64,000 bases of DNA from Octopus vulgaris (Eukaryota), in assembly GCA_951406725.2 (NCBI GenBank), contig OX597827.1, positions 59,582,001-59,646,000 on the forward strand. The letters are read 5' to 3'. The notes under the pieces were generated by a model. It saw nothing but the letters and a program-made list of their open reading frames with translations. It made no database searches and was not told the origin of the DNA. The translations under genes and the position numbers were made by a program. Every line of letters begins with the position of its first letter. Within the stretch, counting starts at the first letter, position 1. This document shows positions 1-64,000 of this stretch, one piece after another.

Positions 1-240
1 GTCGGCCTATATTTTTTGACTGAAGCTGCTTAGTCTGTGAAAACTTGCACAGAAGACCGTTGGACGGATTACATATAGATGTAATGACTTCTGATATATG
101 TGAAGCCGGTTCTGCCTGAGAATTATGTTAAAGGGGATACTCAGACACTTTTTCAAGAGCAGGTAATTATGATGATAAACAAATGAATTCTCAATGGTGA
201 ACCTGACTATTTTGTAAATCGATTATAATGTATATATTAG

Positions 241-276
<36 letters not shown>

Positions 277-403
277 CCTACATACACATACATATATATT
301 TATAGGCACATACATTTATACATACTCTCATACACGCATATATATATATATATATATATAATATATATATATATATTTATATATGTATGTATGTATGTAT
401 GTA

Positions 404-447
<44 letters not shown>

Positions 448-542
448 CGTGTGTGTGTGTGAGCATATCGTGTTATAAAAATTTCCACTGTGTACATAGG
501 GCACGCCCTACCAGGGAGACAGAAAAGCAGACAGATAAACAT

Positions 543-592
<50 letters not shown>

Positions 593-639
593 GCATGTCC
601 TTGTATATATGTATATATACTTATGTATATAAACATACA

Positions 640-693
<54 letters not shown>

Positions 694-1048
694 TTTGCCA
701 GTGCGCATAATTGTAAGTAAATGAACATAACATATACTCGCTGTGGGCTTTTGGAGGAGCCCAAATTATTTTCAAGGGATAGGAGTGGCAGGACTAGAGT
801 ACGAGGGAATGTCAGGTAAAGATTTTCTAATTAAAATATCAAGCTACCAACAGTTCCAATCGTTTGACTCCCATGACATTTCAAACTGGCGTTCTATACT
901 TTTGACAAACGAACCTTAATTTGGGTTTTATTCGTAATTTATCTGTTACTACCGTCTGTGATTGGTTCACGGTAATTCCTCACGTGATCTGCTTCCACGT
1001 AGGTTGATTTATGTACGTGTTTGTGTGTCTGACTGTCTGAATGTGTGT

Positions 1049-1451
1049 AGGAGTGGCTGTGTGGTAAGTAGCTTGCTAACCAATCACATGGTTCCGGGTT
1101 CAGTCCTACTGCGTGGCATCTGGGGCAAGTGTCTTCTGCCATAGCCCCGGGCCAACCAATGCCTTGTGAGTGGATTTGGTAGACGGAAACTGAAAGAAGC
1201 CTGTCGTATATATGTATATATATGTATGTATGTGTATGTGTTTGTGTGTCTGTGTTTTGTACCCCTAGCATTGCTTGACAACCGATGCTGGTGTGTTTAC
1301 GTCCCCGTCACTTAGCGGTTCGGCAAAACAGACCGATAGAATAAGTACTGGGCTTACAAAGAATAAGTCCCGGGGTCGATTTGCTCGACTAAAGGCGGTG
1401 CTGCAGCATGGCCACAGTCAAATGACTGAAACATGTAAAAGAGTAAAAGAG
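1049..1451 (+). mobile_element. SINE family A (tRNA-like head, internal microsatellite, GTAAAAGA-repeat tail)
   Basis: A-box-like TGGCTGTGTGG, B-box-like GGTTCAGTCC, then GGGCAAGTGTCTT, an internal (TA)/(TG) tract and the tail TGACTGAAACATGTAAAAGAGTAAAAGAG. More than 10 similar copies in the window. Confidence 0.9.
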
Positions 1452-1482
<31 letters not shown>

Positions 1483-1485
1483 CTT

Positions 1486-1740
1486 AATATAAAATAGTGC
1501 ACCTTTAAAATTTTACCTTAGGTAAAAATTTTTATTTTTCATTTCCTTTGAAAATTGCTATTAAATGTGGTTTGGTCGTTTTGGCTGCTTCTAGCGTGTA
1601 AAAAAATTACCTGTTAAAGGGTAGTTTTCTCTTGTGTTTAAAGGTACACTATTTTATATTGAGAATATGTTGTCTATTGACTATTTATACTTGCTAGGCC
1701 ACTGGTGGTGATATTTCTAAGGAATATTCGTTACCCTATA
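1486..1740 (+). mobile_element. Family E fragment (Penelope pLTR-like) with inverted 5' segment
   Basis: 1510-1740 aligns with 8525-8757, the region just 3' of the HHR. 1486-1509 is the near reverse complement of 1637-1660. Confidence 0.7.
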
Positions 1741-1763
1741 TATGTATATATATATATATATAT

Positions 1764-2139
1764 GGATATTTTCTTTTTGAAGGCCAGATTTTCCTAGTTA
1801 ACTAAAAAATTTGAAACTTCGTATACTGGTAGAATGTGTCAAAAGAAAACATTATTGTAAACAAAATTGAAAACAAAATTGTAATTTGTAACTTAAACGT
1901 AGTTTAATTTTAAGAATTTTAACCAATGAAATCCCAACATCTTCGAATATTAACCAATGAAATCCCAACATTGCTGCGTTATCGATATTGATAAAGAAAT
2001 ATAGCAGACGCACGACACACACACACATTTGCACAAGCACATAGTAATTAATATATAAGCGTACACACACATACAAACGGACATATACATACACACACAT
2101 ACGCACACAAGCAAAATCTGGCCTTCAAAAAGAAAAGAT

Positions 2140-2141
<2 letters not shown>
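1764..2141. mobile_element. MITE with 29-bp TIRs (GG...CC ends) inserted in (TA)n
   Basis: Left TIR GGATATTTTCTTTTTGAAGGCCAGATTTT (1764-1792) matches the reverse complement of 2113-2141 at 28/29. Internal direct repeat TAACCAATGAAATCCCAACAT occurs twice. Confidence 0.9.
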
Positions 2142-2197
<56 letters not shown>

Positions 2198-2348
2198 TTA
2201 TTAGATATGGTTTGCAAGATTCTTTATGGGAGTTCGTGTTTTGAAGCATATTTTGTTGTGTGTGTGGGGAAGTCATTCTCTTTTAGTGCCTTATTATTTA
2301 ACACACTCACCGGTGGAAACTTTACGGGTGACTCTCCCCAGACAACAA

Positions 2349-2446
<98 letters not shown>

Positions 2447-2814
2447 TGTATGTATGTATGTATATATATATGTATGTATGTATGAATGTATGAATGTATG
2501 TATTTATGTATGTATGTATGTATATATGCATGTATGTATGTATGTGTGTTCACACAAATAATATAAATTCATTTTTTCATTACCAGTTTCAGCTCTAGAG
2601 CTGCTTCCATGCCTGGGCACCACTGTTAAAACATGGACCTCCTCGGCGGGAAATATATATATTGTCTGTGTTTTTATATATATGTTTGAATTTATACACA
2701 CCTATACACATAAATACACAAGTAATTACACACATAAGTACCCATAGCGACTTCATCGTTTCGTGTATGCCGTGCATTTGTCTTGTGCATAGCATACTCT
2801 TTTTTACTTCTTTT

Positions 2815-3208
2815 TTTACTCTCTTTTACTTGTTTCAGTCATTTGACTGTGGCCATGCTGGAGCACCGCCTTTAGTCGAACACATCGACCTCAGGACTTA
2901 TTCTTTGGAAGCCTAGTACTTATTCTATCGATCTGTTTTGCCGAACCGCTAAGTTACGGGGACGTAAACACAGCAGCATCTGTTGTCAAGCGATGTTGGG
3001 GGCAAAGAAAGACACGAACATATACACACACATACATATATATATAAACATATATACGACGGGCTTCTTTCAGTTTCCGTCTACCAAATCCACTCACAAG
3101 ACTTTGGTCGGCCCGAGGCTATAGTAGAAGGCACCTACCCAATGTGCCACGTAGTGGGTCTGAACCCGGAACCATGTGGTTCGTAAGCAAGCTACTTACC
3201 ACACAGCC
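2815..3208 (-). mobile_element. SINE family A
   Basis: Reverse-complement match to 1049-1451 along its length. Confidence 0.9.
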
Positions 3209-3544
3209 AAGAAAAAACAAATTTGGTCTCTTAAGTAAATTGATAGGGCTTTAGCTAGATGATCTACTCCCTTAAAAGTTAACCGGCCCTCCTTTGAAAT
3301 AATTAACTATAACAAATGAAATCACCGTCGAAACATTTAATCACACGCACACACGGTACAGCTTTTATTATAGGGTTGTAAATCAATGGTCTAAATTAGA
3401 GTAATAAAACCATGAAATGAATATAAAGAGAGGACTATGTTTACTAATGCATGACGAGTAGTAGGAAGATTGAGTAGTTTGTCCGTTCAGTGGACTGAAC
3501 TCGTTTTGACTGAAGTCACCTACGGAGTTTGAGGGTTCGAGGTG

Positions 3545-4035
3545 GATTCGTCTGCAACGATTCGTCTACAATATTTCGTCTACAATTCGTCTACAAAACT
3601 TTGTGTGTGGTTGTATGCGTGTGTGTGCGTGTATTTGGTAGCATGTATGTGTGTAGTTGTATGTATGTATGTGTGTGTGTGGTTGTATGCATGTGTGCGT
3701 GTGTTTGCATGTGTGTGTGTGTGCGTGGGGCTGTATGTGTGTGTTTTGTAGCATGTATGTGTGTAGTTGTATGTATGTGCGTTTGTTTGTATGTGTATGT
3801 GAGTGTATTTGGTAGCATGTATGTGTGTGTCTGTGTGTGGTTGTATGTATGTGCGCGTGTGTTTGTATATATATGTGTATGCATGGGGTTGTGTGTGTGT
3901 GTGTGTGTGTGTGGTTGTATTTGTGTTTGTGTGGTTGTATGCATGTGCATGTGTGTCGTTGTATGAGTGTGTATGTGGTTGAATGTGTGTGTGTAGTTGT
4001 ATGTGTGTATGTGGTTGCATGCGCGTGCGTGTGCT

Positions 4036-4072
<37 letters not shown>

Positions 4073-4127
4073 TCGCAGATGAATTGTATCCGTAGATAAT
4101 TTGTTGTAGACAATTTCGCTGGATACC
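3545..4127. mobile_element. Decayed MITE-like element with TTCGTCTACAA subterminal repeats around a degenerate (GT)n core
   Basis: Four TTCGTCT(A/G)CAA units at 3547-3593. Inverted, degenerate TGTAGA/CGCAGA units at 4073-4112. Confidence 0.5.
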
Positions 4128-4265
4128 GGAGGAGTTAAGAGAGCATTCTCGCATCATGGTCGTTCAGCTTGCTTGATCGCTTAAATGTATGTCATGGATT
4201 CTCGGCCAAATCATTCATCCTCGTTATAACACAAAAACAGAAAACTCAGTAAGCGGAGCGTTTAA

Positions 4266-4319
<54 letters not shown>

Positions 4320-4488
4320 ACCCGCCCCATATTTATACAATAAGCAGAACAAGAGGAGACACGAGGGATAAGGAGTCGCTGATGAGGTCGCAGAATGTGT
4401 GACAAAAGAGATTAGACAAAGATACTAAAATAATAATAATAATAACAATAACAATAACAATAACAATAACAACAACAATAACAACAAC

Positions 4489-4554
<66 letters not shown>

Positions 4555-4775
4555 CGAAGCAAAAACAGGTATATAGAGCGTGTGTTTAATTGATAAAATA
4601 TGACCATCCCCAAGTATAACAATATATATATATATATATATGAGAAATTCACTATATGACAAGGGAATAAGAAATTCGGTTATGAATTCCATTAGCTTAC
4701 AGCCGTTTCTACTATAAGATGTAATGTACTCGAAAGAAATATAACCTGGTTATATTTCTGCTGCTTTTAAATAAA

Positions 4776-4848
<73 letters not shown>

Positions 4849-4852
<4 letters not shown>

Positions 4853-5245
4853 ACTCTTTTACTTGTTTCAGTCATTTGACTGTGGCCATGCTGGAGCACC
4901 GCCTTTAATCGAGCAACTCGACCCCGGGACTTATTCTTTTGTAAGCCCAGTACTTATTTTATCGGTCTCTTTTGCCGAACCGCTAAGTAACGAGGACATA
5001 AACACACCAGCATCGGTTGTCAATCAATGCTAGGGGGACAAATACAGACACACAAACACACACACGCATATATATATATACATATATACGACGGGCTTCT
5101 TTCAGTTTCCGTCTACCAAATCCACTCACAAGGCTTTGGTCGGCCCGAGGCTATAGTAGAAGACACTTGCCCAAGGTGCCACGTAGTGGGACTGAACCCG
5201 GAACCATGTGGTTGGTAAACAAGCTACTTACCACACAGCCACTCC
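4849..5245 (-). mobile_element. SINE family A
   Basis: Near full-length reverse-complement copy. Confidence 0.9.
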
Positions 5246-5288
5246 ATATATCCACACACAAAATGTAACGTTTTTCTGTGTATGTTTC

Positions 5289-5500
5289 AAAACCATCCCT
5301 GTCGTTGTAAGTACCACGGGAATGATCAAGAAATTTTTTGACCAGATCCCTGGAAAACCAACAATCTATGAGACTAAAAAAAATGTGTTGACATCAACCG
5401 TCCACATTCTCAGACAGTTTCTCTCCATCTAATATATACTTGCTTTAGGTCTCTAGATAAGACTCGGTCAGAAGATGAAATAAAATGCAATTTAATCGGA
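5289..5500 (+). mobile_element. 3' end of an R4/Dong-like REL-endonuclease LINE followed by (AAT)n
   Basis: Encodes KTIPVVVSTTGMIKK...VLTSTVHILRQFLSI*, resembling the R4/Dong ORF C-terminus. Short UTR, then (AAT)n. Confidence 0.7.
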
Positions 5501-5501
5501 A

Positions 5502-5552
<51 letters not shown>

Positions 5553-5555
<3 letters not shown>

Positions 5556-6160
5556 CTCTATGGCAAAGACGATTATGAGCTTGAAGGACTATTACGTACT
5601 GTGAAAGCATTCAGTAATGACATTGGGATAGAATTTGGTCTTGATAAAAGTGCCAAGGCCACTTTCAAGAAAGGGAAACTGAAGACCTCACAAACAAGCT
5701 GATGTAGACCGGAAGCACACCCATCAGTGGCTGCGGAGCTCAGGGCTAAAGGCAGAGAGTGAAGGCTTTATCTTGGCTGTCCAAGATCAGCGCTTATTGA
5801 CCCGGAAATATCAGTCAATGTGATAAAAAATGGTGTAGTCCCAAAGTGCCTATACTGCAACGATGGGATAGAAACAGTGAACCACTTAATCTCTCGATGT
5901 AAGGTTTTAGCACCTGTAGAGTACAAGACATGACAGAGTTGGCCAATATCTACATTGGATAATGACTCGGCATTATAAAATCAAAACTGTTGACAAATGG
6001 TACAAGCACCACCCAGGGGCTGTAACTTAGGGAGATCTAACTATTCTTTGGGACTTTCCAATATGAACAGACCGGACCATCAAAGCAAACAAACCAGATA
6101 TTTTAGTGAAAGATCAAAAACAATAAAGTCTGTTTATTAATTGACATGAGCATACCCTGT
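5553..6160 (+). pseudogene. R4/Dong-like non-LTR retrotransposon relic (RT tail, CCHC knuckle, REL endonuclease)
   Basis: Hand translation gives KLYGKD...VKAFSNDIGIEFGLDKSAK (post-DD RT), WLRSSGLKAESEGFILAVQDQ, CLYC..ETVNHLISRC (CCHC), HDRVGQYLHW, ILWDFPI*TDRTIKANKPDIL and LLIDMSIP. Contains frameshifts, stops and an internal deletion. Confidence 0.9.
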
Positions 6161-6284
6161 GTCCAAAGGGTTTATTAATTGACATAAGAATACCTTACGT
6201 CCATAGGGTTTATTAATTGACATGAGCATACCCTGTGTCCATAGGGTTTATTAATTGACATGAGCATACCCTGTGTTCAATAGG
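6132..6284 (+). repeat. 38-bp minisatellite, 4 copies
   Basis: GTTTATTAATTGACATGAGCATACCCTGTGTCCATAGG units start at 6132, 6170, 6208 and 6246. Confidence 0.95.
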
Positions 6285-6289
6285 GTTCA

Positions 6290-6845
6290 ATAAAGAAAGT
6301 CCTAGTTAATTACTGGGGGTCAATGTAATTTACCTTCCCACCCCCTTAAAATTGCTGGCCTTACGTCAAAATTAGAAAGAATTACTATTATTATTATTGT
6401 TAACGAGGCGAAGATGGTGAGCTGGCAGGGACGTTAGCCCGCCGGGCGAAATGCTTAGCGGCATTTCGTCCGTCTTTACGTTTTGAGTTCAAATTCGGTC
6501 GATGTCAACTTTACCCTTCATCCCTTTTGGGGGTCAGTAAAATAAGTACCTGTTGAGCATTGCGGTCGATGTAATCGACTTACTCTCTCCCCCAAAATTG
6601 CTGGCCTTGTGCCAAAATTTGAAACCATTGCTATTGTTAACGAGGCGAGTGGTCGAATCGTTAGCACATCGGACAAAGAATATTTCGTTGTATTGCTTTC
6701 CGAGTTCAAATCTCGTCGATTTCAACTTCGTCTTTCACTCTTTCGAGGTCGATAAAATAAGTACAAGGCAAACACTGGTGTCGATGTAATCGGTTTGCCC
6801 CCACCCCTCAGAAATTGTTGGCCTTGTGCCAAATTTAGAAAGAAC
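6290..6845 (+). mobile_element. SINE family B, head-to-tail array (one partial and two near-full copies)
   Basis: Repeated GAGTTCAAAT...TCATCCCTTT..GGGTC..TAAAATAAGTAC..GTCGATGTAATCG..GGCCTTGTGCCAAA. The junction ATTGTTAACGAGGCGA occurs twice. Confidence 0.85.
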
Positions 6846-7228
6846 TATTATTACCGTTTTAACATAAAAGTCAATAGTCTTCGGTTCGTTTTGTTTACAC
6901 ACGTGTATTTTTTGTACTAATTTATCATTGTTAAATGAATTGCAACTAAATAATGAGTGTATTGAATCTGAATACCAAATACAACACAAATAAATAAATA
7001 CAGTTATATTCTATGTATTTTTTTTTTATTTTTTAGTAAACAAAATAAAAAAAAAGGAAAAACGTTTCCCACACATATTGAAAGAAAACTGAGATTAAAG
7101 CTTGTGACAGAGCTTTAAAAACCAGCGGAAAACGAGGGAGAAAGTCGACATTTTGAATACACGAAAAGAAAAATTCACATCCAAAGAATGAGAACGAAAT
7201 CGCCGTCATCGCTTTTGTTACTTTTAGC

Positions 7229-7261
<33 letters not shown>

Positions 7262-8339
7262 ATGCTTCTTCTTCTTCTTCTTCTTCTTCTTCCTTCTTTC
7301 TTCCTTGTTTTGTGTGTTTAATGAATACGGTTATGCAAATACATACGATAAATATTTATTTATCACACGCACTTATGCGTTAAACAAGTACGGCTATTTG
7401 AATTTCACTGCCCTTTTTATTTTTGTTGTTGTTTGTTGTTGTTTTTGTTGCTTTTTGCTTTTGTAATCAAAGATATCGAACAATGAGTGATCAGCCATGT
7501 TAACTTAAAGACGAGAAAAAAAGAGAGTGGGAAGGAGAATGAGGAAGAGAGGGAAAGGGAGAGGTAAGTGAAAGAGAGAGAGAGAGAGAGAGACAGGAAA
7601 GGCAAAGTATGAGAAACAGAGTATATGAGAAGCAGATGGAAAGAAATAGATAGAAAGAAAAAGAGAAACAGAGAGAATATGGAAAGAGAGAGAAAGAGAG
7701 AGAGAGTGTGTGTGTAAGAGAAAGAGAGAGACAAAGAGAGCGAGAGAGAGAGAGACAGAAAGTGAGCGAGAGAGAGTGAGAGAGAAAGAGAGAGAGAGCC
7801 TGGACATAGAGAGAGAAAGAGAACATGAAAGAAATGAAAGAGAAATAAGGGAAATGAGAGAGAATGACAGAAAAAGAGACACAAATAGCATAAAGAGAAA
7901 AGAAGAGAAAATAAAAGAGGAAAAAATAAAAGACAGAAAATATGAACGAAGAGAGAGAGAGAGAAATAGTAAAAGTAAAAGAAAGAGAGATGGGGGCGAG
8001 TTGTGTTGTACTCATTTTTCTCATGTGAAATAATAACATCGAATAGACATCGAATAGATTTGAAATCGCCATTGACTAATCTACATATGTTTCTGGTTTG
8101 TTGTTTTCTCCCCTTTAGTTAGTCGACTGTGATTATACTGGGGCTCCGTCATTAAAGAGCATAGTTAATCATACTGACTCCAGTACATGACACATACTTG
8201 TTTTATTATTAGGTTTGTAAAGATGAGGGGTTATACAGTTAACCTAAGTGGGACTCGAATTCAGAACCTAAAGGTTTGTTACTAAATATAAGCATTACGT
8301 CCACCCTTCTTTCGATTTTGCCAGAGTACTATGAATATC

Positions 8340-8757
8340 ATTTCTTTTAAAAATTGAATTGCGCTTGCGCGGTGAATTTTGAAAAATTATAACATATAAT
8401 GATGAGACACGTATTATTTGTCTCTAAATTATATGTTAATTGTTAAGGCACGGTTACTGATGAAGATTCGCCTAGCAAATTATATATTTTTCCTAAAATA
8501 ATCTGAAACCTAGGTATGACCGTAAAAAAATTACATGGTAAAAGTTTATATTTTTCATTCCCTTCGAAAATTGCTCTTAAAATGTGGTTTTGGTCGTTTT
8601 GACTGCTTCTTCTAGCGTGTAAAAATTACCTATTAAAGGTAGTTTTCTTTTGTGTTTAACTGTACACTATTTTATATTGAGAAATTATTGTCTATTGACA
8701 TTTTATACATGCTAGGCCACTGATGGTGAAATTTCTAAAAATATTCACCACCCTATA
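8340..8757 (+). mobile_element. Family E, HHR-bearing repeat (Penelope pLTR or retrozyme-like)
   Basis: Contains the HHR at 8450-8523. The 3' part is repeated at 1510-1740. The 5' boundary is uncertain. Confidence 0.7.
8450..8523 (+). ncRNA. Type I hammerhead ribozyme, canonical core, minimal palindromic stem III
   Basis: Stem I ACGGTTA/TGACCGT; CTGATGA 8457-8463; stem II AGATT/AATCT; GAAA 8505-8508; CCTAGG palindrome; GTA triplet, predicted cut after 8516. Confidence 0.88.
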
Positions 8758-8764
8758 TAATTTT

Positions 8765-8799
<35 letters not shown>

Positions 8800-8800
<1 letters not shown>

Positions 8801-9014
8801 CGGGTTGGTGCATAATTATTGCGGCTTTTTTCAACAAAAACAATAACTTTATTTAACAAAAACATCTTTAAATGACGGTCTGGCCGTCTGCCAAGCAAAT
8901 GGGAAGCAGTAATTGAAGTAGATGGTGAATATGCTCCAGAATAATCATTTAAAGATGTTTTTGTTACATGTTGTTATTCCATTTGTTGAATAAATTTTGT
9001 TGAAAAAAATTATG
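8800..9014 (+). mobile_element. Mariner internal-deletion derivative
   Basis: Left TIR TCGGGTTGGTGCATAATTATTGCGGCTTTTTTCAAC follows TA. 8885-8944 encodes RLPSKWEAVIEVDGEYAPE*, a mariner-type transposase C-terminus. Partial right TIR TTGTTGAAAAAAATTATG. Confidence 0.85.
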
Positions 9015-9078
9015 TGTATGTGTGTGTGTGTGTGAGTGTGTGTGTGTGTGTGCGTGTGTGTGTATATGTGTGTGTGTG

Positions 9079-9292
9079 GCCTTTGTGTCTGTGTTTGTCC
9101 TCCCACCACTGCTTGACAGCCGGTGTTGGTGTGTTTATTTCCCCGGAATTTAGCGGTTCGGCCAAAAGAGAGCGATAGAATAAGTACTAGGCTGCAAGGA
9201 AAATATGTACTGAGGACGATACATTTGACTGAAAATTCTTCAAGATGGTGCCCCAGCGTGGTCGCAGTCTAATGACTGAAACAAGTAAAAGA
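9079..9292 (+). mobile_element. SINE family A, 3' half
   Basis: TGTGTCTGTGTTTGTCC...TTAGCGGTTCGGC...ATGACTGAAACAAGTAAAAG. Confidence 0.8.
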
Positions 9293-9537
9293 ATTTACGA
9301 TAAAAGATACACACACGTACATTTCCGCTCACTTTTAAACACATTTCTTGTAAATGACGCAGGGCCCCAGTCTGTCTGTCTGACGGTCCCTCCTCTCCCA
9401 GTCATATGCATACATATATACGTACGTACCTACATATATATGCATACAAATATATAATATATACACATACACACACACACATATTCCGGTGCAAATAGTT
9501 TTTATAGATATATATATATATGAGTGTATATGTGTAT

Positions 9538-9587
<50 letters not shown>

Positions 9588-9960
9588 GTATATATACATT
9601 TTTATATATATATATACATACATACACCAGTGAGGAAAGTATATAAAGTAGGTAAGTATGTAAAGATGGCGGCAGCGTGCATCGCAGAGTAAATGAAATA
9701 GCCATTAGTAGGTGTCAACCGTCGTAATTACAGCATTAGATGTCATCCTTCACAGACTCGTACATATACAAACACCCATACACAAACACACGCACGCACA
9801 TGTATACATACATACATACATACATGCACGCAACCACGCACACAATGTTTATATATGTACACACACACAGAGGCATATATATATATATATACAGATTTAA
9901 GAATGTGTATAAACGTATATTCATGCATGTATATAAATATAAACTTACGTGCCCATATCC

Positions 9961-10022
<62 letters not shown>

Positions 10023-10722
10023 TCATCTATCTGTCTGTCTATCTACATACGAATATGAATTTATATGTATACATACATATTTACATACATACACACACTT
10101 TATATATATATATATAAATATGTATAAATATAAATAAGCATATATAAGCATATGTTTGTATATGCATATATCTATACACGTTCACAGTAATTGCCCCATC
10201 CCCCCCTCTCTCTGTCAGTATTATATGTATGTGTGTGTGTATGAATTTATATATATGATTTATATGTATACTTGTATAAATCAGATGAAACGAGTGATAA
10301 ACGGGGAGATAAATAAGATAACTACATAGATATAGAGAAAGATATTCAATCTATGAGGTGAGGGGAAGAGCGGAATGAGCAATTAAGCTTAATCGACAAC
10401 ATTGGGAAGAAACCAGAGACGACGGTGGTGGTGTTAGTGGTGGTGGTGATGAGACAGAGTGGTATTGGAGTGGGGGAAAAATATGGAGGGAGGTAAAGAC
10501 GGGGGGGGGGGGTAATAAATGCGATGAGAAAGAGATTAGGAATGAATGGTGAGCCGAGGACACTCCCTTTCGTTCTTAGTGACTGCGCTGTGCCCAAGAT
10601 ACACATACGTTAAACGCCATGCTTGCAATCTCATTGATATACATATCGAAAAAATATTCAGCTATAAAGAATACGGCGCGCGCACGCGTGCACACACAAA
10701 TGTACATACATATATGTATATA

Positions 10723-10765
<43 letters not shown>

Positions 10766-10851
10766 ATATATATATATATATGTGTGTGTATGTAGATATA
10801 TGTATATATATATATCTACCTATCTATATCTATCTTTCTGTCTCTCCCTCC

Positions 10852-10940
<89 letters not shown>

Positions 10941-11029
10941 TATTCATATATATTCATACGTATATACATATGCATATATACGTACATACATACATATATA
11001 CAAATAGAAACACAAACACACATATATAT

Positions 11030-11071
<42 letters not shown>

Positions 11072-11574
11072 GTATACAAATGTATATATGTAAGTAGTAT
11101 ACATATATGTGTGTGCTTATGCATGTACGAATTCGCGTATATATTTATGCATTCATATATGTTTACCATACTTTTTATAATAAATATTGATAATTATTGA
11201 CAATGTACTTCAAAGTTTTTTCTATGTTGTCACCCCCAAACAAATGTGCGTGTATGCATATAGAAGCATACACACACACACACACAAACACACGCACACA
11301 CACACACACACACACATTTAGATATATGCATTCAGTAATCAGACAAATGTCCCATGATGGAGAAAGAAACTCGATTTAAGAGACAGTCACTTTCCATCTT
11401 CTTACAAGTATAGAAGAGTCAGCTCATGTTACTGGCAGCTTCAAATACCTCAATGCCGTTTCATCAGACTTCCTTATCTGGTACAATGCAAGTATCAGAC
11501 AAAGTTTGGTCCCGTACACGTGGCCGACATCTTTTCTGGTACTTATCTATGTTAAATATGTGATGTTATGTTAG

Positions 11575-12125
11575 AAGTGTCAGAGCTAGCAGAATCACTG
11601 CCGTGCCGGACAATATGCTTAACAGCTTTTCTTCTGGCTTTACGTTCTGAGTTCAGAGTTATAAATCACTATAACATGTCTAACTTAGCATCATATATCT
11701 AACATAGATAAGTACCAGAAAAAAGCTGGTCATATGTGAAGGACGAACTGTCCGATACATGTATTGTACGAGTTAAACTTGTCATTCATCCCCTCGGATC
11801 GATAAAATAAGTACCAGTCAAGCACCGGGGTCGATGATATCGACTTTCTCTTTCCCTTAAAATGACTGGCCTTGAGCCAAAGATTTGTAACCGTTATTAC
11901 AATATATTATAATAGCGGGGAAATGGCAGAATATTTGGGAGGTCGGAAAAATGTTTTGTAGTCTCTCATCTTGCTCCTCACGTTCTGAGTCAAAATCTTG
12001 CCTTATTTCACTTTGGCTTCATTCCTCCAGGGGCGATAAAATAAAATACTAATTTAGTAGTAGGCCCGATGTTGTTGACTAACCCTATCTCATTCCTCTC
12101 AAAAACTGTTCGTCTTGTACCTTGT
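11575..12125 (+). mobile_element. Cluster of degenerate SINE family B copies
   Basis: Recurrent GAGCTAGCAGAATC, TACGTTCTGAG and TCGATAAAATAAGTACCAG..GGGGTCGAT motifs. Confidence 0.65.
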
Positions 12126-12164
12126 GAATCGGAAGCAATTATAATAGTGTTATATAAATTATTT

Positions 12165-12572
12165 AGGAGTAGCTGTGTGGTAAGAAGCTTGCTTCCCAAC
12201 CATATGGTTCCGGTTTCAGCCCCATTGCGTGGCACTCTGGACAAATGTCTTCTATTATAGCCTCGGGCCGACCAAAGCCTTGTGAGCGGATCTGGTAGAC
12301 GGAAACTGAAAGAAGCCCGTCGTATATAGATATATGTATATATCTATGTGTGTGTGTGTGTGTGTCTTTGTGTCTGTGTTTGTTCCCACCCATCATCACT
12401 TGACAACCGGTGTTCGTGTGTTTACGTCCCCCGTATCTTTGCGGTTCGGCACAGAGATCGATAAAATAAGTACAAGGCTTTAAAAATAAGTACTGGTGTC
12501 GATTCATTCGACTAAAATTTCAAGACAGTGCTCCAGAATGACCGCAGTCGGATGATTGAAACAGGTAAAAGG
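12165..12572 (+). mobile_element. SINE family A
   Basis: Full-length match to the other family A copies. Confidence 0.9.
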
Positions 12573-13524
12573 AAGAAGCTAAAAATGGACGTCTCTAGAT
12601 AGATATTCTTGGAAATGAAATGAGACTGTGTAATCAACGTGTTTTCGTTTACAACATTATTATCAATGTCTTCGTAATTTTAATTTAATGTAATTATTCT
12701 AAGGTGAGCGTGCAAATACATCAAATAACGAAGATGTACCTTAACAAAACAAAAGAGCGTTATTCCATTACTTGCATCCATTGACCTAAAACAAAAAAGG
12801 TAGAACAATGCTGGACGAAACACCGATATCTGAGTAGGTTACACTGATAATTGTAAAGCCGCAATGAAGCTATCAAATGATAAACATCAAAAGCGCTGAC
12901 GTAGAGTGTTACGTAATGTAATACTTAAAAATACTACAGTAACATCAAGTATTATGTCATTCGCTTACAGTGGAAGGTTATTTTTATTTACGTATTAATC
13001 AACTGTTTCACATACCCATACACACATACACACATACACACGCGCATACACAAACCGACACCTACAAATTAATATAAAATTATTTACCGTGATTCGGTAT
13101 CATTTTTAATGGTGACTGATCCCCAAGTGAAAATATTAGGGGACTGGGCCCCGTTTCTCACGGGTATTGCATAAAAGATACTATCATTGATATGGTAGCC
13201 CAGTAATGACACAAATTTTAATTTAACCCCCGCAGAACATTTTAGAGAAAATAAAAACATTTTCGTGCACTTCATGCTTAAAGCAAAACAAAAAAAAAAA
13301 GTATTAAAATGTTATTTCTATTTTTTAGCTTATAAATATAATTTAGACCACAGAAACTTATTTCTCCAGCCACTATACAAAGAATTACAATTTGTATTTA
13401 AAATTTCAGATTGTATTTTAACTTTAAATATATAATCTAAATCTAACGGTTATGCTCCAGCATAACCGCTATTCTCTAGCTAAAACTATTAAAAAATAAA
13501 TGAGAAATAATATATGTTATGTAT

Positions 13525-13924
13525 TCTTTTATCTTTTTATTCGTTCCACTCATTTGACTGCGGTCATGCTGGAGCACAACCTTAAAGGTTTCTTTAGTCG
13601 AAGAAATCGACCTAAGGCCTATAGTACTTATTCTATCGGTCTCTTTTGCCAAGCCGCTAAGTTACAGGGACGTAAACATACCGACATCGGTTGTCAAGCG
13701 ATGGTGAGGGGAACAACATAGACACAAAAACACACCTATATAAATACACACAGATATAAATATATATATGACGGGCTTCTTACAGTTTCCGTCTACCAAA
13801 TCCACTCACAAGGTTTTGGTCGGCCCAAGGCTATAGTAGAAGACACTTACCTACGGTGTCACGCAGTGGGACTGAACCCGGAACCATGTGCTTGGGAAGC
13901 AAGCTTCTTACCACATAACCACGA
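13525..13924 (-). mobile_element. SINE family A
   Basis: Reverse-complement match. Confidence 0.85.
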
Positions 13925-13926
13925 CT

Positions 13927-13968
<42 letters not shown>

Positions 13969-13971
13969 ATG

Positions 13972-14003
<32 letters not shown>

Positions 14004-14128
14004 CATACATATATATATATGTATATATATATACATACATATATATATACATATATATATATGTATATATACATACATATATATATATGTATATATACAT
14101 ACATACATATATATATATGTATATATAC

Positions 14129-14173
<45 letters not shown>

Positions 14174-14176
14174 CAT

Positions 14177-14210
<34 letters not shown>

Positions 14211-14498
14211 TATATACATTATATATATAATTATATATCAGGACAAGTGCCTCCAACTTAGCTCAGAACGTCCGCTATTAGGTTTAAACACCATGCCGGG
14301 CAATCCCTGTATTTTAGAACGCAAGTCTCTCTGAGTAGTTTCTCTGAGGCCAAATATTGCAGCTAGAACCGTTCTTGTTTGTGTGTACATAATAAAGTTT
14401 GTACAACTGATATTTTATTCTAAAACTGTTTTTATTTCATATAGTAATTTCATAATTACATTACTCTTGCAGTTCACTTAGTCTCATCTCGCAGTAAT

Positions 14499-14804
14499 TG
14501 TTGTTTGTTCCTTCTCAAGCCATGCCTGGCTCATAATGCCGGTTTCCCGGTTTCCTTGGCGTATAGGTTCCCCACCTGGACGGGATGCCGGTCTGTCGTA
14601 GGTGAGCTGCAAGAATGCAGGAGGAAAGAGTGAGAGAAAGTTGTGGCGTAAGAGTCAGCAGAAGTTTGCCATTAACTTCTGCCGAAGCCGCGTGGAGCTT
14701 AGGTGTTTCACTCATAAACACACACATCGCCTGGTCTGATATTCGCACCCGCGATCCCTCGACCGCGAGTCCGCTGCTCTAACCACTAGGCCATGTGCCT
14801 CCAC
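14499..14804 (-). mobile_element. SINE family C (tRNA head) with 12-bp TSD
   Basis: Minus-strand head GTGGAGGCACATGGCCTAGTGGTTAGAGCAGCGG. TSD TCTCGCAGTAAT at 14487-14498 and 14805-14816. Second copy at 25598-25890. Confidence 0.92.
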
Positions 14805-14859
14805 TCTCGCAGTAATAGACACTACTAAATTCTGCGAGATAATTTAGCTAACAATGTTT

Positions 14860-15200
14860 TCTTTTATCTTTCGCTGTAATCTTTGACTGCGGCCAAGGCT
14901 GGGAGGTTTAGTAGAACGGATCGGACTGTTTTGTCGAAACTACTAAGTTATGGAGACATAAACAAACCAACACTGGTTGCTAAGCTTTCGTGACTGGGAG
15001 ACATATATAAACACAAACACACACACACACGCGCGCGCGTGCGCATATACGATGGGTTTCCACACAGTTTCTACCTACCAAATTTACTTACAAGGAATTA
15101 GTCAGCCCGGAGCTATAGTAGAAGACACTTGACAGAGATGTCACGCAGTGGGACTGAACCCCAAAACCACACGTTTCCAAAATGGACTGTTTAACCACAC
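14860..15200 (-). mobile_element. Degenerate SINE family A
   Basis: TTTGACTGCGGCC...GCTATAGTAGAAGACACTTG..CAGTGGGACTGAACCC. Confidence 0.75.
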
Positions 15201-15678
15201 GGCAATGCTTTCTCTTTCGTCCATACATACACACAATGGTTCTAAACTGAAGCACGAGACTGCGGACACATTTTAAAAAGGACAGCAATATATACTTTGA
15301 TTTAATCGATTCCAGTATACACGAATACTTATTTTATGAAAGCCGCTGCACAAACAATGAAAGCAAGTTCAGTAACTTAGAACTTGACCGGATATAACTA
15401 GATACTGTCCGTAAACATATAATTCAAGACTCTAGCGATTCACCTCCTTAACGATTAAGGGGTAATAAACGAGGTGGTTCCTTTCATACATATATCTTAT
15501 GTAAGGATTTTTTTATTCTTTAATCAATCAAAATACAGTAAAAAGAGACCCGATATTCTTTCTCCCGCCATATCGTTTCCGGTGATCAACTATCCATAAG
15601 TTTTCCACCATCTTCTTTGTCCATCGAGAAAAAAGGTTGAGCTGTCCATGCATGTAATTATATACACACACATGTATG

Positions 15679-15722
<44 letters not shown>

Positions 15723-16283
15723 TGAAGCAAGTAGAAGACCAAAGACGATCAACGAAGCTTACGGTTGCGGTTAAGTTCTGCAAGCCAGATTTCGATTTCC
15801 GGTTGGGTATATTTAAACTATTTAATTTCACCTCACATCACTTCACATCATCACGAACGACCGTTAACAAATAAAATAAAAACAAAAAAAAACACAAAAA
15901 AATAACAACTGGAAAACATACAAAAATGAGTAAATACACAAATAAAAACAAAACACACAAAAAACAATTCTTGTTTCCACGCTACCGAAATTTCAGAAGA
16001 TTTCAGCTTCCTGACAATGTAGATAAAGGTAAAGAAGAAAAAAAAAAATTCTTCGTATTTCGTATCTTCTCTTAAATACCAATACTACAAAAGTAATAGC
16101 AAGCTAGCTTAAGAAATGGATATAGTTCTTAAGGAGAGACTCATGTGTAGCCTGCCTGTAATTGCATCTAGTAAATAGCAAATATCCATTTCAAAGGGTC
16201 CTTTGCCTTTGGTCCACGAAGTTCTTATCTTTTGTGTCCGATGTTCTCTCTCTCTCTCATCTCTGTTTGTCTGTCTGCTTGTG

Positions 16284-16346
<63 letters not shown>

Positions 16347-16603
16347 GTCTGTCACTATTTCTGACACTTCTCTCTCTCTCTCTGCCTCTCTCTCTCTCTC
16401 CTCTCGCTCTCTCTGCCTCTCTCTCTCTCTGTTTGAGCCTATTCATATCACTGTTATCTTTGCATTCAAACACCCGTTTTAGTCTTTTCGTCAGGAAGAT
16501 TCGTACACAAACACATCTTACACTGTAAATACAAGCGAACACTCACACTGACAACCCCAACACCCACACACAGGCGCAAGCAGGCACACACACGCACACA
16601 CAC

Positions 16604-16648
<45 letters not shown>

Positions 16649-16747
16649 CACGCACATACGCGCAGAAACTTACGTACTTTGAGAGATAACTAAGTAAAGA
16701 ACTATGCAAGTGCGTATGGGTTCGCGATTGTGTGTGTGTATATATAT

Positions 16748-16801
<54 letters not shown>

Positions 16802-17619
16802 TGATATATACACAGAGAGACACATACATATAAACATACACACACTTACATACACAAACAGAGGCAAATAAACATGCGCACATGCTGGATAAAATTGAAT
16901 TTGCGGTCTTTTTAAATGTCCTCCTGTCTAGTTTATATCCTTTAATTTATGTTTCACTCTTTTCCTTTATTTTTGTTTTTGTTTTTGTTTTGTCCTTTGA
17001 GGGCTGATGAGGAGATTGGGACCCTTTGTCTTTTTTATGATCTGTCTGTGTGTCGCCTGTGTTATATTGTTATTAGCGTGTCCGTGGGTCTTTTTGCGTG
17101 GTTATATTGCGATTGTTTCCGCTCTCACTAAGAAGCAGACCACTTGTAAAAATAAGAATAAAAACAAACAAAACAAAACAAAAGAACAATAACAACAACA
17201 ACAACAACACCCACACAAACAAAAGGCAAGTAAATGAAGGAATTGCTCCTGATATGTATTATTACAAAGGGACAAGTATCTTGACGAACTCAATACGAGG
17301 AAGTGTGTTACAAGTTCAAAACTCAGAGGCTGACATTTACGACTTCCGGTGTCTTTAATGACTTGCGTAGGCACACACGCTTTTCAACACACAATGTAAG
17401 CCTCATGTGTACGTGTGTGGGGTTTTTTTTTATACATATATATATGTGTGTGTGTATGTATGTATGAATATATACATATATTCATACATACACACACATA
17501 CACATACACACACATATATATAAAACCCCCCATATATGTATACGTGCGCGCACACCTTCGGGAATATAGATACACCAACACACATACATACATACATACA
17601 TACATACATACATACACAC

Positions 17620-17667
<48 letters not shown>

Positions 17668-17833
17668 GTCATTCATAACTGAATATTAGGCACAATACTC
17701 ACTTAACACTTCGCTCCAAAGGATATCTAGATTGAGTTCTAACAACTGTTTATTAGTAATAGCTATGCCTAAGCAAAAATTGTTATATATTATGTGTGCA
17801 TATATATATATATATGCACACATATAAGAGACT

Positions 17834-18150
17834 GCTCGGTGGTTAGAGCGTCGAGCTTACTATCGTGAGGGTGTGAGTTTGAATCCCGGACCGGGCTGCG
17901 TGTTGTGTTCTTGAGCAAGACACTTTATTTCACGTTTATTATACTCAGCTGTAGAAATGAATTGCGACGTCACAGGTGCCAAGCTGTATCAGCCTTTGCT
18001 TTTCCCTTGGATAACACTGGTGGCGTGGAGAGGGCGACTACTCGTATGTATGGGCGACTGTTGGTCTTCCATAAACAACCTTGCCCGGACTTGTGCCTGG
18101 GAGGGTAACTTTCTAGGTGCAATCCCATGGTCATGACCGAAGGGGGTGTC
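17834..18150 (+). mobile_element. SINE family D (tRNA head plus CORE-like domain)
   Basis: GCTCGGTGGTTAGAGC and GAGTTTGAATCCC boxes. GTGTTCTTGAGCAAGACACTTTA..CTCAGCTGTAGAAATG resembles the CORE domain. Confidence 0.85.
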
Positions 18151-18298
18151 AGCATATATATATATATATAATATATATATGCTGGTGCTATCTCTTCATT
18201 ATCAATTAGTAATTATTTATCTTCATGTTTTTTTACGCATGCTAAACCACTGACAGTGTTGTAAACAATATCCTAATATTATATATATATATATGAAA

Positions 18299-18918
18299 TG
18301 TAAGCAGCAGTTTGCAATGTTTCGCCAAATAGGTGAATTATAAGTGTCACTAAATGTGACTATGGTGTTAAAAAGAGCATCTAACAGGAACCATAATTGT
18401 CCGAAAAATACCGATCGCGAATTCTTGCGACTGACGCGTCAGTTTCGACAATTTCCGTTGCTATCATCAGTTAAACCAGTTCGGTGTTCGGCTATTTCCG
18501 GACCTGTTTCTGCATAAGCATATATGTTTTTGTCGTCCAAATTAACGGATGATTTAACGATTGGCTAATGTATATACACAAAATTAATGTAAATAGCAGG
18601 CTGGAATGTTTCATCAAAAAGGAGAATTATAATTGTCACTAAATGTTATTAGGGTGTTAAAAACCCCCACCTACATTGCTAGAAGTAAGAGCTAAAATCC
18701 TGTAATATTACAGTTAATGCACATGAAGGAAAACATACGTTAACAGGAACCATAATTATCCGAAAAATACCGATCGAGAATTATTAATACTGGCGCAATT
18801 ACGGTCCTTGTTAGTGTATATGCTTTCATTCATGTTCTTAAACTACAGCTTTAGAGAACTTTAGCTCTTATTTCTATCAATATAGGTGTTTTTTAACACC
18901 CTAGTCACATTTAGTGAC
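18299..18918 (-). mobile_element. Family F: tandem plus inverted HHR-bearing repeat
   Basis: GTCACTAAATG at 18346 and 18635 (period 289; copy 1 lacks about 70 bp). 18795-18918 is an inverted copy of 18635-18760. Confidence 0.85.
18425..18475 (-). ncRNA. Hammerhead ribozyme-like motif with a 12-nt palindromic stem III
   Basis: Minus strand reads TTTAA CTGATGA TAGCAA-CGGAAA-TTGTC GAAA CTGACGCGTCAG TC. The stem I 3' strand is decayed here but reads TTAA in copy 2. Confidence 0.65.
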
Positions 18919-18933
18919 TATATATATATGCTT

Positions 18934-19269
18934 AGACCCTCTTCGGTCATGACTGACCATGGGATTGCACCTAGGAAATTACCCTCCCAGGCACAAGTCC
19001 GAGCAAGGTCGTTTATGGAAGACCAGCAGTCGCCCATGCATACAGGGTCTCTCCTCTCCACGCCACCAGTGTTATCCAAGGGAAAGGCAAAGTCTGTACC
19101 AGCTTGGCACCTGTGATGTCGCAACTCATTTCTACAGCTGAGTGAACTGGAGCAACGTGAAATATAGTGTCTTGCTCAAGAAAACAACACGCAGTCCGGT
19201 CTGGGATTCGAACTCACAACCTCACAATCGTAAGCTCGACGCTCTAACCACCGAGCCATGCGCCTTCAC
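18934..19269 (-). mobile_element. SINE family D, full length
   Basis: Minus strand has A-box TGGCTCGGTGG, B-box GAGTTCGAATCCC and the CORE-like domain. Inverted relative to 17834-18150. Confidence 0.9.
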
Positions 19270-20576
19270 ATATTTATACATACATATAAACGCATAAATA
19301 TACGCGCGCACAAGCTGATTTCACATGAGGGCATTAGCGCTCCGCCTGTATACGTATGAATGTGGGTGCTCGTACCCCGCTTTTATTGTACGAAAGGTAA
19401 TTTTGAGAAGGTGGCGGTTGAGTTGTTATGGGTGTTATCGTGGAATTGGTGGGGGTGGGGTATCGGTAGGGGCCAAACCCTTTAACTGTTGAATATAAAG
19501 TTACACATCTTATCATCTTATCAATGAAGGTATGCATATATATCTTTCAGGTATCTGTCAGCGAATAAACCCCTTGTACTATCTGCAGGTGAGTGAGTGG
19601 GAAGTAACGACGTCAGAGACGGTGGCGGAGTTAGACAGGCAGGGGGGTCAAAGGGTGCGGGTGAGACGTACTCTGGAACCGCCCCCATTGCGACCCCCGG
19701 TTTTATTCTTGCTTTCTCCGTCTGTTCATCTGCCTGTCTCTTTCCGTCTCTCAGTCTCCTTTCCCTGCGTGTGTGTGTGTGTGTGTGGGGGGTCTGTTTG
19801 TGTGTGTGTGTGTCTGTGTGTGTGTGCGCACGTGTGTGTGTGAGTGAGATGGTGGTTGATATACCAAGAAACACTATCGTTTTTGTTTATTAAGGCCGGG
19901 TAGAACGAAAAAGCACAAATACACACACACACGCACACACACACACACACACACACGCACACACACGCACACACACACGCACACACACGCACACACACAC
20001 GCACGCACACACAAACACGCACATACGTAGAAAGGAGGCGGGGAGCTTTTTGATGGCACCTAATATGTTACAAAGCTACCACAGTTATGCGTGTGCGCGC
20101 GCGCGTGTGTTTGCTGTTGGAGGATGAGTGGTTAAGAAGTTCTCTTCGCAACCATGAGGTTCGGGTATATTTTATAAGTTAAAATTGAGCGATGCCATCT
20201 GATTGGAAATGTGTACAGCACAGTGGTTAGATCAACTTCATAGAATGTAGCACGCATACACACATACACACCAGTGCCTGGTTCTATTTCGAATCGAAAG
20301 ACACCGTTACTTTTTAATATTCATTATCCATTTTTCCCTGCTTTTCGTCCAGGCCTTATTACGTCTCATCTGTATTTACATCTGTAAGATTTGACATCTT
20401 TTGTTCATTCATTCGTTCATTCTTTCTTTCTTTCTTTTTCTTTCTGCCATTGCGTTTTTCAGACGAGCGACTCTGACTTCACTAGTGGTGAAATCGTAAT
20501 GAATCTGGGTATAAACGCGGCTGACGAATTGTCAGTCTATATCTCTTTTGATACACATATCCGCGCGCGCGCGCAC

Positions 20577-20660
<84 letters not shown>

Positions 20661-21607
20661 AACACACACGCACACACACACACATATCTATGTATAGGAA
20701 CGAGTCGTAGTCCAATTTACAGTGTATCTTTAGAAATTAATTACAACATAACAAGTAACCCAAATTTAAACAAATAATAATAACATGCTCTTCTGAAAAG
20801 TAGCCTAATCTACTATCTTGAATCCAATCCTTTTTTGCAAGCCTGTTGGATTAATTATACCTATAACACAAAGGTTTAGATTTGTCACGTAATGCAAGTA
20901 CTTTGATTCGACTTTTAGAATAACAGTAAGGGTACACACGTCTGTAGAATACACAGCAACCTATATTATTATTCAAGGACCAGGTAGTTCAGTTGATATG
21001 CAACTAGTAAACTCATTTACTGTTCTTATATATAAAAAAAAGCTGTTATTTGTGGCTATGAAGGGCGAAATGGTGTCTGCTACTGACGACGTGCAATGAT
21101 GTAGAAACGCATGTGTCCTACGTTCTAATAACGTAATTCATAGCCCAATGGCGTGTTTTCTACACATATTATCTATAATGAGAGGTCTTCTTTTGAGATA
21201 ATTTCTGTAGTGATTGCTTTCCATGTTTGTGTACACAGGAGCATGTTAAATTTGGTCACACATGTAGTATACTTACGCATCGTCGAAACCGATATGAGAT
21301 TTCATCACGCACGCACGTATACTTTTGATGGCATGCTTTTGCTTGTATTTGTCTTGGAATCTGTGTGATTATTGCTGTGATTGTTCAGAACTAAATCAAT
21401 CCCAGTCCATCGGATGTTTTATTGAAAATGATCCGGTCATAACCACATTGCTGTTTTTTTTTCTCTATGTGCAAAGAATCTCGAACCATTTCATACTTAT
21501 GTTCCTTTTTTGAGACACTGGCCGTAATTTGAGGGAGATTCAGTAAATTGTGGGATCAAACATGCGTCGTTGGTTTGACGGCAGGGCGGAAGTAGGAGGT
21601 TCAAAGT

Positions 21608-21960
21608 GGTTAGAAGGGAGAGGTAGGGTTAGAAAGGAGGAATATGGAGTTAGAATGGATGATGAGGGGCTAGAAGAAATAAGTAAGGGGTTAGAAGGGA
21701 GGAACTGAGTTAGAAGGGAGGAGCAGGATTATACGGTGGGGTGAAGTTAGAAAGGAATGAGTAGGGGTCTTGGAAGGGAGGAGGAGAAAATTGAAAGGAA
21801 ATAAGGTTTAAAAGGGAGGAGAAGGGTTTAGAAGAACAGAGTAAGGTTAAAAGAAAAGAGTAGGGGTTAGAAGGGAGTGACAGGATATTAAAAGCAGGGA
21901 TGGGGCTTAGAAGGGAGGAGCTGAGATACAAAGGACAATTTACGGATGGTTAGAAGGGAT
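21608..21960 (+). repeat. Degenerate purine-rich minisatellite (about 20 bp, GGGTTAGAAGGGAGGAG-like)
   Basis: Recurrent GTTAGAAGGGAG units with variable spacers. Confidence 0.8.
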
Positions 21961-22663
21961 TTGACCTGGCTAATTGTTCGATGACTTCAAACACTTCCAG
22001 AATATTTCCAAAAATATGCTCCAAGAATGCCTCAAAATACTCCCAATACATTTCGAGGGTATTAGCTGTTGGTAAACTGTTGAAGTTCAAATGTAAATTG
22101 ATATAGAAATGAGAAAGACGGAGAAGGACGTGGGGAGTAAGTGAAAAAGAAAACAACAAGAAAATAAAAAGAGTAAAAGAGAATTTAAGGAGAATAAAAA
22201 GAGTAGATGTGTTATACTAGGTTTTGGTGTCAAGTTTACCATCCCGCTAAACGAATAATCATTCTTAAAATTCGAGCTTTGTGCAATATTTTGGTGTTAT
22301 TTTAAGCATTTAGTGATATCTTTGATGCAGTATGAATTTTAAAATGTAGCACGTATTGTGTTTATGATATAGTATCATGTATTGTAATATTATATATTAC
22401 CCAGTAACCTCTGGCCGTTCATTCTATACCCCCCTCCCTTCCAGTCGCCGATCGTTCATCAATGTACGCGTGCCTGATCCCACTGCCAGCCAAGTCCTTA
22501 CTTTCTTCACCCCTCACCAATTACCTGCCTTTGTCAAAACTCCGAGTTATCTTTCCTTTTCAAAACTTTCAACTGTCATGGACAAAACAGCTGCGGAAGA
22601 CTGTCCACTCGCCATTTTAAAAGTCCTTTGTTTATTCTTCAATCTTTCAAGTAGCTGTTTGGG

Positions 22664-22710
<47 letters not shown>

Positions 22711-22729
22711 TATATACAGTTCAATTATA

Positions 22730-22925
22730 ATTAAAACAAAGGACAAAGATAGTAAGGGAACAACAAGCAGGTGTATTAGGTTGACGTTCAGGAAGATGAA
22801 AAAGTCTTTGACATTTCGGGCCTAAGCTCTTCGATAGAAAGGGATAAGAAGAAAAAAAATGGAGAGAGAAACTAAATACGAAGAGAGAAGAAAATGTGTT
22901 GGGATTAAAGGTTTAACGCGATGAA
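22730..22925 (-). mobile_element. Family G repeat (HHR-like variant)
   Basis: Minus strand CTTT CTATCGA A GAGC TTAG GCCC GAAA TG TC AAAGAC matches 61571-61612. Confidence 0.65.
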
Positions 22926-22928
22926 TAT

Positions 22929-22989
<61 letters not shown>

Positions 22990-23306
22990 CATATAGGTGA
23001 GCAGATATGGAGATAATAATGCAAATAAACAAATTAAATCGCTTGTGCTAGGAATATAGAATTTGCGTAAATACATACATGTAAATAAATAGAAAACAAA
23101 CAACGAAGGTGTTCAGACGATGAATATTCATATATGAATATATAGATATTTATATATTAACAGAACAATCTTACACAGAAAATTAAGGTGAGAAAATATG
23201 GCGTTACAGGTGCGACAGCCGTTTCTGGAGGCTCGGAATTACTTCATAATGTTGGCAGATGTAGTTCTTGAAAATATGCAACCAGTAGTGAAAGCATAGA
23301 AACATT

Positions 23307-23362
<56 letters not shown>

Positions 23363-23653
23363 ATATATATGTATATATATGTATGTATATATATATATGT
23401 ATATGTATGTATATATACATATATATGTGTGTATTTGTATATCCATATATATATACATATATACACATATACACCGGCTTACATATATGTGTATGTGAGG
23501 TGAGTGTATGTGTTTGTATGTGAGCCTGTGTATATATCATAAAACTTGAAACGCGTTAAAGGAATTCACTTAAAGTAAAACAATATAGTTTGTAACATGC
23601 ACCGAGTTCTCTTTTCGGTTTTCATTTGCCAAAAATCCACATTTGAATACACC

Positions 23654-23686
<33 letters not shown>

Positions 23687-23789
23687 TGTATGTATGTATG
23701 TATGTATGTATGTATGTATTATGTATGTATGTATGCATGTATGTATTATGTATGTATGTATGCATGTATGTAAGTATCTCTTTCTCTCT

Positions 23790-23837
<48 letters not shown>

Positions 23838-23976
23838 GTATAAATAATAAGGCTGGCTTGTGGCTTGTTAGCAAATTTTCAACCGAAAGGCAAAAATATA
23901 TACGACAGTAAAGCGACTGAGCTAGCTATTCAGCACCAGTATTTCTAGAAATAAGAATTAAAACAAAGAATTAGCA

Positions 23977-24023
23977 AAAACTGTCCGATGAACGGCAACG
24001 GGAAACTCAGAGTAACACGTTTT
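23977..24023 (+). ncRNA. Hammerhead-like motif with a core substitution
   Basis: AAAACTGT CCGATGA ACG-GCAA-CGG GAAA CTCAGAG TA ACACGTTTT. Stem I has a 1-nt bulge; core is CCGATGA instead of CTGATGA. Confidence 0.55.
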
Positions 24024-24120
24024 GTTGAATTTTCTGCTGCTTTAAATAAAGCATATTACTCTACCACTGGTATTTGAGTACTCTTTTTTCCACCTTGTTT
24101 CACATTTATGTGTTTACTCC

Positions 24121-24185
<65 letters not shown>

Positions 24186-24882
24186 ATATATTTTGTAATG
24201 TATTAATTATACTAAGTATATATTAAATTGCTGCATGTAATATGTGTGTATATGCATGTACATATGTATACATGCATCTGTGAATGTATTTGCTTAAAGC
24301 AAGACTGGAGCATGACGCAGTCCAATATATTAAAGCAATAAAATAATCAAACAATAAATGAATATGGGAATGTACATGCTTCAAGTTAGGTAACTCAGGA
24401 ATGTAGCTACGTACCTCGGTAAGACAGATAAGACAAGTGTAGGTCAGCAAGGTTAATAGGGATATCAGATAGATTAATTGTTGTTGATGTAAGGGGGCTT
24501 TCAACATTTGGTGGGAAACAGAGGAAATGAGTGGGTTTACATATCACTAAGAAGTTTAGTTGAGATAGTAAGGTGGGCACATTTTTAGGGTAAGGTGTGT
24601 TCCTTGTTTAGCTATGGCTGAAGTTGTATTACTAGTAGTAGTTGATTAGCAGCAAGCCAGACCCACTCGTGCAGACCCAATGATCTATAGCGTAGCTTAA
24701 AAGGGGCAAAGACTGTGGTCATCTCCAGACAGTATATTGTTCCTTATTTGGAGGCTACGGCAGTGGTCCCCAAACATTTCTGTACCACGGCCTGGTGCCA
24801 TACAAGACAATTTTTCTACCTTCTGGGTGGGGGGAACCACGCTTATAAAATGCACAGTAATATATTATTCTTTTCTAGGGTT

Positions 24883-25042
24883 AGGAGTGGCTGTGTGGTA
24901 AGTAGCTTGCTTACGAACCACATGGTTCCGGGTTTAGCCCCATTGCGTGACACCTTGGGCAAGTGTCTTCTACTATAGCCTCGGACCGACCAAAACCTTG
25001 TTAATGGATTTGGTAGAAGGAAATTTAAAGAAGCCCGTCGTA

Positions 25043-25125
<83 letters not shown>

Positions 25126-25384
25126 AGGTGTGTGCGTGTGTGTGTGTGTGTGTGTTTGTGTGTGTGAGTGTATGTTTGTGTGTCTGTGTTTGTCCCCCCA
25201 ACATTGCTTGAAACCGATGTCGGTGTGTTTACGTCCCCGTAACTAAGCGGTCCGGCCAAAGAGACCGATAGAATAAGTACTAGGCTTACAAAGGATAAGT
25301 CTTGGGGTCGAATTGCTCGACAAAATGCGGTGCTCCAGCATGGCCACACTCAAATGACTGAAACAAGTAAAAGAGTAAAAGAGT
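24883..25384 (+). mobile_element. SINE family A with expanded internal (TA)n(TG)n
   Basis: Full-length match. Confidence 0.9.
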
Positions 25385-25597
25385 ATAGATAACAAGGTCT
25401 GAAATTTTGTGAAAGGATAGAGCGTAGGTTGCTAGTCGATTACATCGACCTAGTACTTAGTGGCTGAGAAACCCTGGTGTAGACGGATGAAATGCTGCTC
25501 ATCATTTTTGTACGTTGTGATAACAATTCTGCTTGCTCGCCGCCTTTCACCACCTCAATAATGATTTTAACATATATAATACATATATATCACATAT

Positions 25598-25890
25598 TTT
25601 GTTCCTTCTCGAGCTACGCCTGGCTCATTAGGGCCGGTTTCCTTGGCGTATAGGTTCCCCACCTGGACGGGACGCCGGTCCGTCGCAGGTGCGCTGCAAG
25701 ATGCAGGAGGCAAGAGTGAGAGAAAGTTCTGGCGAAAGAGTCAGCAGAAGTTCGCCATTACCTTCAGCCGGACCCGCGTGGAGCTTAGGTGTTTCGCTCA
25801 TAAACACACACATCAACCGGTCTGATATTCGGACCCGCGATCCCTCGACCGCAAGTCCGCTGCTCTAACCACTAGGCCATGTGCCTCCAC
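25598..25890 (-). mobile_element. SINE family C with 11-bp TSD
   Basis: Highly similar to 14499-14804. ATATCACATAT at 25587-25597 and 25893-25903. Confidence 0.9.
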
Positions 25891-26654
25891 AAATATCACA
25901 TATATATATTGATATAATGCAAAAATGGCCTGCAGACTGCGACAGTCCACAAAATAAAAATAAAATCTTTGACGTTTATTCTTTCTCTGCGGACCACTAC
26001 CAAACGATTCACGACCCGATACAAGTCTGAAGCTCGGTACTGGTCCGCGGCCCAGTGGTTACGGAACCCTGGGTTAAGACACACTTCACACAGTGAGTCG
26101 GGAGTGGGGTAAATTCAAGGATTCCACAAACTCTAGCTAAGGCCCTTCCTATAATCAAAATGCGTTCCAGCCAATAACGTATAACCTCGGTGAGGCAAAT
26201 AGGCGGGTATATACATATGTGGGTATATTTATGGGCAAAACTGTTTGCTTAGCTACTGCTGCTGCAGTAGTTGTTGATGTTGTTGTTGTTGCTGTTGTTG
26301 TTTTTGTTGTTGTTGTTTAGCACCAAGTCAGGCCTAAACGTGCAGAGGAATTAATGCAATAAATTGCTGTTGATATAAGGGGCTTTCAGCATTTACTAGA
26401 TAATGGAGGTAGTATGGCTAAGCGTTAAAAATATAGGACACGTTAGATAAGGTGACCTTGGGTTACCTGCACATATGAATAAGATGAGAGAGGCCCAGAT
26501 GGAATGGTCTGCTTTCTCATTGTTGCCCTGAAATAAAGCAACAGTCATGACTAAAAGAGTAAGGAAATTACTAATCATTAATGCAATCACTAACGAACAG
26601 GGACAGACCTTTATGTGTCTACTAGAACTTAGGGTTTACCTGGAGCTATACAAA

Positions 26655-27012
26655 TACAACAACCAGAACAACAACAACCACTCACCAACACTAACATCAA
26701 CACTACCAACACCTCCACGACCACAACCACCAAGAACACCAGTACAACCACACCACAACCACAACTACCAGCAGCACCACCAATCAACATGACCACCACC
26801 ACCTCAACAACCACCGCCATCGTCACACCGAACACAACCGCCACCACCACCACTGTGGCTACTACTACACAGAAACCATCACAATCATCACTTTCACCGC
26901 AAACCACAACCGGGGCCACCACTACCACTCCCACTGTAAACGCTGCCAGTGTGTCAAAGTTAGTTCTCCTACCAGCACCACCATCACCACCATCACCACC
27001 ACCACCACCACC

Positions 27013-27049
<37 letters not shown>

Positions 27050-27100
27050 GCACCTCCACCACCACTAACATTGCCACTACCACCTCCTGAACAACAACAA
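26655..27100. repeat. Degenerate (CAC/CAA/CTA)n low-complexity tract
   Basis: Trinucleotide runs. The ORFs here are poly-T/P/G/V read-throughs. Confidence 0.85.
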
Positions 27101-27315
27101 TACACACACCTTGGGGTTGAACACAATGAATATATTGTACAGGAATACACTACAAAGTTGTATACAAACTAGGTTAGATCTATTGGTTTTTAAAGGCAAC
27201 ATCTACACGTACACATCACATACGTATGTATACACGAATTGTGTATGAACTTATACACTTATACTCATATGCATAATTATATGTTTAGTTGTATGTATAC
27301 CTGTTGATATCCCAG

Positions 27316-27374
<59 letters not shown>

Positions 27375-27375
<1 letters not shown>

Positions 27376-27478
27376 CGATCCCTTTTGATCGAAAACCAGA
27401 ACCCCTTTTTTATCCCCAAAAAGAAAAGCTCTACCTTGTAATTTGTCCCGTCTGTGTGCAGCCCTGTGTGGCTAATAA

Positions 27479-27544
<66 letters not shown>

Positions 27545-27590
27545 TTATCTATCCTCAGCCCTGTGTGGCTAATAAAGAAACATATCTATT
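27375..27590 (+). mobile_element. LINE 3' UTR fragment (family H) with (ATCT)n tail
   Basis: CGATCCCTTTTGATCG...AAAGCTCTAC..TTTGTCCCGTCTGTGTGCAGCCCTGTGTGGCTAATAAA. The terminal segment is repeated after the microsatellite. Confidence 0.75.
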
Positions 27591-27699
27591 TATATTACGT
27601 ATCAAAATCAATTAAACAATGTAGGAGGAGTTAGCTAACAACGCCACAAACAGACACCGATTTTCCACATATGTAGCAGATTACGGTCGTAATGAAATG

Positions 27700-27944
27700 A
27701 ATTTGATTCCCGGCAGCACGTTGTGTCCTCGAGTAAGACACTCCATTTCTCTTTGCTCCAGTACACTCAACTGGCAAAAATGAGTAGTACTTGTGCTTCT
27801 AAGGGCCAGCTTTATCGCATTCTCTGTCACGCCAAATTTCTCTGAAAACTAGTTTTCAGCCACTTGCACGTTAATATTACGAGCTAGGTGTTTGATTGAT
27901 CAGATCAACCAGAACCCCCGTCGTCGTATCCGACGGAGTACCAA
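27700..27944 (+). mobile_element. Older CORE-like SINE relic
   Basis: GTTGTGTCCTCGAGTAAGACACT..TTGCTCCAGTACACTCAACTG resembles the family D CORE-like part but has a different 3' end. Confidence 0.6.
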
Positions 27945-28070
27945 TTAGATACATATGTATATATACATGTGTGTGTGCATGTGTGTGTGTCTGTGTGTGT
28001 ATGTGTGTGTGTAATGGATAGGTAATTTAGGTAGATTAATAGTTAAGCAACAGCTAAGTACATAGATAGG

Positions 28071-28154
<84 letters not shown>

Positions 28155-28155
<1 letters not shown>

Positions 28156-28410
28156 TTCTTTATTGGCCACGCAGGGTTGAACACAGAAGGGACAAAATAC
28201 AAAGTAGAGCTTTTCTTTTGGGGAAGAAGAGAAGGAGAAAAAAGGGTGGGGGCGAATTCCGATCAAAAGGGATCGTGAAAAAAAAGTGGGGCAGATCAAT
28301 AGGAATCGTGTATCACAGAAATATCAATGTAAAAAGGGAAAACAGATTAGGTTTGTCCGTGAATAGAAAAGCCTGTGGAAAAGACCACGGGAACCTTGGG
28401 CAATAGTGTC
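28155..28410 (-). mobile_element. LINE 3' UTR fragment (family H)
   Basis: Reverse complement of 27375-27480, with its (ATCT)n tail on the minus strand. Confidence 0.75.
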
Positions 28411-28490
28411 ATGCAAAAAGAAAACAACATTACAGTAAGTGGCTCTCTTTTTTCCTTTCGTTTTCTTTTTCTTTTGGTTCATAGATAGAC

Positions 28491-28537
<47 letters not shown>

Positions 28538-28654
28538 TAGATATACAGACAGACAGACAAATAGCCAATCAGACAAATAGCCAGACGGATACACAGATAG
28601 ACAGATAAATAAATAGGCAGAGATATATATAGATATGTAGATAAATAGATAAAC

Positions 28655-28765
<111 letters not shown>

Positions 28766-29834
28766 CAGATAGGTAGGTAGGTAGGTAGGTAGGTAGGTAG
28801 GTAGTTAGAGAGATAAGTAACTGAATAGACAGATAGGTAACTAGATAACGTAAAAGATATATGACTAAGCTGTTTTTTAAGTTTATTCATATATATATAA
28901 CATTACTTTTGACAGTTAAATTAAAATAAACTAAGAACATACACACACACACACACACCCACACCAAACAAAAATAAACAACAAAAGAAAGAGCAACCTT
29001 TGTATGTGTTTATGTCTAAGTATCTTGTGTTGCTGTCAACTGCAGTGTCATTGCTGAACGTAAAAAGCCGGCTTTACAAAACGCACTGTCATTTGAGAAG
29101 TCGGAATTCGTCAGCGAAGCTCTAATATTTGCACCAAAACAGTGGTGTCGTATAGTGAAGCAAGTGAAAATTAATCTCAGCCTTGTTCAATAATCTCTAG
29201 AGGTTTCTACGATATAAATTTCTCGTCCTCGTTGAAAATTTAAACCAACTTGACATCTGACCAACGACTTAGCGTGATGAATATGTTTGTGAGTGTGTGG
29301 TGGATACAGTAGTGAATAAGGAAGCTACTGAAAACAAAGACGATAATAAAATATAAAATGAAACAGATAGAAACACGCGGATATCAATTCTCGGGCCTTA
29401 GGCGTGTTGCTTAAATTAATGTTATTTTATAAATGTATCGATTCCAGGTTTGGAGATGAAACTCGTGCTTGCATTCTTTCTTTTTCATTATCTTAGTTTG
29501 CAATTATTTGTAACGGTGACTTGAAACAGAGAGCAATTTGAAAATATGTTATTTTTAGGAAGTTACTTGAAGGCAGAAGGAGCTATAAGTAATAGTTCTT
29601 TATATTTCGGGTAAAATATCACTTGATGATGGAAAAAAAAAGGAAGGCGAACAGAATAGCCGACGGGTCTGTTAGGTATATCAACCACACTTAGATCATC
29701 AAGGGAGTGGCTGTCAGCGTATACGGAGCTTTAGCAGGTAATCACAGGCTCAACTAGACTAGTGAAACGGATGAGCCCACTGTAGGACCTCTTGCTATTA
29801 CACCAGAAACAACAACAAAAACAATGATTATAAT

Positions 29835-30013
29835 CCTTTCTGCTATAGGCAAAAGGCCTGAAATTCGGGGAAAGGGGATAGTCGATTACATCGACCTCGA
29901 AAGGATGAAAAGCAAAGTCGACCTCAGCGGAATTTGAACTCAGAACGTAGCGGCAGACGAAATACCGCTAAGCATTTTGGTCGGTGTACTGACGATATTG
30001 CCAGCTCACCACC
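29835..30013 (-). mobile_element. SINE family B (internally deleted)
   Basis: AAAGGATGAAAAGCAAAGTCGACCTCAGCGGAATTTGAACTCAGAACGTAGC...GCCAGCTCACC. Confidence 0.85.
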
Positions 30014-30014
30014 T

Positions 30015-30088
<74 letters not shown>

Positions 30089-30115
30089 TGATGATGATGA
30101 TGATGATGATAAATG

Positions 30116-30158
<43 letters not shown>

Positions 30159-30184
30159 TGATGATGATGATGATGATAAATGAT

Positions 30185-30242
<58 letters not shown>

Positions 30243-30975
30243 GTTTCTTCGACACCCAGTCAATGATTTCTTTATTCATCCATAATAATGATTTTAATAT
30301 TTACATTCACATATACAAACACATATATTTACCCATATAGAGATGTTTGTAAAACTAGGTTAAATGGAACACAAATGCATAAATATGTACATATTTTAAT
30401 TGTTTTTTATCAGCAGGAGTTTCAAAGTGTTTCAAGGGACAAGAGTAACGTGTACAACGAAACTCTTGCTTCCCAACCATTCTGTCTTTCGTTCAGTCCC
30501 TCAGCCTTTGGGCCAAAATGCATAAAAGAATTTTAAAATCTGTGTTTGCGAGTGTGTGTGTGTGTCTGTCTGTCTTTGTGTATTTATGTGTTTGTGGCTT
30601 TCTGTTTGTGTTATGTCCCACTAGAGAACCTGTATTTGGTTGTTTGCGTCCTCTTATCCAAAGGGTTCGGTAAAAGAGACCAAAAGAATTAGTACCAGGC
30701 TTAAAAAATAAGTACTGGGAGCAATATTTTTGACGAAGATCACGCAGTCCATCACTGAAGCAAGTAGATACGTGTGCATTTCTATTTTTGCGTTATAGCA
30801 GAAGAGTATAATTTCGCGTATAGATCATAAGTTAATGACGTTCGACAGCTGTTTCATTAAGATACACATCATTAAATGTATAAATACAAAACTGTGATAC
30901 ATAAATAATTAACCGAACTAAATGTAATTTGAAAGTCGTGTTCACCTTTATCGTCAATAATGCTGTGTTATGTTG

Positions 30976-31013
<38 letters not shown>

Positions 31014-31062
31014 TAGATAGATAGATAGATATAGATAGATAGATAGATACACACACTCACGC

Positions 31063-31094
<32 letters not shown>

Positions 31095-31929
31095 GTGTGT
31101 GTGTATATATATATGCTTATACAATAAGAAATACTTCACGAATGGAGATTATATATTTTATTTTTATTAATTCATTGCTACATATGTTTCGGTATTACAT
31201 GCATTTTTATGAGACCGCTTCACTATATCCATAGGATAATATTAAATATCATTTATAATATGCATGGACCCTATGGGGACCCATTAATTTGACATGCTTA
31301 CAGATAACTCGGCATGTTGGGGAATAATTTGCGCTAATCAGCAACAAGTAACATAGGAGCTTTTATCAGCGTACTTGTAGACATCTGCTACATACAAAAT
31401 ACAAAGATATATTTGTACATATATATATGTTTGTCTGTGTATAAATATATATATATAGATACAAATTTTTTAGGCAATATACAATTATTTATATATATAT
31501 ATATGTATATTCATATATTCATACTATCGTCAAAACTTGAAAATTCAAGGTCCAAAGAGCCTTTAAACTTTAAAATTTTGAAGGAGTCACGCCCTCCAAA
31601 CGCATACATTGCAAGACTGTCAGATCGCATTGCGCAGGAAGGAGCGCGGTTGCTTTTATCATAAAATTTTAACAACATAATTATATATAATTTCAGTTAA
31701 TCTAATTAGAGTATAATTACTAGATACATCTGAGTAGAGGCTGAGTATGTGCTCCAGGAAAAGATTACTGTATCTGTTTAAATAAAAAAAGACAAAAATG
31801 AATGAGATTGCATTTTATATTATTGCACCATTGAAGGGATTTCTGGTAACAAAGAAATGGGAGGTATGCCAACAGTTATGTACAATACTGTGTACACATA
31901 TATCTAAGCATCCACTTACCTACCTAACG

Positions 31930-32018
<89 letters not shown>

Positions 32019-32157
32019 GTCTGTCTATCTATGTTGTCTGTCTGAGCGTACATAATTTGATATACACGCAAACACAAACATTAGAATACTGTAATCTGTA
32101 ATCATTACATATAGTTATATCGAAAGAAGCATGTGTGTATACATACACACACATATA

Positions 32158-32207
<50 letters not shown>

Positions 32208-32312
32208 AAGTAAACATTTATGCATAAATGCATAAATATACACCAACATATGCATGTATACTTATATACGTATCTAGGTAACTATATCTCTCTATATATT
32301 GCATTATGTATG

Positions 32313-32344
<32 letters not shown>

Positions 32345-32369
32345 CATACATATATATATATATATATAG

Positions 32370-32428
<59 letters not shown>

Positions 32429-32571
32429 TACATAAAAAAAGTATACGTGACACGTCAAAAAAGTTTCACACATGTGTCAAAATTAAACAAACTCAAGTGA
32501 CTTGATACCTCAAAAAATTATAAAATAAGGGCTATCAAACGTACAGATACACACATACATATGTATGTATG

Positions 32572-32623
<52 letters not shown>

Positions 32624-32651
32624 CACACATACATATGTATGTATGTATATC

Positions 32652-32707
<56 letters not shown>

Positions 32708-33097
32708 TATGTACGTGAGTACAACGCATATACGCACATATATAGATACATTCAAAGTTATAAACGTAACTAGAATTATTTCGCCGTATTGTAAATATTA
32801 GTACGTTGCTTTTCAATTACACCATTGACTAAAAAATATTTCTTTACAAAAAAAAGCAGCAGGGAAACTCATACAGAAAAAGAAAGACTAGACATTGGCT
32901 ACGATAATTTTAAATGTGTGCCAATATGTACTTTAATATATACATATATATATATATAACGAAGACCATATTTCGGTCTTGTGTCAATTCGTTTATTATT
33001 AAGTACTTCGTTTGCTCATTGAGTACTTTAATAAATCCCAACTTTACGCACTGTTTTTTTCCCTAACTACCCACTGTTTTTTAAATCCTGCGATCAC

Positions 33098-33176
<79 letters not shown>

Positions 33177-33720
33177 GCTAGCTAGCTAGCTATCTGTCTG
33201 TCTGTCTACTATCCTTTCTTTGCGCCTACCTTTCTGTCGTGTCTCTCTCTATATATCATTTCTATCGTTCTATCATTCTGTCGTTCTGTCAGTCTAACCA
33301 CATCACTGATGCTTTTCTATTAATATAGAAAAACCTGCCCGTTTGCCTGGTCATTGGCATTTTTATTTATTTATTTGTTTATTTATTTATTTATTTTGCA
33401 GTTCCTGATATATTTAACTTTTAATATTTTTCTCCCGACACTAACCTCTCACCTCTTTGAAGACTTCATCCGCTATCCTAAACATTCGTCTATATATATA
33501 TATATACTCCAGCAGCTTACGTTTCTGACACCACCAGATTGAAACCTATTTTCCGAAAGTGTCAACATTCTGATGACATATGGTCGGAAATGATGAGGGG
33601 CGCTTGTTTGTTTGTTTGTTTGTTTGCATTCTCATCTTCTTTGTGCCACTTCATCATCATCATCATCATTTACACACACATACACACTCACACGCATTCA
33701 CACACAAACGCACACACACG

Positions 33721-33756
<36 letters not shown>

Positions 33757-33871
33757 CATGTAATTATGCAGAAATAAGCCATAAAACTACAAAAAAAAAA
33801 TGCACAAGTATCATCGGAAAAAAATACGTGCAGACAGGGGTTGTCTGTCTGTCTGTCCGACCGTTTGTCAG

Positions 33872-33932
<61 letters not shown>

Positions 33933-33971
33933 ATATCTGTCTGTCTGTCTGTCTGTCTGTATGTATGTATG

Positions 33972-34033
<62 letters not shown>

Positions 34034-34233
34034 TGTATGCATGCATCCGTGCATGTGTATGTTTGTATGTGTGTCTGTCTGTCTGTGTATGTGTGTGTGA
34101 CTTTGCTATGTCCCCAGTTCAGCCGCTATTTAGAATGAGAGATTCTATCAACGTATGTCTAACGTAAAACTTAAGTGTAGGTTAAGTGTACGATAAGTGT
34201 AAGGTAAAAATCTGTAATAAAAATAACTGCCAA

Positions 34234-34278
<45 letters not shown>

Positions 34279-34682
34279 CAGGAACTGTCTGGAATAATTG
34301 TATGTCAACTTATCTGTACGTGAGCACATGTATGTGTTAGTGTGTGTATGTGCGCGAGCGGACGCGTATATGTTTGTGTGTGTTTTAGTACTTCAGTTTG
34401 GATTAGCCAGCTCGGCTAAATACTTATGCATATATGTAAATACACAATCTATGTCTGCATGTGTGTAAATATATACTCAAGCTCTCGTCCAATTGTATTG
34501 CTGTATATCTATATATAGAAACATATAAATATATATATATGTATATGTGTAAATACCTGCGTACGTATATATTATACATATGTAAAAACATACGTATATG
34601 CATATACATAGATATTAAGACACACATATATATGTTTGTGTGTGTGTGCGTAATGTAGTGTGTGTGTGTGTGCGTGAGTATA

Positions 34683-34716
<34 letters not shown>

Positions 34717-34854
34717 ACATGTATATTTATACATATATGTAAGTTTGTATAATGTATACACACTTGTATTCTCATAAAATAATGTACAACCACCTACTGA
34801 GTACGCGTATCCTGAGAAACCACAAAATAAATATGTTCACAGAAAAAACACTTA

Positions 34855-34902
<48 letters not shown>

Positions 34903-35008
34903 CGTGTGTATTTGTATGTGTGTGTGTGTGTGTGTGCGTGCGTGTGTGTGTGTGTGTGAGTACATATATATAAATATATATATAGGGCGTATACTCACAT
35001 ATCTATAA

Positions 35009-35083
<75 letters not shown>

Positions 35084-36003
35084 ACCAATGGGTCGGATAT
35101 TAGTTGGATGTATAATCAGGGGTTGAGTAAACAGTGCTACCAGTGTGGGACAAAACAACCCGGGCGTAACCTGGTAGCACCAACCCTTTTTGATACTACT
35201 AGAAAGTGCCGAAACCGCTATGATTTCCAGACCACTGCTGATGAAGGAAATGTCTCACAGTGTAAGTAGCATGTAAAATAATAAATACATAAATAGATAC
35301 ATACGTATATACGTATGCAAAGATGAAAACTGTACATATATATATATATACCATTAAATTATACGCACACATACATATTTATTTATATATTATTTACTAC
35401 ATATGTATTGGAGTATATATATATATACACACACACATGTTAGTATATGAATATTTGTTTACATCTTTATGTGCATGTATGTGTATATTCATATAAGTAT
35501 GTGTGTATGTTTGTGAAAATACATATTACGTATCTGTTTTATGAGCTTGTGCATGCATGTATGTATTTATGTATATATATATAATCTATAACATACACAA
35601 ACACACAGACATACACATACACACACATATATGTATATATACAAATACATGTGTATGTGTGTGTGTGTGTGTTTGTGTGTAAGTATGTGATAATTTGGGG
35701 ACAGTTTTATTTCTGTATATTCGTCTTCCTACTGTTGTTGTTCCTTACTTTTGTCGTTGATATTGTTGTTGATGATGCTGCTTTTGACAATGCCGTATCG
35801 TTATGACTTTAAGTGTTCCTATTTCTAGGAGTTTTTAAGAGGCAGGACCTCTTCCCTCTAATATGAAACAGATATTGTTGTCTGGCTGGTTGAGTAACCA
35901 ATTTAAAACTTAAGCGGTTTCTGTGCTATTACCTAGTTCCACCTTCAGCTAAACGATAACATCGCTGCCCCTTTTCTCTTTCCGCCCCTCCTGGCCCCAT
36001 TTT

Positions 36004-36107
<104 letters not shown>

Positions 36108-36296
36108 CCCCCAAATTTCAGCCCTTGTGCTCGTAGAAAAGGTTATCACCATCATCATCCTCATCATCATCAACATCATCATCACCATCATCATCATCAA
36201 CATCATCACCATCTGCTGATGCTGCTGCTACTACTACTACTACAACTACTACTCCCCCCAAATTTCAGCCCTTGTGCTCGTAGAAAAGCTTATCAC

Positions 36297-36334
<38 letters not shown>

Positions 36335-36464
36335 CCATCATCATCACCATCAACATCATCACCATCATCATCATCATCATTACTCGTTGTTAACCTACTC
36401 GGACGTGGTTTCAAGACATTGGTTCCAACGATACACAGCGGCATGATTTATTTAATTATTTATT

Positions 36465-36495
<31 letters not shown>

Positions 36496-36593
36496 TTCAT
36501 TTCTGTTTATCTACATAGAGACAAAATAAAATTTGTTTTGAGACAAGTTATATTTATTTTTGCTTGTCTACTTTCTTTTTCTTTCGTGGGCCG

Positions 36594-36629
<36 letters not shown>

Positions 36630-37469
36630 GCCCCGAAAGTAAGCAGTCACGCCCACGAAAGAAAAAGAACGAAGTCTAGAAGCAAAATATGAAAAAAAAA
36701 CAAAACCCATTCCAGTTAGATACATAACTTAGAAGTAAGAAAATAAACCCTAATGACATTTCCATTGACAATAACACTTGTTTGAACATTTTGAATGAGT
36801 TTATTAGCATCATCATCAACAACAACAACAACAATAGCAACAGCAGCAGCAGTAACAACAACAACAACAATAACACGACAATTACAAAGCAACAAAGAAC
36901 AACTATAACACTGACGCCGCCATTTGCCGAAAAGAAATGTGCAAATAAATAGCACATGAGAGCGCAAATAGCAAATGAAGCAGATTTGTCAGAAATGCCT
37001 CCAATTTGAAACTTTGAATAGGGTAAAAGCTGAGTCTGGAATAGAGATGTGACAAGATTTTAGTAATAAAGACATCATAAAATTGTTCGGAGAGACTTAT
37101 TTAGGAACGAATAAGGACAGAATTATCCTACTTTTGCCTCACGAAAAACAAGAGGCTTTCTCAATGCCCAACGACAGGTTAGACAAAGGAAGCTCTAGCA
37201 GATGTCCGGAGTAATATCTTGTCGTTAGAGAGAAGCAAAGCCTATAGCACCGTTTACCTGACTTTCAGGACTGAGGGCCAACCGAAGTGAAAGGCAGAGA
37301 TCTTGAGCGACGCGTTCAATCTCATGTTTGTTCCCCAGTAAAAGATGCAGTGTAATGCAAAGGTAGAAAGTTAAGAGAATTACAAATGATTTGGCCTCTG
37401 CATCGTGGTTCTATAACAATATAGATATAAACTACTTTGCATATTATTTTAGCAAGTTTAAAGTGATTT

Positions 37470-37567
37470 CTTTTGTGCCGTGAGCCATTTACCATTTCTA
37501 TGGCGCCCCCACTTCTTTTGATGCCCTAAGCACGTACTTATTTTGCTTAATGGCTAATCCAGCAGTG
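37470..37567. mobile_element. Probable hAT (Tip100-like) terminal fragment
   Basis: GGCGCCCCC..GCCCTAAGCACGTACTTATTTTGCTTAATGGCTAATCCAGCAGTG resembles Tip100-type ends. Only one end was found. Confidence 0.4.
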
Positions 37568-38055
37568 GTTTACAGTTTATATTTATTAGTGGGTCATTGA
37601 TAATTCCCTGCATTACTACTCGCCTTAGAGATTCACGCAACGTGAGTATGTGAGATAGAGAGAGACAGAGAGAGAAAGAGAGACAGAGAGAAAGAGAGAG
37701 AGAGAGAGCCAGACAGTGGTCATATATGTATGTATGTGTGTATGTGTAAATTCGAAGTAGGGAACGTATGACAGAGAGATGGAGAAATAGAGCAAAGAAA
37801 GAGAAAGTAACGCAGATAAACGAACAGACAGACAGACAGACAGGCAGACAGGTAGTCAGGCAGCCAGGCAGACAGATAGTCACGCATTCCGAAGTAAATA
37901 TGTTCGCTTTGCTGTAGTCAGCAAAATATCAACAAAATCTAATTTAAAATCCCACAGCAGGACCAGACAACTGTACACACGCACAGCCACACACATATAC
38001 GAGCATACATACACATTCACACACACACACATACGTGTATATATATATATATATC

Positions 38056-38089
<34 letters not shown>

Positions 38090-38139
38090 GTATACTCACA
38101 TATATACACGTGTACACATGATATATCTGCAACATGTAC

Positions 38140-38182
<43 letters not shown>

Positions 38183-38653
38183 TATATCTCTCTATCTATA
38201 CGTACATATATACGTGAGGGTATATATGTGTGTGTGTGTGTGCGCGCGTATATACACATACACACACGTATACACACACAGTCTGTTCCCACATAAACGA
38301 AACATTGGCTACCTCTTCGTAATGCGTCACAATTGGCGATCTTTTTAGACATTAGCACGTCTATGTATCTGTGTGCATGTTTGTATGACTGTTTATCTGT
38401 GTGTGTGTTTGTGTGTGCACTCTAGAAAATTGACTTGCAGGTGAGGGAAATAGAGAGAGATCTGACAAAATGTTTTTGTTTCCTGTTTCTAGGCCCCTGT
38501 TCTTGTAAGAAGCCATGTTTGTCAACTAAGAAGTCCTTTTCTGCACACACTCCTACACGCATATAAAAAGAAAAAAAAAAACTAACACAAACCTTTTTGA
38601 GGGAAGTTTTCGTGTCGTGTAAGCGCCTTCAAACACGTGATATGGGTTAATCT

Positions 38654-38739
<86 letters not shown>

Positions 38740-39093
38740 GTCTATCTGTCTGTCTGTCTATCTGTCTATATATCTATCTATCTTTCTATCTATCTCTGTC
38801 TGTGTGCGCATACCTGTGTGTATGTATGTATGTATGTATGTATGTGTATGTATGTATGTATGTATGTATGTATGTATGCATGCATGTGTGTAGTCATGTG
38901 TGTGCGTATATATGCATGCATGTATGTATGTATGTATGTATGTATGTGTATGTGTGTATATATGTTAAGTATATATTTATATATATAAGTGTGTTTGTGT
39001 ACATACATATACAGTATATATATATATATATATATTTCATACATATATAAACATATACAGTATATATATATATCTTTTCATACATATATAAAC

Positions 39094-39134
<41 letters not shown>

Positions 39135-39374
39135 ATACGTGTGTGTGTGCACGTGCATGCACGCACACACACACACAAATGTATGTATACAAAGATATAA
39201 TTTCCTTTACGCTTCCGAATATCCCAAAATAAATCTTTTTAAAAGTTGCTCAAATGCAAAACGAAGCCGCAAATAACAGTTCATATAAATATCATATAAA
39301 TATATAATTTGACCTAAAATCATAGCACTCTCAGTAATACGTGTGTTTGTATGCGAGCGAAAGTGACAAGCATA

Positions 39375-39523
39375 TTCGTTCTGAGTTCAAATTCCGCCGA
39401 GGTCGACTTTGCCTTTCATCCTTTCGGGGTCGATAATATATATACCAATTTACCACTGGGGTCGCAGTAATCGACTTAGACCCTTTCCCGAAACTGCTGG
39501 CCTTGTGCCACAATTTGAAACCA
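39375..39523 (+). mobile_element. SINE family B, 5'-truncated
   Basis: CGTTCTGAGTTCAAATTCCGCCGAGGTCGACTTTGCCTTTCATCCTTTCGGGGTCGAT...GGCCTTGTGCC. Confidence 0.88.
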
Positions 39524-39953
39524 ACCATATATATATATATATATGTGTAGTTCCAGATTTACCATTGTGCTTAGGTGTACTTAAGCACTGTACCCTGCTG
39601 ACCTGGCGGTGGCCGGGGTATATTCCTGCTGCCCAAATTCTTTATTATTTTTTCAAATGTGAAACGTCCAAACATTCTCTAGGCCCTGATAATTTGAAAA
39701 TTTGACTAAGGCTTGTTTAAAAAAGTAATGATTGACCTGGTAACGCGTAATATTTCAGCTGTTCCTAAATTTCCTGAGCATGTATGCTTGACTGTCCAAG
39801 TAAGAGGCCTCATAATTTAACTAGCACAGGATCTCATTCGTCCTAAATCTGGGGCACTGTATATACGTGTGTGTATGTTCGTGCGTATATGTAAATATGC
39901 AGAGAGGGAGGGATGAGAGAAAGAGAAAGAGAGAGGGATTAAGGAAGTTACAT

Positions 39954-40009
<56 letters not shown>

Positions 40010-40220
40010 AAGAAATAGAAAAGTGAAGTTTGGATGGAGATGGACGAGAAGTGTGAGAGGAACAGGTAGACCAGCATGGGAAAGAGATGTTCAGATTAAA
40101 ATGCAAGCTTAAACCGACATAACTTATATATTTCGTACGAGATAACATTTTCATAGCATGCCCTAGTGTCTTCACTGCACCCATTTCAGGACACACGTCA
40201 GCGCACGCACGCACGCACAC

Positions 40221-40259
<39 letters not shown>

Positions 40260-40744
40260 AAACACACACACACACACACACACATGCACAAACAATCACA
40301 CGCGCAGGGATAGGAATACAGAAACACACAGAGGAAAAAAATAGCAGGAACACACACTCACACAGATATAGGAACATACACACAAACACACACATACACA
40401 TACAGAAATAGTAACATAGAAAGGCACACTCACACACATACACTCACACACAGTCACGCACTCATACACACATACATACACATGGACACACACATACACT
40501 CACACTAACGCATCCCTTACCCAATGTACACCGGAGCAGGGACTCAGGAATACAAACACCCACGCACACACACACACGCGGTAGCTATTAATCTCGTGTT
40601 GTTTCTAACATGAACAACAGAACCATCCTATTTGAGCCAAGAAAGGTGAACCTCTGTGTGGTCGCTGAACATGCTAAAATTAGCAGCCAAATCTACGTCA
40701 ATATACACCTTAGAGTAGTAACAAAAATTGAATTATTCCCTTAT

Positions 40745-40980
40745 TCTTTTACTTGTTTCAGTCATTTGACTGCGGCCATACTAGAGCACCGCTGTTTAGT
40801 CGAAGAAATCGACCCCATGGACTTATTCTTTGTAAGACTGGTACTTATTTGTTCTTTCGGTCACTTTTGCCGAACCGCTAAGTTTCGGGGCGTAAACACC
40901 CAACATCAGTTGTCAAGCGATGGTGATGGTGGTGGTGGTGGTGGTGGGTTGAACAAACAGACACACAGACACAAATACAC

Positions 40981-41039
<59 letters not shown>

Positions 41040-41170
41040 CGACGAGTTTCTTTCAGTTTCCATCTACCAAATCCACTCACAAGGCTTTGGTTGGTCCGAG
41101 GCTATAGTAGAAAACACTTGCCCAAGGTACCATGCAGCGGGACTGCTCCTTACCACACAGCGACGCCTGC
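40745..41170 (-). mobile_element. SINE family A
   Basis: Reverse-complement match with a deletion in the head. Confidence 0.85.
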
Positions 41171-42564
41171 GCAAAGTATATGTTTGACAAGAGTATTTTG
41201 AAATTATAAAACGTTATAAAAAGTAAGTTGAGAATTGGCAAAGTCATTAGAGCGTCGAACAAACTGTAAAAAAGAAAAAAAATGTTAGCGTCTGAGTTCG
41301 AGTCCCACTCAGGTCAATTTCCTCACTTTTACGATTGATAAAGAACAATTACATGGGTGACATATTTACAGAGTTGCTAGAGATATGTTTACGGTATTTG
41401 CTTCGGCTCTCTGGATTCAAATCCTCCGGAGGTCAGTTTCGTCTTTCACGCTTTTGATATCGATCGATAAAGTGCCAGTCTTTGAACGATGTATCAGTGG
41501 AATTGCTGGCGATTTCTTTTACGTTGTCTGTTTCGACTCTCTGCGCTCTGGGAGCTCAATTTCATCTTTCACCTTTTTAACATCGATAAAGTACCAGTCC
41601 TTCAGCGATATTAACAAAATTGTTTAAGATGTCTTGCGCTATCTATTGCAGATCTTTGCATTTTGAGTTCAAATCCCACCTCTCTGTAGTGGCTCTCTTT
41701 TAGTGACTAACTTTTATAAAAGTTAGCCAATGCAAGAAAAGAAGAGGCATTGGATAATTAATTAATAATGGCAACCCTGTGTAAATTACCTAGATGTCAC
41801 TAGAGTCATGTCTGACTCCAATCTATAATAATGAGTCATCGTAGGGTTAGTTTAGAGTCAACGAGGTAGTTGAGCAGACAAGTACATCCTCTGAAGAAAT
41901 ATAAAAATATAGATACGCTAAAAATAAAATGTCCGACATGTTTGCTTCATTCAACAATCTTAAGATTATATGCACCAAGTCTACGCGAAGAGGAATCATC
42001 GGGGAAGCTAAACCAGTCACAGAAAACTCAAGAACTCATTAAAGCAACCAAACCAATGCTATATAACAGTGAAAAAATTAAATAAATAAATAAGTAAAAA
42101 CCGAAACTCCATAAGAACTTTAAAAAATAGCTTAATATAAATGAAAATGAATATAAAACAAATATTGGCTTATGTGAGTCACATGAGTTGCACGTTTGTC
42201 ACTATTCTCTTTCTCTCTTGCGCGCTCTCTCTTTATTAATCTATCTATCTCTACTCCCTCTCTTCCTCTCTATTCCGACTTTCTTTCTGCCCTTTACGCC
42301 TTCCACTTTTTATTGCTTCTCTGCATGCTCTCTGTCTATGCCGCGGTATCTCCCTTTCTTTTAATGCCCTCTCTCCCGACCTTTCTCTCTTTCTTTCCCC
42401 TTCATCACTACCATGTCCTCTCTCTTCGCTCCTTGTCTATCTGTCTGTCTGTCTGTCTCTCTCTCTCTGTTTCACTATCAGCCATCTTCCTCCTTCGATA
42501 ATGTGTTTAAGTGCCGACGTAATGCGGTTATATAAAGCAACAATAAAACATACACTCATACATG

Positions 42565-42620
<56 letters not shown>

Positions 42621-43218
42621 GACACGGACACACACATATTGACATTTATTTCCTGTTAGTTGTTTATTTAAGGAAGGAGATCCCGGGACGTATTTGAAAA
42701 AAGAAAAAAGAAAATGAAAAGGAAATTTGTACTATTTTTTCTTCGCTTCTTACCTTGCACTCGAAGTACGATTGTGTTCGGCGTGTCTTATAAGCCCGAC
42801 AGTCCCACTTTAATAGAGAGACTAAGCTCTAGCAACAGGAAAATAATCAGATCACTTGAAAAGTTTTAAAGAAGACACTAATGTATAAAGCAGACGATAA
42901 TGTTTTCAACATGTCGCTGGTACAACCAGATGTTGTCATCCAAATACACTGATTCGAACACACATGCGCAGACAACGCACATACATAGACAGACATATGT
43001 ACATACGCATATATATGTATATATTGGTGTGTGTGTGTGTGTTTTCCTCAGATATATATATATATATATATATAGCATACACACATGCATATATATTAAC
43101 AGTTGTGTAAATATACATTCTTACTCCGAATAAATATACGCACATACACCATATCATATGTAACTGCGTATACATACATACATACCTACATACATACATA
43201 CATACATACACACATACA

Positions 43219-43252
<34 letters not shown>

Positions 43253-43755
43253 CATATATGTATATATACACACATATATATATAATATATATTTATATAT
43301 ATATGTGTGTGTGAGCGCGTATATACATATACATATGTATGTATAAATAAATGCATAATATTATACATGTGTATGTCTATATATGTATATAAGAATCATT
43401 CACACAGTTATACATATGTACATATACTTATATACAAAAGAGGTATACATATATATATATATATATATGCAACTTTATACATATGTGTATATATATAGAT
43501 ATATACATCATTATACATATGTGTGTGAATGTATGTATGTATGTATATATATATATATATACATACATACATACACACACATACATACATACATACATAC
43601 ATACATACATACATACATACATACATACATACATACATACATACATACACACATGCATATACACACACTTTTATGTGAATGTACTTGTGTCTATAAAACG
43701 TTTCTTTCTTGCGCTGGAGATGTGTAACTTTATGGACTAGGGTAAACACACATAC

Positions 43756-43793
<38 letters not shown>

Positions 43794-44155
43794 TGTACGT
43801 CGCGCATATACATTTACACATACATGCCACCCGTGTAAATCAAAAAGTGCTTTTGGACTGATGTTGCGCTTGGTGGTAGTGGTGTTGGTGATGCTATTGC
43901 TGCTGTTACAGCTGATAGTTTTGGTGGTGCTGGTGTTGTTTTGGTTGTGGTGGTATTGGTGGTGCAAGTGATATTGTTGGTATTGGTTGTTGTATTATTG
44001 TCATTTCAGGTCAACACTGATCAATTCAAAATTGAACCAACCGTGATCATCTTGTCTTTTTTTACTTTCTGCTAACATGAACCAACGTGTCCTTCATTTC
44101 GAAAAATAAGTAGCTAATTCCTGTAGGTCGACTCGACCATGAAGAGCAGTAATTA

Positions 44156-44578
44156 TACTCTTTTCTCTTTACTCTTTTACTTGTTTCAGTCATTTGACTG
44201 CGGCCATGCTGCAGCACCGCCTTTAATCGAGCAAATCGACCCCGGGGCTTATTCTTTTGTAAGCCCAGTACTTATTCTATCGGTCTCTTTTGCCGAACCG
44301 CTAAGTAACGGGGACATAAACACACCAGCATCAGTTGTCACGCAATGCTAGGGGGACAAACACAGACACACAAACACACAAACACACACACGCATATATA
44401 TACATGCATATATATGATGGGCTTCTTTCAGTTTCCGTCTACCAAATCCACTCACAAGGCTTTGGTCGGCCCGAGGCTATAGTAGAATACACTTGCCCAA
44501 GGTGCCACGCAGTGGGACTGAACCCGGAACCATGTGGTTGGTAAACAAGCTACTTACCACACAGCCACTCCTGCGCCT
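44156..44578 (-). mobile_element. SINE family A, full length with intact 5' end
   Basis: 5' end GGCGCAGGAGTGGCTGTGTGGTAAG, B-box-like GGTTCAGTCCC. Nearly identical to 4849-5245. Confidence 0.92.
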
Positions 44579-45151
44579 ATTCTCAACCATTCTTTTTTTT
44601 TTAACTTATGGACCCCTTCAATTTCTATCTTATTTTATAATGGAAGGAAGGTTTTCTGTCTCTGACAACATGTGAGGCGTCGGAACATAGCGGTAGACGG
44701 GAACGATGTCTGTAGGCTTCACCAGGGAAAATGGCGAAAACGAAACGGCGGGAAACAATCTCGTCCTTACAAGTTTACCGGTTCGTTCCTAGCAGCTTTC
44801 GTCACTTCTCAACATGGCGTCGTTTGTTTAATTCGTCTAAGGAGCGTGGTACCTCGGTGGGGGGGGGGCGCGATCAGGGGACGAATTTGCGGTTCTTCTC
44901 TTCTGTTCATTCGTGTGTATAAGTTTGTACAGCTTTTCTATTTTGAGGTAGAGCGAACACATGCACATAGAAAGCTCATTCTTTTAGGAATCATAACGAT
45001 GGCGAAACTTTCGTATTCAAACTCGGGCTGCGAAGTTGATGGCCGGCTTGCTTGAAAATATGTCCTCTCGTTGCTGCATTTAGAAACTAAGTTCTTCGTT
45101 CGGGTGAGCCATTTTAACCACGATAGAAGCTTGATGTTTAAAAAATCCTAA

Positions 45152-45197
45152 GACTCCTGATGATGGTTGGAGGGTATATCAACCGAAACGTTGTGTT
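45152..45197 (+). ncRNA. Minimal hammerhead-like motif
   Basis: GACTC CTGATGA T GGTTG-(10 nt)-CAACC GAAA CG TT GTGTT. Stem I has one mismatch, AACGTT palindrome, GTT triplet. Confidence 0.55.
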
Positions 45198-45665
45198 AAC
45201 AACAAACAAGATGAGGACAAATATCCGTCAATTGTAAATAATGTAAATAATGTAAATAATTCCTCATCTCTTAAATATAGATCTACATCTTGGATCACGA
45301 TATCGAACGTTTCTTTCATTTCTCAGAAGACAGTTTTGTACTATGACTAAGATTTGGCTGGTATTTCCAGCGAGAGCGAGCAACTGCATGATGACTCCTT
45401 ATGATGTTGATGATGGTGATAGTGATTGTGAAGTGATAGTCATTAATCATTACTCATTAATCATTATTTATGTCGTTCTTTAGTTGCATGAAAGTCATGA
45501 CTGAATAGAACAATGACACAAAGACGTTACGACCATGGACATCCCGCATTTTGTAAATCAGTCACTATATTTACATAATCTAATGACTTTTTCCTGCCAT
45601 TCATATTTTAAGATACTAAAAGTGTAATTTGAAGGTAATTTGGCTATTATTTTTAGCCTTTCGGA

Positions 45666-45899
45666 GGGCGGCGAGCAGGCAGAAACGTTAGCACGCCGGG
45701 CGAAATGCGTAGCCGTATTTCGTCTGCCGCTACGTTCTGAGTTCAAATTCCGCCGAGGTTGACTTTACCTTTCATCCTTTCGGGGTCGATTAAATAAGTA
45801 CCAGTTACGCACTGGGGTCGATGTAATCGACTTAATCCGTTTGTCTGTCCTTGTTTGACCTCTCTATGTTTAGCCTCCTGTGGGCAATAAAGAAATGTG
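45666..45899 (+). mobile_element. SINE family B, full length with 12-bp TSD
   Basis: TSD TAGCCTTTCGGA at 45654-45665 and 45900-45911. Head GGCGGCGAGCAGGCAGAA, B-box-like GAGTTCAAATTCC. The central GACTTT(G/A)CCTTTCATCCTTTCGGGGTCGAT..TAAGTACCAG resembles the Meta/MESC SINE domain (from recall). Confidence 0.92.
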
Positions 45900-46219
45900 T
45901 AGCCTTTCGGACCACTTCGTAGAGACGGTACTATCATTTTGGTCGTTCAGGGGTAGATGTCATGTTAATGACAGCAATGACGGCAACAGTTTAGTGATGG
46001 CCTTCGTTACAGAGATGATGGTGGTCGTGCTGCTGCTGCTGCTGCTGCAGGCGGTGGCTGTGGTGGCGGTAGCGGTGATAGTGGGGGTAGGCGGAGTTGC
46101 GGGTGTTAGAGGTGTAGGAGGAAAAAGAATGGGAAGAATATATAAAAAAACAACAGGAAGCAGAGGAGGAAGATAGATTGCAGTCATTGTTCCACAGTAG
46201 CAGAGGCAGTAGCAGCAGC

Positions 46220-46251
<32 letters not shown>

Positions 46252-46442
46252 CAGCACAAGCCAAAATTTGCTATAGTTTCTCAGTATAGACATGCTCTCT
46301 GAACATATGACGGTCCTGCGATTTTCATTAAACCCAAGTCTCTTTTCTTTTCATCTTTACACATACACACATATGTATGTATGTACGTGTGTATATACAC
46401 ACACAGAGACACATCTATATATGTATGTATACGCATACACAC

Positions 46443-46479
<37 letters not shown>

Positions 46480-46597
46480 AGTTTACTTAAGACTTACGAG
46501 ATGTTTCATCAAGAGCAGTAAACTGCTTTGCTTGCTGTTCTCTTTGTGAAACATCTTGCAAACTTTGGAAGTGTAAGTAAACTCTGCCTTGCAAAGA

Positions 46598-46632
<35 letters not shown>

Positions 46633-46800
46633 TAATAATAATAATAATAGTAATAATAACAATAATGGAAACTCGGTAAGAAAAGGAAAGAAACTTGAAA
46701 GGAGATGAAAATGAAAATGATAATAATGATAAAAACAAGTGATAACAAAAACAAAACTCTACCAGCAAACATGTTGAGTACAATATATTTTGAGTCGTTG

Positions 46801-46864
<64 letters not shown>

Positions 46865-46901
46865 ATGCCACCAACAGCACCATCATATATATGCATACCT
46901 C

Positions 46902-47007
<106 letters not shown>

Positions 47008-47148
47008 TGCATATATGGGTACAGGACGTCACCCACGGTGCAAATAACATGAAATACGTGAACAAGCAAAAATGGAAAGCAGGGCAACTAAACACAGAGA
47101 AAGGACCCCTCATCAGTTGTCGGCTTTCAATCTACTCCTCATTTCGAG

Positions 47149-47179
<31 letters not shown>

Positions 47180-47233
47180 GTGTGTGTGTATGTATGTATG
47201 TATATAGATAGATAGATAAATAGATAGATATAT

Positions 47234-47268
<35 letters not shown>

Positions 47269-47306
47269 ATGTATGTATGTAGATAGATAGATAAATAGAT
47301 AGATAT

Positions 47307-47359
<53 letters not shown>

Positions 47360-47387
47360 AGATAGATAGATAAATAGATAGATATAT

Positions 47388-47433
<46 letters not shown>

Positions 47434-47531
47434 GCATATATATCCATACACACACACACATAATGAAACGCGAAATAGAAATATGAAAGCGATAAACGGA
47501 AGACAAATATACATGGAAATCCTCTCACTCA

Positions 47532-47590
<59 letters not shown>

Positions 47591-47604
47591 CTACATGTAA
47601 TGTA

Positions 47605-47995
47605 TTCTCTTTACTTGTTTCAGTCACTGGACTGCAGCCATTCTGGTGCACCACCTTCATGTGGTTTAGTTTTTATGTCTGCTTCTTTAAGACTATCTTC
47701 TTTAAGACTATTTCTATGTCTACTTTCTTTAAGACCATTGGTAAATTTTTTTACCGAGCCGAAACGTTATGGAGGGCAAACACAAGCGTTGGTAGAGGAC
47801 ATACACAAACAGAAACACACACATACATATTACATAACGAGCTTCCGCACAGTCTCTATCTATTAAATTCGACCATAGCACATTGGTCAACCAGGGGCTG
47901 TAGTAGAAGATAATTTCCAAAGGTGCCGCGGAAAGAGGGACCGAGCTCGAATCTTCGTTGTTTCAAAGAGATCTTCTTAACCACACAGCTATACC
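47605..47995 (-). mobile_element. Degenerate SINE family A
   Basis: TTTACTTGTTTCAGTCA...GCTGTAGTAGAAGA...ACCACACAGC. Confidence 0.7.
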
Positions 47996-48039
47996 TATGC
48001 ATATTTTATGGAATGTGTGTGTGCGGGTATGTGTGTGTA

Positions 48040-48071
<32 letters not shown>

Positions 48072-48473
48072 TGTGTGTGTGTGTGAGTGTGTGCGTGTGT
48101 GTGTACAGATCGTCTAATTGATACATGTTTGTTGCATTTTCTCACTATTTTTTCGCTCCTCATCTTTACTTTCCGTAGTAGAGCGTACGGTTGAGACGTA
48201 AAAGACTTTCCTCCCTATTTTTCCCGAGCGTAAACCTAATACACGCTGTTTCTTCGTTTTCTTTTTACCTCATCCTTGTGTGTTTTTTTATCCTTGCACC
48301 GTATATATAATACACATATACTACATGTATGTCTATATAAATAAATAAATAAATACATACATATATATATATGTATGTATACATGTATATACTTATGTGT
48401 ATGTGATGTATATATATATATATATATAGTTTTATTATACACACACATACACACATATATGTATGTATGTGCG

Positions 48474-48552
<79 letters not shown>

Positions 48553-48984
48553 TCATTATATTATGTATTATAATATATTGAATTATTAACCCGCTAGCAA
48601 TATATCCAGTCAGCTTGTCTGCCAATCTTCAATTGGTCTCACGTCAACCAACCACTCCACCCACGCCTCACTTCTTCATTTCTTCAAAACCGCCTTCGCT
48701 TCTCCCTTTTTCTCCTCTACATGCACTCCCTCTTCCTTCTCCTCCTCATCCCCCCTCCTCCTCCTCGTCGGCCTCTTCACTAATCATATCGAGTTGAGAC
48801 ATAAATATTTACTTTGCCGTCTTCCATATAAACAGGCTCACGCACGCACGCACACACACATACGTGTGCACACACATGTACACACATATATACGCACACA
48901 GCTTCAGTATTTGATTTGATTTGTTTTTCTGGCAAAATTTTTCTCTTCTTTGGACATGGCCTCCAGTTACGTTGCTGGATTGTG

Positions 48985-49727
48985 GTCTTGTTGTTGTTAT
49001 TGCAGTTACTAGTCCTGTTGTTGTTGTTGGTGGTGGTGGTGTTGCTGTGCTTGTTACTGTTCATAGTGGTGCCGAGATTGCAGTTGTTGATGGCGGTGGC
49101 GATGGCAGTGATGGAGATGTCATCGTTGATGTTGTAGTTGGTGGTGGTAGTGGTCACGGGGTGATGAATATGGTATTGGTGTTGGAGTTGTTCTTGGTGG
49201 TGGTGTTGGTGGTGGTGGCCATGTTGATAACGATGTTATTGTTGCTGATGGTATTCCTGTTGATGTCGGCGGTGTTGGTGTTGGTGGTGCTTGTGTATGT
49301 AGGTGGCGGTTGTGGAGGTGTTGGTGGTGGTGGTGGTTGTAGTGTTGTTGATGATGTTGATTGTGGTGTTGGTGGTGGCATTGATAATGGTCTTGTTGGT
49401 GGTGGAGGTGGTGATGGTGTTGGTAGTAGCAGTGTTGGTGGTGGTGATGGTGTTGGTAGTAATGTCGGAGGTGGTGTTGATGGTAGTGGTAGTGGTAGTG
49501 GTGGTGTTGGTGGTGGTAGTGTCGGTGGCAGTGTTTTTGATGGTGTTGGCGTTCTTGCTGTCCTCGCAGTTGTTGATGTCGATAGATTTGTGATGGTGAT
49601 GAAGGCTGATTTAATAGTATTGTTGGTGATCGATGTGGTAATAAAACAATAGGATTTTCGTTGTTATTGGGTATTGAAGTGGTGGCTATTGTTTTTGTTT
49701 TTGTTGTTGCCGCAGGAAAACAATAGC

Positions 49728-49763
<36 letters not shown>

Positions 49764-50115
49764 TGTTGTTGTTGGTGATGGTGGTGGTGGTAGTGGTGGT
49801 TATGGTGAAGGTATTGTAAGTGCTGTAGTAGGAAGACAATAGCAGTTGTAATAGTAGTAGCAGCAGCAGCGGTAGTAGTAGTAGTAGTAGTAGTAGCAGT
49901 AGTAGTAGTAGTGGTAGTAATAGTAGTAGTATTTGTTGTTGTCGTCGTTGGTGACGGTGGTGATGGTGAAGGAAGTGTAAGAGCTGTGGTAGGAAAACAA
50001 TAGCAGTTATTGTAGTAGTTGTAGTAGTAGTAGTAGTAGTAGTAATAGTGGTGGTGGTGGTGGTGGTAGTAGTAATAGTAGTGGGGTGTGGTGATAGTAG
50101 TAGTAGTAGTAGTAG
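48985..50115. repeat. Degenerate (GGT/TGT/TAG)n tract
   Basis: Trinucleotide low complexity that explains the 243 and 342 aa ORFs. Confidence 0.85.
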
Positions 50116-50157
50116 TTTGTGTTGTATTTTGCCCTTGCTTATCTTCATGCTGATAAT

Positions 50158-50520
50158 GTTTGTCTGTCCTTGTTTGTCCCCTCTGTGTTTAGTCCCTTGT
50201 GGGTAGTAAAGAAATAGGTATTTCGTCTGCCGTTACGTTCTGAGTTCAAATTCCGCCGAGGTCGACTTTGCCTTTAATCCTTTCGGAGTCGATTAAATAA
50301 GTACCAGTTCCGCACTGGGGTCGATATAATCGACTTAATCTGCTTGTCTGCCTTTGTTTGTCTCCTCTGTGTTTAGTCCCTTGTGGGTAGTAAAGAAATA
50401 GGTATTTCGTCTGCCGCTACGTTCTGAGTTCAAATTCCGCCGAGGTCGACTTTGCCTTTCATCCTTTCGGGGTCGATTAAATAAGTACCAGTTGCGCACT
50501 GGAGTCGATCTAATCGACTG
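50158..50520 (+). mobile_element. Head-less SINE B tandem multimer, period 184 bp
   Basis: The junction AAGAAATA|GGTATTTCGTCTGCCG occurs at 50217 and 50401. Confidence 0.9.
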
Positions 50521-51544
50521 TGCCCTTCCTAAAACATTTCGGTCCTTCTGCGTAGAGTAGAAAAACAATTTTTTTGTTTGTTGTTGTCATTGGCGTCACT
50601 GGCAGAATTTCCAACCACGGAAAAAAAACAAAAACAATAATAAAGCCCACGACAGCAACAACAGCAGCAGCAACAACAACAACAACTATGGCAACAGCAT
50701 CAGTATCAGCAGCAACAGAAGAAATACGAGCATCAAGAACTTATATGACAGCACGGTAATAGCCAAAAGCAAGATATATAACATCCTCATCGTCATCATC
50801 ATCATTGTCATCATCATCATCACCAACATCATCATCGCCGTTGTCACCGTCGTTGTCATCGTCGTCGCCGTCATTGTTCGAAATGTTCTGATGCTCATTG
50901 CTGCCGCCGCTGCTGCTGCTGATTGCATTGCCAGTAGAACAATAAAATATAACAATAAAATATGCTTAACGGTTACTTCTGTTGAGTTGCCAAGGGTAAC
51001 ATATTTAAATCATCATTACGATCACCATCTTCATCGTAGTCGTCGTCGTCGTCGTCATCATCATCATCATCTGCATCAGCAGCAGCAGCAGCGTCAACGT
51101 CATCAGCGTCAGTATCATCATCATCATCGTAATCATCAACGTAATCATAATCATCATCATCATCATCGTCGTCGTCATCGTCAACGTCATCGTTTGTCTC
51201 TCTGTCTGTCTGTCTCTCATTAATAGCCATCAGCACAGCTCCCATAAAACCACATCTACTATAGACCCACACTCCTTCGACAGTCACGATTGGACCCTCA
51301 CCCAGAAGAAATTTGGTGAAAGCTTATGGCTACCCTCAACACCAGCAACACTTTCAACTGGTCTGTCATGCGATTTCCCCGTTAAAACTACCCTATCTGT
51401 TTCTGGTCCCTTGACATAATAGCTCTCCTCTCAAATCCTTTTAAGGCAGCCTGTCCCTACAGTCTATCAAATATTCTGTCCCAGGGTTCGGGTCTGTCTT
51501 CCAAATCAATCAACCAGCAACACACCCATACATCCACACTAAGA

Positions 51545-52490
51545 AACCAGCCATTCATATCGCTAACCAACCAAGTGACCAATCAATCAAGCAAGCAAGC
51601 TGGCAACCAACCAACCAACCAATCAACCAATCAATCATCAACTTCGTCAAGCAACCAATTAACAGTAACCTAGGCAATCAAGCCATACAGCAAACAACCG
51701 ACCAAGTTATCAATTAACCGACCAACTAACCAGCCAACTAGCTAACCAATCAACTAATCAGCAAGCCAACCAGCCAATAATCCAATAAATCAGGCAACCA
51801 ACCAACCAAACAACTAACCGATCGACCAACCAACCAACCAGCCAACCAGCCAACCGACCAACCAATCAATCAACCAACCAAAGAAAGAAACAAATAAAGA
51901 GCCAATAAACAACTACATACAAAACCAACCTACCAATTAATCAACGAACCAGCCAGCCAATCAACCAACTAATCACAGAACCAACCAACCAATCGACCAA
52001 CCAGCTAACTAACCAATCACCCAACAAACCAACAAACCAGCCAGCCTACCAACCTACCAACCAACCAATCAACCATACAATCAAGCAACCAACCAACCAG
52101 CCAACCAACCAGCCTATGGCACAACCAGCCAGCCAACTAGTTAACCATCCGATCAACCGACGTAACAACGAACTCACCAGTTAACCAGCCAATTACACAA
52201 CCAGCCAGCCAGCTTACCAACCGACTAAACAACCAACAAATCAGCCAGCCAACCAGCCAATCACATAACCAACCAACCAATGAACCAAGTAACTAACCAA
52301 CCAATCACACAACCGACCAAACAACCAAACTAGTTTATAAACTTAACCAACGAACCAATCACATTACACGACCAAACCTACGACAAACCAGCCAGCAAAC
52401 CAACCAACCAACCAGCCAACCAGCCAGCCAACCAACCAACCAACCAGCCAACCAGCCAACAAGCGAGCTAAGCAGCCAACCAGCCAGCAA
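51545..52490. repeat. Long degenerate (AACC/AGCC/AATC)n tract
   Basis: About 950 bp of imperfect tetranucleotide units, strongly A/C-skewed on the plus strand. Confidence 0.9.
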
Positions 52491-54102
52491 TATGAAATTC
52501 TGCGTGTGATTTCTATCCGAACACGACATTGCTTTGACAGGCATTACAGAGGACGCCGGAAGTTATAGCGACAGGACCGGAAATTACTTTGGTAGCGGGA
52601 AAGTCGTCACTGCTGCTGCTGCTGCTATTGCTGTTGTCATCACCTTCTATGTAACTACTATAGTTTTTAGTTCTTTTATTTTTAAGTTTGTTATTTTTGT
52701 GGGGGTGGGGGCGGAGGGAGTCGGGAGCTATCAAACAGTCAACCCCTAATTTAAAAAAATAAAATTCTTGTTGTTTTTGTTGGTGCTGGTATAGTTTAAT
52801 ATTTTTGCATTTATTGTTTTCTTTTTCTTTTTCTTTTTTTTTGTAAGGGTGCTGTCGTTTCTATTTGATGTCGCTAGTTTTGGATTTTTTTTTTTTTGCA
52901 GATTTGTTTGCAAACACGGGAGCAGCAAACGGAGGAGGCGGAGGAGTAGAATCCGAAGATAAAGAAATATGAAAGAAGAGGAAGAACAAATAAAAAAAAT
53001 AAGAAACGGGAGAAAAATAAGGAGGGGAAAAGAGGAAGACAAAGTGAAGAAGGAGGAGGAGGAGGAAAATGAACTGAAGAAAAAAGAATAGAAAATAAAA
53101 AGCATTAGAAGAAATGAAGAAGAAAAGGAAAAAGAAGAAGAAGAAGAAGAAGAAGAAGAAGAAGAAGAAGAAGAAGAAGGAGAAGAGGAAGGAGAAGAGG
53201 AAGAAGAAGAGTAAGAGGATGAGTAGGAGGAAAGAAGAACGAAGATGATTGAATAGGGAAGAAAAAGAAAAAAGCGGAGATAGAGGAAAAAGAAGAAGTG
53301 GTGGTGGAGGAAAAGATCGGACTGGGAAGAAAAAAAATCGATATGCCTGGACGTCCACGCTACATGTCGTACAATAAAACCACGGCATGTCAGGTCAAAG
53401 TGCAGAGTGTAAATTCTAAACTAATTGGCGTAGTGATGGATTATCTAAAGAGCTTGATCTGTTGCACATTGCAGAGAGATTAGTAATTCTTCATCTCTTT
53501 CTTTTCGGTAATTTTCCCCTTCCCTGCCTTTTACCAGTTCACTATCCTGGTTCCTTTTCACATATAAGAAAGAAGTAATTTTGTATACAGCAGAATTTAT
53601 TTACATAGCATTAACAGCCTTTAAATAAAGAAATCTTTTGTACAACACTATTTCATACCATTAACAACTTTATATTAAAGTACTTTAGTCTGAAACACAA
53701 TTTATTAACAACTTTATATTAGAGTTTTATACATTATTACATAACGTTAACAACATTATAAATTTTTCATTAGCATCGTTAAAAATCACCTCTAATGAAA
53801 ATATATCAAGTAAAAATTAAAAAAAAACATTCCCCCAAAATGCAAAAAATAGAAAATCTGCATGAAATAATTGCTAAAGAATTCTTCGATCCAAGACCAG
53901 TTCACATTTTAGAAATTACACCTGGAATCATGAAATTTCTTCTATAGAATAGCTAAATTTCCTTACTGGAATCCGCCACATTTGCCCTTAGAATCGTTAA
54001 ATATGTGAGTATGTGTACGAGAAACATGCTCTTACACACATTCATACAAACATGCACATACATACATATTTATCTGTATATACGCAAAGGAGGAGATTAA
54101 TC

Positions 54103-54161
<59 letters not shown>

Positions 54162-54353
54162 ATTGCAGTAGTTTTTTTTTATTGACTCTGAAAGGATATG
54201 AAGAAAAGTAAGTGAAAGTCGACCTCGACAGAATTTGAACTCAGAACGTAAAGACAGACGAAATACTCCACTAAGCAGATTTATATATGAAATCTAAACG
54301 TTAACCCACTACAAACAACAATAACAACGATAACAACAACAACAGTAGCACTG

Positions 54354-54416
<63 letters not shown>

Positions 54417-54779
54417 ACAGCAGCAGCAGCAGCAATATTAAACACACCCATACGAAATTGACTTTTCCTTTCTTTTGTCCTGGGTAAATCATCCACACAC
54501 TAGAACAAAATGTTCTTAAGAAACTGATAGTCAGAAAATCTGTTTTATATTTTACTGTCCATTGAATGGAGTAAAGATGGCGGAAATGTTTCCTACGCTG
54601 GCCTTTTATCGTTTTCAGTAGTTTTAAGAAAGAAGTTTTATTTTCCATTCAACCGAGTTAAAATAATTCATCTTTATTTGCTTTCGATGTTATATAGAAT
54701 ACACATTGATATGTAGGTGACACGCTTAAATTATTCTCAAGAATGTGTGTGGGTATATATATCTGGGTGTGTGCCAGAG

Positions 54780-54838
<59 letters not shown>

Positions 54839-54853
54839 CCCACACACACACAC

Positions 54854-55733
54854 ATAGGGTGCGATGGGTGAATTGTCGCCATTTAATATATTTTATTTCG
54901 CGCATGCCCATTGTTTGTTTTTGATTTTGTCTACTATACAGTATAGTAGGGTCAGTTGGGTACCGTCTGTGAGAAAAACAGTCTCATGAGGCAATTCACT
55001 CTAACAGAAATTTGGAAACGACATGCTATACGGCTTGGTATTCGCGCCGGAAGCGCCAATACGAACATTTCAGAGTGTTTAGGTGTCAATCTTCGGACAG
55101 TGCAATCTGATGACATGTACCGAGAGTGATGAAAAAAATCAAACATCCAGTCAACATCATAGTGTTTGGAGTGATCACTAATGATGGCGACGTTATGCCT
55201 CCATTCATCTTCCCACACGGCCTCAGACTCAACGCGGAGGCCTACATCAAGTTTCTGTCGGAGGTAGTGCTACCATAGGTAAAGAAGCTCGTTGCCTGAA
55301 GACCCTATATCTGACAACAGGATTCTGTATCATTCCACATAAGCAGGAGAACCCAGTCATGGCTGTTAGACAATTTCTGCGAACACATCACCCCTAACAT
55401 CTGACTACCTAACTCCCCAGACTGCAATCCCCTTGATTATTATGTATGGGGTGCAGTTCAGTGAGAGACCAGCAAAACTCCTTGTAACACCAAAGATGAA
55501 CTGAAGGCAAGGATTACGACAGCATTCACCAACTTAAACCGTCCAGAAGAGGTGCAGGAGATTCCGATTTCATCTGGAGGCCGTGAATGAAGCCAATCGC
55601 GATTTTATTGAATAAATTTACTCCTTAGTATTTCAAGATAGTTTCATGTAATTTTGGTAAATATACCTATTAAAATGAGATGTTAGTGTTATCTTCATTT
55701 TTGCGTAATTTAGACGACAGTTCATTCACCTTG

Positions 55734-55735
<2 letters not shown>
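54854..55735 (+). pseudogene. DD37D (maT family) Tc1/mariner transposon relic
   Basis: ATG at 54986: MRQFTLTEIWKRHAI..ISECLGVNLRTVQ (HTH-like). After an internal deletion: KHPVNIIVFGVIT..QQD-(37 aa)-DYYVWG with SPDCNPLD, ending at 55615. Several in-frame stops and degenerate TIRs. Confidence 0.9.
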
Positions 55736-55824
<89 letters not shown>

Positions 55825-55853
55825 TCGGGGTGAGTACTTGATAATTATAACGG

Positions 55854-55886
<33 letters not shown>

Positions 55887-55904
55887 ATATATATACATAT
55901 ATAT

Positions 55905-56069
55905 ATCTTGATAGAAATGGCAAGACAACAAAAGAATGAAAGAGACCTCGATATATATGTAAATAGAGGAATTTATCTGTAAAAATAATATGTGATAAAA
56001 CTACGGGTTTCGGATGTCGGAGTTTTATCATAGCTACCGAATAATTGTCACATATTATTTTTACAGATA
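55905..56069. mobile_element. Fold-back repeat fragment (Penelope-like inversion)
   Basis: 55974-55998 is the near reverse complement of 56045-56069. A second inverted pair is TGATAAAACT/AGTTTTATCA. Confidence 0.6.
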
Positions 56070-56074
56070 TATAC

Positions 56075-56136
<62 letters not shown>

Positions 56137-56194
56137 ATAAGCACAAATACAAACATACACGCAAACACACACTCACACATTATATGCATGAATA

Positions 56195-56367
56195 TTTATA
56201 TACAATGGGCTTCTTTCAGATTCAGTTTTCCAAATCCATTCGTACGGCTTTTTGTCAACCCGGGGCTCTAGTTGAAGATACTTGCCCAAGGCGCCACGCA
56301 GTGAAACTGAACCCAATACCTTGTGGCTGGGAAGCAAATTTCTTACTACATATCCATACCTGCACCT
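56195..56367 (-). mobile_element. SINE family A, 5' half
   Basis: GGGCTTCTTTCAG..CTTGCCCAAGGCGCCACGCAGTGAAACTGAACCC. Confidence 0.75.
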
Positions 56368-56379
56368 ATATATATGTGT

Positions 56380-56434
<55 letters not shown>

Positions 56435-56896
56435 TGAGAGGCGAACATACTCGATCTCTTTAATACTCTGCATTTGCTTGACTACACAAACACACACAAA
56501 CATACACATATGCACATACTGTGACACACAGTTATCTATATCTATACACACAGACATTCAAATGCCCTCACACACACATAGATACACACACATACATACA
56601 CCCCCTCTCCCAAAGGTGATCCTTTATTAGAACGTCCCTTTTAATTGCATTCTTAACTATAAATCATGGTCGTTTATCAACTGATTTTGGCAGCCAGCTT
56701 TTTGTTAGCGCGTAAACATACATACATATATATATATATATAAATATATACATACACGCAAACACACTCATATATATATGCACCCACATATGTGTGATTA
56801 TATGTATGTACGTATGTGTGTATGTATGTATGCATGTATGTATGTACGTATGTATGTATGTATGTATGTATGTATGTATGTATGTATGTATGTATG

Positions 56897-56976
<80 letters not shown>

Positions 56977-57600
56977 GATAGATAGACAGATACCCAGGCA
57001 GACAGGCAGATAGATAGATAGATAGATAGATGTGAGATACCTATCCATGTGGGACCGGAAATCACGTGTCATGTTTAATTAGAGAGAAAGGCAGAGAGAG
57101 AAAGAGAAAGAATGGAAGAAAAAGGAAAAGAGAAGTAGGCGGTGAGGACCAAAATTGATGAGATACTTGTCTGTTTCTTTGTTTTTTACATCCCCGACTC
57201 TTGTCGTGTCCCCTAATGAAACTGTGTCCTTTAAAATCATAGTCCTTTCAAAATTTTCTCGTTGTTTATACTTTTCATTTTCTATGAAGTCTGTTTCTTT
57301 GCTTCACGTCTCAGTCGGGAGTTCAAACTCAGCAGAGAAAAAAGGTCGTTTGACATACATACATACATACATACATACATACATACATACATACATACAT
57401 ACATACATACGTACATACATACATACATACATACATACATACATACATACATACATACATACATACATACATACATACATACATACATACATACATACAT
57501 ACATACATACATACATACATGCATACATACATACATACATACATACGTACATACATACATACATACATACATACATACATACATACATACATACATACAT

Positions 57601-57935
57601 AACAAGCCTACCAAAAGCACTACTAGCCATGCTGATTCTGTATGAAATTTCATCATCAAAACCAGCAGTGCTCAAGGTACTTCCTAAATAAATGAATCTA
57701 GGTACTGTCTACAAACCTTTGACCATTCACAGTTATAAAAAGTTCTACATACATCCTGGAGGGATCGGGCTGGTAGATTATAACAGTTTTCTTTAGATTG
57801 TCAGACCCAATACTGTTCATGCTGCAAAAATTGTATTCACCATGTGCTGCATACCTTTCTGAGATTGTGCCAACAGGTCACCATCATCTGCATACAGAAA
57901 CTCAACAAGGTGAGAATGCAGAACTTTCGTAAAGG
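57601..57935 (-). pseudogene. RTE-like LINE reverse transcriptase fragment
   Basis: EFLYADDGDLLAQSQKGMQHMVN...GLTI...FIYLGSTLSTAGFDDEISYRISMASSAFGRL, with frameshifts. Ends at a (TATG)n tract. Confidence 0.85.
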
Positions 57936-58724
57936 TAACAGTACATACATACAAACATACATGCATACATACATACATACATACATATCCAATCCAACAA
58001 TGGAATTGTAAAATCTGTAAAACTTTCCAGAAGTTTATCATGTCTAGATATGCAAATATATGCATGTGAAGACATGCATAAAACAAAACATACCAATCTG
58101 CACATATACATACGTACATGCATGCAAAAAATACCCTGTTGCTGATGTTGAAATTCCAATGAAGGATCCTTGGATCTAGGTTAGAAACCGGTTCTTTCCC
58201 CATTGGCAAGAAATCTTGAAATAAAACTAAATAATGACATACATACATATACACATGCATGCATGAATAAGTACATACATGCGTACATACAACACACACA
58301 CGCGCACACATACACGCACACATGCACGCACATACACACACGTATAGTATATTTGTGATGGGCTTACCGCAGCTTCTGTCTTACTGATGTAATATACGAA
58401 ATACGTATTGACGAATTAGTTTTAGAAACATCGGACAGAATACCTGTGTGTGTATGTATGTATGTGTGTATGTATGTATGTATGTATGTATGTATGTATG
58501 TATGTATGTATGAATGTGTGTGTGTATGTATGCTTGTATGTATATGTGTGTGTGTAGTGTGCATGTATATATATATATATATGCGTGTGTGTGTGTGTAT
58601 GTATATATGTATGCACTATATATATATATATATGTGTGTATGTATGTAGGTAGGTATGTATGTATGTGTGAGTGTAGTATATATGTACATATGTGTGTGT
58701 GTATGTATATATGCGTGTAGTATG

Positions 58725-58761
<37 letters not shown>

Positions 58762-59166
58762 ATGCATGTATATAGTAATAACCAACCAAGAGATTGATGA
58801 ATTAATAATGAAATATAAATACAAAAAGACACACACACGCAGACTCACACACACACACACACACGCAGACTCACACAGACACACACACACGTAGACTCAC
58901 ACATATATATGAGAATGTGCAGAAACACATTCTTGTTCTTTTTTCTCCTTTTCTTTCCCCTCTGCCTTCTTCTTCGCCTTTATCCTCCATCAGCGTGCGT
59001 CAAACCTAATGACAGACAAACCACATAACCCACTTAATTATAAGATTTTTTTTTGTACGACAATGCTCCTTCATTATGCCTTTCAAAGCTAATACTTCCC
59101 CACACCAGGAGCGTCGTTGTACCTGCTATGAACACAATAGTCAATGCGGTTTTTCTAGTCAGCCAT

Positions 59167-59378
59167 TTTTACTCTTTTACTTGTTTCAGTGATTTGACTG
59201 TGGCCATGCTGGAGCGCCGCCTTTAGTCGAGCAAATCGACCCCAGGACTTACACTTTGTAAGCCTAGTACTTATTCTGTCGGTCCCTTTTGCCGAACCGC
59301 TAAGTTACGCGGACGTAAACATACAAGTATCGGCTGTCGAGCGATGTTGTGGGGACAAACACAGACATACAAACTTAT

Positions 59379-59434
<56 letters not shown>

Positions 59435-59590
59435 TTATATACGACGGGCTTCTTTCAGTTTCCGTCTACCAAATCCACTCACAAGGCTTTGGTCGGCGGG
59501 AGGCTATAGTAGAAGACACTTGCTCAATGTGTCACAGTGGGACTGAACCCGAACCATGTGGTTTGTAAGCAAGCTACTTACCACACATCC
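59167..59590 (-). mobile_element. SINE family A
   Basis: Reverse-complement match. Confidence 0.88.
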
Positions 59591-60225
59591 ATTCCTACAC
59601 CATCCTTAATATATCATACAAACTATCAGATAAATTATTCGTTCTTTTAACCAGGCTCTCTGTCGTGTCGTGGTCTCTCCACTCGCAGAGCGAACCCTCT
59701 AAGTCACTAGTTTAGCGATCCCAGAAGAATGGAAAGTTAAGTTGGCCTCGTCAGGATTTGAATATAGCGCTTAAAACCGGAACTTAAAACCGAAAGGCAT
59801 TTTGTTCGACGCTCTAGTGATTCTGCTAATCTACCGCTTAAGTAGCTTAACTTTCTTGATCTTTATTTCGATCTGATAATGGAGTTTACAGAGGTGTGAC
59901 CATTAATGTTGTTTCCCATTAAACGTCTTCCTTTTTTTTCTTTTTTCTTATCGTTAATTCATAAATTATAGACGTTCTCTGAGTGGTGGTGATGGTGGGT
60001 GTTGGTGGTGGTATTGCTGATGGTGGTGAGATAAATGTGGTTGACACAAGATGAGATATCCTGCTCAAAGCCGTATTTTTTTTTTGTGTAGTAATAACTA
60101 AGTGATCGGTGAATTAGTAATGAAACAATGCAGGTAAAAAGTTCAGTTGAAAAGCGAATAGACATTTTCATAAATAAGGTGAGCGAAATGGGAACAGAAA
60201 GTCAGTGAGGTGTAATAGGTGTATA

Positions 60226-60272
<47 letters not shown>

Positions 60273-60397
60273 TTGTGTGTGTGAGTGTGTGTGTGTATGT
60301 GTTTTGTGTGCGCGTATGTGAGAACACAGGCGTACCTACACACAAACGTCCCCGTGCTAACGATTCTGCCTGCTCACCGCCTTAGTTGATAATAATA

Positions 60398-60428
<31 letters not shown>

Positions 60429-60449
60429 TAATAGAAGAAGATTCTAACT

Positions 60450-60629
60450 GGGCCCCACCTGCAAGGTCATGTGCTGTTTATCTTGATATGAGATCACCAT
60501 GTCGCGCACACATGGTTGTGATGCATGTGCCTAGTGTACCCTTATCAGACGGGTAGTCATGATGGGTATACTGGGTTTCGTATATTTTACCCCAGTGTCA
60601 CTTTGATGGCATGCACTGCTTTCTCACTC

Positions 60630-60630
<1 letters not shown>
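60450..60630 (+). mobile_element. Probable retroposon 3' end between (AAT)n tracts
   Basis: Complex-sequence block ending CTCACTC(AAT)n and preceded by (AAT)n. Single copy in this window, so the family is not confirmed. Confidence 0.4.
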
Positions 60631-60686
<56 letters not shown>

Positions 60687-60689
60687 CAT

Positions 60690-61222
60690 GATTTCTTTAT
60701 TAACAACAAGGGCTTACATTAAGAAAAAAACATTACGGATAGCACAGGGAAAAACAAAGAATGTGTGTGTATGTGTGTGTTGTGAGGGTTTTGCGTGTAA
60801 ACAAGACTAACAAAATTTTAAAATAAAGAATCCTCAATAGGGACGAGGTGTTCGAGGGCTGCTCATGAAATAACCCCATAAAAAAAAAAACCATGGGTAC
60901 CCTGAATTTTGGGGTAGGTGCCTTCTTCTCCTTTCCTTTTTTTTTTTCCAACCACAGGCGTATGCTCAGGGCAGACCCGTTCACTCGTACCATTCTCGCC
61001 ACTTTCATCCACCTTTCAGCAAACTAGCTAGAAGACAACACCACCCTCTCTGCCCTCATTTTCCTTTTTAAGTGAAACTTGAAGAAGTTCATCAGGGATT
61101 GGCCAAAGAGAAACGTGTTTGACTTCAGCGCCGTCAATCTCGTCCACCGTATAACCTCTTTCGCAATGACAACCAGGAACATAAAAAACAGTCTTTCCTT
61201 CCCGGTTAAAGGAAGGTGGCCA
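60690..61222 (-). pseudogene. Tx1/L1-like LINE ORF2 C-terminus and 3' UTR
   Basis: Minus strand encodes LVIAKEVIRWTRL..GQSLMNFFKFHLKRKMRAERVVLSSS*FAERWMKVARMV. The UTR ends GCCCTTGTTGTTAATAAAGAAAT, like family H. Confidence 0.65.
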
Positions 61223-61243
61223 TAGATTCAATAACAATATTAA

Positions 61244-61278
61244 AGGAGTGGCTGTGTGGTAAGAAACTTGCTTTCCAA

Positions 61279-61320
<42 letters not shown>

Positions 61321-61485
61321 TATACGGCGGGTTTCTTTCAGTTTCTGTCTCCCAAATATATTCACAAGGCTTTGATCGGCTCGAGACTATAGTAGAAGAC
61401 ACTTGTCCAAGGTGCCGCGCAGTGGAAATGAACCCGAAACGATGTTCTTGGTACGCAAGCTACTTACCACACAGCCACTCCTGCG

Positions 61486-61488
<3 letters not shown>
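61244..61488. mobile_element. Two opposed SINE A 5' ends forming a fold-back
   Basis: AGGAGTGGCTGTGTGGTAAG (61244-61263) and its exact reverse complement (61463-61482), separated by (CA)n and a minus-strand 5' half. Confidence 0.85.
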
Positions 61489-61548
<60 letters not shown>

Positions 61549-61570
61549 TTTCTCCCCTTGTTTTTTCTGT

Positions 61571-61612
61571 GTCCCTTTCTGTAGAAGAGCGTAGGCTCGA
61601 AACGTAAAAGAC
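61571..61612 (+). ncRNA. Family G hammerhead-like variant
   Basis: GTCCCTTT CTGTAGA A GAGC-GTAG-GCTC GAAA CG TA AAAGAC. Related copies at about 22804-22845 (-) and 48165-48206 (+). Confidence 0.5.
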
Positions 61613-61700
61613 TTTTTCTATTGCTGAGCGTTATACTAATACATCTGTTTGTTTTCTACACCACCTGTGTTCGTCTTTTGTTTTTTTCGTAAACTCTCCC

Positions 61701-61774
<74 letters not shown>

Positions 61775-62377
61775 TATGTATGTACGTATCTGTTTATTTG
61801 TGATTATGTTAATGTGTAAGCTTATATGCCAGCACATAAGCGTTTGTGTACAATACTTAGATACCTTACAATGCCTGAGGCCTTACGAACGTGAGAAAGA
61901 CAGTCATGTGACTAGCAATCACATGAGCGACGTCATCATCAACGTCAAGTCTGCCATTATATCTTTACGAGAAAAGCGGTTGATTATAAAAATGGCCCTC
62001 GACTTGTGTGTTTGTGCTTCTGTTTATAATATCACTGTGTTTGTCATGTGTGAACACCTATGTTAGCGTCTGTGTGTATGTATGTATGTATGTATGTATG
62101 TATGTATGTATGTATGTATGTATGTATGTATGTATGCCAGCATGTATACGTGTGTCAATGTGTATGTACGTGAAGGCGTATGAGCGTGAATATATGGAAG
62201 ACTATATGTGTATGTTTGTAAATGTCTACCCATAAATGCGTGTGGCTGTTTCCGTCGATGGATTTTGAATGTCTATATGTATATTAATGTGTGTGTGTGA
62301 TTTTGGGGTGCAAGTGAATATATGTATATTCTATATATGAACTTGTAATCGGACGAGCATGCACAGGCAAAGGTACG

Positions 62378-62453
<76 letters not shown>

Positions 62454-62707
62454 CATCTATCTATCTACATGTTTGTCCGCTTGTCTATCTGTGAATGTGC
62501 TCATGTGTCAGTGTATGTGCGTGTATTAGGGGTGTGTGTGTATGTGTGTGTGTGAATGCATGTAGAGAAGTTAGTGGAACCCTGTTTGTTAAAATCATTA
62601 CTACTACTACTACTTAATGCGAAGTCATAATAATTAACAACAACAACAACAATAATAATAATGATGATGATGATGATGATGATGATGATAATAATAATAA
62701 TAATAAC

Positions 62708-62751
<44 letters not shown>

Positions 62752-63617
62752 GCTCCTTGAAATCCATCAAGGATATTTTTCCCTTGTTACTATGGTAATG
62801 GGTGGATATTTCCTTGTTGCCATTCCTGTCTGTTCATCTTCGTTACATTCATCACACTAACACTTATCCTATCCTCCCACCTCTCTCTCTCTCTCTTTCT
62901 CCATCTCTCATTCCGCCCTCTCTTTCGCTCTTTGTTTCTGTCGTGGCCACTGTCTGTCTGAGTGCCAATATGTCTGCCTCTTAGATCACGGCTACGGCCA
63001 TGTTGCTCATTTGACATCTGGAAGATAATTAGGTCTCTCCCTCTCAGTTTCTTCCTCCCAGTCTCTCCCTTTCACTCTCCCTTTTCTCTCAGTTTCTATT
63101 TCCTCCCCCCCTTCATCTCCTGGCTTTTTGTCTTGTTCACCGACAAAGTCTTTCTTTCCTTTAAGTTCAGTTTTACACCATGTTGCATGTTCTCCCTTAT
63201 TTTGGCTATAAGTCAGCTTGAAAGTAGAAAAAAAAAGGTGCCCATCACCCCCACTAGCGCCACCACCGCAGTAATGTGCCAGTTCCGGCATTTGATTCTC
63301 AAAGGAAAAGAGGTTGCTAAAAAGAGCTAAACATGTTACCTTCAATTTGGTTTTAAGTGCCTGTCTTCACTAATGGCCATGAATGTTGATATATATATAT
63401 ATATATATATATCCATCCATCCATCCACATACATACATACATATACACTTTTTTATCCAAGGGGAGGCAATAGGAGCAACAACCACAGGAACACCACAAA
63501 ATTCAAAGATAGACCAAACACATGCAAAACTTATATACTAGTTTATATACTAGTCTATTTCCAGTCCGTTTTATATCTTGGGTGTTGTTGTCACTCAAGA
63601 TATAACTTTATATTTTG

Positions 63618-63655
<38 letters not shown>

Positions 63656-63891
63656 AGAGGGGTTTAATACCTCTAAGGGATAATAAAAATCCAGAGTCGC
63701 CCCTGGCTATTAGCTGGGTAGGTACAGTCTTTTGTAAGGTTGAACGGTAGTAAGTGGTTCGGTTGGTGAACCGGAGTTTAGGTTATATAGGAGAAGAAAA
63801 TGGATAAAACAACAATGAGAAACTCGTGGTTTACGTTGGTATGTCTTTCATTAAATAGGTAAGAAAGAAGGAAGAAGCAGAGATGAGGGTA

Positions 63892-63942
63892 GCATTTACG
63901 ATCGTTTAGATTTACTGGTTTAAGTAAATCTCTTCAGAATGC
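63892..63942 (-). ncRNA. Type I hammerhead ribozyme with a single G12U substitution
   Basis: Minus strand: GCATT CTGAAGA GATTTACT-TAAACC-AGTAAATC TAAA CGATCG TA AATGC. Perfect stems I and II, palindromic stem III, GTA triplet. Confidence 0.8.
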
Positions 63943-64000
63943 GAAAATAGATAGATGCATCGGTTAAGATGCGAAAACAATTGATACATATGTGATGGTA

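Follow-up and report, generated by a model that had tools for sequence, protein, structure and literature searches.

[quoted passage not shown] The PLE literature on which we draw describes insertions with partial tandems, inverted pieces and a bias toward (TA)n (Craig et al. 2021, PMC8557442), and a PLE with two internal start sites for its reverse transcriptase (RT) (Frangieh et al. 2024, PMC11167929). Here we set beside these systems a hammerhead from a 64,000-nucleotide stretch of the Octopus vulgaris genome, called the window throughout. It is quite probable, in our judgement, that this hammerhead lies in a 5'-truncated, decaying copy of a non-coding repeat of ~468 bp, that the repeat is likely a retrozyme-type parasite of PLEs, and that the copy is predicted to misfold and cut poorly. 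We would class the family among elements of the non-LTR retrozyme type. Its kind is known and the family is new: no description of it was found in literature on octopus hammerheads, cephalopod Penelope hammerheads and octopus non-autonomous Penelope repeats, and because Repbase, Dfam and subscription journals lay outside that scope it may already be catalogued.

The motif occupies 8450-8523 on the forward strand, as do the other ribozyme and repeat-family features given here for the window, and is a type I hammerhead with a predicted cut between 8516 and 8517. Its core elements CUGANGA, GAAA and UH are all present, as CUGAUGA at 8457-8463, GAAA at 8505-8508 and the UA at 8515-8516 that follows stem III (C-CUAG-G, 8509-8514). 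Stem I pairs 8450-8456 with 8517-8523 (7 pairs, one of them G-U), and stem II pairs 8464-8468 with 8500-8504 (5 bp, with 31 nt between the arms; 8464-8504 with its extension). An earlier sequence-only reading had claimed all core nucleotides (CUGAUGA, GAAA, GUA), a 7-bp stem I, a C-CUAG-G stem III with a palindromic tetraloop, and a CCTAG at 8471-8475, and each of these was found where it had been placed; its view that this is a true hammerhead, of the sort with a palindromic loop and a tendency to dimerise, was likewise borne out. Two of its descriptions hold in part. The pairs and spacing of stem II are as it gave them, but the supposed 31-nt loop is a damaged hairpin, and the motif is intact in its core but not in its peripheral pairs. 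The 8-bp hairpin that the family bears on stem II has decayed at 8473-8495, where pairs are lost at 8488 and 8492 and one nucleotide is inserted near 8483 (6 of 8 pairs remain), and the outer extension of stem I (8440-8445 with 8531-8536, spanning 8440-8536) keeps 4 of its 6 family pairs.

This hammerhead motif is real and not a product of chance: it is the only perfect-core match in the 64-kb window, and 300 dinucleotide shuffles yielded no hammerhead under a strict rule and five under a loose one. Rfam returned nothing at its gathering threshold in the 64-kb window, and its hammerhead models matched nothing within 8357-8766 even when E was allowed to reach 10, nor in seven loci with E up to 1; since intact siblings and PLE hammerheads also go without a match, the models evidently overlook such a shape. 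In hammerhead position numbering, pair 10.1-11.1 is A-U in the window motif, and across 62 family regions it is G-U in 46, A-U in 7 and G-C in 6. Of the 11 motifs listed, 7 retain U1.7 together with the A that precedes pair 11.4, the window copy and a sister family among them. In the window motif A8500 and U8523 are the candidate partners in a loop II-stem I contact, a type of contact described in hammerheads (PMC11875169).

Around the motif lies a 410-bp copy (8357-8766), or 0.87 unit, of a repeat that is scattered through the genome, codes for no protein and has a circularly permuted unit of ~468 bp; with unit positions counted from the predicted cut site, the copy runs from unit 310 through the cut to unit 250. 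From copies longer than one unit, 7 of the 13 loci examined gave a period of 464-475 bp, one of these from a weak alignment; a copy that carries a deletion gave 441. Unit GC content is 30-32%, and no ORF longer than 93 aa overlaps the window copy at 8357-8766. The family thus shows what marks a non-LTR retrozyme, namely a non-coding unit of a few hundred bases with GC below 50% and one type I hammerhead. Two genome searches gave 2283 and 3152 first-look candidates, which are not copy numbers, and 40 of each were scored; among these the closest other copy is 93% alike to that in the window, and the best 40 of the 3152 held no array of more than two units. A set of 77 loci, 66 of them distinct, served to map the ends; this sample is enriched for long copies. 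The window holds a second, hammerhead-less copy at 1482-1745 (forward from about 1519, ends approximate), whose start lies some 20 nt past the cut site; it is preceded by short inverted pieces and flanked on either side by TA repeats.

The ends of the copies follow a pattern. Main segments have their 3' ends at unit 159-171 in 40 of the 66 loci and at unit 238-256 in a further 10, and their 5' ends are scattered; when copies were chosen by an internal 28-mer, the two regions accounted for 29/59 and 14/59, and TA repeats stood behind 32/59. The window copy passes unbroken through the main end region (8675-8687) and uses the second (8755-8800), where it runs into (CA)n(TA)n. A search for a target-site duplication of at least 6 nt found none. 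Copies of at least one unit make up 30/66 in this sample enriched for long copies, and many loci carry an inverted piece that terminates at the same 3' end sites. Two tandem hammerheads in the same direction occur at three loci (L004, L066 and L076) and one at the window locus, and the 64 kb contain no second hammerhead with which it could form a tandem dimer. The family has every mark of a Penelope-like element that is non-autonomous: its 3' ends are fixed, its copies are truncated at the 5' side, and partial tandems, inverted pieces and a (TA)n target all occur. Its ends, inverted pieces and (TA)n correspond to the PLE marks set out in PMC8557442 and PMC11167929.

Variation across families bears on whether the fold mattered. 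The sister family (352 candidates) has a 456-bp unit that is collinear with ours along its length (E=0.0009, with high composition bias), and its different stem sequences still pair, with a palindromic loop and a stem II hairpin of its own and neither CCUAG nor CUAGG. This sister is older; its copies (L081:420-960 on the minus strand, L129-L148) show a permuted unit and a UCGA loop, and several terminate at the site equivalent to unit 250-256. Because the stems differ in sequence yet pair, the fold was likely selected in the source elements. Support for the three stems comes from this cross-family variation, whereas covariation within the family is weak: double-change cells number up to 12 (8 of 500 shuffles as high), mostly at one stem II pair, which goes from G-C to A-U in 8 family copies, and the other four of five measures show no clear excess (27-344 of 500 shuffles as high).

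After insertion the copies appear to have drifted. Of 26 copies chosen by sequence outside the hammerhead, 11 have an intact core, and changes in the core (22/286) run at the background rate (117/1408 outside it), which argues against selection on the fold once inserted. Repeats within one insertion have 51 of 431 variant columns in common (control 3.4%), so few that most differences must have arisen after insertion. Divergence from the column majority has a median of 6.1% and is 5.7% in the window copy; the closest of 1474 pairs are 96% alike, and no young copies were found among the top-scored matches. With background-rate decay of the core and neither young copies nor long arrays found, the family looks inactive.

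These observations suggest a mechanism that begins with a source transcript of at least two units, in which neighbouring hammerheads would pair through an 8-nt palindrome into a double hammerhead that cuts out ~468-nt monomers. By analogy with the retrozymes of PMC7229834, the monomers would likely be circularised, and a hammerhead left without a partner would cut poorly. A Penelope-type RT/endonuclease would then nick (TA)n DNA and start cDNA downstream of the cut, at a distance of about 160-170 or 240-256 nt, copying a variable length, often across the cut site. In the source elements the stem II hairpin would hold CCUAG off stem III, and in the window copy two substitutions after insertion would have taken this protection away.

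The cut site is crossed by 66 of 97 copies. Most templates had accordingly either escaped cutting at this point or been ligated again, a count that fits circles and uncut linear tandems alike. A serious, if somewhat improbable, alternative is that linear, uncut transcripts of partial-tandem sources were copied, that no circle was involved and cleavage was dispensable, and that the family is a non-autonomous PLE derived from a pLTR. The PLE from anole studied in PMC11167929 is described as using mostly uncut RNA as template, and its core mutants still insert; in our copies 5' ends do not build up at the cut (4/67 within 3 nt, p=0.34), and the longest observed is two units. The seamless passage of other copies through each of the two preferred 3' ends and through the cut site speaks against linear templates, as do the stems that still pair across families and a stem III of the canonical retrozyme kind, where the two autonomous PLEs examined have minimal hammerheads. 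These features at most make the linear route somewhat less likely.

A pile-up of 5' ends just past the cut, considered as a possible trace of cleavage, did not hold up: 22 of 59 copies picked by the 28-mer end within 39 nt downstream, but a control set gives 11/44 in that bin against 17/79, 18/62 and 11/33 in neighbouring bins, and the combined rates are 0.0095 versus 0.0075 and 0.0063 per nt. An excess of 5' ends at unit 8-17 (15/85, nominal p=0.001) concerns a bin chosen afterwards that lies within an A-run. Contigs of three RNA runs picked by guess contained scattered pieces, none spanning the stretch, and so speak neither for nor against expression; no circular RNA was seen.

How far the copies could still fold was judged from 62 aligned hammerhead regions. 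The core is intact in 43, of which 24 also have full stems I-III; among those 24, 17 also keep a perfect 8-bp hairpin and 9 the 6-bp outer extension of stem I as well, so that 17/62 sampled copies are better preserved than the one in the window. Stem III is predicted to be unstable in every monomer (probability at most 0.04). The stretch at 8508-8515 is self-complementary and could serve as stem III between two molecules joined in a double hammerhead (-11.4 kcal/mol), and predicted homodimers of the 41 core-intact copies contain an intermolecular stem III in 27 cases and a full double hammerhead in 10, in agreement with the dimer model as presented in PMC4209133. Intact copies are accordingly predicted to cut as dimers via the 8-nt palindrome. 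These are equilibrium predictions that leave aside Mg2+, tertiary contacts and co-transcriptional folding, from a model harsh enough to give just those 10 of 41 full structures. Natural unit-length circles compared with 30 shuffles each gave z of -3.6, -4.0 and +0.1; two of the three fold better than their shuffles and one no better.

The window copy behaves differently in these predictions. Over four sequence contexts CCUAG pairs with stem III at a probability of 0.46-0.99 (0.70 in a transcript of 8430-8560) and stem II has a probability of 0.00; the predicted homodimer keeps this misfold and contains neither an intermolecular stem III nor a double hammerhead. The sequence-only reading had suggested such an alternative pairing and a possible switch. 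The pairing is indeed predicted to form, but it hardly looks like a conserved switch, since it exceeds 0.5 in only 4 of the 37 copies that keep both motifs, the window copy included, and is at most 0.06 in 32. An evolved conformational switch is very improbable in our estimate, even though CCUAG is found in most copies and the pairing dominates the predicted fold here, for the sister family has neither sequence and the enabling changes are rare: the A at 8488 is absent in at most 3/62 copies and the G at 8492 in 5/62. In sibling copies the UAG of CCUAG is part of the stem II hairpin, which thereby hides CCUAG; with the hairpin intact, CCUAG hardly pairs with stem III. On these fold predictions, the proposed switch is most likely decay of the window copy.

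Whether the window copy itself could be an active ribozyme, cutting any transcript through it as a monomer or in trans, turns on the same predictions. Its whole core, stems I-III and candidate U-A contact are kept, which counts against our claim of poor cutting, and coral and mussel ribozymes with a 2-bp stem III are described as cutting as single motifs (PMC7229834). We nevertheless think activity unlikely, given the loss of stem II in all four contexts, the lack of a partner hammerhead nearby and of any recognised gene in the window, and the failure of 8 of 9 predicted frog retrozyme dimers to cut in the account of Li, Clavereau and Pollet (2026). The motif had been put forward as the best candidate for an active ribozyme; this stands within the window, but by predicted energy cost of reaching the active fold it ranks 29th of the 41 core-intact copies, and relative to its siblings it is predicted to be a poor candidate.

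A more far-reaching reading, possible but doubtful, is that both families, ours and its sister, are the fossils of circular RNAs that a Penelope reverse transcriptase copied from two fixed starts within them, that an evolved hairpin clamp on stem II frees the palindromic stem III so that cutting occurs as a dimer only, and that the best-preserved copies still cut in this way. If this is true, a hammerhead variant extended in stem II has been overlooked by Rfam, and genomic copies map RT starts on a retrozyme circle.

The genome carries intact RT and GIY-YIG elements with a 781-aa ORF. A young two-ORF Penelope-like element (L111-L116, e.g. L114:244-5460) encodes 479 aa and 781 aa (RT and GIY-YIG) in copies 97-99% alike, with pLTRs of ~500 bp and a hammerhead-like motif that is apparently the U3-A8 variant of the core and whose stem I is poorly defined. 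A second PLE family (L117, L119, L127) carries, about 130 nt before its 3' end, a minimal hammerhead whose loop is GUAC, and a third (L273-L280, L040:1800-2175) has two 3' ends about 40 nt apart. The third is of similar age to the 468-bp repeat (median about 90% between 8 copies), and a piece of it is joined to a unit at L040 alone. With its ORF ending about 200 bp upstream of the unit, the L040 element was tried as the partner and rejected, as none of the 8 other copies of that PLE continues into the unit. Neither likeness at the 3' end (180-437 of 500 shuffles scored as high) nor profile and pairwise tests for homology to an autonomous pLTR gave anything above shuffles against the three PLE families. 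Of 123 later loci, 3 have PLE pieces nearby, and these seem to have inserted separately. A pattern search for short-stem hammerheads gave three matches, none of which passed the stem test. Further palindromic-loop hammerheads lie beside PLE pieces at L085, L086, L123 and L126, most of them with long inserts in stem II (about 100 nt at the longest), and two in inverted orientation occur at L086.

The window is rich in microsatellites and comes from a 2.8-Gb genome. A scan of its 137 ORFs against Pfam for a host gene gave four weak matches, none above the cut-off. It also contains a tandem repeat of 38 bp at 6132-6287 (4.1 copies, 88% matches) and other short interspersed repeats that recur in many sampled loci (5037-5245, 6318-6853, 9013-9323, 11583-11881 and 12166-12478). 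As one decayed copy among probably thousands, the locus carries little weight, and better-preserved copies elsewhere in the genome suit activity work instead. The family is of wider interest as a retrozyme-type unit with the full PLE insertion signature, which bears on the idea that PLEs mobilise animal retrozymes, and its natural pairs of intact and misfolding hammerheads could be used to probe the role of the hairpin and the dimer requirement.

The comparison with known systems can be drawn on two sides. With non-LTR retrozymes, as characterised in PMC7229834 and bioRxiv 10.64898/2026.07.22.740005, the family shares a canonical type I hammerhead with a short stem III and a palindromic tetraloop, a unit that is AT-rich, lacks coding sequence and measures a few hundred bases, head-to-tail order and the presence of PLEs in the same genome; at 468 bp its unit is slightly over the 150-450 bp range given in PMC7229834. 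It departs from typical retrozymes in occurring mostly as dispersed truncated copies or copies of 1-1.4 units, with none longer than two units seen, in the internal loop and 8-bp hairpin on its stem II, and in its seeming inactivity. From PLEs it differs in lacking an ORF, in a hammerhead that is canonical rather than minimal, in 3' end clusters about 85 nt apart as against the 30-40 nt tail described for PLEs, and in showing no sequence likeness to the three PLE families compared. What it shares with PLE insertions and pLTRs, as depicted in PMC8557442, PMC11167929 and PMC4209133, is a fixed set of 3' ends downstream of the hammerhead, with a longer end as an option, together with truncation at the 5' side, partial tandems, inverted pieces at the 5' side and (TA)n targets. 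By analogy, then, the repeat would work like a non-LTR retrozyme and insert like a Penelope-like element.

Follow-up and report, generated by a model that had tools for sequence, protein, structure and literature searches.

The question raised by this locus is what kind of element combines a tandem repeat, a hammerhead motif and an inverted copy of the same sequence, and how the three came to lie together. We analyzed the window, that is, the whole 64,000-nt stretch of Octopus vulgaris DNA, which is AT-rich and microsatellite-rich eukaryotic DNA, and delimited the element as a 622-bp stretch (18297-18918), in which 1.6 head-to-tail copies of a 359-bp unit span 18297-18796. The features of the element and its surroundings are as follows, with the strand given where one applies.

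17834..18133, plus strand: SINE-like repeat of about 300 bp, flanking context outside the element
18280..18294: left (TA)n tract, at the 3' (RNA-sense) end, the likely target
18297..18345, minus strand: 49-nt tail, present on the sense arm and missing from the inverted arm, which begins at unit position 50
18297..18585, minus strand: copy 1, the full unit minus a 70-bp deletion near 18375-18381
18424..18476, minus strand: type I hammerhead motif of the PLE type, with C3 at 18470, an extra U after A9 and C17 at 18429; decayed here
18430..18443: helix III, a perfect 14-nt palindrome, predicted at -2.8 kcal/mol as a monomer and -25.1 kcal/mol as a dimer
18585..18586: head-to-tail junction, common to other loci
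18586..18796, minus strand: copy 2, a 5'-truncated unit (positions 1-211) that stops at the palindrome centre
18758..18796: unpaired 39-nt hairpin loop, bounded by the inversion junction 18796/18797, which has at most 1 nt of microhomology
18797..18918, plus strand: copy 3, an inverted, 5'-truncated arm without tail (unit positions 172 to 50)
18919..18929: right (TA)n tract, which doubles as the tail of the adjoining SINE-like repeat
18954..19256, minus strand: second, inverted copy of the SINE-like repeat, 88.5% alike, outside the element

The unit was defined by self-comparison of the window, which gave one direct repeat at an offset of 289 (18297-18374 versus 18586-18663, 83.3%, E 6e-18) and another at an offset of 359 (18382-18437 versus 18741-18796, 87.5%, E 4e-14). 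Copies 1 and 2 are identical in 121 of 141 aligned letters, and 70 gap columns fall in copy 1. Since other copies of the family span these 70 bp (joints 18369>18668 and 18745>18392), we conclude that the gap is a deletion in copy 1 and that the unit is 359 bp long. This agrees with a preliminary description of the locus, which had given a period of 289, or about 360 if a 70-bp deletion in copy 1 was allowed for. The GC content of the unit is 35.1%, copies 1 and 3 agree in 49 of 54 letters, and the order in the RNA sense is inverted truncated arm, truncated unit, full unit and tail.

The last letter of copy 2 (18796, unit position 211) is no more than 1 nt away from the centre of the palindrome, and the inverted arm begins at unit position 172. 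Because the arms end at these two positions, the hairpin is asymmetric, with a 39-nt loop, and one of its two breakpoints lies in the palindrome. The earlier statement that copy 2 runs into the palindrome and then inverts was correct, but the hairpin with arms of about 125 bp has to be redrawn: the arms measure 122 nt, are 79.3% alike (96/121) and are not symmetric. The outer 49 nt of the unit are missing from the inverted arm. The predicted folding of the whole element (z = -9.1) is attributed to the long inverted arms. No flanking DNA is duplicated at the element, and no TSD can be resolved in TA tracts of 15 and 11 nt, which form both flanks. The SINE-like repeat has just two copies in the 64 kb, one on each side of the element, with tails inward and each ending in (TA)n; read-through RNA across them would form a long duplex. 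We call this repeat SINE-like on account of a B-box-like motif seen by eye, and no tRNA was found in it by ARAGORN.

A hammerhead on the minus strand had been proposed for this locus, and it was indeed recovered, with C3 and C17 at the positions listed above. Two matches to the hammerhead core pattern were counted in the window where 0.04 would be expected, and none of 100 shuffles reached two. Helix III of the hammerhead is the palindrome noted before, with a length of 14 nt (18430-18443) instead of the 12 nt originally reported; as a monomer, this helix consists of 5 bp plus a tetraloop. In the window copy, both core-proximal pairs of helix I are mismatched (A-G and A-C), and helix II starts with A-C at its base, followed by G-U, after the extra U. 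The element has one complete core, the second being cut at helix III, so that copy 2 has no core, although the GUA triplet (18790-18788) is still there and so is the 3' strand of helix I. None of the 5 Rfam matches of the element belongs to a hammerhead family, and no such family appears among the best 150 of the 389 matches of the window, nearly all of which are microsatellite-driven miRNA models. Free folding of the window hammerhead predicted no hammerhead fold (z about 0.5), and the predicted folding of the monomer was no better than that of shuffles (z -0.11).

The two would-be cleavage sites lie exactly 359 nt apart. The copy 1 core (18430-18475) could pair with the half palindrome of copy 2 (18784-18796) in 7 of 8 pairs, and together with the helix I strand of copy 2 it has 4 possible pairs around the GUA triplet, which would close the 359-nt interval. 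The activity of this pairing is doubtful, helix II being weak, and the present-day locus probably cannot release a monomer or a circle. A second, unrelated minimal hammerhead of the PLE type lies at 45150-45200 on the plus strand (C3 at 45157, extra U, 6-bp helix II, 4 of 5 pairs in helix I); it occurs once in the window, and no tandem or inverted partner lies close to it.

To place the unit among its relatives, we used contigs of three DNA runs, X1, X2 and X3, which come from one study and represent at most 2 samples; 0.23 of the sampled words were present in one run, and the two further runs are from the same study. No RNA run was listed among those containing the sequence, from which we drew no conclusion. 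At 80% likeness, 1510 contigs matched in X1, 163 in X2 and 168 in X3. The X1 contigs comprised 25 that were at least 99% alike, 245 at 95-99%, 499 at 90-95% and 741 below 90%; with 25 of 1510 in the top class, the source organism of the runs may differ from the species of the window. The unit belongs to a multi-copy family. We did not take summed depth as copy number, and two pattern scans of metagenome contigs returned 0 loci. The ribozyme bins in X1 had a depth about 10-30 times lower than 18675-18699 and 18850-18899, where depth was far higher in X2 and X3 as well, so that a segment of 25-40 nt is common to a much more abundant repeat; weaker resemblances to this segment occur at two places, 23946-23962 and 45639-45655. 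The left flank of the element (18225-18296) is itself repeated, being found in 13 X1 contigs and followed there by TA-rich sequence, and common letters at 18254 and 18256 in these contigs complete a small hairpin as read by eye.

The family letters bear directly on the decayed helices. At the broken pairs, common letters differing from the window copy account for 87% of X1 depth at 18427 (29 contigs), 95% at 18428 (31 contigs), 88% at 18448 (39 contigs) and 85% at 18462 (18 contigs), and all four are present in X2 and X3 too. With these letters, which are per-column majorities and may not lie on one molecule, helix I has 4-5 bp and helix II becomes a 5-bp helix closed by G10.1-C11.1, where G10.1 exists in the common letters and the window copy differs. 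Stem I pairing in the family had been named beforehand as one of the points on which the reading would turn, and it was found, helix II being re-paired as well. At 18475, the common letter (45%) turns a U-G pair into C-G. The palindrome had no variant among the 40 of 222 rows of the other-letter table that were shown, and no two-sided compensatory change was seen in the helices. A CCAAT box at 18561-18565 was considered and rejected, as the common letter at 18563 disrupts it.

Of the rows shown, 38 fall within the element and 26 of these are comparable with another copy in the window: 23 departures are private to one copy, 1 is shared and 2 involve a third letter. Among the 26, no departure common to copies 2 and 3 only was seen. 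Because 23 of the 26 are private, the three pieces appear to have decayed separately from a near-common sequence, which fits one old insertion. The alternative view that the 79-86% identity among the copies reflects separate templates was rejected, since the departures are mostly private.

The head-to-tail junction is bridged, with at least 31 letters on each side, by 6 of the 24 listed records (of 2004), which are 14-19% divergent, and 2 of the 6 extend from the ribozyme across the junction. As the junction recurs in this way, we regard the 359-bp tandem unit as a property of the family. Neither the inversion junction nor the left end is spanned by any of these 24 listed records (of 2004), a result to which we gave no weight. 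Contigs on the inverted arm usually continue into the tail (52 X1 records behind 18918), and therefore the absence of the tail is a feature of the right end of this element. The longest listed piece of the family is 244 nt, and TA-rich sequence adjoins before 18581 in 2 X2 contigs.

The element itself is non-coding, with stops in all three sense frames of each copy. Neither RT nor GIY-YIG was found by Pfam in 150 of the 308 ORFs of the window (higher-complexity ORFs of at least 55 aa), of which 5 proteins gave weak matches below the cut-off. The frame from the ribozyme ATG, an arrangement as in the anole element, was used as a 36-residue query with one stop as X and matched none of 1.84 billion proteins, a search of low power. 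An autonomous PLE partner was accordingly not found with the window ORFs or with this short query. Frames at 57307-58380 on the minus strand, interrupted by microsatellites, contain what we take to be LINE-like RT words, including YADD; they had no Pfam match.

To see where other copies invert, we expressed in unit coordinates the 21 distinct joints, of at least 77, that were shown in two tables (15 of 77 in one and 12 of 23 in the other). Twelve of the 21 are colinear or deletions and were rejected as orientation rearrangements, and 9 are inversions (189/108, 330/59, 25/130, 55/93, 104/124, 122/111, 236/156, 47/110 and 111/128). The palindrome, at unit positions 204-217, is touched by none of these 9 inversion joints among the 21 shown of at least 77. 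In three of the 9, unknown letters separate the two parts, and one of these three stops at a distance of 15 nt from the palindrome. Ends at unit positions 108-111 are seen in four of the 9; the much more abundant segment has its edge there, and these ends may be alignment edges. One joint, 18462>18813 (236 plus 14 letters), places an inversion about 6 nt upstream of a hammerhead core whose position 7 differs.

If a hotspot took half of all inversions, a result like this would have a chance of 0.002 with 9 joints and of 0.016 with the 6 resolved ones; for a palindrome share of 25%, the chance of 0 hits is 0.075 and 0.18, respectively. For a single locus, the chance of a breakpoint in the palindrome is 7.6%, and that of a breakpoint at its centre ± 1 nt is 1.7%, both calculated post hoc. 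The joint sample is small and biased, in that copies with the junction of the window locus are invisible as joints and perfect hairpins may interrupt contigs; it leans against a dominant palindrome hotspot and is compatible with a share of 25% or less. A template switch targeted to the ribozyme, as suggested in the preliminary description, is thus not supported, since none of the 9 other inversion joints lies in the palindrome and the single hit has a 7.6% chance. The junctions visible in related copies lie outside the hammerhead motif, which makes this locus largely ordinary.

We compared the element with known systems as they are presented in the available parts of the cited papers. PLE insertions are described there as having a partial tandem, an inverted 5'-truncated copy, a one-sided 30-40 bp tail and a (TA)n bias (PMC8557442, PMC8969392), and palindromes at their inverted junctions have been interpreted as self-priming (PMC3846280). 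In vitro, both strands of AT-rich DNA are nicked and extended by a PLE protein, which uses uncut RNA and has two RT start sites that bound the tail (PMC11167929). Our element has the same partial tandem and head-to-head inverted 5'-truncated copy as EN+ PLE insertions of the Penelope/Poseidon and Neptune type (PMC3846280, PMC8557442, PMC11167929), together with the tail at one end, the AT/(TA)n target, the palindrome at the inverted junction and the hammerhead in the terminal repeat. It differs from them in having no RT-GIY-YIG ORF, in that its entire unit measures 359 bp, and in its tail of 49 instead of 30-40 nt, the left edge of which merges with the TA tract.

The hammerhead, too, resembles those of PLEs, for which an extra nucleotide between 9 and 10.1, a short helix I, a palindromic helix III and G10.1-C11.1 are described as marks (PMC4209133). 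According to the accessible text of that paper, the type I order, the extra nucleotide at 9/10.1, a helix I of 4-5 bp and the palindromic helix III are shared with our motif; G10.1-C11.1 matches in the common letters and is absent from the window copy. The helix III palindrome of 14 nt contrasts with the absent or small helix III of the metazoan PLE variants, and helix II has 5 bp here as against 6-8. The same paper reports hammerheads on opposite strands, 100-700 bp apart, and proposes circles as tandem templates (PMC4209133).

Retrozymes are presented as tandem units of 150-450 bp with type I hammerheads, proposed to use PLEs (PMC7229834); a 2026 preprint derives them from pLTRs and holds that activity needs two complete units (10.64898/2026.07.22.740005). 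In common with animal non-LTR retrozymes, as far as these two sources are available, the element has a non-coding, head-to-tail 359-bp unit with less than 50% GC and a type I hammerhead, both kinds of repeat are multi-copy and heterogeneous, mussel repeats measure 350-390 bp, and a derivation from pLTRs with mobilization by PLEs is proposed. The canonical retrozyme hammerhead (6-bp helix I, 4-bp helix II, loop-loop contacts) differs from ours, in which these helices have 4-5 bp and 5 bp, but mussel retrozymes themselves are said in the accessible text to lack most of the loop contact nucleotides (PMC7229834). Moreover, the window locus has one complete, mispaired core where two complete units are called for, and it carries an inverted arm and a tail, whereas the word 'inverted' is absent from the available text of PMC7229834. 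The non-autonomous Chlamys elements such as MRC1 are likewise non-coding PLE derivatives with pLTRs and head-to-tail insertions; they are green-algal, however, and in the accessible sections their clade is described as having no canonical hammerheads (PMC8557442). A literature search, with subscription titles mostly outside its coverage, returned nothing on the 359-bp family or on a junction palindrome that is identical with helix III. The choice posed at the outset between a retrozyme and an ordinary pLTR was therefore too narrow: the tandem non-coding unit was confirmed, but it is combined with a PLE-type ribozyme and the hallmarks of PLE insertion. By its sequence, the element seems to work like a retrozyme-type non-autonomous PLE, and is neither an active retrozyme by the two-unit criterion nor an autonomous PLE.

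Taken as a whole, we think that the 622-bp stretch is probably an old, decayed copy of a non-coding 359-bp family, likely inserted by the reverse transcriptase-endonuclease of an autonomous PLE. We are considerably more confident about the identity of the element, which would be the same if the inversion had arisen by fold-back, than about the course of its insertion. The data establish the layout, the family, the shared tandem junction, the helix pairing at the level of the family and the private decay of each copy. Because helices I and II are paired with the common letters and the junction recurs at other loci, we read the unit as one that would behave as a non-autonomous, retrozyme-like PLE derivative.

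During such an insertion, the PLE protein would nick both strands of the (TA)n tract. At one nick, cDNA synthesis would be primed from unit position 1, the outer start site, including the tail, and would proceed over 570 nt (359 + 211), beyond both would-be cleavage sites and 8 nt past the second. A cut linear monomer could not be the sole template of the sense arm, since the arm crosses both of these sites; a circle and an uncut multimer would serve equally and are indistinguishable here, which fits the circular or multimeric RNA template envisaged in the preliminary description. The other nick would prime at the inner start site, position 50, without the tail, and about 122 nt would be copied. 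A head-to-head joining of the two truncated ends would follow, with microhomology of no more than 1 nt. The stop of the long arm in the palindrome is likely to be due to chance or to a mild pause at a stable helix, and not to a turning point used throughout the family. A point against this explanation is the position of the junction, no more than 1 nt from the palindrome centre, for which fold-back accounts more directly.

According to the fold-back model, which is nearest to the idea originally put forward and shares the family and the PLE machinery with the explanation we prefer, a cDNA or antisense template paired with itself at the helix III palindrome and primed the inverted arm, and about 38 nt were later lost on one side. 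Self-priming has been proposed for palindromes at inverted PLE junctions (PMC3846280, in its available part), the 14-nt palindrome can form a hairpin, and the private decay of the copies permits arms that were identical at birth. We nevertheless regard this course as rather unlikely, since a further deletion, on one side and with its end exactly at the centre, would be required, none of the 9 visible inversion joints (0/6 with known letters) touches the palindrome, and no departure is common to copies 2 and 3 only. It also seems quite improbable that the locus is an ordinary truncated remnant of an autonomous PLE, the pieces being pLTR fragments of a full-length transcript with no independent 359-nt element. 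The hammerhead is indeed of the PLE type and not canonical, and most PLE hammerheads are described as solo motifs from truncated elements (PMC4209133, accessible text), but random truncation would vary the junction from locus to locus, and the recurrence of the tail-to-upstream junction in 6 of the 24 listed records, 14-19% divergent and in 2 cases continuous with the ribozyme, counts against this view. Furthermore, no coding remnant was found in the copies, in 150 of the 308 window ORFs or with the 36-residue query.

An origin purely at the DNA level, in which one old monomer was duplicated and inverted by slippage, unequal crossover or replication fold-back, without RNA being involved in either the tandem or the hairpin, would suit the AT- and microsatellite-rich surroundings and the inverted SINE-like copies flanking the site, and unequal crossover has been proposed for local pLTR amplification in the available part of the 2026 preprint (10.64898/2026.07.22.740005). 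However, no flanking DNA is duplicated, the inverted arm runs from a tail boundary to a TA tract, and other loci show the same tandem junction and other inversions, all of which makes this origin very improbable. Hardly credible is a working retrozyme at the present locus that cleaves itself twice and yields a 359-nt circle. The exact 359-nt spacing of the would-be cleavage sites and the potential of the copy 1 core to pair with the half palindrome (7/8) and helix I strand (4 pairs) of copy 2 around the GUA triplet speak for it; against it stand the single complete core, a helix I that is unpaired beside the core, a helix II that starts with A-C and G-U, predicted folds without a hammerhead, a monomer z of -0.11 relative to shuffles, and the failure of 8 of 9 predicted Xenopus dimers to cleave, as reported in the accessible text of the preprint (10.64898/2026.07.22.740005).

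Insertion of a decayed, non-autonomous family copy by a PLE enzyme, the reading we prefer, adds one family to the case for animal retrozyme-like repeats as non-autonomous Penelope derivatives. The type of evidence here is the insertion architecture, i.e. a tail and an inverted arm on an ORF-less tandem unit; the 2026 preprint, in the part available, used co-occurrence and phylogeny. A more far-reaching proposal is that the unusually long (14-nt) palindromic helix III has two uses in a 359-nt circle-forming family, one in the ribozyme, as its dimer helix, and one during reverse transcription, as a place at which the PLE enzyme stalls or folds back. We consider this unlikely; if it were true, the palindrome described for some time at inverted PLE junctions would be helix III, and the insertion of retrozyme circles by PLEs would be demonstrated at the sequence level. 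Should intact copies make circles and breakpoints cluster in helix III, a scenario that is beyond the present evidence on both counts, the unit would offer a small substrate for studying the role of the PLE hammerhead and the origin of the inverted arm. The points of interest of this family are its long palindromic helix III and its shared ORF-less unit.
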